Part shown: positions 1 through 64,000 of the stretch, in pieces
Position numbering within the stretch: position 1 is the first letter of the stretch
How the letters are laid out: the number at the start of each line of letters is the position of its first letter
Source: Octopus vulgaris
Taxonomy: Eukaryota
NCBI GenBank assembly: GCA_951406725.2
Contig: OX597821.1
Span: forward strand, 95,542,001-95,606,000
DNA length: 64,000 nucleotides
Direction of reading: 5' to 3'
Notes under the pieces: model-generated
What the model saw: only the letters and a program-made list of their open reading frames with translations
What the model was told of the DNA's origin: nothing
Databases searched by the model: none
Position numbers and translations under genes: made by a program

Positions 1-1198
1 TAGAAAGCCTGCCAGATCAGATTGGAGGCTGGTGCAGCCATCTGGTTTGCCAGTCCTCAGTCAAATTGTCCAACCCATGCCAGCATGGAAAGCGGATGTT
101 AAACGATGATGAAGATGATGCTGATACCAAGCCATCAGGCTAGCCTGAGCATATGTACTGCTTCATCCCAGTTATCGAAAATGCATGCGCTTCTTCCAGT
201 CCTCCAATGAAACCCTCCTTTTCCATATTTTTACTCACAAAAACCTCAAGCAATCATAACACAAACTGGAAAATGCAGTTGAAAAGTATAACTAGCTTGC
301 AAACAAGAAAGCTATAGTTTTATGATCATGCATATCACTGTTACCAGGCAAAATTTGAAATATTACACATCAAATTATGTGACAGGACATAACACCATAC
401 AAAAACTCACACCCAACCTTCTCATGTATATCCGTCATCCTTCTTCATTCTAGGAGTGACCTCAATTGTTCTCTATATTACTCAGTTTATGGGTCTTTTA
501 TTGGATTAAGAAATTTTGAATAAGTTAGTTGTGAAACCACCAATTTTACTACTACAAGTGTTTGATTACATTGCCTAGTGTATAGTACTGTTCCTGTTCA
601 TATAAGCCTATAATAACAGTGACATACTAATGCCAGAAAGTGAGCGATATGCATAGTTAGTAGCTGCTACAGTTTCACATACACCATTTGAATCGTGTAT
701 GTATATTGTATTATTGCACATATTGTATACTTTATTGACAGTTCCTTAATGTCAAACACTGTACAAACACTTAGTGGAAGAACCTGAATAGTGTAATTGA
801 TAGTTGCCACCTGACAGTAACCAGGTGTGTCTTATGGTTATCTGTGTATTTCACTGCCCATGTGCACGAGGAGAAGAATTTGAATATATTATATATATTT
901 GAATGATTTAAACAAACAACCATTTCATTAAATATACAGATATGGGGGTGGCTGAAGTGTCTAAAATTTTAAAAAATTCAATAAAACAGTTTATTTTTCT
1001 GATAAACAATTTTTCCGTAGTTTACTTTTACTCGATAAGACAGTGCCTGCAGATGAGCAATGATGCCCAAAATTGTCACCAGAATATGCTCGACATCTTG
1101 CAAGTCCTAGAACAGTGGTTCCAACAGGTCACTTTTTAGTGACCTTAAATGAAGCCAGTACTTGCCTACAGGTCAACTGTCCTAAACATGACACTCAC

Positions 1199-1264
1199 CT
1201 CCAAATCAGATTCACTTTTCTTTTCTGTTTTCTGACCTTGTTTGTCTTTCTGTTTCTCTTGATC
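1199..1264 (-). CDS. ARFGEF1: Duplicated 66-nt exon, copy D: DQEKQKDKQGQKTEKKSESDLE
   Basis: ttgtttgccag|GAT...GAG|gtgagt. Open frame, phase 0-0. Confidence 0.68.
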
Positions 1265-2068
1265 CTGGCAAACAATATACACATATAAATATATCTTACC
1301 ATCTACTACCTTTATTGCTTTCCTTTACTCTCTCACATTACTCTTTTCTAACACTCACTATTGACAATCATCCCGCGCTCTCAGCCAACCCTCTTGTGTC
1401 TCTCCTATTAATCTCTCTTCCCTCGTCATGCCACCTTAGTAAATTCCAAACCAAACATAATCGTTGTGGTGTGCCCAAGAGGATTGGATGTTAAATATTT
1501 GCAGTTAAATCTCACTTTTTGCTATTTCTATTCATCAGTTTCATAACCAACAACAGTCATAAGGCTGTCTATCACATTCTCATTCGCTTTTCTATTATAT
1601 ATATCTTCCATCATGCATATGCACATGTATGCAAAGCCTGCAGGCAAGATTTTATGAAGAAACTATCAGTTGCCTTTGGACACCAGTCTCTCCTCTCCAC
1701 AATATTAATGCTTATCTAAAAGAGAAACTTCCAACATGAGCCAATACATTTAGATATCAATGAAATCACAAGCGTTGCTGTCAGAACAGACTTCAAAATA
1801 CTGTGCCTAACAATCTAACAGTTCAATTGATCAACAGCCTTGGGCTTCTCTCTTTTCTCTTTTATACTTGTTTCAGTAATTTGACTGCGGCCATGCTGGA
1901 GCACCGCCTTTAATTGAGCAACTTGACCCCGGGACTTATTCTTTTTGTAAGCCCAGTACTTATTCTATTGGTCTCTTTTGTCGAACTGCTAAGTAACGGG
2001 GACATAAACACACCAGCATCGGTTGTCAATCAAGCAATGCTAGGGGGGCAAACACAGACACACAAACA

Positions 2069-2117
<49 letters not shown>

Positions 2118-3098
2118 TGTTTATGTCCCCATTACTTAGCGGTTCAGCAAAAGAGTCCAATAGAATAAGTACTGGGCTTACAAAAAGAATAAGTCCCGGG
2201 GTCGAGTTGCTTGATTAAAGGCGGTGCTCCAGCATGGCCGCAGTCAAATTATGATGGGCTTCTTTCAGTTTCCATCTACCAAATCCACTCACAAGGCTTT
2301 GGTCGGCCCGAGGCTATAGTAGAAAACACTTGCCCAAGGTGCCACGCAGTGGGACTGAACCCGGAACCATGTGGTTGGTAAACAAGCTACTTACCACACA
2401 GCCACTCCTGCGCCATTTTTTTAATGGAGATGAGAAGCAAAGTTTACCTTGGTGTGACATAAATTCAGTCATAAGAAACACTGTAATTCTAACTCTGCCA
2501 ATTCATCTTTTGCATTATTCTCACTCTTACCACTCTGGTCCTTTTCTATTAGTCTCTCTTTCTCTCTCTCTCTCTCATGTCACAATCATGATTATGTTGC
2601 TTTTATTCAATATCCTTGCCAATAACCATCATGTAGCTATCACACATCCTCTCATTTCTTTCACTGGATAGTGCAGGAAAGAAAGGAATAAACAGGGACA
2701 ATGCAGGGATAAGGTAACTATCTTTAGTCTTGCTGAGGGGCAAAGCTATCTTTCTATTGCTGATAAATTGGAGACAACATTCAATTGAGAGAAATCTTTA
2801 GCTGCCAGAAACAAAAAACAAAAACATCTCTGGTACTAGAGATATAAAATGCATCAAGGACAGCCAGTAAGGTGGTTGATCAAAGGAAGGGTGTCCAGCT
2901 GTAGAAATTATGACAAAAGAATTCAACATACAAATCATGTAGTCTACAAGTCAAATAGGCTATAGCTACAAAATAAGAACTGACTCAGAGTGGAATAGCA
3001 TTCAACCCATGCCAGCATGCAAAAGCAGACATAATATTATGATCATCACACACTAACACACATATGTATGTATGCACACACACACACACATATATATA

Positions 3099-3257
3099 TA
3101 TAAATTAAAGAAGAACCACCTTTTATCAATTCAACAATGAAATAACAATGATATAATTAAATTATACCATATAGAAAAAATTTAATTTTTTTCTATATGG
3201 TATAATTTAATTATATCATTGTTGAATTGATAAAAGGTGGTTCTTCTCTAATTTATA
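3099..3257. repeat. ~155-bp near-perfect palindrome/hairpin
   Basis: GAAGAACCACCTTTTATCAATTCAACAATGA...ATTATACCATATAGAAAAAA, short loop, TTTTTTCTATATGGTATAAT...TTGAATTGATAAAAGGTGGTTCTTC. Confidence 0.9.
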
Positions 3258-3586
3258 TACATATATTATATATTGTGAAATTTGATTTAGTATTACTAAA
3301 TTGAACTTTTCCCTGTAAGTTTGGAAAAAATATTCCCTAATATTATTATTATATCATCATCATCATCATATACATACATATCATCATCATCATTGTTTAA
3401 CATCCGTTTTCCACGCTAGCATGGGTTGGACGGTTCGACCGGGGTCTGGGAAGCCAGGGGCTGCACCAGGCTCCAGTCTGATCTGGCAGTGTTTCTACAG
3501 CTGGATGCCCTTCCTAACGCCATATATATATATATATATATGTGTGTATATATATATATACATACACACACACACACACACATAGC

Positions 3587-3621
<35 letters not shown>

Positions 3622-4451
3622 CAGACATACAAATACACATAAATAACTACATACTAATGTTGAGCTGGTCCACTAAGATACTAGGAAATCTCCTAGTGAA
3701 CCTTAAGTTGAGCCCCCTTTTTTTTCACGATAGAATATTTGATGGTATATGTATATATGTTTGCTTTAAAAAAAAAAGGATTTCTCAATCTTTCATTCTT
3801 ACTGCTTCATCATTTTTAATTATATTCCATGTTTTTTATAACCGATTATTTATTGTCGTTATGCGATAATTAATTTTAAATTCATTTTAGATCAGTTTTT
3901 GAACCTGTATTTCAAGCTGCAACACACAACCTTGAATTTTAAATTCTATTTCACTTAATTCAAAATTAAGCAACATTTTAAGAAAAAACAAACAAGAACT
4001 AAACTACATGGGAAGGCAAGCTGATAATAGAAGAAATATTTACAAGTTATGCTTCTAATTTCATGAATAATCCAATATTAAATAATCTGTCTAGTAGTTG
4101 AATTTAACAATGTAAAGTTACTTATTCAAGTAGCTTAATACTGTCATTTAAATCTTTGAGATTAGTTACATGCTAGTGTCAAAAAATGAAAGATATGTAC
4201 AGTATAGTGGGAATTATGTACCCTCTGCTTTTGCACATACTCTTTTACTTGTTTCAGTCATTTGAATGCGGCCATGCTGGAGCACCGCCTTTAATCGAGC
4301 AAATCGACCCCGGGACTTATTCTTTTGTAAGCCCAGTACTTATTCTATCGGTCTGTTTTGGCCGAACCGCTAAGTGACGGGGACGTAAACACACCAGCAT
4401 CGGTTGTCAAGCAATGCTAGGGGGACAAACACAGACACACAAACACACACA

Positions 4452-4495
<44 letters not shown>

Positions 4496-5117
4496 TAGAT
4501 AGATATATATACATATATACGACAGGCTTCTTTCAGTTTCCGTCTACCAAATCCACTCACAAGGCTTTGGTCGGCTCGAGGCTACAGTAGAAGACACTTG
4601 CCCAAGGTGCCACGCAGTGGGACTGAACCCGGAACCATGTGGTTGGTAAGCAAGCTACTTACCACAGAGCCACTCCTGTGCCATAGTGTATATTTTATTG
4701 GTGGCTTCTCAACTGGAGCATTCTGCAATCTGATAGAAGGCCTGAATGATATAATCCATGCTGGTAGTTGTCAACTAGTCAAGCCATATGTGTCTGTATC
4801 TGTGTGTATTATTTGTGTATTTCACTGCCCAAGTGAAATTTGAATATATTATATATATTTATTTAAATGTTTTAACTGTCTCCTTCATTGAATATAAAAA
4901 TATGAGGGTAACTGATATGCTTCCATGCTAGCATGGGTTGGACGGTTCGACCGGGGATCTGGGAAGCCAGAAGGCTGCACCAGGCTCCAGTCTTATCTGG
5001 CAATGTTTCTACAGCTGGATGCCCTTCCTAACGATATGTGTGTGTGTGTGTATGAAAATGGTCCTGAATTAAGTCAGTGCTTTCCTACAGGACAACTATC
5101 CTAAACATGACACTCAC

Positions 5118-5183
5118 CTCCAAATCAGATTTGTTTTTCTTTTCTGTTTTCTGAACCTGTTTATCTTTTTGTTTCTCTTGATC
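5118..5183 (-). CDS. ARFGEF1: Duplicated 66-nt exon, copy C: DQEKQKDKQVQKTEKKNKSDLE
   Basis: ttgtttgccag|GAT...GAG|gtgagt. Differs from copy A at 5 synonymous and 3 non-synonymous codons. Confidence 0.68.
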
Positions 5184-5559
5184 CTGGCAAACAATATATA
5201 CATGCATATATATAGCTTATTATCATCTATCTATATTGCTGTTCATCACTTTTTTCACATTACTGTTTCTCTCTCTCTCTCTGGCTATCAGTATCACACA
5301 AAAGACAATTTCTCTCTCTCTTACCATTCTGCTTCTCTTATAATACTCTCTTCTATCACCATTGTATTGGTTCTCTCCCAACATTCTATCTGATACACTT
5401 CTGTCATTTTCCATCTATTCAACCTCCTTGCCAATACCTGTCATATACTTGTAATCACATTATTCACTCGCTATCACCTACTCACTTCTATAACCCTCTT
5501 GGTCTGACTATCCTCATCCAATAATCTGTGAGAGAAAGGAACAAAAGGTCCCTGTAATA

Positions 5560-6243
5560 TCAGGTCATCCCATAAGTTCTATCTGATTTTTATTTTTTTT
5601 CAAAAATTGAAAGAAATTTAATAGTATTTTAGAATGTCTAATGGAATTAAAAATTATTTTTATGTATCTGTGAACATTTAAACTAATTAAATATCATTTT
5701 ACAGAATAATAGAATTAAAATTTCTTGAAAACCCTTTCTAACATAGAAGTATCCAAAGAGCATTTAAGGCACATAATGCTTTATGAGTACGAAAAAAGGA
5801 AACTGCACCTGAAGTAACTTGAAACATACACTCAGTTTATGGGAAAGAATGCTTGAATGAAAGAACTTGCAGAAGATGGTTTGCAAAATTCAGAAGTGGA
5901 GATGTCAGCCTTGAAGATGAAGATTGAACTTGAGGCATTACTTGAAGAAAATCCTGCATTATCAGTTGAAGAATTGGCAATAAAGCTTAGTTCAAACCAT
6001 ACAACTGTTCATCATCATCTTCAACAACTTGGAAAGGTTCCTAAACTTGGAAAATGGGTGCCTCATGAATTGTCCGAAAGCAACCGCAAATACCGAGTTG
6101 ACATCTGCTCTTCTCTCCATTCTTGCGAACTCATTTCACCCTTTTTGGATAGACTTGTGACTGGTGACGAAAAATGGATCTTCTATCGAAATGTTAAACA
6201 TCATAAACAGTGGCTTGGTAAAAGTGAAAAAGCTCAACCACAC
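5560..6243 (+). mobile_element. Mariner (Tc1/mariner) left end with degenerate, 3'-truncated transposase
   Basis: TA|TCAGGTCATCCCATAAG terminal sequence. Frameshifted N-terminus from about 5743, then the mariner motifs WVPHEL and RLVTGDEKW (ORF 5857-6252). Stops before the second catalytic Asp. Confidence 0.9.
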
Positions 6244-6265
6244 CTGTCCTAAACATGACACTCAC

Positions 6266-6325
6266 CTCCAAATCAGATTCACTTTTCTTTCCTGCTTTCT
6301 GTACTTGCTTATCTTTCTGTTGATC
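6266..6325 (-). CDS. ARFGEF1: Duplicated 60-nt exon, copy B: DQQKDKQVQKAGKKSESDLE
   Basis: ttgtttgctag|GAT...GAG|gtgagt. Carries an in-frame 6-nt deletion relative to the other copies. Confidence 0.62.
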
Positions 6326-7920
6326 CTAGCAAACAATATACGTATACATTTATATATACCTTACCATCTACTATCTTTATTGCTATACCTCAAACTCTCT
6401 CTCTACTTGTCAGCAATTATCTACCTCCATTATTCCATCTTCTATTATATCCACTTTGACATGTTACTTCTATTCAACCTCCTGACCAACAAACCCCATA
6501 TACCTGTAATCACAATCAATCACTATTCTAATGCTCTCTCCTCTATCACCTTTGTTCTCTTCTGTAACTTTTTCTTTCATCACAATCTCACTCAGCCTCA
6601 TCCAATTATGTGGAGAAAGTAAAGAACCAATGAATGGAGACAATGCTTGATGGAAAGTATTCTCATTTGTCTTGTGGGGGAATTGACTTCTTTGATGCTG
6701 ATCAGTGAATGAATGCAGACAGCATAAGGTGTTGAGGACTCATTAGTCTTAAGGACATGTCATAATAAATGCCACAAGAGCATTTAATAAAGATGCTTGG
6801 CATTGGTATGGCATCCAAATGTAAAGTGAGGGTAGACATGATCTTCAACCTCTCTATGTATTTATATACATACATATATATGTATGAATATAAGCATGTG
6901 TAATGTGTATGTCTGTTATCTATGTATGATCAGCGATGTTTCAATATCCAGTTTTCCATGCTTTCATAGGTCAAACATGGTTCTTTGAGGTAAATTTTTT
7001 TAAGGCTGGATGCCCTTCCAGTCACCAACCCTCAAGCAAGATAGTACTTCTCCATGACCAGACATGTTATCATGGAAGATTGGAAATGAACGACACTCAT
7101 TTACAAATATCACATGACATCAGGACAGGGAAGCACAAACATATATATACACACACACATACACAATTGTACACAGATAACTACATAGCAGTTCCAGTGT
7201 GGATAAAGGGAAATCTGGTGGCTCTCTTCAAGTTAGGCATTTCTTTGATGGTAGAATATTTGTAAATATATATGATTGCTCTGGAAAAGAATTATTTCTC
7301 AGTTTTGTCTTTTTTACTGAAGAATATATCTTATTTTTAATTATCGTATTTGTGCCAGCAGCACGTAAAAAGTGCCCATTACACTCTCAGAGTGGTTGGC
7401 ATTTGGAAGGACATCCAGCTGTAGAAACCTTGCCAGATCAGATTGGGGCCTGGTGCAGCCTCCTGGTTTTCCGGTCCTTAGTCAAACCATGCCAGCATGG
7501 AAAGCAGACGTTAAATGATGATGATTATTATTATTTCTTCATGATTTAATTGTTGTTCTATGATAATTAAACTAAAATTTATTTCAGTCTGGTTCTGTAA
7601 AGCAAGCTGCAACATTTAAGTTACTTTATAGAGTGTATAATATTTAAATTGTATACACTTCAATTCAAAAATAAGCAAAAGAAACAAAAATATAGATAAG
7701 GCAGGCCAATCACTATAATAAAACATGCAAATTATGGTAATATTTTCTTGAGTAATGTAATATATAATCTGTCCAGTTGATGAATTAAACAGTTTCAAGC
7801 TATAAAGAAGCTACTCAATGGTTTATAGCTGTCATGGAAGCTAATAAGGTCAACTACATTCTAGTACATGAGAATATGAGAGCTACATATAGTAGTAAGT
7901 GGCTGATAGAACAACATGTA

Positions 7921-8239
7921 TTGGGTCATCCCATAAATAATGCAGTTTTTTCAATTGCATGAACTCAAAGTTGGAGGTGGACAGGGTAAACTACCTGCAT
8001 CAACTTGCTATCAAAGCAGGTAGTAATTTTACCTTGTCCTTATTCTTAGCGCAAGTTTTGAAAAGTGCAGTTCAATTTTAACAGTTATTTTTTTCAAAGC
8101 TATGATGGAAGTGACAAAGGAGTATATTCAGCATATTTTGCTTTATGAATTCAATAAAGGCAACAACACAATGGAAAGTGTGAGGAATATTAATGCAGTA
8201 TATGGGGATAGGTCAACAGTGGTTCCAGAAATTCCGAGC
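7921..8239 (+). mobile_element. Second mariner left-end fragment
   Basis: TA|TTGGGTCATCCCATAA terminus related to the one at 5560. MEVTKEYIQHILLYEFNKGNN...INAVYGD and QQWFQKFR are mariner HTH-region motifs. Confidence 0.8.
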
Positions 8240-8835
8240 TTACAGATACGCTTTATCCACCTGCCCACAGGTGTTCCATCGCTTCTGTGCCTTTTCCTAT
8301 TCTATTGATACGAAAATGGCCCTTGCTTCTCAAAGTTGATTAGGTTCCTGTCACTTCAATTCAAGCATTCTACTCATCTTTCTTTAGCTCATTATCCTTG
8401 TAGTGTCCAACAGTCTGGTCTCACACTATTCACGATGCACATTCCGCCCTTCCCAAATCATCAGCCCTCAGGAATTCCCACCCTGCTCGTTATCATTCAT
8501 GCAATTGTTAACTTAGAAGAGCTCATGGGGAACATTCATAGCATCAATCCCACTGGTCTAAGAGGGCCTGCAAAGTCCATATGCACTGCCACTTCCTCCA
8601 GACCCAGCAAGTGCAAAAACCAAAACAAGAAAAAAAAGCTGAAGCATTTAAAATTAAATATTCAATAAAAATGGCTTATTTTCTCAATAAACAATCTTTG
8701 ACTACATTAGAATCATGCTAGATTTCTTCCCCGTATGACAGCTGTGGTCCTGACAGGATACTTCTATAAATGGTAGGGATCCTAAATTAAACCAGTACCT
8801 TCCAGCAGGTCAATTGTCCTAAACATGACACTCAC

Positions 8836-8901
8836 CTCCAAATCAGATTCACTTTTCCTTTCCGTTTTCTGGACTTGCTTATCTTTCTGTTTCTCTTGAT
8901 C
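8836..8901 (-). CDS. ARFGEF1: Duplicated 66-nt exon, copy A: DQEKQKDKQVQKTERKSESDLE
   Basis: ttgtttgccag|GAT...TTGGAG|gtgagtgtc. Phase 0-0, open frame, compatible with the phase-0 donor at 17985. Confidence 0.72.
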
Positions 8902-10278
8902 CTGGCAAACAATATACATATACAAATATCTTAGTATTACCTATCTTTATTGCTATCCACCATTCACTCTCCTCTATCACTTCTTATTCACACACACACA
9001 CACACACTCTCTTTTTACCCATTACTCCCTCTTTTATCATCGTGTCTCTTTACTGTTATTCGCTTTTTAACCCCAGCAAATTCTGAGCCAAATATGCAGA
9101 CACTGGCACTTATTTCTCCCTCGCTCATACAATTTCCACTCAATATCCTGTCCCATAACCATCATATAACTATCGCTCACAGTCTTCCATTACTCTCTTA
9201 ATCCAACCACTCTGTTTCTCTCCTCTCGCTCTAGTTCAATCACCTTCATGGTCATGTACAATCTCCTTACTAACAACTATCATATCACTGAAATGACTCT
9301 CTCTCTCTCTTGCTCCCATCACTTTGCCATATATGCTAAGTCGTAGTTTGTAAAGGCTGGGAAAAGAACCCAATTGAAAAGAAAACCCAAAGGATATGGA
9401 AAATTGGTATTGATGTTACCCAAAACAACAGTAAACAGCATATTAAATAGCTATGCCAATGCATATACTAACAGCCAACTAAATCATTATGAAGTCAAAC
9501 GTTACTAATGGAATTGACAAAATTCTACACAAATGGATAGTACTTAAGACACAGCAATGATGGGGCAGGAATTTATTATTTTGTTACAAAGTTGGCAGAT
9601 GGGCAACCAGAATATTTTATTGGCCAATCTAAAGTCAGAAGCTAGCTTAACCCCAATGTCCTCCTATGACTTAGCTTTCGATGGTTTTACTATCCCTGCT
9701 GCAACTTTTCATGCCTCAGTTTATTGCGTATGCAAAAGGTATTATGGATATGTGATTAGAATCATCATCAGTTAATGCCCACTTTCTATGCTGGCATGGC
9801 TTGGATGGTTTTGACAGGGAACCAACAGGCTGCAGGATTGCACAGAAATCCAATGTCATCTTTGGCATGGCTTCTACATGTAGATACCCTTCCTATCACC
9901 AACCACTTTATAGAATGCGCTGGGTGATTTATGTTGTGCGACTAGCACTAGTGAAGTTGCCATGTAACTTGCAAGAAAGAAAAGAACAGAGGAAAAGGAA
10001 ATGAAAAAAAGCTCCCTCTACTAAGAGGAAGTATTGGGAGGGATATAGTAAGTGTATAATTGGAAAATTAACAAACTGGAGATCTAATTATCTTAGAACC
10101 TTGAATCGTTATCATCATTGTTTTATGTCCTTTTTCCATGCTGGTATAGATTGAGCAGGTCGTTACTACTCTCCTAAAGGGGTTGAAGGACTACATTCCA
10201 TTTGTAAATTTTAATTTTTTTCTTTTCCAGTTTGGTTTCAACAGCTTCATGCCCTTCCTAAACCTCATCACTCTACAG

Positions 10279-11515
10279 CAGTGATTCTCAACCAGTGTGC
10301 CATGAAATCTTCCTAAGTGAACTGCAAAATTTTGAACGACACACTAAGAAAATGAAAAAAACCACATGATCCCAATTAAGTATTCACAGTCTGTGGTGTA
10401 ACATGTTGCACCACATAACTTTGTTCATTTAGGGATGAGCGAAATGCTTCCAAATGTTGCAATGCTAAAAATTCTATATCTTTTATTGTTTCGTTTGTCA
10501 TTAGTATTGATCACAGGAATGGATATTGGTCAATACTTGTCTTAAGGTGGGACCCCCTGATAAAAAAAAGTATTATATCATGCATCTTTTTTTTTCATTT
10601 TTATGGTAGAATCTACCTCTAAAATTGCAAAATGGAGGCTCGATGTGCCCACTTTATATGCTGGCATGGCTTGGATGGTATTGACAGGGAACCAGCAGGC
10701 TGCAGGGTTGCACAGAGCTCCAATGTCATCTTTGGCATGGCTTCTACATGTAGATACCCTTCCTATCACCAACCACTTTATAGAATGTGCTGGGTGATTT
10801 ATTTTGTGCGACCAGCACTAGTGAAGTTGCCATGTAACTTGTTCAATATGGGTTGATTTTTTGGCTTTTTACTTATCCGACAGCCCTGGACAAAAGCATC
10901 AATAATTACTTTCCATCATTAAAGACAGAAAAGTATGATTGGATTAGAGACCCTTTCCTAAAACATTCTTCCAACACCGAACTTGAGTTACAGGACGAAG
11001 AAGAATTGGCCACCCTTTCTAGTGACCAAGGGTTAAAATTCAACTCTGCCCATTGATTCATTTTGGATTTCAATTCAAGGGGAGTATCCCATATTATGTA
11101 AAAGAGCTTTAGCAATTTTATTACAATTTTCAACTTCTTATACATGTGAATTAGGCTTCTCAACATTAAACAATATCAAAAAAGAAGTGTGAGAGATTAT
11201 GTACAAGAGAAAAAGAAATGCGAAAATTATGAATAAAAGCCAGGTACAAATTTCTCACTAAAGAAGCCAGCTACTTGATCGATGAAACTCGAAACACTGC
11301 AATAAACTAAGTTCATAGCCGTGTTTTTCTTTATTTAGTTTGAGTTATTCTGTATCTCTGACCAATCTGTGTCTATGGTTGTATGCCATCTATGGCTTAC
11401 CATGTTTGTATTTTGCAAAATTCAAATATTTTTTCGTGTATATTTAGCCAGGTGTGCTGCAATTTTTTCATGTATTCCAAAGTGTGCTGTTGGCAAAAAA
11501 AGTTGAGATCCACTG
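10279..11515 (+). mobile_element. Internally deleted hAT (Buster/Charlie-like) transposon with both TIRs and an 8-bp TSD
   Basis: TIRs CAGTGATTCTCAAC...GTTGAGATCCACTG. TSD CTCTACAG at 10271-10278 and 11516-11523. C-terminal transposase remnant YDWIRDPF...FWISIQGEYPILCKRALAILLQFSTSYTCELGFSTL...QVQISH*. Confidence 0.9.
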
Positions 11516-12797
11516 CTCTACAGTATGTACTGAGTGAATTTTATTGTGGCACCAGTATTAGAGAAGGTTGCCATGTCCTAGACAATAATACTAAAATGTC
11601 CCCATAACCACTTTACAGTTCTGGTTGGAGTTACAGTGGTACCAACACAAACAGGGACGCCTTATACCCTGTATGATTGGAGAGTCCTTGCTGCTCTATA
11701 ACATGTTCATTCACTCAGCGACTATGTAATTAGGAGCTGAATAGACAAAAACAGCTGTGAAAGAACTAGGATGGGTGAGGAGAGAACAAGTGTGTGACAG
11801 TACACGGAATGATTGAGATGAGAGAATGATGAATGGTAAGAAGTGGTATAAAATGTGAAAGAGGCTTTAAAACAAGACATTTCGTTGAAGCAATGAATCA
11901 GATGTAGAAAGTGACATTGTAATAAAATGCGAATTCACAAAAATTACAACATCAGGAAGGTAACAAATGTCAGGTGGACTCAATATTGATGAAAGTGTTG
12001 ATGGTTAGTGGATCATTACATGGTAGAAATATTTCTTTGAGCTTTCAACAAAATCACTACAAGTATTTCTAACTTCTATGAAACTGTAAAAGAAGACAAG
12101 ACAATATGTTTTGATCCAGGCTGTTTCAAAGAATCCAAGGGAGATGAGTTGTCACCAGAAACCTTGACAAACATCTGCAGTTTAGGTTGTTTTTTTTTTC
12201 TCTAGTTTCAGCTCAGAGCTGCGGCCATGCTGATGCACCGCCGTTGGATGAAAGGCTAAGTCAACCTCGGCGGAATTTGAACTCAGAATGTAAAGACAGA
12301 CAAAATACCGCTAAGCATTTCACCCGGCGTGCTAACGATTCTGCCAACTCGCCGCCTTTTGGAGAAGATCTTAATAGCAGTCTTTTATCCTAAACTTTGA
12401 CCACTTTCCAAAAACTTTGAATGGTGAACTTACAACAGACCCTTAGAATCACAACTGCACATACTTCAAATTCAATATAAATTCCAGTTCGCGTTTTATG
12501 CTTGGAACATCATGTAAGATATGTCTGGTTTGTTGTTTCCTTCAAATTTGTTCTTAGCTTATAAATATTTTTTAAGCCAGTTATTCACCCAAGTCAGTTG
12601 CAAATGAGTATTCATTAAGAATACTAAAACTCCTATTACACTCCATTCAATCAAATGAAATACTCAAAACTTTTATGTTGATGTACAACAAAAAAGATTT
12701 ACTTGCTGAGATTTCGGTGGATAATATTGTTCCTTTTCTCATGAGAAACTCAACACAATTTTCTCAGTTGTTTGCTATCTAGGTGATTTATACTTAA

Positions 12798-13095
12798 CTA
12801 GCAGTATCGCCCGGCGTTGCTCGGGTTTGTAAGGGAAATAACTATATAAGCATTTTTAGAGAGTTACTTCCCTTATATAATAGCAAAAAAAATGCATTAA
12901 AAATGGGGAAAAATTATGGTAAATTTTTTTTTAAATCATAGACTCATCGTAGACGTGCGCTAATACCCAGAAGGGCTCGATATGAATCACGACTATAAGA
13001 TACCCGCTTTTGGTTAAACTGCACCGCAAAATGTGGTAGTAGTTAGGAATCTAAATCGTAGGAGACAGACACAACTTCACTTTTATATATAAAGA
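12798..13095 (-). mobile_element. Non-autonomous Helitron
   Basis: Minus strand begins A|TCTTTATATATAAAAG and ends with the hairpin CCCGAGCAACGCCGGG followed by CTAG|T, inserted between A and T. A second copy lies at 52351. Confidence 0.82.
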
Positions 13096-16000
13096 TAACA
13101 TACATGGAATGTTTGTTTTATAATTAAGATTTTAATTTACATAGTATCTATTTGTTCATTAAATGTTGGTTTTTGTTTTGTTTTTACCCAAGCAAGCAAG
13201 AATTTAGATGGAGACATACATAAGGCAGGATTTAACAGCTGGGTGCTTTTCCTGTTGCTAACCTTTGACTATTTTTTCAAGTAGGTGCTTATATATATAT
13301 ATTTTTTTATTAATGGAGATCTCTGACACTGCAGAGCAACTGATCATAATATCAAGAAATGTTAACATCATCATCATCTCACTTAAATGGGGGCAAAAGT
13401 GGAATGTCAACATTCACACATATTCTCACACACACACATAATGAACTTCCTGCAGACCTAGATACACTGTCTGAAAAAAGAGGAGACGGTCAGGGCTGGA
13501 TCAGAGTTGTTATACATATACAGTAACAACAATAACAGCAGGCATGACTGCATTATTCTACAATACCCTGGGGTATTGTAGAAGACATTCTGAATGAAAA
13601 TGGGAGAACAGAAGCATTATGGAAAGCCCTTAAACTGTACTTGTTCCTGTATAGTAGACTTAATCCATCGCCTGCTTTAACACTGACACTTGGTCCTTAG
13701 TGGAGTCCATTCTGTTGTTGCAAGCATTCAAGCTAGGTTTCTGGGCTGAAAATAACTCCACCTCTTCCTACCAGTCTCGGACCCCATGCATAAAATCATG
13801 GACACTACCCTTCTACCTATGACACAAACCTTAAGATTATGGAATGGTGAAACTTGAAGCAAATAAAGCTATAAATAATATCATTCGACTTTCACAATCC
13901 AAAAGGATTTTTTTAAACCTAATATTTACACACTATAGGTGCAGGTGTGGCTGCATGGTAAGAAGTTTGCTTCCCAACCACATGGTTCTGGGTTCAGACC
14001 CACTGTGTGACACCTTGAGCAAATGTTTTCGACTATAATCTCAGGCTGACCAAAGCCTTGTGAATGAATTTGATAGATGGAAACTGAAAGAAGCCTGTGT
14101 GCATCTTTGTGTCTGTTTATCTTCCACTACTGCTTTACAACTGGTGTTGGTGAGTTTACATCCCCATAATTTAGCAGTTGGGTAAAAAGAAACCAATAGG
14201 ATAGGCACTAAGCTTAAAAAAATAAATAAATAAGTACCAGGGTCAATTCACTTGACTAAACTTCAAGGTGGTGTGCCAACATGGCTGCAGTCTAATGATT
14301 GAAACAAGTAAAAAAGCTAAAAGCTTAAAAACTATGATTTATAACTTTACCTGCTTCAAGTTTCACCATTCCAAAAACAGAATTATTTCATGTTTTCTCA
14401 AAGTTTACAAATTCTTATGATGTTTCAACATTTTATTTAGTTTTTTTTTTTTTTTTTTTTTTTTATTTTTTTTTTAATTTTTTTTTTTAATTAGCCCTAT
14501 TTCATCATCAAAGGTTAAATTTTGATTTCCTAAATGCCATGTTTCTAACACTACTAACATCTAATTAATTATCTTATAACCAAGCCTGAAACAAACAAAA
14601 AAAAAAAAAATTAAATAAAATAAAAAGTAAAAATGGTAAAAAGCATAAGTTTGTTCTCCTATTGACGGAATGTGAACAAAAATGTGAAGTAGCATTTCTA
14701 AACTCAGCTGGCAGTTTGAGAATACTTCAATATGTCAAACTATCTCTTCTGATTGTACAACAAGTGCTATGTTTCATTTAAAAGGTTTTAGCCTAAATTC
14801 AATACAGCTAAACTGTGTCATTTCATGTTATATAGAGAAGAGAAAAAGGAAGAAAAAAAAAACAAAAAAGGAACAAAGTTCATTAGTTTATTTCTTTACT
14901 TCCTTTACCCTACTGCCACTACCAATTAACTAACAATACCTGCACGATCTGTGAATTTTCAATATATATATATATATATATATTTTTTTTTTCCTTTTTT
15001 ATGTTTCCATGTTTATTATATGTACTTTTTATGTCTGAATGCGTGCGTGCGCATGAAAGAAAGAGAGAGAGAGAATGTATGTGTTATGCCAGGTAAGTTT
15101 TTATAGCAAACATTTGTTGACTGATTCTATGTGTTAAAATAGTCATATACACACAGGTACAAATAGTACATGTGAGTGTGTATACACATGTGCCTCTATG
15201 TATATATTCTAACTCACTGAAGGTGCAGATTGTTTCATCTACAAATAAAAAGATATATATTACTCTCCAACATGAACTTCCAAACAAACTTACAAATACT
15301 ATATGCATATTAATGAGCGTGTGTCCATGTCTATATACATGTGTGTATTACTGGGTGAGATGTCTTTTTCTCTCATTTTTTTCTTTCTTTTTGTCAGGTA
15401 AATTGTTGTTACTGTTGGATCATCCTTATGGCTAACCATTCAGCTAGAGAGGTAGTTGCAAAACCCATTTCTCTCCAACTACACAAACCAAAGAAAGCAG
15501 AATTAGGTGCCCTGTTCTTTGACAACATTACAGCACTAAGTTTTGAACAAACAATCGTTTAACTCACCAGCTAAACCACTAACATCATCATAATGCAATA
15601 AAGTGTATATAATCATCATCATTTAATATCCGTTTTCCATGCTGGCATGAGTTGGGCAATTTGACAGGAGCTGACCAACTGAAAGAGCTGCCTGAGCTCC
15701 ATATCTATTTTGGCATGGTCTCTACAGTTGGATGCCCTTCCTAACGCCAATCACTTTACAGTGTGTACTGGATGTTTTTACACAGCACTGGCATAGGTGC
15801 ATTTATGTGGCACTAGCACCCATGAGCCTACATGATTCAGAATGCTCAGCTGGAAAGGAATGCAAGGGACAAGCCTGTATGCAACGACAGCCACAACTTT
15901 ACTTAGCTAGACATGACTTCTCAAGCACACACATCAAGCAAGGTAAAATTGTGGTTGTCCTTGCATACAGAATTTTACTTAGCTTGACATGTGTCACCAC

Positions 16001-16264
16001 CATTATTTAAACAACACCTTTCCTTTTTCCATGCTTGCAAATGTTGGAGAGAGTTTGAGGCAGATTTTCTATATAGTATGTCGCATGTACCATTAAATGT
16101 ATGACTACTACTGGTGAGTTTAGAGCTCCATGCAGAATATCATCACCCAATCTACTTTCAATATAGTAACGTGGTTAGTATTGTAGTTAGTAGTTAATGT
16201 TAGTAGTTACCTGGACCCCGTATAGTCACCACCTGAAAACGCTCGAGAAATTTCACCAACGCTG

Positions 16265-16565
16265 TCTTCGGAAGATCCTTAACATCAGCTAACTGGGAGG
16301 AAATGGCAAAAAACAGACCACTCTGGAAAACCACCATCCATAAGGGAACGGCGACTTTCGAGTCGAAAAGGTCTCCAGAGCTGGAGGAGAAAAGACGACG
16401 ACGGAGGGAGCGCCAACAACAACCACGTGCGACTCTCCTTTCCGGCACTAGATGTCTGCACTGCGACCGATCTTTTCAAGCAAGAATTGGTCTTATCGGT
16501 CACCTATGGACTCACCAGTAAATTTGCACGAAGACCATCATCCTTGACCTTGAGGGATTGCTATC
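16265..16565 (+). mobile_element. LINE (RTE-like) ORF C-terminus with C2H2-type motif and short 3' UTR
   Basis: WEEMAKNRPLWKTTIHKG...EEKRRRRRER...CLHCDRSFQARIGLIGHLWTH* (ORF 16303-16521) is a typical LINE C-terminal pattern. Confidence 0.75.
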
Positions 16566-17984
16566 ATATTAGACAGTCAGTAGTTACAACATACAGAGCA
16601 AACGTAGGAGAAACCCAAAATGCAGTTAATATAATTTTTTCCCCTATGCATGCTTCATGCTGTGGTTACTTGCATCTCTGAAGTGGATGTCTGAACCACA
16701 ACAGCTTATCAGTGAAACACTTTATTGCATTATGTTACACATATCTCCCCTATGAACTGTTGTGATCCAACATCCAACTGCAAAGAGAGAACATTCACCG
16801 CTGAGGATGCAAATAACCACAATGGTGAAACATACGAGGGGAACAAATGATGGTCATGCCTTTATCGTAATTTGTACAATATATGTATATCTTTATTATT
16901 TGGGTGTTCACTTTTTCATGGAGTTTATTGAGGCAGATTTCCTACAGCTGGATATCCTTCCTGTCACCATTCCTCACCTGTGTTCAAGCAAGAAAAATTT
17001 CCTCCAAACCTAGACATGTTCTTGTAGAATATTGGAAATGAATGACACTGCTTGTATGACAGTGACAACCATTTTACAATTATCATGCAATGTCAAGACA
17101 AGGAAAAACACACACACATGTATCAAGGCCAAGCACTTTAGGCATGAGCAAACTTTAGGTTAGTTAAAATGTTTGTGACATATTTCAACCTCTAAAGGCA
17201 AATTCACTGTAGTTACCAAGGAAAATAATTCTGTCCATATCTGTCCAGTGTTGCCTCCTGTAGGATTCCCAGATGCATTTCTAGTTCTTTAGGCATTATG
17301 AATGGGAAATACTGAAGAGAGGCAACTCTGGACAAACTTATTAGAGTCATAGTTTTGACTAAAACACAGTCCACATTGACTGAGTTGCACCATTAGACCA
17401 CCAGTGTGGTAAAAATTACAGCAGTATCAGTACCAAGCAGTGTTTAGGCATGAGCAAACTTTAGGTTAGTTAAAATAAATTTGTGACATATTTTAAATTC
17501 TAAAGACAAATATATATTTATATATGTTCATATACAGTGGGTTTCTTTCAATTTCCATCTACTGAATTGGCTCACAAGGCTCTGGTTGGCCTGAGGCTAC
17601 ACACAAGTTTGGTAAGATATCTAAGTTCACATGTAAGGAAAGGTGGAATCTAATGATTCATGCTAGAGTCTTTGAAGAAATTATACATACACACACACAT
17701 ACAATAGATGCAAACAAATATCATTACATCAAAATCATACATCGACACATATACATGCATACATATATACACGCACATGGATAAAGCAAAATGATTAGGT
17801 GTATGAGGAAGAAAACCATAAGTCACGGGTTCACATGCCACTACAGTTATTTCATAATCAATCAGCAAGACAGAATTCAATGTGGCTCAGTTTACTGGGA
17901 TGGAGAATAACAATACATTTACACAAGCATCAATAACTGTCACAATTCATGGATACAAGACGTGGAAAGACAAAAGAAACTCAC

Positions 17985-18164
17985 AGCTTGGGATTCCATT
18001 CTGGAGAAGATAACATTAAGCATCTGAGTGAGCGTGGCCTTGGCTGTTGTCTGGTTGACTAGGTTCTTGCTGGCCAAGTAGATGTTGTAACAGGTACGTA
18101 CTGCTTGTAGAACAGTCCCTTCATGGATCTCACAGTTGTTTGATGTCACTACAGTTAGCAAAGC
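17985..18164 (-). CDS. ARFGEF1: BIG1/BIG2-like coding exon (probable exon 5): [60 protein letters not shown]
   Basis: Acceptor ctcatttag|GCT, donor GCT|gtgagt, 180 nt, phase 0-0. Matches the BIG1 motif [37 protein letters not shown]. Confidence 0.95.
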
Positions 18165-18963
18165 CTAAATGAGACAGCAAGAATGATAGCAATAACAGCA
18201 ATGATAATATTGATAATCATAACATTAGTAGCTGTAATAATTTCTTTTATTTCAAATTTACAATGGAGGACTTGACAAAGAGAAATAATAACCCTTTCTA
18301 CCAAAGGCACAAAGCCTGAAATTTGGAGGGAAGGGGCTATTCGATTACATCAACCCCAGTGTTTCACTGGTACTCAATTTATCAACACTGAAAGGATGAA
18401 AGGCAAAGTTGACCTCGGCAGAATTTGAACTCAGTATGTTGCGATGGGCAAGACACTGCTAAGCATTTCATCCAGTGTGCTAACAATTCTGCCAGCTTGT
18501 CGCCTTACAAAGAGAAATAATAATAACAATAATAATTCTTTCTGCAAAAGGCAAGAGGCTTCAAATTTTGTGAGAAGGGGACAACTGATTACACTGAGCC
18601 CAGTGCTCAATTGAAGAGATGAAAGGCAAAGTCAACCTTGGCAGAATCTGAACTCCCAAAGTAAAGTTGGAAGACACGCTATAAGCATTTTGTCTAGTAA
18701 CTATTCTCTCAACATATCACCTTCAATAATAATAATAATAATGGTTTCAAATTTTGTCACAAGGGCAGTCACAAGGGGATGAGTTGATTACATCGACCCC
18801 AGTGTTTCACTGGTACTCAATTTATCAACACTGAAAGGATGAAAGGCAAAGTTGACCTCGGCAGAATTTGAACTCAGTACGTAGTGATGGGCAAGACACT
18901 TCTAAGCATTTCATCCAGCGTGCTAACAATTCTGCCAGCTCGCTGCCTTAGTAATAATAATAA

Positions 18964-19895
18964 CAACAAGAGCACTCGGAGAGTGCAAGCCTCTGCCAAG
19001 GCAACACCAATGTCCTCTTAACAATTAGCCAGAGATGATTTTTAAAATGAGAATATCTGAAATTAACTCGACTGCTCTCACAAGCGAGAATACTAAAAAT
19101 GAACCTAACTGCTCTCAAAAATTAAGTAAAAAACCCAGAAAAATAATCCAGAATCCTTGTTCGGTACTTGATCGATCCCAATGGTAGTCATGGAATGTGA
19201 AGGTGGCTGTAGAAAATTTAGTAACAGTAATAAATAGTTTATCCTTATCTAATACAAGCCAAAGTTAATAAATTCACTATTCAAAATAGTTTCAAAGGCG
19301 GAGGTAATAATAATAAGTTCTACTCAGGAATTTTTAAATAAATAGCAAGAGACCTTTTGGCTTTCTCTTCTCTTAAATTCCGGCCTTCCTTTATTATTCC
19401 TGTTGTTTTAGATCAATGTATAAATGTATGTATATATGTAAGTATATTGTAAAGTGTTAATAATAACTAATATAAATATGTTATAAAAATATGTTAATGC
19501 TGTTTCATTTCTGAATGGTTTTGCTGCCGTTTGTTTATGTAGTTTGATTTCTTTATCCATCAGTTTCTACTAAGATAGAGACAGGAGTAAAAATTAATAA
19601 TAGAGAAACGAAAATAAAACTTTGGAAACAGCCAAAAGGGAGATAATTGAGAAAGACTTAAAAGTCAACAGAAGATCGTAATCATGTAAAGTAAAGTAAA
19701 TATAACAATTCAGAATCCTTGTCCAGTACCAGATCGATTCCAAAATCTAATCAGTTCGTGCCAGTCACGAGGCCAAACACTCCTGAACCTTTCATCGGAA
19801 TCCATCCAGCAGTATTTGAGATTTTGTCCATGGACAAACAAACAAACAAACATGAGAGAAAACAATACCTCCGCTTTCAATAAAGGCAGAGGTAA
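18964..19895 (-). mobile_element. Helentron-associated (HINE/DINE-1-like) element or two partial copies
   Basis: Minus strand starts with the palindromic TTATTACCTCTGCCTTT..AAAGCGGAGGTA and ends GGCAGAGG, stem-loop GCACTCTCCGAGTGC, CTTGTT. A second start motif lies at about 19296-19311. Confidence 0.55.
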
Positions 19896-21415
19896 TAATG
19901 ATGATGATGATGATGATAATAATAGGTAACTGTCATCCTAGTAGTTGTAGGGGCACCTGGAGCACTAACAAGCAAGTTTGAGATATGTCACAAAAATTAG
20001 AATTGACATGAGAGTAGAATATGCTAAAAAAAAACTGCTCTATCAGGGATAGTGAGGATTTTGAGATTGGTATATGTGTGTTCCACAATACTTAACATTT
20101 CTTATTTCTTTACTGCCCACAAGGGGCTACACACAGAGGGGACAAACAAGAACAGACAAACAGATTAAGTCGATTATATCGACCCCAGTGCGTAACTGGA
20201 ACTTATTTAATCGACCCCGAAAGGATGAAAGGCAAAGTTAACCTTGGCAGAATTTGAACTCAGAACGTAGTAGCAGACGAAATACTGCTAAGCATTTCAC
20301 ACGGCTTGCTAACGTTTCTGCCAGCTCGCCGCCTTAAAAGGCAAATTCACTGCAGTTACCAAGGAAAAAAATTCTGTCCATATCTGTCCAGTGTTGCCTC
20401 CTGTAGGATTCCCAGATGCATTTCTAGCTCTTTAGGCATTATGAATGGGAAATACCAAAGAGAGGCAACTCTGGACAGACTTATTGGAGTCATAACATGT
20501 AAGTACCTAGTCTTATAATTTGTAGAAAGAGACCCTGAGAGACCCTTGACAACAGATTGCAGTCCACTCTCACAGAATTAACTGGAGCAAGTAAGATCGA
20601 GAGCTTTGAGAAGTAAAATCTAATAACAATAACAATAATAATAATAATCTAAACTGATAAATACAAAGATCTGAAAACAGATCTAGTGTTACAATTATTA
20701 CTGCAAAAACAATGCTGAAATTGTGCTACGAATATGGACACTCTTGGTAAAATAACAAAGAAAATGAAATCATGGTTGCAGAAGACTGGACCTGAGATTT
20801 GTATATAGCTACTATAGAAAATGACATAATTAACAACTACAAAAGAAGTCACTAAAAAATTTGGCTGATAAAAAAAAATCTCAAATAGCTCTTTGTCATT
20901 GACTATGATTCAACCTTGGGAGTGTAAAAACTAAGATCTATCTACAATGATGAAAGTTTCTAATTTAAGCACAATATCAACGATTTTAGGGGGAAAGGGG
21001 TTAGTAACTTACGTTGACACCCTTCCCCCCCAGTATTTGATTAGCACTTTATTTTATCAACCTTCAAAGGATGAAAGCCAAATTTGACCTCAGTGAGATT
21101 TGAACTCAGAACAAAGAGCCAAGTAAATTCTGCTAGGTATTTTGTCCAAATCTCCAACAGTTCCACCAATCTAACACAGTAATAATTATTCTACCAGATT
21201 TTGGGATAAGGCCAGTAATTTTTGATGGGTGGGAAAGTGATTACATCAACCCCAGTCTTAAAGGGTAGGATTAAAGACAAAACTGATCCCAGTGGTTTTT
21301 GAACTCAGAACATAAAGGGTCAGAAGAAATGCTGCCAAGCATTTTGACCAATGAGCTAATGATTCTACCAGCTAGCTGCCTTAATGGTAATGCTTTTAGG
21401 AGGTAGGGCTTAGTC

Positions 21416-22950
21416 CAGTGGTTCTCAAACCGTGCGCTATGGCACACTGGTGCATTACAAGATGTAATTAGGTGTGCCTCAAGAAAGTTAAGTTGTATTT
21501 CAAAATATGAAAAATACAAACAGAGATTCACTAGAAAGTTGGTATAGAAATGTCAAAGTGGCAAAAAACTAAATATTAAGTTCTAAACTAAGAAAGAGCG
21601 GTGGATGTGTGTCATTCAATTCATTTAGGTTATTTATAGTATGACAGTGCAATTCAATTTCGAATCTGAAATTTCATAAGGATAAGAACTAAATTAGCAT
21701 AAAACTATCCTTGAAATTGACATCTTATGGACATATTCAGTGCATGACACTGTTTCAGTTTATTTTGGGCGTAGCCTCAGCAGTTGTCATTTCAATAATA
21801 AATGTGAAAAATAAACTATTTAATCTAAATATACAATGTGGAATGAAATCTTTTAATATGTCCTCATGTATCTTAATTTTTTTCATTCATAGGCGCAGGA
21901 GTGGCTGTGTGGTAAGTAGTTTGCTAACCAACCACATGGTTCCGGGTTCAGTCCCACTGCGTGGCATCTTGGGCAAGTATCTTCTGCTATAGCCCCGGGC
22001 CGACCAAAGCCTTGTGAGTGGATTTGGTAGACGGAAACCGAAAGAAGCCTGTCGTATATATGTATATATGTATGTGTGTGTATATGTTTGTGTGTCTGTG
22101 TTTGTCCCCCTAGCATTGCTCGACTAAAGGCGGTGCTCCAGCATGGCCGCAGTCAAATGAGTGAAACAAGTAAAAGAGTAAAGAGTAATATAGTGTCAAG
22201 AATTTTCATCTTTTCAAATAATTTTGAAAAACTTCTCAAAAGAGTCCGATATGTGAAACACTGCCACTTTTCACAGCTCAGAAGTCACTTATCTCAGTCT
22301 CAGTTTGACTGTTAGCAATCTGTGCTCTTTGTGCGATACAATTCATATTAACAGACTAAATTACCCATAAAATGGAAAAGTTTATTAAGAGGAAACATAA
22401 CCATGGTGATTATGAATCTGAAAGTGAACTTTCATCAAAAGCAACTAAGCGTAGTGATAATAATGTGAAAGCTTGACCCAATTGTAAATATAGCAATAGC
22501 TATTTAAAATCTGGGTTTCATTGGACTAGCAACAAAGATAAACCTTTTCTATTGTGTACTGTTTGTGGTGAAAAAATGTCTAATGAAGGCATATTGCTCA
22601 ACAAGTTGGAAAGACATTTTATAACACATCTTCAATGTAAAGATCTGAATTATTTTCGAAGACTACTAGAACAGCAATCTAAACTATTTTGAAAAAAAGG
22701 ATAAATGCTTCTAAAAAGGCTCAAGTTGTGTATATTGAGATAGCTGAAATGATTGCACTACAAACGAAATTGCATACTTTCGCCAAGTCGATTATCTTAT
22801 CCGCTTGTAGAAAGATGGTTAAAACCGTGTTAGGTGATGAAGCTGAGGAAGAAATAAGCAATATTCCGCTCTCAAATAATACAATCCAGAGGAGAATTAT
22901 GGATTTATTTGCTGATATAGAGGAAAATATACAGAACAAACTTCAGAAAG
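21416..22950 (+). mobile_element. hAT (Buster/Charlie, ZBED5/SCAND3-like) left end with degenerate N-terminal transposase; SINE inserted at about 21891-22185
   Basis: Terminus CAGTGGTTCTCAAAC. From 22372 reads MEKFIKRK...YLKSGF...CTVCGEKMSNE...KLERHF (BED-finger-like), then IPLSNNTIQRRI (ORF 22689). Confidence 0.85.
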
Positions 22951-24816
22951 ATGAAAAGCAAAGTCAATCTCAACAGGATAATAATAATAATAAGAAGAAG
23001 AATAATAATATGGAACTTGAAGGCACCTGATTACATAATGAAAATGTAGAATGGATCAAAACAAAACAGAACTGAATAGTACAGAGATAAAGAGTCAATC
23101 ACAATAACTATCAACTGCAGCAGTTGATAGGTATGCTACCAATGCTACCAAATTGGAAAATCCCAGGAGCAGATGGGATCCAAAGATTTTGAAAAAAATG
23201 TCTGAAATCCTCACACACATGGCTCCTTTCAGTGTCCTCCTTACTAAATCCACTCACATGGGTTTCGTTGGCCTGCGGCTAATAGAATTGAACACTTGCC
23301 CATGGTGCCATGCATTGGAATTGAACCTGTTTCTCAGTTACACAGCCACACCAGTGCCTATATTGGCCCCCAGTAATCGACTGGTATTTGTTTTACTAGT
23401 CCCAGAAGTTTGAAAGATTGAGTCCATCATAGAAGTTTCTCAACTCAGATCATAAACAAACACATCTACAGCATTTTGCCAGATGATCTATTGTTACAAT
23501 TATTACTGTAGCACAGCGATTGCTAAAACTGGCATGAGGCCAGATGGTAACATAATGATCCCAGCACATGGATTGATAAGGAGCTTATTGACTCCAGATG
23601 AATGAAATGTAAAGTTAATGATTTAACCAGGCATGATTTGAGCAACAACAACAAAAAATAACAATAATGATTTCTTTACAGCTCTGAAAGCATGTGTAAT
23701 TAAATACTGCAAAGTATCAGTTACTGCAGCTCCACATACGCACAAGGCCAGAGATTTGAGAAGATACATGTCTATTTAATCAACAATTACTTGACTACAA
23801 TAACTTTATCAACCTCAATGGTGAAATCAAAAAAAATCAAACTTGGCAGAATTATAAATTTTATATATACATATGTTCTTCCTCTTCAGCAATTTAATAT
23901 CTACATTTCCAGGCCTGCAAGAGTATGTTGAGGCAGAATTATTCTACAGCCAAATGCCCTTTCTATTACCAATTATCCACTTGTTTCCAAGTGCAGTAAT
24001 AGGTAATAGTGGCCCAGTCCATTGAACAACAAACAACTTGTTTCTTATTCCTTTATTGCCCACAAGGGGCTAAACATAGATGGGACAAACAAGGACAGAT
24101 AATGGGATTAAGTCAATTACATCGATCCCAGTGCGTAACTGGTATTTAATTTATCGACCCCGAAAGGATGAAAGACAACATCGACCTTGGCGGAATTTGA
24201 ACTCAGAACGTAACGGCAGACGAAATACTGCTAAGTATTTCACCCGGCGTGCTAACATTTCTGCCAGCTCGCTGCCTTACACAAACAACTTGTTTCTAAT
24301 TTAGGTATACATATGGGTGAGAAGTAGATTCGGTTCCTATTACATTGACCCAATACTAGATTGGAAGTTTACTCTTACCAACCTTAGAGGGATGAAAGGT
24401 GAAGTTATCTGTGGTAAGATCTAAACTCAAAACAGTAAAGAAATTTCACCAAGATCAACAAAATAATGACAATGTATTTATATTGCTTAGTTCAATTAAG
24501 CAGACTATATAACGTGTTTAATTGTACTGAAACTGTACTGCTGACAGATCTAGAGTATAGGGCAGACAATGGAAACGATGAGATTGATGCTTACAACAAA
24601 GCTATAAATGACAATAAGAAAACTGATAACAGCAACAACAATAGCAACAAGGCCATAGATGTTAAGTGTAATAATGATAGAGATGAAAGATGATGAAGCT
24701 AACAGCATCAAGGGTGGCAGCAACAAAAACCAGGATGAAATGACAGTAACAGAGAGCAGTGAAAACAAGATTCCAGAACATAACAATATTAAGAAGGATG
24801 ATGTTAAAAACAACTA

Positions 24817-25203
24817 TGGAAGGATGGAAGCACTCCGTCGGTTACGACGACGAGGGTTCCGGTTGATCCGAATCAACGGAACAGCCTGCTCGTGAAATTA
24901 ACATGTAAGTGGCTGAGCACTCCACAGACATGTGTACCCTTAACGTAGTTCTCGGGGATATTCAGCGTGACACAGAGTGACAAGGCCGGCCCCTTGAAAT
25001 ACAGGTACAACAGAAACAGGAAGTAAGAGTGAAAGTTGTGGTGAAAGAGTACAGTAGGGATCACCACCATCCCCTGCCGGAGCCTCGTGGAGCTTTAGGT
25101 GTTTCCGCTCAATAAACACTCACAACGCCCGGTCTGGGAATCGAAACCGCGATCCTATGACCGTGAGTCCGCTGCCCTAACCACTGGGCCATTGCGCCTC
25201 CAC
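24817..25203 (-). mobile_element. tRNA-derived SINE, third family, starting about 45 nt into the intron after exon 4
   Basis: Head GGAGGCGCAATGGCCCAGTGGTTAGGGCAGCGG...GGTTTCGATTCC (A/B boxes). Related heads at about 26555-26665 and 52985-53100. Confidence 0.72.
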
Positions 25204-25248
25204 AAAACAACAAGTCTGGTAGCAATGATTCTGTGAAAAACAAGTTAC

Positions 25249-25395
25249 CTTAATAATCTGCAGTTGGACGCCCTCATCAGTCTGCGGCCCGTGGAAACAA
25301 ACACATATTGTCTCAACAATACGGTCAATAAGCCTTTTGCCAGGTGTAGAAGACTCTGGAGTATTGCCAGTCAGGTGACCATAGGCAATGAGTTT
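25249..25395 (-). CDS. ARFGEF1: BIG1/BIG2-like coding exon (probable exon 4): [49 protein letters not shown]
   Basis: Acceptor ttcctccaccag|AAA, donor AAG|gtaact, 147 nt, phase 0-0. Very close to BIG1 [10 protein letters not shown]...[14 protein letters not shown]. Confidence 0.95.
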
Positions 25396-26849
25396 CTGGT
25401 GGAGGAAAAACACAGATATACAAAGTTATATAAACATACACAAAATTAAAACACAAATGTTTGCATGTATATATAAGTTACTGTTATACTTGGAGTTGGT
25501 CACATTTTGTCAATTAAACACACTTGCTACATATTTGGTCCTCACTTTACCCTTATCACTATTATTTTAGTTTCTTTGTCAAAGTTCTTTCATCACACAT
25601 CCTGTGATTTCTTCAGCAACTCTCTATCCCTCATGTCTCCTCTTGTTCTGCTTATTCCCAAAATGGAATGAAGACCAAATCTATAGTGCATGTATTTTAT
25701 TGGCAAAATATAACCATCACCAGGTATAACAATATCTATTTCAGCACACGCTTTGAATTTTGCAAAACAAATACATAAATGTATCATCATCATCATGGTT
25801 TAATGTCCGCTTTCCATGCTAGCATGGGTTGGACGATTAGACTGAGCACTGGCGAACCAGATGGCTGCACCAGGCTCCAATCTGATCGAGCAGAGTTTCT
25901 ACAGCTGGATGCTCTTCCTAACGCCAACCACTCCGAGAGTGTAATGGGTGCTTTTACGTGCCACCAGCATGAGGGCCAGTCAGGCAGTACTGGCAATGGC
26001 CATGCTCAAATGGCGGGGCCATCTACCTGAAGGGATTTGTGGTTTGTATATGTAAGTTATATTAGTGATACTTATGGAATAAATTATAGTTGTTGTCTCA
26101 GATCAAATAACAGTAGATCCTATTATAATGAAATGATTTTTGGTGGGAAATGGAGAGCATATCTGAAAGAATGGAGGTTTTTGGTATTAGAAGAATGAAA
26201 GAAAGAGGTCAAGGAGAGCAAGCCTGTTCTTTTTCTCATTGCCATTATTTGTTTGTAAAAAGGAAAGGAAAGAGATTTAATGAAGAAATGAGATGAAAAG
26301 AGACCAGAGAAAGGATAGTAATGATAAGTAGTCAATGGAGAAAAGGAAAAAAAATAGGGATAAAGGAAAGTAGGAGAGAAAGTGGAGGTACAGACTTAGG
26401 ATTATCCTTACAACTCATAGAACTGGAACTTAACCAGGTTTGCATGGTGAATAAGCAAATGAGATTACAAAACTACCTGCTGAACAAAACACCAGTCTGT
26501 CACAGGGTTAGCTTCCCAGCTATTGCTGGAACTCATTAATTTCTGAATGGATTGAGCAACATGTGCTGAAGTGTTTTACACCAGAACACAATGCAGCACT
26601 TGAACCTGGAATCGAAACCGTGATCTTACAGTCATGAGTGCAACACCTTAACCACTAGGCCACACACATTCAGGGACAGAGATGAAAGAAAGAAAATGGA
26701 AAGAAAGTAAAGGGCAATGAAAAAAAAGAAACATGGAAAGAGGGGGAGGGAAATAGAGACCCTAGTAATAAGTAAAGATGACTAGGAGCTAGAGAAGTAT
26801 GTAAACAACGACGTTAGTATGTCGTGTGGAGAGATGGACAGGTTGTTAA

Positions 26850-27301
26850 CCCTTGAGCATTCAAATTATTCTGTCTAATGCAGTGGTTTTCAACCAGGGT
26901 TCCGTGGAACCATAGGGTTTCGCGGAACCATAGGGTTTCGCCAGTACAGTCCAGGGGTTCCGCAAGAAGTTACAAAACTGCTAAAATCGGTAGTAATTTT
27001 TAAGTCTCATGTGCAGATATGTCTGCATAAGACTATTAAATTATTGCACAGGGGTTCCAGTGGAATGTTTCCTTGGGGTTCCGCTCCAGCAAAAAGGTTG
27101 AAAAGCACTGGTCTAATGGTTTTTCATTCACCTTGCTTTTAATTAATTATGCATTATTTTGTAACTTCGAAATTTTGATGATGTGATTGTATATTTTATA
27201 ATGGCATTGAAGGGTGGGTGTGACAGGCTAGATCTGGCTGGTTAGAACATAAAACAAGTAGCATACTTGGACTGGATGTGGCCAGTTAAAATGCTAAACA
27301 G
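26850..27301. mobile_element. piggyBac-like MITE (same family as 44284-44503, opposite orientation)
   Basis: TTAA|CCCTTGAGCATT...AATGCTAAACAG|TTAA. The internal sequence is the reverse complement of 44284-44503. Confidence 0.7.
26881..27110. mobile_element. hAT-type MITE nested in a piggyBac-like MITE
   Basis: TIRs CAGTGGTTTTCAACC/GGTTGAAAAGCACTG. 8-bp TSD GTCTAATG at 26873-26880 and 27111-27118. Confidence 0.88.
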
Positions 27302-27318
27302 TTAAACGATGTACTCAC

Positions 27319-27463
27319 CTGTAAACAGTCCAAAGCAGTGTTGACAATGCGGTTGCATTTTGACTGACATGCAAGTTCAAAGGGCAAGAAATACTTGTCA
27401 GTTTCAACAAATTCGGATGCAGATTTCGGAAGGGGCAAAGCTGAGGAAGCTTTTGTTCCTTGT
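27319..27463 (-). CDS. ARFGEF1: BIG1/BIG2-like Arf-GEF coding exon (probable exon 3, DCB region): [48 protein letters not shown]
   Basis: Acceptor tttgttttccattccag|A, donor CAG|gtgagt, 145 nt. [18 protein letters not shown]...LDCLQ is a recognisable BIG1/BIG2/Sec71 motif. Confidence 0.93.
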
Positions 27464-27961
27464 CTGGAATGGAAAACAAAACAATATTTAAGTAGTTTTC
27501 TTTTGCTAATCACCAAAACTGTTTTTTTTTTTTTTTTTTTGCAAACCTAAAAAATCTCTGCAATATATAACACATTTATGTATCACATTTTACACCAAAT
27601 GTGGATGTGAGGACAAATGATGATGCTCCAAATCTTATCAGTTATTCTTGATACTTTTTCAAGTGTCATTTCTGTCAGCATTCTCACTCAGTTTTTAAAA
27701 AAATGTGAAAATGTTTTTATACATTACAGAGATGGGTTTATATATATTTATGTAAATATATATATATGTATATAAAACCATCATTATTTTACACCCACTT
27801 TTCTGTGCTTGCATGAGTCAGATGGAATTTGTTGAGGCAAACTTTCTATGGCTGGATGCCCTTCTTGTTACCAACGCTCACCTTTTTCAAAGATATTTCC
27901 CCATGGCCAGACATATTTCTCATGGAAGACTGGAAAGGAACTTCTATGTCAAGACAAGGAT

Positions 27962-28053
<92 letters not shown>

Positions 28054-28087
28054 CTGTCAAGACAAGGGTAAACACACACATGCAAAC

Positions 28088-28118
<31 letters not shown>

Positions 28119-29544
28119 CACACACACAGACACAATGAGCATCTTTTGGTATCCAGCTATGATATTCACTCACAAGGCTTTCTTTGATCCAGGGCTACAA
28201 TAGAAGACACTTGCCCAAGGTGTGTTGTGCTGTAGAATTGATCCCACAGTGGAGATTATCTATATATATATCTTTGACTTCCAAAGGATACTAAAAAATA
28301 TTTATATCAGAAAACATCAGATACATTCCACCATCACACTCAACATAATGGAGACTAAAACGGTATCAATTCTATACAACTATCTACAATATTCACAGAA
28401 CAAATAGATGTAGTCTAAAAAGCAAAATAACACAAACCTAACTAAAGCATTCACAATTACCACATTGAGTCAACAGAAAGAAACAAGCAACATTAGTGTG
28501 CAAACAACATAGATACAGCATAGATTTGTCTTGAGCCACAATCTTTCCAATAACAAATGAAAAGAAAACAAAACCACAAATGCTGCATTTCTACAGATCA
28601 TCTGCACAATGAAATGAAATGCACAAAATATAAAGCTATACAGATGTGTTAGGAGCTTTATTCATTATTACTGCAAGATCAAACCTATACAGCGCCTGCC
28701 ACTACATGCACAATGACTCTCAAGTCTCAGGCATCAATAATAAGCCAATGAGAGAACCTCTATGTGGTCATTTCAACTACTAGGAATAGCAGCAAAATTC
28801 CCTCAATTGCTGACTATTGTCTTAAAAAAAAAAACCAAATACATTGATATGACACAGTCCTGGATATGCAAAGAAAACAGGATGGTCACCAATAGAATAC
28901 TTTTGACAATAAATCTTCTTCAAGGCTGACCTGAGTCTAAACAATAATACAGCACCCATCCTAAGAAAACTACACTGCTTAGTCCAAACATAGCTACAAC
29001 TCCTCCAAAAACACCTTAGGACACAATTCCACCATCTTAGTCAAGGCACCAAAAAATAACAGTTATCTCATTAACCTGCATGCTGCACTTGGATGTATGT
29101 CACCAGAGATATGTGCAGAACCATGACAGTTGTCACACTCAGATTGAATTTATCAAACCTCCCTTTACCAAAACCTTCAGATGTGAACAAACTGATTGGC
29201 CTGTTCACATGCTCAACAAAGCAATTACTTTTACTGGTTTCAATCAGAGGCTGTGGCCATGCTGGAGCATTGTTTTGAAGGAACAGGTGGGTGTGATTGC
29301 ACCAGTGGTTGCAAATTTGTACATGAAGAGTTCAATATTAAACACAAACTAACTATACAGCTAAGATTACACTCATTGTTCATTTGTCCAAGACATTTAA
29401 TCAAGTATTGATGGTTATACAAGAACTTTCTTCCATTACGACCCAAGCATGAGTCTTCCAGCTGATGTTGAGCTTGTAAGAAACTGAACACTATGATTTC
29501 TTAAATGACTAGGATGTTGCTTAAAGAGTCAGTATTTAATCTCC

Positions 29545-29943
29545 CAACAACAATGTTGTCCTTCGCATTGGCTCAAGACAACTAAGTGAGCTAGTCAGTC
29601 TAACTGTAAATGGTAATGGGTAAATACACACTTCGGTCATGAATGACAATGGATTTGCACATAGAAAGCTCCCCTCCAAGGCACAAATCCAGGCAAGGTT
29701 GCTTAAGGAAGACCAGCAGATGCCTATGCAAACCAGCCCCCCCACTCCACACCACTGATGTTATCCAAGGCCGATACAGCTTGGCACCAGTGATGTCACA
29801 ACTCATTTCTACAACTGAGTGAGCTGGAGCAACATGAAATGAAGTGCCTTGCTCAAGAACACAACACACAGCCCAGTCCAGGAATTGAACTCACCACTTC
29901 ATGATTGTGAGCCAGACACTAACTGCTGAGCCATGTGCCTTCA
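29545..29943 (-). mobile_element. tRNA-derived CORE-like SINE
   Basis: Head TGAAGGCACATGGCTCAG...GAGTTCAATTCC, then GTGTTCTTGAGCAAGGCACTTCATTT..GCTCCAGCTCACTCAG. Confidence 0.65.
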
Positions 29944-31488
29944 TAATTGTAAATACTTCAATCCAATTTTAAATACTTGTTCCTTTATAATTTCTTTTTT
30001 CTTTTTTTTTTTTTGCTAGTTTCAGTTATAAAAATCACAATGGCTTCTTGACGGCTTGCAACCAATTCTTTGTCTTTGTTACAAACCTGCAACCACAATT
30101 GTTCTGTTCTCTGTTTTATCTGTTCATACATCATTAATATGCTGTAATTTTGTGGTTGAGATAAATCATTTATATTGAAATTGAATATAATCCTTGATGT
30201 ACAAAATGATGGGATGGTCATGGTTGAAATGCCATTAATTATAATCCTGCTCACTCAGCGTTGACTCGTAAACAAGTACAATGATGAAGCACAATTTCTA
30301 CAGCTATGTAGACTGCACTATACAAATGTAAATTCCATGATAATTGTATAAAAAAAAATACAGACCATCAAACTAAAAATAGGTACCATAAGGAGGTACA
30401 GTCAACCAAACTGAAATGCAGGAGATATACATACATATATTACTCTTTTACACTTTTACTTGTTTCAGTCATTTGACTGCGGCCATGCTGGAGCACCACC
30501 TTTAATCGAGCAACTCGACCCCAGGACTTAGTCTTTGTAAGCCCAGTACTTATTCTATCGGTCTCTTTACCGAACCGCTAAGTGACGGGGACATAAACAC
30601 ACCAGCATCGGCTGTCAAGCGATGTTGGGGGGACAAACACAGACATACAAACTCACACACATATATACATATATACGACGGGCTTCTTTCAGTTTCCGTC
30701 TACCAAATCCACTCACAAGGCTTTGGTCGGCCCGAGGCTATAGTAGAAGACACATGCCCAAGGTGCCATGCAGTGGGACTGAACCCGGGACCATGTGGTT
30801 GGTAAACAAGCTACCAACCACACAGCCATGTATGATTATCATCATCCCTTAATACCCAGTTTCCATGTTGGTATGGGTTGGACAATTCGATAGAATCCGA
30901 TAAACTGCAAGACTGTGCCAAACTCCAGTTAGCTTTGGAGTGATTTCTACAACTGGATGCTCTTCCTAGTGCCAACCACTTTAAAGAGTGTACTGGGTAC
31001 TTTTTTCCCCCGTGAGGACACCAAGTAACTTAGAAGACAACAAAACAAAAGGAAGACCCCCCCCCACCTTGACTAAATGGGGGAGAAGGGTATTTGAGAG
31101 AGGAGGCATTGAGTTTATGCCAGATGTTAAAAGGCTTAAACTACGATAGAGAGACAAATACAGATGCCTTCCTAGAGAGGTACATGGTTAGCCTGCATTA
31201 TAGAAGGGTAGGTGGGAGTAACTGAGAAGGTAAAGAAAGCGTGACGAGGTGCCAGTGAAAACTCTCAAGGTATAAACACAAAGGTGAGTGTAAGAGAGAA
31301 TATGGACAGTGGATATAAGGAGGGTGGGGGATAATTTCGTAAGAGAGAGTAGAGAAACAAATGGTTATAGATGGAGGTGGGGGTAGAGGTGAATGCAGTG
31401 AGTGATTAACAAGGGTGGAGGCATATAACAATCAGTACACACACACACACACACACATAAAAAGCATGCATTAGAGATGGAGAGAACT

Positions 31489-31667
31489 AGAGAGAGTGTA
31501 TGAGAGAGATAGTGTGAGTGAACGAAAGAGAGAGAGAGAGAGATAGTGTGAGTGAACGAGAGAGAGAGAGAGAGAGAGTGTGAGTGAACGAGAGAGAGAG
31601 AGAGAGATAGTGTGAGTGAATGAGAGAGAGATAGTGTGAGTGAACAAGAGAGAGAGAGAGAGAGAGA
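31489..31667. repeat. Compound minisatellite, (GA)n + TAGTGTGAGTGAAC, about 5 units
   Basis: GTGTGAGTGAA recurs, separated by variable (GA)n. Confidence 0.9.
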
Positions 31668-32874
31668 TCTACAACAAGAGTAAAATGAGTGGTGTTGATG
31701 ATGATAGTAATGTTAGTGATTGAGGTTGTGGTGGTGACTGTGGTGGTAATAGTTATTTATTTATAAACAGATTAATAAAGGAAAAAAGAATGTCAACTGT
31801 TGAGTAATTTCTTTATTTTATTTTATTTGTTTTCATTTATGTGTCTAAACCATCATCATCATCATCATCATATAGCTAGCAGCTAGCTATACATCTGTCC
31901 AAGCGGCTTCCTTCTCTCTCGTATCATTCTGTGGGCATGGCAACTGCTGCCAAGGTGGAGACAAATCAGCATTGACAGGTGGAGGATGATGGATAACAGT
32001 GGCGAGAAAGAGGAGAGAGAGAAAACATGAGGGGTTTTCATATTGTCATTGTGTTTGTTTGTTATATCTGGTATACATGGAAACCAACTCTGAAGAGGGT
32101 AAAGGGAAAGGAAAAAAAAGACGATGATGGTAATGGTGATGAAGGTGGTGGTGGTGATGTTGGTGATGACAGTGATGGAAATGGCAGTACTGTTGATGAA
32201 AATAGAAGTTATGGGAATGGTGGTGGTGGTAATGGGAACGATGATGATGATGACAGTCATGATGCTAATGGTGATGATAATGTCAGTGATGACGATGATG
32301 ATATTGGGATAAAGAGATACAAAGATTTTTTTTTGTACCACAAGCAAAACAGTACTACATTTTGTCTGACAATTCAATTCATGTTACAACACGAAAAAAA
32401 TTATTAACTAGGCTAGCAAGCAAGAAGTTCTCAATTCAGGGCAACAACAATAACAACCAAAACCACACAAAATATTACGACAGAACCCATCAAAAATAAT
32501 AACATCAACAAAAGAGAATTCTTCCCAAGAATCCATATGATTTCTAAGAAAGGCACAGGGCCACACATACTGGAGTGGGAGGAGGGGGTGGAATCAGTTA
32601 TTTCAACCTATCTCTCCCTATTTAACTGGTACTTTCACTTTATGACTCCCCCATCGCACTACAAATGATGAGAGGTGAAGTCGACCTTGACAGAACTGAA
32701 CTTGGGAGCATAATTAAGCAGAGAAGTATTTTGTTTGTTGTTATGAAGAATTGAAGGCCTGTCATACACAACACAGCCAATGTAGTTCACTAAAGTCAGA
32801 AATTATCAGAGGGATGTAGACAAAAAATAGCCAAGTGCAACAAAAATTAAAAATTATCATCATTGATGATGATT

Positions 32875-33277
32875 GGCGCAGGAGTGGCTGTGTGGTAAGT
32901 AGCTTGTTTACCAACCACATGGTTCCGGGTTCAGTCCCACTATGTGGCACCTTGGGCAAGTGTCTTCTACTATAGCCTCGGGCCGACCAAAGCCCTGTGA
33001 GTGGATTTGGTAGACGGAAACTGAAAGAAGCCCGTCGTATATATGTATATATATATATATATGAGTGTATGTGTGTCTGTGTTTGTCCCCCTAGCATTGC
33101 TTGACAACCGATGCTGGTGTGTTTATGTCCCCGTTACTTAGCGGTTCGGCAACAGAGACCGATAGAATAAGTACTGGGCTTACAAAAGAATAAGTCCCGG
33201 GATCGAATTGCTCGATTAAAGGCGGTGCTCCAGCATGGCCGCAGTCAAATAACTGAAACAAGTAAAAGAGTAAAGAG
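32875..33277 (+). mobile_element. tRNA-derived SINE family A, representative copy (others at about 1848-2412-, 4240-4682-, 13937-14320+, 21891-22185+, 30443-30828-, 48763-49268-, 49678-50072+, 56469-56858+, 56915-57297+, 59194-59620+, 59629-59965+, 62608-62970+)
   Basis: A box TGGCTGTGTGG, B box GGTTCAGTCCC, CORE-like CCTTGGGCAAGT, central (TA)n(TG)n and (GAGTAAAA)n-like tail. Many near-identical dispersed copies. Confidence 0.88.
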
Positions 33278-34020
33278 TATTGAGCATCCACTTTTCCATG
33301 TTTGCCTGGGTTGGATGGAGTTTGAGGCAGATTTTCTATGATTGGATGCCCTTCATATCCCCAACCATCTTGTTTCCAAGCAAAGTGAGACTTCCTCACT
33401 GATATGTTCATGTAGAATATTGGAGATGAATGACACTGCTTGTATGACTGAGACACTTGTTAACAACTGTCGATGTTAAGATACATACGAGGGGGTACTG
33501 AAAAGTTCCTGGCTTTAAGGGTATTGCAAAAATCTGATGTAGGCTTCTGCTTGGCCAGCTCCTGTCAAACTGTTCCACCCATGCCAGCTTGGAAGGCAGA
33601 CATTAAACAATGATGATGATTGGAGAAAGTACTTAGCAGCATTTCTTACAGCTCTTTAACTTCTGAATTCAAATTTTCTTCCAAGGTCAACTGCACCTTT
33701 CGTCTTTTCAGGTTAAGTAAAATAAATACAGTAATACCTCACTTTACAAGGACTTACTTTACGAGTTTTATTTTTCAAGCACAAGATCCAAATTTTGAAT
33801 GAAGAGCAAAAGTTTCTACTACCATAACAAATGCTTTTGCATGTTACTGACAAATTTATAGAGTGAAAAAAACTTCTAAGCAAACAACTCTGGACTTGTT
33901 TTTTTAAAAAGAAATCAACAAGTCCACCTATGAGTGCTTGTGAATCAGCGATTGCGTCTACAAGTGAAGGTGTGCACAAGTCTAGTGTGAGTGAAAATGA
34001 TTCAGAAAACAATAATAATA

Positions 34021-35355
34021 ATCATCATCATCATCATTTAATGTCCGTTTTACATGCTGGTATGGGTTGGACGATTTGACTGGGGACTGGCGAACCAAAT
34101 GGCTGCACCAGGCTCCAATCTGATCTGGCAGAGTTTCTACAGCTTCACCACCTCATCTCAGGTCTTCTTGGGTCTACCTCTTCCACAGGTTCCCTCAACC
34201 GCTAGGATGTGGCACTTTTTCACACAGCTATCCTCATCCATTCTCGCCACATGACCATACCAGCACTCTCTTGCACACCACATCTGTTGCTTCTTAGGTC
34301 CAACTTTTCTCTCAAGGTACTTACACTCTGTTGAGTATGCAGACTAACATTACACATCCAGTGGAGCATACTGACTTCATTCCTTGCAAACTTACGCATG
34401 TCCTCAGCAGTCATGGCCCATGTTTCACTGCCATGTAGCATGGCTGTTCGTACACGTGTCATACAGTCTATCTTTTACTCTGCGTGAGAGGCCCTTTGTT
34501 ACCAGCAGAGGTAAGAGCTCTCTGAACTTTGCCCAGGCCATTCTTATTCTAGCAGCTACATTTTCAGTGCACCCACCCCCGCTACTGACTTGGTCACCTA
34601 GGTAATGGAAGCTATCAACTACTCTGCACATTTTCAGTGTTTATTGCCCCTGAGCATCTGTCATATACAAAAACTAACTTCCCAATAAGCCTTCCTTTTT
34701 ATATTGCTCCACCTCTTAATATGTCTATAGCTTATACTGAGTAAATCTTATAGAGTTTCTACCTACGCTTTTTCTACAGATAGAGCAGGGCCATCTACCT
34801 GAAGAGATTTGTGGTTTGTCTGCCTTCCTACTTATTAGGACTTTGGTTTTAGCTAGGTTGACTCTAAGGCTCTTTGATTCTAATCCTTGCTTCCACACCT
34901 GAAACTTCTCTTGTTCTGATAGTGACTCAGCAATTAGAGCAAGGTCGTCAGCATAGAGGAGCTTCCAGGGGCATCCTGTCTTGAATTCCTCTGTTATTGC
35001 CTGAAGGACTATGATAAATAGGAGGGCACTGAGGACTGAACCTTGGTGGACCCCTACCGTTACCTGGAATTCTTCACTGTACTTGTTGCCAACCCCCACC
35101 TTACTGACAGCATCCCTGTACATGGCTTGCACAGCTCTTACTAACCATTCATCTTCATCTATCCCTGGTTTCCTAATTGACCACCAGATAAGGGATCGAG
35201 GGACCCCATCAAAAGCTTTCTCCATGTCAATGAAAGCCAGGTACAGAGGTTTACCTTTGGCTAGGTATTTCTCTTGCAGCTGTCTAACCAGAAATATAGC
35301 ACCAGTGGTGCTTTTCCCTGGTACGAACCAAAACTGCATCTCATCTAAACTGATT
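34021..35355 (-). mobile_element. RTE-clade LINE, 5'-truncated, degenerate reverse transcriptase, internally deleted 3' UTR, (GAT)n tail
   Basis: RT motifs QFxFVPGKSTTxAIF, AFIDMEKAFD, GVHQGSVLS and LLYADDL (ORF 34725-35339). Downstream are FHYLGD, MLHGSETW and GRGRPKKT, joined to the common 3' end. Confidence 0.93.
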
Positions 35356-35615
35356 CTCAGTCATTGGGAATAATATTTTTTATTATAAATGATCTTGACA
35401 TTCTTTTTACTTTACATAAAATATTCTTTACCATTCTACTGTCGTCCTACTGCCACTTATTTAAGGTATTATAAATTTTATAGGTAAAATATTTTTCCGC
35501 CAACGAATTATGATTTATAACATTGCTACTATGGGAAATTATTGCTCTGCTTCACAAGTTTTCAATTTACAAGTGGTCTCCAGGAACAAATCAACTTGTA
35601 TATCAAGGCATTACT

Positions 35616-36420
35616 GTACCAGTTGAACACTAGGGGTCAATGTAATTGACTAATTCCTCCCACTAAAATTGCTGGCCTCGTGTTAAAATTTAAAACCATT
35701 ATTATTATTATCATCATCATCGTCATTTAGGTGGTGAGGTGGCACAATTGTTAGCACATCGGATGAAATGCTTAGTGGTATTTCGTCCCTCTTTGTGTTC
35801 TGAGTTCAAATTCCACTGAGGTGAACTTTGGCTTTAATCCTTTTGGGGTCGATGAAATAAGTACCAGTTGAGCACTGAGGTCAATGTGATCGACTTAACC
35901 CTCCCAACAAAATTTCAGGCCTTGTGCCTTTAGTAGAAAGGATTATTATAATTGGTAAGGCAGTGAGCTGGCAGAATTGTTAGCATGCCAGGCTTAATGC
36001 TTAGTAGTATTTCATCTGTGTTTGCGTTTTGAGTTCAAATTCTGTCACGGTCGACTTTACCTTTCATCCTTTTGAGGGTCAATAAAATAAGTACCAGCCA
36101 AATACAGGGATCGATGCACTTAACTTACCTATCCCCCCAAATTGCTGGCCTTGTGCCAAAATTTGAAACCATTGTAATTTATTGGTAAAGTAGCAAGCTG
36201 GTAGAATCATTAGTACACCAGACTGGACAAAATGCTTAGCAACATTTCCAACTTAGGTTCTGAGTTCAAATTCTGCCAAGATCAACTTCACCTTTCATTC
36301 TTTTGGGATCAAAAAAATAAAGTAGCAACCTAGTACTTGGATTGGTGTCACCGACAAGCCCTCTCCCTACAAAATTTCAGGCTTTGTGCTTAAATAGTAG
36401 AAAGAATTATTATTATTATT
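35616..36420 (+). mobile_element. Head-to-tail array of about 4 tRNA-derived SINE family B copies (others at about 12250-12357-, 18290-18950-, 20100-20336-, 20965-21383-, 24042-24278-, 46766-46982-)
   Basis: Heads GG.GGTGAGCTGGCAGAAT.GTTAGC...GAGTTCAAATTC, central CCTTTCATCCTTT.GGGGTCGAT.AAATAAGTACCAG (Meta-domain-like), (ATT)n tails. Confidence 0.8.
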
Positions 36421-38011
36421 ACTGGCTGTAGTAGCAGTAGTAAGTAGATCACTGTTCTACACAACCCACACTGCAGAAGATTCCAGCTGACTACAAGATT
36501 AATTAGTTCAAACCTATAAATAACACAACCCACTAGGCGTGTCAATGAGTAAATGAGGCTACACTCATTACTTTAATTTACCTTACTAAGCATAGATGTT
36601 GCTTTCAGTTAAAGCTGAAAGTGCTTAGCAGCAGGAAAGACATTCAAGTACAAAGGAAATGAAAAGAACTTTTAATATGAAAGAAACAAGATAGCATGGA
36701 AGAAACTGTATGTAGCCAGTATGGACACTCATACATATATATATAGCACGGACACTCACACATCATCATCATTTAGCGTCCGCTTTCCATGCTAGCATGG
36801 GTTGGACGGTTCAACTGGGGTCTGGGAAGCCAGAAGGCTGCACCAAGCCCAGTCTGATCTGGCAATGTTTCTATGGCTGGATGCCCTTCCTAACACCAAC
36901 CACTCCGTGAGTGTAGTAGGTGCTTTTTACGTGCCACCGGCATGGGGGCCAGGCGAGGCTGGCAACGGCCACGTTCGGATGGTGCTTTTTATGTGCCACG
37001 GGCACAGAGGCCAGTCGGGGTGGCGCTGGCAACGGCCACGGTCGGCAACATACACAAATATATATATATATATCATGATCATTATTGTCCATATTCCAAG
37101 CTGGTATGATTTAGACAGTTTGACAGGCTCCAGCATTAATGAGGTTGCCAAATAACTCACAAGACAAAGAAAAGACCCCTTGACTAAGTGGGGTAGTAGC
37201 AGAGAGGGAGGTGGCTTTATGCCAGTCACTGAGAGGCTAAAATGACAGAGGGATAGGCAAAGGCAGCTTACTATGGAGGAGATACATGACTACCCAATAT
37301 TATACAAGGGTCAGTGAGAGTAGATGGAAAGAAGATAATAATGGAAGTGACAAGGTATCAGCAATATACTTTCAAGATACAAGTGAGTTTAAGGGAGAAT
37401 GCAGATAATGAACCAGGAAGAGTGGATTGATGAATTCATTAGAAAACGAGAGAGTGACAGATGGTGAAAGATGGATGCGAATGTGAATGAATGGAGGTGT
37501 GGCAGATGTTAAATATCAGTATGGTGGCTGAAAGAATAGAAGTGGTTCAGGAAGGAGGAAATGATAAGAGGTTAAAAATGAAAGGAGGAGAGCAATAGAT
37601 TAGGAAGTGTGGTGGTTGGGAGGAGGGGGAGAAAGATGTACAGTGACAGAAATGGATGTCAGAAGTATACAGGGGTGGCTATAATGAGTGGGAGAGAGAA
37701 AGGTGGGAGAAAGGCAATCAAGGGCAGCTATGCCAAGGTGATGAGAATCGTAGCATATAAGAGATGGAGTTAAAAGTAAGGTAACGACAGTTCTCAGATG
37801 TATCTCAGGGAGGCACAAGAAGTAATCAGTGGAAAATATAGTGGGAAGGGATGATATTGAGAATGAGGAATAGATTCTAAAAGTGGTTCCAGCGAGAGAA
37901 GGGGGTAACTAGTAGCACAAAAGGGGGGTTGAAATATGTGCATATTCTGCTCTACAAATGTATAACCATAAACATGCACATATAGAAACACACAAATATA
38001 TACACATATAA

Positions 38012-38068
<57 letters not shown>

Positions 38069-38444
38069 GTTATGAAAGGTAATGGTGTCAGTAAGACCCA
38101 AAGGCGTCAGATAATGCTGAGTAAGTGCTTTGGATAGACCATAGTTAAGCTCCAGGTTCGGTGATTATGCAAATAAGGAGTCCAACGTAGATCATATATC
38201 AGCATGTGTATATACAAAAAATCAAGGCTGTGAAGATTTTTGAACATTTATAAATAGGTCTTACAGCTGTTTTCAGGATATTTTTTATATCCCTTCATCG
38301 GAGACAGTGTGAGAAAATGGTTAAGCAATAGTTAATTTAGATAAGATATGAAATAGAGAGTGAAGTGGAGGAATGAAAATAGATGAGAGATATGCAGGGA
38401 TATTGCATTTGCAGATCCATTATTTAGGCAGTATGGTATACATA

Positions 38445-38605
38445 TAAGATTCAAATCCAATAGGATTTAAAATTAAGATTCAAATCCAAGAGTAAAATCC
38501 AATAGTATTTAAAATTAAGATTCAAATCCAAGAGTAAAATCCAATAGTATTTAGAATTAAGATTCCAATACCTTGTGAGTAAAATCCAATAGTATTTAAA
38601 ATTGG
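38445..38605. repeat. ~42-bp tandem repeat (AAGATTCAAATCCAAGAGTAAAATCCAATAGTATTTAAAATT), 3-4 units
   Basis: Directly visible. Confidence 0.85.
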
Positions 38606-38694
38606 TCATTCCATGTATAGAGTTTGTACACAGTGCTATTGAATCAAGCGTTTTATATAAATATATAGTAGTTGTGATACCTGTGCTGGTGGCT

Positions 38695-39208
38695 TGTAGG
38701 GCCTCACTGAGGAAATGACGAAGACCGAGACCCCTGAGATATGCTGTTACTGTGAAGACCTGACAAATGAAATGAGTTCATGGCTTGCAGGACGGCCTGC
38801 TGTGCTGACCTTGGATCGTAGAGTGACCTGCCTTTCTTAAGGGGACCTAGTGAGTCAAGTATGTCAACATCAAAATAAAAATCAAATGGAAATTGTAGTT
38901 AAGACACCCGTGCCAGTGACATGTAAAAAGCACCGTCCGAACGTGGCAGATGCCAGCGCTGCCTGACTGGTGTGCATGTCAGTGACACATAAAAGCACCA
39001 ACCGATCGTGGTCGTTTGCCAGCCTTCCCTGGCCCCTGTGCCGGTGGCACGTAAAAAACACCCACTACACTCATGGAGTGGTTGGCGTCCAGCTGTAGAA
39101 ACACTTCCAAATCAGACTAGAGCCTGGTGCAGCCTCCATGGCTTACCAGACCCCGGTCGAATCGTCCAACCCATGCTAGCATGGAAAATGGACGTAAGAT
39201 GATGATGA
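38695..39208 (+). mobile_element. RTE LINE 3' end (ORF C-terminus remnant, 3' UTR, (GAT)n tail)
   Basis: GLTEEMT..R..RYAVTVKT-like remnant at about 38700-38765, then TGGCACGTAAAAAGCACC repeats and CCCATGCTAGCATGGAAAATGGACG(GAT)n. Confidence 0.7.
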
Positions 39209-42200
39209 TACACACAAGTAGAGACATGTTTAAGAAGTCAACTTTGCAATCATGTAATTCTGGGTTTCATCCCACAGCACTGAACCACACTTTATCACTG
39301 CTATGTAACTGAAACATTATAGAGCAGTATTTCTCAACCATTTTTTTTATCTTTGAACCCTTTTCATTCCTATTTTACTCGAATGGACCCTCCTAGCCAT
39401 ACAATGTTTTAAAAAAACTCATATTTTTAGAATTAAATATTATTAGAAATTGTATAAAAAGAAATTGTTAAAATATTCTGTTTTATAAAAGTATAACTAG
39501 TTTATTGCAGATAAATTCTAACAAGAAAATCTTATATGGATGCCCAAGGACTTTAAAAAAAAAATTGGTAGCCTGTTATATAAGAGATTTGACTTATTTT
39601 TTAACAGGTTCAGCAACTATGAAGCAGCTCTCTCATTGGCTTAAGATTTGTACAGGATATGAGTGTATGGAATATGGACATGTTAGTTGAGTGGTGATGA
39701 TAGTGGTATGTTTAGCTCCCAGTCAGCCTTGACTGAGTAGAACTATAATCAAAGACATTCTAGGTATGACCACACTGACTTTCCACGCATAATTTATTGC
39801 AAACTACATTATCCAATATGTCCGTCATTTAATTTTAGAGGTGATAGAGTGTAATTTCAGAGATTAGGCTGCTAATTCTAACAGCTTGTGTAGCCATGTA
39901 GAAACTCATACATTGGTTCATTTAAAATTTAATTTTAATTGGATATATTTTTTTTAGCAGGTCATTATTTGTCTCAAACTTTTTATTTTGTCTGTGAAGC
40001 ATAACATTGAGACCTGTGCCCCATCACTTGCGACGTCTTTCTAGAGCTGCCTCTCAAACAATCCTATCAGATTATCCAAACAGATAATCTCTAACAGACT
40101 ATCAGATTATTTCTAATTGCTGATAAATGTGATAGAATAAATTTTAAAAAAAAGTAGAGTTTTTAATTTATAAAAGAAAATTTCTGAAAGAATACCTTTT
40201 ATCGCTTACTTGTTTCAGTCAGTTAACTGCAGCCCTTAAAAGAGTTTTAGTGGAATAAATTGACCCAAGTACATTTTTTTAATCTAATATTTATCTCTTC
40301 TTTTGTTGAACTGCTAAGTTATGGGGACATAAACAAACAACACCAGTTGTCAAGCAGTGGTAGTGGGGTAAAGAGAGATATAAAGACATGCACAGAACAC
40401 ATACACGTGTATTTATGTGACAGGCTTCCATACAGTTTCTGTCAATCCAATTTACTTCCAAGGTATTGGTCAGCCCCAGGTTATAGATGACATTTTCTCA
40501 AGGTGCTGCACAGTAGGACTGAACCCAAAACCATGTGGTTTCAAAGTGAGTCTTTACCACACAACCATGCCTACACTTAGGAATATGAAGAGGTGTGTTG
40601 AATGTCTCAGATGTTAACTGAATTCTCATATATTTTTTAAAATATCCATCACAATATATTTTTCTTCAAAATAACCATGAGACTGTTTTTCTCTGCTTAA
40701 GGAACAGGTCTTAACCCTTTTGCTACTATATTTCGCCTTTACTTCAATTAATTTTAAAAATAATGAAGGACTTAGTGAAATAACTTCATTATTCACCTGG
40801 TGTTTGGAACCTAAATTAACACAAAATTTTGATTGAATATTTTATCTTAAGATGAATTTTGTATCATAGAACGACAAGCTGTTTCAGGCAGGTTGGTATC
40901 AAAAGGATTAGACCTTAGTCCTCACTTTATATCATGGCATGCAACACTGGATTTTGGTGTAGTGGGGATCTCAAATGTTTTATTCCAATGAAGACCTTTC
41001 ACAAGCCAACTGATTTTACTGACTGGCCTTATAATGCCAACATAATGTTTGTCAGCCTGACTGACTTCCCTCCCTAACTGAATCAATGGAGAAAGCATTA
41101 TTGTTAACTGAAAATCAATAGGTTGGTGTCTATGTTATCTTGATAGTGGAATCCTACTTGCACAAGATAAATACACCATGAAGAGGCATGTAATACAGAT
41201 ATCTTCCAATGGAAACGTGACATTAGCCTAATCTCTATTAGCAGCATTAGAGAGAAGTCCTCATATCATCATCATTCTAAAACAACCGCTTTTCTATGCT
41301 TGCACGGGTCAGACAGAATTTGCCAAGGCAGATTTTCTATGGCCAAATGCCCTTTCTGTCACCAACCCTCACCTGATTCCCAGTAAGGTAATCTTTACTC
41401 ATGGCCAGGCATGTTTTCCATGGAAGACTGGAAACAAGCAATGTTGCTTGTTGATGCCCACAATCATCACAAAGTCAAGACAAGGGTATATGTACATGCA
41501 CATAAACATAGGTACATATATACACATGATGGGCTTCTTTCAGTTTCCATCTATCAAGTCCAGTTACAAGGCTTTGGTTGGCCTGGGGATTTTATAGAAA
41601 ACACATGCCTAAGGTGCTATGCAGTGGGACCGAACCAAAGACCACATGGTTGGTAAGCAAGCTTCTTATTCACAAAGCTACACCTGCTCTGTGGCTGTGT
41701 AGTTTTTGCATGTAAGAAAGAAACAAAGAATGTGATTTTGGAGCTGTACTTGCTTGGCAAGGAACTTATTCTGAGAGTGTGTGTTGACGCTAAAAGAATT
41801 ACATAGAGGAAATCATGCCAACCATTTGAAAAGCAAAAACAACTGAGATTCCTTTCATTTCTTAATAGTATACATTATCAAGTGTCAAAAGATTTCATTG
41901 TACCTCTACAAACCAGTCACTGGAATGCAGCAGAATTGTGAAAGTGAACAGGTCACAGGAGTACATCAAATTTATTTGATTGTTACTTCAGTCGCAAATG
42001 GAGCAGAAAGTTTCTACAGTAATAGTCAGTGCTGCTGTCTCTCTACACTGATAGTGCAGTGTTACTAGCAAGTTGCAAGTATGAGCAGCTATTTTCCTTC
42101 TATTTGTACCAGTAATTTATAAGCTTATATATCTTATATATAAACCGAGGCAAAATCTGATTCCATGCTTTATCTAATATTACAGTACAAGAGAGCAAGT

Positions 42201-44283
42201 TATCTTAAATTGCTCTTTTTTTTATATATGAAACCAACCCTCACAAACACAGGATTTCCATGTTTCCCAGAAATGGCTGGGAAAGTACTGATCATTCTGT
42301 AATTTATTCATATCCATTTACATTTCAAAATGAAATTCTGGGAACAATGATTCTATCGTTCCATCTCCCAAAGCTAACAAAGCATCAGTAGTAAAGCAAG
42401 GTTGATTCCATCAACTATAATCAACTGCAAATTTGTGACATTGTGCCAATGTGAGAAATCAATATGGAACCAAAAAAGTAACAGCTGTCCCCTGTTTCTA
42501 AACTTAATATTCACGTACAACACAATCAAACAGTCCCACAGATTCAGAATTCTGTTCTACAACAACTGTGTTTTAAGTATGATTTTGTAAGGAAATGATA
42601 TCTGAACTCCACACCATGTAAGAATAGGACAGGATGAAACAAAATATGGTTGAAGTTTTAATCATGCAACAAGTAAAATATATATTAAATTCATTTGATA
42701 AACTTATACAGAGTGAAACATATGGCCATCTGTAATGAATCATTTTTATTTTTATTTAATGCAAGATCTTATCTTTTAGTTGTTTCAGTTATTGAACTGT
42801 AATTATACTGGGGCACTAGTTTGAAGGGTTTAGTGAAACAAATTAACACCCTGGACTTGCAAGCTTCTCCCAGTTCCCCTCTTCAAAATTCATTCACAAG
42901 GCTCTGGTTGGCTTGAGGCTATTAGAAGGTACTTCCAAAGTGTCATGCAGTGGTACTGAACCCCAAGACAATGCAGGTGGGAAGCAAACTTCTCACTACA
43001 CAGCCAAGCCTGCACTCATAAAAGAAGCATTATTTGCAACCACAATGAAACTCAAACACACAATCTTCCAATTCAAAGTCAGATACCTTGTCTAACCCCA
43101 TCTTCACTCCTTAATTTGAGAATAACTCCAAGTTCATATCTAGCTGTTCAAATATTGAATTTCCAATATTTGGTATGGGTTGGACAAGTCTTTCAGTAAC
43201 TTGTCATAGTCTGGATGTATATGATGCCACTGACACAAGAGAGATCGTCTGTAACAAGACAAAAGAATCTTCTCTACTCTGTATAATTTTCTTCTTTTAA
43301 TTCAGAGTTACTGGTCTCTTGGGTAGCTTACCAGTCCTGCAGCTTGCAGAGTAGACATCTCTGTTTTTTCATTCTCTTTCTGGTATGATTTCTAAAGCTG
43401 GATGCCCTTCCTATCACCAATCATTCTACAGTCCTGACTGTAAAGTAGTTGGTGGTATGAAGAGTATACGGAATGATTTTATTAACCACTAGATGCTTAA
43501 ACTAAACTCTTAGTTCACAAACAAGGGCTCCTGATTTGAATCCAGTAAATTGCAACAGAATACAACACTTAATGAAAACCGGAGATCAGTTCTGTTAAAA
43601 CATGGATGTAAATATCACCTCTAAAAAAAAAAAAAAACTAATAGTCCTAAAATTTATAATCTTATTAACAAAATTTCATTTCAGATATTTAGGTATTTTA
43701 TCAAGCTAAATCTATATTTATTGGCATTTAAAAGTGTTGTTTTAAATGCATTTATACACACTTTTTTCATAAAATCTTTTAAAAATACTACTTAATATTA
43801 GTTTCAGAACATTTATATTTTTAGTGTAATATATGTTGATTTTTGATGAATCAACTGTACTGTTACTGTTGTACAACAACCTTAATCCTAAATACTGCCA
43901 TACATTTACTCCAACACTCTGCTGTTACAGTATTCCAATACCTTCCAATATATAATACTTTGAATTAGGCTAGCCTCTGGTGAAGTCACTGTGATTTCAC
44001 ATCATTATTCAGATCTTATCAATAGTGCTGTGCTGCATTTGTAGTCAAAAACAGACTGTGGAGTACAGTACTTGTGGAGCTCCTAAATATTCAATGAAAG
44101 CCCATTTAAATAAATTCAATCTGAGATTAATCAACAATAAAGACAATTTTGTAATCCCAGTAGCTATGAGGTTACATTACTAATACCATGGTCACCAACT
44201 CCAGCCCTGCAACTGCTAACAATACCACAACTCAGAAATAGGTAAAGTAATTTAGAAAGAGTAATAGAATAAATCAAGTTTAA

Positions 44284-44503
44284 CCCTTTAGTGTTTAAAC
44301 CGGCCATATCCAGCCAAAATATTCTACCTGTTTTATGTTCAAACTAGTCAGATATGGTCATTCATAGCTATCTTATTGTGTCATTTTAAAAATAAACAAT
44401 CACATCATTGAAATCTCAAAGCCATGAAATGATGCAAGATTAATTTTACATGGTGTGAATACATAAGCTTTACATTTGACAGAATAATCTGAATACTAAA
44501 GGG
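44284..44503. mobile_element. piggyBac-like MITE
   Basis: TTAA|CCCTTTAGTGTTT...AATACTAAAGGG|TAA termini. Confidence 0.7.
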
Positions 44504-45135
44504 TAAGACTAGTCATTGGGAACAGCCAGCAATGGTGACTTTGACATATGAAACACAATCAGGACAGACAGATGAGTAAAAGGTACATTTCTATGAGCTC
44601 CTCAAGTAAACTACTTCAATAACACAATCCAATAATTGCATTAATCACTGACTTGGATTTGTGATTTTAACAGACACACTAGGTAACACCGTGATGTCTA
44701 TCTGGATGTACATGGAAAATATTGTTATATGTTAGTTAGTTAGTTAGTTAATTTTTGGCTCAAAAAGCAAAAAGCAAGGCCATGTAGGGGGACATGGAGT
44801 TATGTACAGGGTGGTGTTCATGTAAAGAGTTCAGGCCACTTGTGGTCAAGGGAGACTTTGAACCGAGCGGTAGTCGGCATATAACCTGGAATGAAGAAGG
44901 ATCAAAGCTCTGAGGGTTCTGTAATGCAAATGACCTAGCCATTTTTGCAACATTAACCTCAGGAAACCAACCAGCCACTTGAGCACCCATCACTCAAACA
45001 ACATATGTTAGATAAACTTCATACTCACTGTGAAACAAACAAAAAAAAAAACATTCCGAATACTAATTTTTTTTTTTTTTTTCAAGTGAAGAATGCACCA
45101 CTCAACACAGACACACAGACTAGTAATCAGTTTAT

Positions 45136-45355
45136 CCCTTTCGTTACTAACACGGCTGAAACCGGCTCTTGCTTTGAGTACAAATGTCTTGTTTTCATAA
45201 ATTTTGGATTAAAATCTTCCGCTAAACCTTAGTCACAATTTATGTTCCTAACACTAGCAGAATGATAACTAAGTTATTTTACTAAATTTTTTGCTATATT
45301 TAAAGTAACTGAAAGAAACACAGAGCATCTCAAAATAAATACAGTAACGAAAGGG
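45136..45355. mobile_element. piggyBac-like MITE, second family
   Basis: CCCTTTCGTTACT...AGTAACGAAAGGG|TTAA. Same internal sequence as 54108-54319. Confidence 0.78.
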
Positions 45356-45906
45356 TTAAGAGGTAGATGGACCCAAAGACAGAAGACAATCTGGTTAAGG
45401 AAGCTATTACAGCTGAAAGAGCCCTAGGTCACACAGATTCAAAGAAATATTAGGTAGCAAATAGATGTGTCATAAAATAGACGGAATTAGAGATTTATAG
45501 CACAGAACACAATTGTGAGTTTTTATAAGACAATCTGATGCAGGCAACAGATGAGATATGTGGAGCAAGATTCGAGCAAGGCTGGATAGAAACAAAGTGA
45601 TAGAATAATAATAGAGTTGATAGAACCATGAAAGCAAAGAGACATAGTCTTTGAAAGTATGGCAGTGGGTAATTAAAAGAATAATATCAAATAAATAGAT
45701 GAGAATCTAAACAGCAGGTAACTAGTTAGGAGAGCTTTGACAATGTTCTGCAACATGCAAATCCAAAGTATAAGGTGTTACAGATGGCAAAGCAGTAGTT
45801 AGGTATTATTATTATTATTATTACACTATATTGGTGCTCTAGTAATGATAATAATAATAATAATAATAATTATGATAATAATAATAATAATAACAATAAT
45901 AATAAT

Positions 45907-46393
45907 ATTGTTGTGAAAGACCAAAACAATAAAGTTTGCTTATTGATCGACATGAGCATCCCCTGTGATCATAATATCTCAGCGAAAGAGTTTGACAAGC
46001 TCAGAAAATATAAAGACCTACTCATTGAAATTGAGAAAATGTGGCATCTCAAGGCGGTTACAATACCAGTGATCGTAGGAGCACTAGGAATGATCAAGAA
46101 GGGAACCGAAAATTATATGAGAATGATCCCTGGCTTACCATCCCTGCAAGAAGTGCAAAAGATTGTCTTAACTGGTACATCACATGTATTGAGAAGAGCA
46201 TTGTCGATGTGAGAACTGTTGCTGCTCATGTATTTTAATTTAACTTTAAAAAAAAAAAAAATTAAAAAAAAATAAACGAACTACTGAGTTTGGTTTAATG
46301 GCTTACCAATGTATACTATGAGTTTCTTTGCCCTAGGAGTCGGGAAGACACTCGGCAAGAAATGGAAGCAAATTTGAAAGAAGAAAAAAAAAG
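45907..46393 (+). mobile_element. R4/Dong-clade non-LTR retrotransposon 3' end (restriction-like endonuclease domain and 3' UTR)
   Basis: IVVKD...CLLIDMSIP.D.NI..KE.DKL.KYKDL..EIEKMW...TIPVIVGALG...QKIVL.GT.HVLRR with an intact frame to 46212. (AAT)n on both sides. Confidence 0.85.
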
Positions 46394-46452
46394 TAATAAT
46401 AATAATAATGATAATAATAATAATAATGATAATAATAATGATGATAATAATA

Positions 46453-46543
<91 letters not shown>

Positions 46544-46766
46544 TAATGATAATAATAATAATGATAATAATAATAATGATAATAATAATAATAATGATAA
46601 TAATGATAATAATAATAATAATAATAATGATAATAATAATAATAATGATAATAATGATAATAATAATAATAATAATAATGATAATAATAATAATAATGAT
46701 AATAATGATAATAATAATAATAATAATGATAATAATAATAATAATGATAATAATGATAATAATAAT
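46394..46766. repeat. ~370-bp interrupted (AAT)n/(GAT) microsatellite
   Basis: Directly visible. It is the source of the poly-N and poly-I ORFs. Confidence 0.97.
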
Positions 46767-48051
46767 CCTTTCTACAATAGGCACAAGACCTGAAATTTTG
46801 AGGAAGGGGGATAGCTGATTACATTGACCCCAGTATTTCACTGGTACTTTTTTTTCATCAATCCTGAAAGGATGAAAGGCAAAGTCAGCTTAGGCGGAAT
46901 TTGAACTCAGAACGTAAAGACAGACAAAATACAGCTAAGCATTTCGCCTGGTGTGCTAACAATTCTGCCAGCTCACCACCTTAACAATAATAATAATAAT
47001 AATAAAAATAATAATAATAATAATGCAATTAAGTGAGGCCCATGGTTCTGCCTGCTTTGGTTTTGTTTTGGATGACATTAAAAAAACAGGTTCCACCACT
47101 ATTTCATAGTTGAGAGATTAGAAACACAAAAAGCATTAGGGTGTTAAAACAAGAAAATAATTTGCTTTAACAAATAAAGCATACAAGTGTGGAGAAACAA
47201 TTACGGAAAAACAATTACGGAAAACAAAAACAAGACTGTTCCAGGAACATGAGAGTTTGGCTATTACAACATTTGAGTGTTTGTTCAACTATTACAACCA
47301 TTTTTTAAAATTTCTATTATCTTTCACAATAAATGGTAAACAAAATTTTTTATTTATATATATATATATATATCATTTAACGTCCGTTCTCCATGCTAGC
47401 ATGGGTTGGACGGTTCAAACTGGGGTCTGGGAAGCCAGAAGGCTGCACCAGGCCCAGTGTGATCTGGCAATGATTCTACGGCTGGATGCCCTCCCTAACG
47501 CCAACCACTCTGAGAGTGTAGTGGGTGCGTTTTACGTGCCACCGGCACAGGGGCCAGGAGAGGCTGGCAAACGGCCACGATCGGATGGTGCTTTTTACGT
47601 GCCACCGGCATGAGTATATATATATATATATATATATATAAATATATAAATCAGCATCATTTAGTCTGCTTTCCATGCTTGGTGGTTTGACTGGAGCTGG
47701 TAAGCCAGAGAGCCGCACCAAGTTCCAGTCTCATTTGGCATGGTTCCTACAGCTAGATGCCCTTCCTAATGCCAACCAATCTAAAAGTGTAATGGGTGCT
47801 ATTTACATGCCACCAGCATAGGTGCTTTCACATACCACCAGCATGGGTCCCAGTTACATAACACCAGCAGTTACAAATATTAATATATACAAAGATGTGG
47901 CTGTGTGGTAAGAAGCTTCCTCTTAACCACATGGCCCTGGGTTCAGTCCCACTGTGTAGCACCTTGGGCAAGTGTCTTCTACTACAACCTTGGGCTGACC
48001 AAAGGTGATGCCCCAACATGACCTCAGTCTAATGATTGAAACATAAAAGAT

Positions 48052-48083
<32 letters not shown>

Positions 48084-48303
48084 TATATATATATACACAT
48101 ACATACATACATACATACACACACACACAATTTATTAAACTGCAATTTAGTAAAAAGATGTGGTGTTCCAATAGGTAGTCTAATGATCAACCCCCTTTCT
48201 GCTTTCTACAGATACATACATATGCAAATATATATGTAAAACATTAAAAATACACACAAAATAAAACATAAAATACAGAAATTTAAGAAAAATTAAAACA
48301 TAC

Positions 48304-48334
48304 CCTTTACTTTTGTTGTCATTTTTTAATTCCT
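48304..48334 (-). CDS. ARFGEF1: BIG1/BIG2-like Arf-GEF, 31-nt coding micro-exon (probable exon 2): (E)ELKNDNKSK(G)
   Basis: Minus strand reads poly-T..gcag|AG GAA TTA AAA AAT GAC AAC AAA AGT AAA GG|gtatgt. It ends in phase 2, which fits the single leading A of the exon starting at 27463 (GG+A = Gly). It resembles vertebrate BIG1 EEIKAETEKQS. Confidence 0.8.
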
Positions 48335-50074
48335 CTGCAAAAAAAAAAAAAAAAAAAATTAAATTAACAAAGAATACACAAAATATTTAACATTAATAAT
48401 TAAAATGTTAATTTTCTAAATATAAGAAACATTAATGAAATGTTAATGCCTTTGACATCAAATTAGCAGCTGAATTCAGGAATATTCAAAGAATTCTAGC
48501 AACTCTGCAACATATTTTGTAATTATCAAAACGATATCAGAAGATAATGAGTAAGAGTAATGAAATGACTTGTATGGAACTAAATAATTATTTAATCATT
48601 TATTTAATTACTGAAGTAATTAAAGCTGTACTTATGCCAGTCAGCTCTCCATCTGACAAAATATTACTTAGAAGAAAGCAGACATTTTAATATAGAATCC
48701 TTCTCAAGTTTCTAACATTTTGAGGTAGTCGTCTTTTTCACAGTTGCTTGCTTTGTATGTTTCTCTTTTACTCTTTTACTTGTTTCAGTCATTTGACTGC
48801 GGCCATGCTGGAGCATTGCCTTTAGTCGAGCAACTCGACCCCGGGACTTATTCTTTGTAAGCCCAGTACTTATTCTATCGGTCTCTTTTGCCAAACCACT
48901 AAGTGACGGGGACATAAACACACCAGCATCGGTTGTCAAGCAATGCTAGGGGGACAAACACAGACACACAAACATATATATATATATATGGGGAGCCCAA
49001 AGGCCTGGTGCAGCCTTTGGGCTCCCCAGACCCCAGTTGAACCGTCCAACCCATGCTAGCATGGAAAACGGACGCTAAATGATGATGATGATGATGATGA
49101 CATATATACGATGAGCTTCTTTCAGTTTCCATCTACCAAATCCACTCAAGGCTTTGGTCGGCCCGAGGCTATAGTAGAAGACACTTGCCCAAGGTGCCAC
49201 GCAGTGGGACGGAACCCGGAACCATGTGGTTGGTAAGCAAGCTACTTACCACACAGCCACTCCTGCACCTTGTATGTTCTTAATATCAGGAGTGAATGGT
49301 GTCTGCAGCTTGGCTCTAATCAGACCCACCCACCATAGTAAAGTCAGAAAGGAGGTTCCAGATGAATAGCAAACTCCCAACAGAAGAACGACTCACACTG
49401 CATTATCAATTACTCATTTCAATGATTCTTTCTAGCAATAGCTTTCCTTGTATATGAGAAAGCAGCCACAGTGTGTGTGTGTGTGTGTGTAACAGGAAAT
49501 CTCAAAGCAGATAATGCTGTAAATAACAGCATATAAATATTGGGTTGAAATTTAAAAAAAAACCATTGGATAGAAAAGTTGAGGGCTGACCATAAGACTC
49601 AAACCCACATCTTCCGAAAACAGGGCAGACATTCTACCATTACTATGATATCATATATATATATATATATATATATAAGGCACAGGAGTGGCTGTGTGGT
49701 AAGTAGCTTGTTTACCAACCACATGGTTCCGGGTTCAGTCCCACTGCGTGGCACCTTGGGCAAGTGTCTACTATAGCCTCGGGCCAACCAAACCCTTGTG
49801 AGTGGATTTGGTAGACGGAAACTGAAAGAAGCCTGTCAAATATATATATGTGTGTGTGTGTTTGTGTGTGTGTGTTTGTCCCCCTAGAATTGCTTGACAA
49901 CCGATGCTGGTGTGTTTATGTCCCCGTTACTTAGCGGTTCGGCAAAAGAGACTGATAGAATAAGTACTGGGCTTACAAAAGAATAAGCCCTGGGGTCGAG
50001 TTGCTCGATTAAAGGTGGTGCTCCAGCATGGCCACAGTCAAATGACTGAAACAAGTAAAAGAGTAAAAGAGAGA

Positions 50075-50115
<41 letters not shown>

Positions 50116-50177
50116 ATTTATTTATTTATTTATTTATCTAGTTTCAGCTCACAAGCTGTGGCCATGCTGGGGCACCA

Positions 50178-50221
<44 letters not shown>

Positions 50222-50829
50222 TATGTTGTTGATTTTTAAGCTCTAACCACTTCCTCTAATAAACAACTAGTGAGGGGGGGGGGCTTCCTTGAATAGATCA
50301 AATGTATTAACTGTAACCAGCAGCTATTGTTAACCTTTAGCTTCAATGTGTATAAAAATAACCTCTGAATCAAAATTAAAACATCTCAACCTCTTCCCCA
50401 CTCACTCATTCCATAAAGAATTCTCAATTAAAAGTACAACTATTTCAAACATTTACTTCCAAACACCTCTGCAGGCTGCAGTATTTTCCTGAAAGCAACA
50501 CAGTCCAAGTTATTTTCAGTGCTGTTACACAACTTTTCCAGACAATATCTTCTACTAATGAATTTTCTAACTTGAAATTTGCTAATTTCACTGGCTTCAT
50601 TGAATAGAATTTTATTCAAACAGGCAAGAAAAAATTTTTTTTTTTTTTCCTTTCTTGAGAAAGCCAACAGAAATAGTTCTAACCATTCCTGATTTGCAGA
50701 AATTATCACAAAATTCATTCAGAGTTGCCAGTTGGTACCATTTAGAATGTCAACTCCATACAACTCATTTTATCCCTAATCATCCATCCCAGCTACATGC
50801 GTGTATATTTATCAGTTGAGAGCTAAGCC

Positions 50830-51412
50830 ATCATCATCATCGTTTAACATCCGCTTTCCATGATAGCATGGGTTGAACAATTTGACTGAGGTCCGGTGAA
50901 CCAGATGGCTGCACCAGACTCCAATCTGATCTGGCAGAGTTTCTACAGCTTGATGCCCTTCCTGACGCCAACCATGCCAAGAGTGTAGTGAGTGCTTTTA
51001 CGTGCCACCAACATGAGGGCCAGTCAGGCAGTACTGGCAAAGGCCACGCTCAAATGGTGCTTTGTATGTGCCACCTGCACTGGCAATGACTTCGCTGGAA
51101 TGTTTTTCACATGCCACCAGCACAAGTCCTAGTAAGGCAACGCAGGTAACCATCACGCTCGAATGGTGCTTTTAACGTGCCATCGGCACGGAGGCCAGCT
51201 TTTTGCTCTGGCAATAATCTCACTCGTATTGTACTCTTAGCGCTCCACTAGCACGGATGCCAGTCATTGAATTTGATTTCGATTTCACTTGCCTCAACAA
51301 GTCTTCGCAGGCAGAGTTTAGTGTCCAATGAAGGAAAGGCACACATAAGTGGACTGGTTACACCCCTGGCATAGTCCACAAGGTTATGGTCTCATTTGCG
51401 CTTGCCAAGTCT
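50830..51412 (-). mobile_element. Long RTE 3'-UTR copy, representative of many 5'-truncated copies (about 1-120, 3378-3520, 4918-5033, 7355-7525, 25783-26012, 36762-37047, 47372-47610, 48990-49098, 57838-58073, 59968-60290, 61978-62153, 63375-63558)
   Basis: Recurring CATCATCGTTTAACGTCCG.TTTCCATGCTAGCATGGGTTGGACG...GGATGCCCTTCCTAACGCCAACCAC. The same 3' end is attached to the RT at 34021-35355. Confidence 0.8.
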
Positions 51413-52350
51413 CATGATTCTATAAATAAGAAGCCATGATTCTAAAAAAATAATTTTGAGATGTCACCAGCTGGTGCCAAGAAACGGAAGAAAAAAAAAG
51501 CATCTAAATACACTTTATAAAGTGGCATTAGGAAGGGCATCTAGAAGCAGAAATTATGCCTAAGAAAACACTGGAGCATGATGCAGTCCTAAGAATCATT
51601 GAATCCTGTCAAATGACCCAACCTATGCCTGCATGGAACATAGACATTTTAAAGATGATTATGATAATGACCTGCATGTTCAGATGTTACAGAACAGACA
51701 TTTGATACGTGTTTGTAGGCTACATACAAGGATTTAATGAGAGATAAAAAGACCAAATGGTCAGATTATCGATTAACTAGACTAAATGCCCTTGAGTTAC
51801 TAGTTCAAAACAACAACCACTATTCCACTGAATCTCTTTGTAGGTTGCTTTATGCGTAACTGCCAGCAACAGACTATAGAATAAGAGGAAAACGAGCCAC
51901 AACAGACTAGGATCTTGTTTAGAATGTTATGGGGGGAAGGGGTCCCACATCAACTTTGCAAAAACTAGAGTTAAATACCAGGCTCTGTCTAGGTTTGCCA
52001 GGCTTCCTTCCTGCACGTCATGGTCCTTGGATCCATAAACTAACTTCAGTAATTGATAAAGAGTGTAGATAATGCACAACTGCATTATGAAATTAATGAC
52101 AATATATGAATGAAATTAGGTCAATGTAATGACATTTTCTTTTTCAAGTCCCAATGAAATACGAGGACAAAGCCCTTAGCTTTTGTCTGATATTCAGAAT
52201 TTGTGAAGCAATTGCAGTTAACGATTAGCTTCAATGGCTTCATGTGGTTGGTGTTCAGTTTTGAGAAACACACACACAGTACAATTCTAGTACAGATCAC
52301 CAGCATATGCTCTCTCTCTTTCTCTGTATATGTATGTGCATATATATATA

Positions 52351-52740
52351 CTAGCAGTATCGCCCGGCGTTGCTCGGGTTTGTAAGGGAAATAACTATAT
52401 AAGCATTTTTAGAGAGTTATAGCCAAAAAATAGCAAAAAAATGGAAAAAAATGATGGTAAATTTTTTTTTTAAATCGTTGACTCATCGTAGACATTTTTT
52501 AGAGAGTTACTTCCCTTATATAATAGCGAAAGAAATGCATTAAAATGGAAAAAAAATGATGGTAAATTATTTTAAAAATCGTAGACTCATCGTAGACGCG
52601 CGCTAATACCCAGAAGGGCTCGATATGAATCAAGACTATAAGATACCCAGTTTTGGTTAAACTGCACCGCAAAATGTGGGAGTAGTTAGGAATCTAAATC
52701 GGAGTAGACAGACACACAACTTGACTTTTATATATAAAGA
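52351..52740 (-). mobile_element. Non-autonomous Helitron, same family, with an extra internal ~90-bp repeat
   Basis: Same TC start and hairpin-CTAG end as 12798-13095. The segment CATTTTTAGAGAGTTA...GACTCATCGTAGAC occurs twice. Confidence 0.82.
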
Positions 52741-53363
52741 TATGAGAGAGAGAGAGAGATTTATCTTGACAAGGAGGTTAAAATTTCCCTGGAGACCATT
52801 TAGCCAAATTGGTTGAATAAGCCATCAGGTGAAACTTGAAGGCAAAACCATCATGAATGTTGAAATTTCATTCTACTCTCAGTTTTAAGTCTTTACTTGT
52901 TTCAGTCATTTAACTGTGGCCATGCAACTTAACCCAGAACCATGTGGTTGGGAAGCAAGCTTCTTACCACACGGCTATGCTGTCGCTTAGTGGTTATACT
53001 GGTTAGAGGACTGCACTCACAATTGCAAGGTCATGGCTTCAATTCCCAGATTGTGTAGAGCCTTGTGTCCTTGAGCAAAACACTTCATTTCATATTGCTC
53101 TGCAAGGACTGATGTGTAAGGTGTGACATACCACGCACCTGTACAGGCAATGATAGGAGTGAGCTAATATATATAATAAACATTTGATCACAATAAGGAA
53201 ATAACCAAAACATCTGTGCAGTTTGTTGAGCTAAGAAACTGCAGAAACCTCATTTGTCATTTGTGACAAAAGAGTTCAGTATATACACACACACATACGC
53301 ACACACAAACGTGCATGTGTGTGTGTGTGTGTGTGTGTGTTTATAAATAAATATATATATACA

Positions 53364-53795
53364 TATAGTTAATCCAAACATGAAAACACAACAACGCGAG
53401 GACGTGGAACAAATATAGTATTATTGGGCACTCAGGAAGGAAGGGAAGAAGGAGGGTTTAACGTTTCGAGCGGAGCTCTTCGTCGGAAACATAGAAGGAA
53501 AGATCCAGAGAAGGGAAGACAGAGGAAAAAAAAATCGCCAACGGTACACACGCGGTCACACTTTGAATGTATATATATATACATTCAATATGCAACTGTG
53601 TGTGTACCGTTGGCAATTTTCTTTCTCCGTCTTCCCTTCCTTGGACCTTTCCTTTTACTATGTTTCTGACAAAGAGCTCCGCTCGAAACATTAAATCCTC
53701 CTCCTTTCTTTCCTTTCCTAAGCGTCCAATAACACTATACTCGTTCCACATCCTCGCGTTGTGTTTTCTCTTTGTTCATGTTTGGATTAACTATA
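53364..53795. repeat. ~430-bp inverted repeat (two diverged ~200-bp arms centred on a (TA)n), Penelope pLTR-like
   Basis: Left arm TATAGTTAATCCAAACATGAA...TTGAATGTATAT mirrors right arm ATACATTCAA...TTCATGTTTGGATTAACTATA. Confidence 0.85.
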
Positions 53796-54107
53796 TATAT
53801 ATATATATACACATACATACATGCACACATATATATGGAGTCATATCCATATGTATAATAAGCGTATTTAGTCTCATGAAATTAGGCCCTGAGGTAGAAT
53901 GTCAGTAACACCATAAACATATTCATTCACAACCACACTGCAGTGATATTATAGTTATTAATTACCAGCTGTCAACCTTGTACAATTATATAAATGAAAT
54001 TATGCTTGTTATAATTTCGTTTGCCTTTCTTATCAGAGGTTCTTCTGTTTACACTGTTTAACAGCAACAGCTTCAGAGACAGAGGTTTGCAATTCTTAAG
54101 TCTTTAA

Positions 54108-54319
54108 CCCTTTTGTTACTAACCCGGCCAAAACCGGCCCTGGCTCTGTGGTAAAATGTCTTGTTTTCATAAGTTTTAAATTAAAATATTCCTTAGTTAC
54201 AATTTATGTTCCTAACACTAACTTAATGATAACTAAGTTATTTTACTAAATTCTTTGTTATATTTAAAATAATTGAAAGAAACACAGAGCATCTCAAAAT
54301 AAATACAGTAACAAAAGGG
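54108..54319. mobile_element. piggyBac-like MITE, second family (other copies at 45136-45355 and, diverged, 40715-40907)
   Basis: TTAA|CCCTTTTGTTACT...AGTAACAAAAGGG|TTAA. Highly similar to 45136-45355. Confidence 0.8.
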
Positions 54320-54841
54320 TTAAGGAGAAACAAAACTAGTTACTTGCTTCAATCTTTAATTCAAGATGCTTCCTCCACACACACACACACATCCACTGCA
54401 TGGTTTTGTCATGGGGCCTAACTTGGCAGATAGGCATGCTTACTAAACAGATAGATATGAACTTGACTGTGGTTAAGAAGTTTGCTTTGCAACCACAGTT
54501 TTGGCTTCAGTCCCACTGTGCAGCATCTTGGGCAACTATCTTCTATAGCTTGTTGCCGACCAATGCTTTGTGCATGAATATGGTATGCAGTAACTGTGTG
54601 AAAGCACATCATATGTGTGTGTGTGTGCAATCTTGACAACCAGTGTTGGTTTGTTTATGTCCCTGTAACAGAGCAGTTCAGCAAAAGAGACTGAAAAGTA
54701 AGTACTAGACTTAAAGAATAAGTGCTGGAATTGATTTGTGCAGCTAAAATCCTTCAAGCCAATATCCAAGTATGCCTGCAGTCCAATGACTGAAACAAAT
54801 AAAACATTCATAAACAGCATTATACTGAAAGCCTGGAGATA

Positions 54842-54874
<33 letters not shown>

Positions 54875-54912
54875 CCTCCTACTTCCCCTATCTCTTCCCT
54901 CTTGCCCCAAAG

Positions 54913-55222
54913 AAATACTTGGGCTTTACAGAGGGTAATTTCAAGGACAGGTTCAATAATCACACCTTGAGCTTCAGGCACTGGCATAAATGGAAAACGA
55001 CCAAATTATCCAGTCATTAAAAGATAAAGGTGTCAGTTACAACATACATTGGAAGATCTTAGCCAAGTGTAAGCCCTACACCATCGGCAGGGGAAAGTGC
55101 AGTCTTTGTGATATGGAAAGATGGCTCATCTAGAAAAGCAGCTTAGACCCTGCCACATGTCTAAATTCAAGAACTGAACTTTTCGGATCATGTCTACACG
55201 TGGCTAAATATTTGTTATGTTT
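54913..55222 (+). mobile_element. Penelope-like element, degenerate GIY-YIG endonuclease fragment
   Basis: KYLGFTEGNFKDRFNNHTLSFRH...TKLSSH, frameshift, LKDKGVSYNIHWKILAKCKPY...KCSLCDMER..., then LNSRTELFGSCLH..KYLL. Confidence 0.8.
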
Positions 55223-58200
55223 TTGGTCCCCACGAGATTACAGATAGGACTTGCTTTCTATATTGTGTCCATGTACAGCCTTTTTATTTCTCTATACTTT
55301 TTACTTATATTTCTTATATATTTTTTACATATTTATAGAGATGTTTTATAGTTTTATTGCTCATATATTTTTTACACATTTTTTCTGTATTCTACCTTCC
55401 ACCCTACATTTTTCCTGTGCATATATAGACATATATATAGAATTTTTTGTGCACGTGTGCACCCTACATCCAAAATTCGCAGTTTTATCATGGCTGCGGA
55501 ATAATTGTCACATATTACATTTACAGATATATATGCCTTTCCATTTCCCCTATCTCTTTCCCCCATACATTCTTGCAAACCTCCACCCTCCCCACCTACT
55601 ACTGCACCTGCTAGCTGAGGTGCCCTTGAACACCTTACCACAATACCTCCTGGGAGATACTTCTAATTCATTCTCTCTCTCTCTCTCTCCTAAATGTGGG
55701 CAGCCATGTAGCTCTTCTACAACAAGAACTTGCTCTGCTCCAAACATACCTTAACGTCCATCTAACATACAGAGGCAACATCCTCCCTCCTTGGTTTTAT
55801 TGACAAAAAAAGGAAAACACCCAGTACACATTGGTTGGTTTTAGAAAGGGCATCAGTCACAGAAACCATACCAAAGCAGACACTGAAGCACAATGCAGTC
55901 CTTCAACTCATTAGATCCTTGTCAAACTGTCCATTCCATGCTATCATGGAATGTGGATGTAATGTGATGATAGTGTGTGTGTATGTGGCAACTCTTTCCA
56001 AATCATGATGTACAGTTTATAAGATTTCTAAAGACCTCTTTGAAGTAGACAGCACTAAAACTAAATATACCCAACTTGAGCTTTCTTGTTTCTTCATAAT
56101 TCCACACTAATGAACGAACAGCTTAGATTACAACAGAACAGACATTTTGCCAAACAAACACACCCTCACTTTCCACTACTTTCTCTTTCTGCACACTAAA
56201 CTGAAACAAGTGATTGCTGTCAAATAAGACATTTTGACAACACCACCCACCACCACCAATACTTCTAATTTCAATGAAAGATGTAGTCTGTCTCAAGACT
56301 GGCTAGTAGAAGTAGTAGCAGCATGAGCAGTAGTGGTTGTGATGGTAATGTTTGTTGGAGAAAATTGACCTACATTTTAGAAATTTAAAAAGAACAGACA
56401 ACAAAGACTTCTAGTCTTTCTTGTTTGTAAATGAGTTGGTTTTACAAAAAAAAAATGGAACTTTCTCCGGCTGTGTGGTAAGTAGCTTGTTTACCAACCA
56501 CATGGTTCCGGGTTCAGTCCCACTGCGTGGCACCTTGGGCAAGTGTCTTCTACTATAGCCTCGGGCCGACCAAAGCCTTGTGAGTGGATTTGGTAGACGG
56601 AAACTGAAAGAAGCCTGTCGTATATATGTATATATATATATATATAATATATATGCGTGTGTGTGTTTGTGTCTGTGTTTGTCCTCCTAGCATTGCTTGA
56701 CAACCGATGCTGGTGTGTTTATGTTACTTAGCGGTTCGGCAAAAGAGATCGATAGAATAAGTACTGGGCTTACAAAAAATAAGTCCTGGGGTCGAGTTGC
56801 TCGATTAAAGGCGGTGCTCCAGCATGGCCGCAGTCAAATGACTGAAACAAGTAAAAGAATACCATTTTGGTTGAAATTAGAGGTAAAAAAAATCTATGTT
56901 TAAAAAAAAATATTGTGGCTATGTGGTTAAGAAGCTTACTTCCCAACTATATGGTCTTAGGTTCATTCCCATTGCACAGCACCAAGGGCAACAGTCTTCT
57001 ACAATAGCCTCTGCCCAACCAAAACCTTCTGAGTGGATCTAGAAGGCATAAATTGAAAGAAGCCCATCATGTAGGTGTATGTGTGTGTATTTGTGCTTGT
57101 GTTTGTCCACCTGCCAGCTCACCACTTGACAACTGGTGTCAGTTTGTTTACATCCCCTGTAACTTAGCAGTTTGACAAAAAAAAAAAGACCAGTGGAATA
57201 AGTACTAGGTTTAAAAATACGTACTGGGGTGCAATTCAGTCAATTAAACCTTTTAAGGCACTGCCCCAGTATAACTGTCTGAAACAAGTAAAAGAAATAT
57301 TATTGTTCGTTTGTATCACATCCATTTTCCCATGCTACATCACAACTTATTACTGATGCTCTTCCTATTGCTAGCCCTTGTCTGTTTTTTTAAGCAAGGG
57401 ACTTTTATAAGGACTTAGAAAGTGTAAAGCTATGGACCAATTTATTGACAGGGAATGCCAACAAAACACCACTGCTTTTGCTCAAGCAGTTTCCTGCAAA
57501 GATATCACAGAATATAAACATCCACACGGAGACATAAACTGACAAACATTCACACACACACATACACACCATTATCATCATCATCATCATAACATCCATC
57601 CTTCCATGTTTGTATGAGTGAGAGGAAGCTTATTGAGGCAGATTCATTATGTTTGGATGCTTTTCCTATTGTCAACCCTCACCTGTTTCCAAGTCAGGTG
57701 ATATTTCCCCATGGCCAGACATCTTTTCACAGAATATTGGAAATGAATGATGTACGACATTGATTGTATGGTAGTGATACTCATTTACAAGTGGAGTCTG
57801 GTGTTGCTAAGAAAGCTGTGTGTAAATGAAAGATTGTCAAAATGCACCAATCCGATTGTGGCCGTTGCCAGCCTCGCCTGGCACCTGTGCAGGTGGCACG
57901 TAAAAAGCACTCACTACACTCATGGAGTGGTTGGCGTTAGGAAGGGCACCCAGCTGTAGAAACACTGCCAGATCAGACTGGAGCCTGGTGCAGCCTTCTG
58001 GCTTCCCAGATCCCCGGTCGAACCGTCCAACCCATGCTAGCATGGAGAACGGACGTTAAATGATGATGATGATATAAAGAAAGAGTCAGTAATGTATCCA
58101 GTTAAATAATTTCAGTTTGCACTAGGTGTTCTAAAGGAATCAGCTCTTAGCCCCTATCTGGCATGGGCCAGTGTGCACCAGCATAGTATCATACCACATC

Positions 58201-59365
58201 ATGATGTCCTTTGTTGTTACAAATACTACAAAACAGAGAAAAACTGTTGATCTTTATTGTATATGTATTTTATATTTCTTTATAAATAGTAAAATGATTG
58301 ATTAGTAGTAATTGTTTACACAAAATTCAGTCAAAGCAGTTGACACCTTTTCAAATGCATTGTTTATTTTATGGTCAAATTTTAGCATTAAAATTCAAAA
58401 GAATGAAACAGAATTACATTTTACTCAGGAGAGAAACTGGTAAAGAAGAGCAGATACTGTTGCCAAGAATATGAATGAAAAAAAATCTAAAGACCAATTC
58501 TCCAATGATAGGACAGTAATATATACCTATATATCCAGTTTATGTAAACAAGAAGAAAAAAAAAACCCAGATGTAAAATGTGTGTGTGTTTGTGTGCATG
58601 GAATACCTTACAGCTTTAACATAACCAGTTTTTTTCAACAACTCCTGTTCGCTTGCATCAGTCTACAAAGACGATAAAACTGCATTCATTCTAACCTTAT
58701 GGTTGAATGGTTTAGTAATAAACAAACTGTGTTAATAAGTAAAATAATACCTGCAACTGTACACCAGTCTTCTATCACAAAAAAAAAAAAAAAAAGAGGA
58801 GAAACTATTTATTCCACACTGACACCAAGAAATAAGAAGCATACACACACTACTTATTCAAAGATTTAGTTACATGTGGATACATGTAGATGCAAACACA
58901 CACACTCATTCATACAAATACTCAACAATTCAACAGATTGTTACACATACACACGCAAAGTAGTAATACAATGATTGAACAGGAAATCAGGATGAGGGGG
59001 GGAAGGGTACGCAACAATACCAAAGACAGGTACAAAAAGCCTAAACTGAATATCAATAACATATTAACATGGCTATTGATTATAGTAATTTCTTTAGGAT
59101 ATTATATAAACACACACACACAGAGTGGTGCTCTAGCATGACCACATTCACATATGGTTGAAATGTAAAAATGTTTATGTATATGTATGTATATAGGCAC
59201 AGGAGTGGCTGTGTGGTAAGTAGCTTGTTTACCAACCACATGGTTCCGGGTTCAGTCCCACAGTGTGGCACCTTGGGCAAGTGTCTTCTACTATAAGCTC
59301 GGGCCGACCAAAGCCTTGTGAGTGGATTTGGTAGATGGAAACTGAAAAGAAGCCCGTCGTATATA

Positions 59366-59402
<37 letters not shown>

Positions 59403-62400
59403 GCGTGTGTGTGTTTTTGTGTCTGTGTTTGTCCCCCTGGCATTGCTTGACAACCGATGCTGGTGTGTTTATGTCCCCGTTACTTAGCGGTTCGGCAAAA
59501 GAGACCGATAGAATAAGTACTGGGCTTACAAAAAAAGAATAAGTCCCGGGATCGAGTTGCTCGATTAAAGGCGGTGCTCCAGCATGGCCGCAGTCAAATG
59601 ACTGAAAAGAGTAAAAGAGTATATATAAAGGTGCAGGTGTGGCAAAATGCTTGCTTCTCAACCACATGGTTCTGGGTTTAGTCCCACATGTGGCACCTTG
59701 GGCAACTACATTCTACTATAGCCTTGTGAGTAGATTTGGTAAACAGAAACTGGAAGAAGCCCATCATACATACATGTATATGTGTGTGTGTGTGTGTATA
59801 CTTATGTGCATGTTGGTGTGTTTACATCCCTGTAACTTAATGGTTCAACAAAAGAGACTGGTAGAATAAGTACTAGGTTTTAAAAAAGTCCTGGAGTCAA
59901 TTTGTTCGACTAAAACCCTTCAAGGCAGTGCTCCAACAGTCAAATGACTAAAAGAATAAAAGAATATATCATCATCATCATCGTTTAACGTCTGTTCTCC
60001 ATGCTGGCATGGGTTGGACGGTGCAACTGGGGTCTGGGAAGCCAGAAGGCTGCACCAGGCTCCGGTCTTATCTGGCAATGTTTCTACAGCTGGATGCCCT
60101 TCCTAACGCCAACCACTCCGTGAGTGTAGTGGGTGCTTTTTACGTGCCACCTGCACTGGTGCCAGGCGAGGCTGGCATCGGCCATGGTCGGATTGGTGCA
60201 TTTTACGTGCCACCTGCACGGAAGCCAGTCGAGGCGGCACTGGCTTCGGCCACGATTCGGATGGTGCTTTTTACGTGCCACCGACACGTTGTTTAATGTC
60301 TACTTTCCCATGCTTGTCTGGGTCAGGTGGAACTCACTGATGTAGTTTTCTACAGTTGGATGTCCCTGTTGCTAACCAGAGCCAAACACATTTTCACAGT
60401 AGACTGGAAATGAAAACATCACTTGATGATGTTCATTTACAACTATCACACTGTCTAGACAAAAGTACACACAAACATTTATATAGATACACACACAATG
60501 GTCTTCTTTCTGCTTCTGTCTCCAAAATCCATTCACAAGGCTTTGACTGAACCAGGACTATAACAGAAAACACTTGCCCAAAGTACCACACAGTAAAGAG
60601 GTTGGCATTAAGAAAGACATCCATCCTCAGAAACCAGCCCAAAACAGATAATGGAGCCTGGTTTAGCTTTCTTGCTTACCAGCTCCTTGTCAAACTGTCC
60701 AGCCCATTCCAGCTTGGAAGACAAACATTAAATGATGATGACGATGATATATGTTATGTTGCAGAAAATTGTCTCTCAGAATTCACTTCAATATCATTTT
60801 AATATTTGTCGTCCATGCTGATATGGGTTGGATGGTTTGATTAGGACTGGCAAGCTGAGGGACTGCATTAGACTCCAGTCTGATTTGGCATGGTTTCTAC
60901 AGCTGGATGCTCTTCCTAACGCCTACCACTCCAAGAGTGTAATGGATGCTTTTACATGTCGCTGGCATGGCTGCCAGTTGCATGACTGCCAGTTGCATGA
61001 CACCAATATCTGCCATGACTAGTGCCACATTTTTCTCAAGACTGTCACAAAGGCTTCGGAAAGTAACAGAAGAATGTCTTGCTTTCCTTTAATTGCCATT
61101 AATTTTAAGCGACAACAATATGAATTAGACATTGTAAGTGAGAGGTGTTGACTGGTTCAACCACTTTATTCTTCTACTGAAGTTATTTGATAGTAGATTT
61201 AATCAATCACCTGGTTTATTACCACCACCTGGCCCTTAATCACCGCCACTGTTGCAAGTGCAGACATTTGGTTTCTTCCTCCCTCTCTCCCACAAATTTT
61301 GCAGACCCTGTAAATTATCACGGACAAGCCTTCTCTTCTGACTAAACATTAAAAAAACAAAAAGACCCTGACTTACTATTCTGTTGTGCTAGTGTTTGAA
61401 CAAGTCAAAGTAAGACGATACTCTTGTAGAAATATTAGTGCTTCCACTTATCCAGCTATAGTAAGTTAACAGGTCCCAAATGAACAACTACTTCTTAAAC
61501 TCTTTCCAATGTTTATCTCCACCACCATCTTCTGGCTGTCAATCTTGTCTTCACTTCCATACCTGCCTCCCATGTAGATACAAACACGCAGCATTTTTGG
61601 CATTCTTTAACAGCTGAATGTATAGAACACTCAACAGGTGTGTATACACAACTCCGGGGTCACTGTTACAGCTAATGTACTTATATACAGGCAAATGTAC
61701 AAACACATTTTATCCAGTTACCGAGCTGACTAATATTAATGTGTGCATACATAATATGTACATACGTACACATTTAAATGATACTGTTTGTAAAACAATA
61801 AAAAGTACTCAATACATGGCATAAAGTTTATGTAAACAATTCTTTTTTGAGTGATAACTTCTTTATGATCTTTTATTATGTGTGTGTGTGTGTGTGTGTA
61901 TGCATGTGTTTTACATGCAGACAAAATATAAGCAGTAGACCACCAAATATACATATATATATATGTATATATATATATCATCATCATCGTTTAACGCCCG
62001 TTTTCCGCACTAGCACAGGTTGGACGGTTCGACCGGGGTCTGGGAAGCCAGGGGCAGCACCAGGCTCCAGTCTGATCTGGCAATGTTTCTACGGCTGGAT
62101 GCCTTTCCTAACGCCAACCACTCCGCGAGTGTAGTGGCTGCTTTTTACGTGCCATATATACACACACACACGTATACCTTTATTAGTTCATAGTCAAATA
62201 TAAACCTATAATGACACAGTGGTGATATGGTAAGAATGAAACAAGTGCATCTATGACAAAACAACTTGCATTTACACACACATAGATAAAAAGCAGACTA
62301 CAAACACACACACACACACACAAGTTAATTAACATCACGACACACAGACACAGAACATTCGCATTTTCCTGTGTAAAGAAACATTTCCACTTTGAGAGAA

Positions 62401-64000
62401 GTAAAATGTGACTAGTACCATTATTACCCATCTCCTTCAGTAAACCAGATAGCAGTTTGGTGTAAAGTAGATCGATAACAAACAGGGAGTGTCAACAGTG
62501 TTGTCACCTTTACTGGACTGATATTTATTTTATTGGTTTGAAGAGACTAAAAGAATAAATTCAAAACTATGATAGAATTTGTACTTGGAGTGCAAGACAT
62601 TTTATTCAGGCATGACTATGTGGTAAGAATCTTGATTCCCAACCAAACGATTCTAGGTTCAGTCCCACTATACTGGACCTTGGGTAAGTGTTTTTTTATT
62701 ACAGCCTTGGGCCAACCAAAGCCTTGTGAGTGGATCTGGTAGACAGAAACTGAAAAAAGCCCACCATGTGTGTGTGTGTGTCCGTGTCCATCATCACTTG
62801 ATAACCAGTGTTGGTATGTTTATGTCCCTCGTAATTTAGCAGTTCAGTAAAAGAGACCAACAAAATAAGTACCAGGCTTAAAACAAAATAAGTCCTGGGC
62901 TTGATTTGTTCAACTAAAATTCAAGGTGGTGCCCTAGCATGACCCCAGTCTAATGATTGAAATAAGTGAAAGAAAAAAAAAGAAAAGAAAAATACTCTAC
63001 TGCAGTCATGGGCAACCTGTAACCCATTAATATCAATGACATATTTTTCATACCTAAAGAAAAATATATCATTGATATTAATTTTGTCAAATCCCGCGAG
63101 GATGAAAGGTAAAACTGATCTCAAAAGGATTTGTACTCAATAAATAAAGGGACATAAAGGCTGCAAAGTATTGTTCTTTTAACTCATATCTCCTAGTATT
63201 GTAACAAAGATGTGACAGCTCAAAGCCATAAATTGTCCGTGGCGGGGTATGGATTATCTTGACTAAGTAATTGAATGGTACGCATTTTATCAGATCCAGG
63301 TGAGATTTGAACTCAGAACAACAAAATATAATTAGACATCACTTTATCAAATACTATACATATATTGTCAATTCATCATCATCGTTTAGCATCCGCTTTC
63401 CATGCTAGCATGGGTTGGACGATTCAACTGGGGTCTGGGAAGCCAGAAGGCTGCACCAGGCCCAGTCTGATCTGGCAGTGTTTCTACGGCTGGATGCCCT
63501 TCCTAACGCCAACCACTCCGTGAGTGTAGTGGGTGCTTTTTACGTGCCACCGGCACAGTAATAATAATTTACTAATAATAATTCTTTATTGCTGCCAAAA
63601 AGATGATGACTAAAAGAACATTACAGGGACAGGTTACAGCAAGTGTGGTGACTTACCCTGAAACTAAATGAAATAAAATGAAGGGTGGTGGTATAGAATG
63701 GACTGCATACATAAGGTACTAGAGTAATGTTCCAAGAGAAAAACCACTGAGTAAATCAAAGAAACATTGCAGCTCTTGGATTATCCTGACTACCAAGAAT
63801 AAGTTCCATTCTCCCCAATGTCATTCTACAGTGCACAGAAACATGCTAGCTACCCTCTTCCACCTTTCATAAAATTTACTGGAGGGCAGTAGATCCCCCT
63901 CCACCTTCTTCAAGTGGAACTTGAAAAAAAGAAAAATCAATGTGAAACTGGCCAAAGAGAAAAGTGCTTGTATTTAGTCCTTTCAGTTATTTCCACTCTG

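Follow-up and report, generated by a model that had tools for sequence, protein, structure and literature searches.

Short, frame-preserving cassette exons of low complexity are known from titin (PEVK) and tropoelastin, where the length of a spacer depends on how many of them there are. Dscam-type clusters also hold several homologous internal exons that arose by tandem duplication in an invertebrate host, and there the copies replace one another. The repeats called ASRUs, described with ASPRING (bioRxiv 10.1101/2023.04.29.538821), are known from 1,039 human genes, with Matrilin 2, nebulin and tau as examples. The DCB-HUS linker of the BIG1/BIG2/Sec7 Arf-GEF proteins is a region known for other reasons. 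It contains the D-loop, removal of which raises Sec7 activity about eightfold (PMC10927569; the D-loop is also treated in PMC4764562), and in human BIG1 it carries an AKAP/Dpy-30 helix (PMC2909266, PMC3820590). The retrieved portions of these four papers describe neither repeat exons nor splicing control in the linker.

Here we analyse an array of six tandem exon copies that lies in this same protein region in Octopus vulgaris and is a new example of an already known class, alternatively spliced repeat exons. As in titin PEVK and tropoelastin, the octopus exons are short, in frame and of low complexity, and their number would set a spacer length, but those exons are many, ancient, proline-rich and elastic whereas the octopus exons are six, charged, predicted to be helical and located in a trafficking enzyme. 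Like ASRUs as presented in the retrieved text, the array is a set of single-exon repeats in one gene, of regular length and high identity (77-92%, against the >45% used for ASRUs), and at the annotation level individual repeats are included or skipped by alternative splicing in the RefSeq models for O. sinensis and O. bimaculoides. In contrast to the ASRUs described there, the octopus repeats derive from a single ancestral exon, the other BIG family proteins retrieved have no repeat at this position, and the array, recent enough for its intron flanks to align, is placed where a structured Arf-GEF helix ends. Compared with Dscam-type variants, the octopus copies show little sequence difference. 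At 60-66 nt the copies fall outside the 3-27 nt given for neural microexons in the retrieved part of PMC7935315. A search of the open-access literature found no paper describing the octopus BIG1 array.

Six copies of one exon at the BIG1 locus

The window analysed is a 64,000-nt stretch of contig OX597821.1, and all features given below lie on its minus strand. The gene had been called a BIG1/BIG2 Arf-GEF in a preliminary description of the window, an identity borne out by the Pfam domain order DCB-HUS-Sec7-HDS-BIG2_C and by the exons of O. sinensis isoform X1, which are colinear at the locus from window position 27462 to -91270. An earlier DCB exon (KLIAYGH...LQIIK, 25249..25395) has a single match in the genome. 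The exon upstream of the array (ALLTVV...RMESQA, 17985..18164) ends the DCB domain, is 100% identical to O. sinensis BIG1 and feeds the array through a phase-0 donor, GCT/gtgagt. Downstream of the array are a shared exon (DTKESSP...; OX597821.1:95536919-95537045, starting at window -4955) and the exon for a conserved mid-linker helix, IAEAILNDILDKVT (OX597821.1:95531560-95531649).

Four copies lie in the window, with the coordinates, strand, peptides, ttgtttgc(c/t)ag acceptors and donors originally reported: A (8836..8901, 66 nt, DQEKQKDKQVQKTERKSESDLE), B (6266..6325, 60 nt, DQQKDKQVQKAGKKSESDLE), C (5118..5183, 66 nt, DQEKQKDKQVQKTEKKNKSDLE) and D (1199..1264, 66 nt, DQEKQKDKQGQKTEKKSESDLE). 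The in-frame 6-nt deletion in B is indeed the only indel, and A and C do differ at five synonymous and three non-synonymous codons. Further copies had been anticipated before position 1, and a leftward search found two, both of 66 nt with intact sites: copy E at window -954..-1019 (OX597821.1:95541046-95540981; AQEKQKDKQILKIGKKSECDSE) and copy F at window -3771..-3836 (OX597821.1:95538229-95538164; DQEKQKDKQIPKTEKKNESDLE). The intron 3' of D (1..1198) continues past the left edge of the window toward them. All six copies are phase 0-0, free of stops and keep GT/AG, the donor junction reading gtgagtgtcatg. They are separated by introns of 1082-3853 nt, and many of their nucleotide differences are A/G. 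F is the sole copy with a proline. The hexamer TGCATG stands at -23 from the acceptor of C and at -21 from that of F.

A DNA search of the genome gave six matches (E 1e-87 to 1e-39; 6/6 candidates scored), all at this locus. An exact 22-mer spanning the donor occurs six times in the 2.8 Gb genome, always in the array, and its reversed control not at all. The genome-wide dispersed repeat against which the preliminary description had weighed its reading was thus rejected, together with a transposon or chance similarity. The neighbouring copies share one phase and have homologous flanks, and each has its own splice sites, as expected after tandem exon duplication. The tree of the copies is star-like (supports 27-70) and hence we claim no order of duplication. 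The possibility that a seventh copy once lay near 2100-2600 was also considered and rejected; the upstream flank of D, stretched by insertions, better accounts for the homology at 2555-3037.

Predicted structure of the array-encoded segment

The exon had been placed at the start of the DCB-HUS linker. The segment is not purely linker: in the predicted model its first ~13 residues coincide with the final turns of DCB helix 8 as seen in the crystal structure of human BIG1. The superposition pairs model residues 3-222 with residues 3-226 of 5EE5 (Z 24.5, rmsd 1.5 Å, 202 aligned), and comparison with 5HAS gave Z 29.6 and rmsd 2.8 Å over 330 aligned residues. In the AlphaFold model with three copies, a helix at 184-266 runs through all of them (block pLDDT 83-92), and in the model with A and F the helix (184-239) ends three residues before the proline of F. 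A stable single alpha helix is defined by running unbroken outside a folded core, which is predicted here, and by an excess of attractive i+3/i+4 charge pairs. Attractive pairs were fewer than repulsive pairs in 7/7 linkers (P 0.80-0.93 against shuffles), and thus the long AlphaFold helix may be overcalled.

Each copy is close to neutral (5-7 K/R and 5-7 D/E), so the suggestion that the array tunes charge finds little support; what varies is length. RMExQA and the mid-linker helix are separated by 57-123 residues in the Octopus models and by 51-152 in other animals (a regex estimate, some proteins having no match). The latter range covers the former, so differences in linker length may simply be tolerated and not tuned. 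Vertebrate helices of the IVQSIVEEMVNIIV type align with the mid-linker helix of Octopus, and the metazoan helix may be equivalent to helix 9 of the fungal D-loop.

Conservation of the copies and of an intron element

The copies are 86.5% identical in the exon and 92.2% at -17..-1, whereas their distal flanks are 69.7% identical (1504 columns). In this comparison, proposed in the preliminary description, exons are less diverged than distal flanks. The flank value was taken from local alignments because binned global ones, once more than ~50-100 nt away from an exon, scored hardly if at all above an unrelated-intron control (~0.7). The units of the array are of kilobase scale with diverged flanks. 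Between copies pS is 0.38 and pN 0.09; divergence at synonymous sites matches that of the flanks, and the exons have therefore not simply been homogenised.

The most conserved segment is intronic. A 20-nt element on the donor side, gtgagtgtcatgtttaggac after A (8816..8835), follows all six copies, E included; it lies at 6246..6265 after B, 5098..5117 after C and 1179..1198 after D. At +7..+20 identity reaches 97.6% (205/210), with one change in 84 bases, a c to t at +20 of copy C. At a divergence of 0.13-0.15 per copy, one change or none in 84 has a probability of 1e-4 to 2e-5. Bases +7..+20 are thus more conserved than exons and flanks, which points to a candidate cephalopod splicing element under selection. 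The acceptors of the array are weak (scores 2.5-6.1, where 34 further acceptors in this gene have a median of 9.6) and its donors are the top-scoring ones (12.5 against a maximum of 12.1 elsewhere). No local RNA fold is common to the copies; five have z values between -0.25 and -1.16, and E has -2.31.

These data bear on the first of the alternatives, that the array is nearly neutral and tolerated: A would finish helix 8, and the extra copies would be slowly decaying passengers, included at low rates in a linker indifferent to length. The coding sequence gives it some room. With transitions weighted (kappa 2.6), 9.5 of 23 unique changes are synonymous (omega 0.43), which is not significant (P=0.07), and coding constraint is hence modest. 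The private changes of copy E (5.5/7 non-synonymous, omega ~1.1) look neutral, as if E were decaying in coding terms; without them, 8/16 changes are synonymous (omega 0.30, P=0.018). Copies C and E are absent from all listed gene models, linker length varies widely among animals, and the copies were found by similarity, so that decayed ones would be missed. Against this stand the intron element, kept even by E, and the retention of frame, AG and GT in 6/6 copies, for which simulation with assumed indel rates gave P of 8e-5 to 2e-5 at 0.13-0.15 divergence per copy and 0.006 at 0.07. Moreover, multi-copy isoforms are modelled in both Octopus species, O. sinensis and O. bimaculoides, which separated ~34 My ago (PMC10700109, retrieved in part). 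We consider a nearly neutral array rather unlikely.

Copy number in gene models of related octopuses

Evidence of usage comes from RefSeq automatic gene models of related octopuses, 15 listed of 42 cluster members. The listed O. sinensis models contain A (X6), A+B (X3), A+D (X2) or A+F (X1, X4, X5 and X8), where the counterpart of B differs by one residue and the peptide of D is identical. Those of O. bimaculoides contain no copy (X11), b2 (X10), A+b2 (X6), b2+b3 (X7) or A+b2+b3 (X1-X3). Among the 14 listed Octopus models, 11 hold two or three copies, two hold one and one holds none; A is present in 7/7 from O. sinensis and 4/7 from O. bimaculoides. The cross-species identity of A is weak evidence, given that elsewhere in the linker no more than 3/132 residues differ. 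No listed model holds four or more copies. The models argue that the copies are probably spliced as additive cassettes. Of the three uses originally proposed, combinatorial cassettes fit both Octopus species for length, though hardly for charge, whereas mutual exclusion in the manner of Dscam and a constitutive repeat were rejected because the models hold 0-3 copies, 11/14 with at least two. The models of the relatives, with up to three copies, speak against the possibility that only one copy, or none, is ever spliced in.

A narrower form of exclusion was also weighed. In O. sinensis every listed model, including the longest (X1), has at most two copies, so A plus at most one other also fits: A would be nearly constitutive and the other five a Dscam-style set of which zero or one is used. 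All seven listed models are A alone or A with exactly one of B, D and F, and since the isoforms appear to be numbered from longest to shortest, the remaining members probably include no three-copy model. However, O. bimaculoides models join b2 and b3 both with and without A, and independent inclusion at low rates would make three-copy mRNAs rare as well. Steric exclusion would need shorter introns than those that separate the copies, and mRNAs with two copies stay in frame and would escape decay. Nor was docking/selector pairing found: the best duplexes for three conserved flank segments of D did not stand out from those of 8 shuffled queries per segment, although there may be a weak or distant site. 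This arrangement seems improbable to us.

Short reads, with polymorphism or A-to-I editing, might also have been mis-assigned among similar exons, only one copy being truly spliced. Cephalopods edit RNA heavily, and the similarity of the copies and their many A/G differences would favour such an artefact. Yet the deletion in B, the GGT of D and the ATC-CCG of F are impossible by A-to-I editing, an mRNA with a single copy cannot yield a copy-to-copy junction, and two species annotated separately give the same pattern; we regard an artefact as very improbable. A constitutive K/E/Q repeat, which would come to 86 aa with four copies and 130 aa with six, is scarcely credible, for although the splice sites are all intact and in phase and tandem duplicated exons in general are mostly constitutive (PMC8373072, retrieved in part), no listed model has more than three copies, the O. 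sinensis models jump from A to F, and the acceptors are weak.

The array had been called lineage-specific, which holds only loosely. Other cephalopod-like sequences have one 22-aa exon at this position: the Argonauta model has a single copy, as do 12/12 junction-spanning members of a 15-member cluster ~89% identical to Octopus BIG1. The copies are about as diverged from one another as Octopus is from Argonauta in the linker, and the array may therefore be octopod-wide. A search for shorter protein fragments bearing the linker gave 0 matches among 2402 candidates, and a search of 50% clusters gave two repeat proteins, both unrelated.

Discussion

On balance we favour the reading in which the six in-frame BIG1 exon copies are additive, with 0-3 per mRNA in gene models of two relatives and probably the same manner of use in O. 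vulgaris, and each included copy would lengthen helix 8 and its tether. Tandem duplication of kilobase-sized intron-exon-intron units would have copied one exon together with its splicing signals, and with these carried along the choice of each copy could be independent, A being included in most cases and the remaining copies less often. With 0-3 copies per modelled mRNA, splicing likely sets the length of the predicted helical arm, which adjoins a segment that is likely regulatory. Each included copy is predicted to add 20-22 residues to DCB helix 8 and to the tether that leads to the mid-linker helix. An alpha helix rises 1.5 Å per residue, and proline-free copies would continue helix 8 out of the solenoid by ~3.3 nm each, while F would end it. 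Most speculatively, the length of the arm would shift the position of partners or of the mid-linker helix, the AKAP/Dpy-30 site in human BIG1 and the putative counterpart of the autoinhibitory D-loop region in fungal Sec7, and so fine-tune Arf activation at the trans-Golgi.

That the array has been selected for such tuning is a tentative proposal. A stricter version, in which the array is a molecular ruler set by splicing, with about six helical turns per exon, F as the cap and a splicing factor setting copy number by tissue through the shared 14-nt intronic element, is a long shot. If true, it would give stepwise control over the position of the autoinhibitory/AKAP helix or of Golgi partners.

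The array offers a natural copy series of 0 to 3, possibly up to 6, in a region of the BIG1/Sec7 GEFs that is mostly unresolved in structures. An autoinhibitory element lies there in fungal Sec7, and in human BIG1 a helix that anchors PKA/Dpy-30. Isoforms with 0-3 copies would allow a direct test of arm length against Arf activation. The duplicated exons here appear to resolve into additive cassettes, neither exclusive nor constitutive, some copies being better retained and others further decayed.

Six copies of one exon in the octopus BIG1 gene

Upon re-reading of the sequence, the four segments of the preliminary description were found exactly (minus strand; A, 8901-8836; B, 6325-6266; C, 5183-5118; D, 1264-1199). 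Its guess that further copies lie left of position 1 also proved right: with 150 kb added on the left, we found two more minus strand copies of 66 nt, E at window -954..-1019 and F at -3771..-3836 (negative positions are genome position minus 95542000). All six copies are phase 0-0, have no stop, are bounded by AG and GT and are 66 nt long, the only exception being B (60 nt). The RMESQA exon and the DTKESSP exon (at -4955) flank the array, which lies in the 23 kb separating them. A genome-wide DNA search located the window at G000:C8:95542001-95606000 (G000:C8 denotes contig OX597821.1) and gave six array matches, every one at the array locus. An exact 22-mer over the exon end and donor occurred six times in the whole genome, all in the array, and its reversed control gave none.

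O. sinensis BIG1 and the exon that ends at 17985 are 100% identical, the BIG1 exons of that species map in order along the minus strand as far as -91270, and the DCB exon has a single match in the genome. Such identities suggest a close kinship of this genome with O. sinensis. The Pfam domains of the protein are DCB, HUS, Sec7, HDS and BIG2_C. Other BIG1 introns contain a (TAA)n-type microsatellite of ~370 nt (46394-46766) and minus strand reverse-transcriptase-like open stretches (LYADDLALI; 34428-35360), which we take to be a likely LINE fragment.

Conservation and splicing signals

The preliminary description had set equal divergence of exons and flanks against its reading. The two are in fact unequal: mean pairwise identity is 86.5% in the exons and 69.7% in the distal flanks (1504 aligned columns), reaching 92.2% at -17..-1 before the acceptor and 97.6% at +7..+20 after the donor. 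Exon synonymous sites have diverged about as far as the flanks (pS 0.38, pN 0.09), which speaks for purifying selection and against wholesale gene conversion of the copies. Coding constraint on the array is modest. With transitions weighted, 9.5 of 23 unique exon changes are synonymous (P=0.07), and without the private changes of E the count is 8 of 16 (P=0.018, omega 0.30); copy E alone has 1.5 of 7 (omega about 1.1). Over the six copies, the 84 bases of the +7..+20 element contain a single change (P 1e-4 to 2e-5 for a divergence of 0.13-0.15 per copy), and this non-coding conservation is the strongest selection signal of the array. The array is real and likely under selection at its candidate splice element; that the extra copies are near-neutral passengers seems to us rather unlikely.

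Array acceptors score in the lowest third relative to the 34 other acceptors of the gene and the array donor scores above all 34 other donors; low-scoring acceptors with a high-scoring donor form a layout consistent with cassette exons. The sequence TGCATG, presumably an Rbfox motif, lies closely upstream of copies C and F. Around the array we found neither an RNA fold common to the copies nor a docking/selector duplex. A broken transposase-like reading on the plus strand (LVTGDEKWIFY; ~5600-6243), which we take to be mariner-like and which has no Pfam match, starts ~24 nt past the donor of B, where it replaces the flank and leaves the +1..+20 element intact. Two inverted repeats in the C-D intron (3090-3266, 56-nt arms, 95%, 65-nt gap; 1877-2251, 135-nt arms, 94%, 105-nt gap) are possible dsRNA/editing substrates.

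Copy usage in gene models

Usage was taken from automatic RefSeq models of related species, 15 listed of the 42 members of a BIG1 protein cluster (seven O. sinensis, seven O. bimaculoides and one Argonauta). We infer the O. bimaculoides identity of six of its seven models, three of these being supported by shared substitutions. The O. sinensis models contain A, A+B, A+D or, in four models, A+F, these copies having 0, 1, 0 and 1 residue differences from O. vulgaris A, B, D and F. Those of O. bimaculoides contain no copy, b2, A+b2, b2+b3 or, in three models, A+b2+b3 (b2 and b3 are copies of that species). Copies C and E are absent from all models listed (15 of 42 cluster members).

Given 0-3 copies across the 14 listed Octopus models (two or three in 11, one in two and none in one), strict mutual exclusion fails. 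Most likely, and with good confidence, the copies would be spliced in independently and additively, with A usually included. Since the longest of the listed O. sinensis models holds no more than two copies, 'A plus at most one other' would also fit the O. sinensis clade; low independent inclusion would look alike. We consider an exclusive choice among the other copies alongside A to be quite improbable. An annotation artefact behind the multi-copy models is very improbable, and a constitutive repeat, which fails on the same copy counts, is scarcely credible.

Origin and age of the array

A single copy, which differs from A at two residues, is present in the Argonauta model. A second protein cluster, ~89% identical to Octopus BIG1, likely comes from other cephalopods, since named non-cephalopod molluscs and Lingula reach only 71-79%. 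Exactly one 22-residue homologue is present in all 12 of its junction-spanning members (3 of the 15 stop short of the junction). Among retrieved proteins of at least 300 aa with the junction, a tandem repeat there is found only in Octopus, bar a single salmonid model that shows an SL-rich read-through.

Homologous intron segments extend >1 kb away from the exons, hence the duplicated units would be kb-sized and bear their own splice signals. The tree of the six copies is star-like. Multi-copy isoforms are modelled in O. sinensis as well as in O. bimaculoides, so the array predates the split of these species, put at ~34 My (PMC10700109), and it may be older still, because divergence among the copies is similar to that between Octopus and Argonauta in this linker. 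Copy F looks mosaic, sharing codon 17 AAC and the upstream TGCATG with C, and codon 10 ATC with E, to which its flank homology is also longest; position 17 of the F peptide is S in O. sinensis. The copies may have undergone unequal crossing-over or conversion.

The array in the DCB-HUS linker

At the DCB-HUS junction two helices leave the solenoid, with a poorly conserved linker of ~100 residues between them (Galindo et al., PMC4956616). AlphaFold models O. bimaculoides isoform X1 (residues 1-628) with a helix 8 (184-266) that spans the three copies at block pLDDT 83-92; a mid-linker helix (330-347) is also predicted confidently, unlike the remaining linker. When model residues 3-222 are superposed on residues 3-226 of the crystallised human BIG1 DCB chain (Z 24.5, rmsd 1.5 A, 202 aligned), the first copy is predicted to match the end of helix 8 over its first 13 residues. 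With A+F, the modelled helix ends at 239, three residues ahead of the proline of F. Both the i+3/i+4 charge pairs of the repeat, where attractive pairs are fewer than repulsive ones, and the glycine in copies B, D and E count against a rigid rod.

The Octopus mid-linker helix has an aligned counterpart in vertebrates, which in human BIG1 (residues 328-341; PMC2909266) is the helix bound by Dpy-30, and BIG2 is reported to have an RII-binding AKAP site at 284-301 (PMC3820590). In fungal Sec7 a resolved mid-linker segment, flanked by unresolved stretches of 46 and 21 residues, packs on the solenoid (PMC4764562), and removal of the D-loop is described as raising activity about eightfold (PMC10927569). 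The cassettes set the spacing from RMESQA to the mid-linker helix at 57, 79, 99-101 or 123 residues; as other animals range from 51 to 152, this spacing is clearly tolerant between species.

Other likely alternative exons

A second linker cassette of 108 nt (EQDKRPS...LSPVLG; phase 1-1; minus strand, -15319..-15426, G000:C8:95526574-95526681) is missing from O. sinensis X8 and from the Argonauta model, and members of the ~89% cluster either have or lack it. A similar insert is present in one scallop model and absent from another (retrieved proteins P0046/P0044). This cassette, directly after the mid-linker helix, is likely an old molluscan alternative exon. The 24-nt exon PADWLNTH (minus strand, -73781..-73804; sites tgtttgtag/gtaagt) is a conserved alternative microexon, included or skipped in Octopus models and in the ~89% cluster (there PADWLNTN). 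In both Octopus species, models occur with and without a 15-nt segment, VSDSV, at an exon end near -68007, which likely reflects an alternative donor. Two teleost models (P0120, catfish BIG1 X1, and P0107) have an 18-residue insert, LTNHKISWS..., at the equivalent RMENQA junction, suggesting that this junction gains alternative exons independently.

Discussion

By sequence and annotation the BIG1 array belongs with the alternatively spliced repetitive units, a class described as present in over a thousand human genes (ASPRING, bioRxiv 10.1101/2023.04.29.538821). In contrast, Dscam-type clusters, as outlined in PMC8373072, place one exon in each mRNA, which the BIG1 array does not. A literature search at the level of listings returned no description of the BIG1 exon array, although RefSeq models already contain it implicitly.

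Through the length of the arm or tether, the array may plausibly have a selected effect on how BIG1 is regulated, which we propose tentatively. In copies A, B and D, residues 17-22 (SESDLE) contain two S-x-x-D/E motifs, as does SESEGE of the single-copy homologue; we take these to be of the CK2-type consensus, and such sites would scale with copy number.
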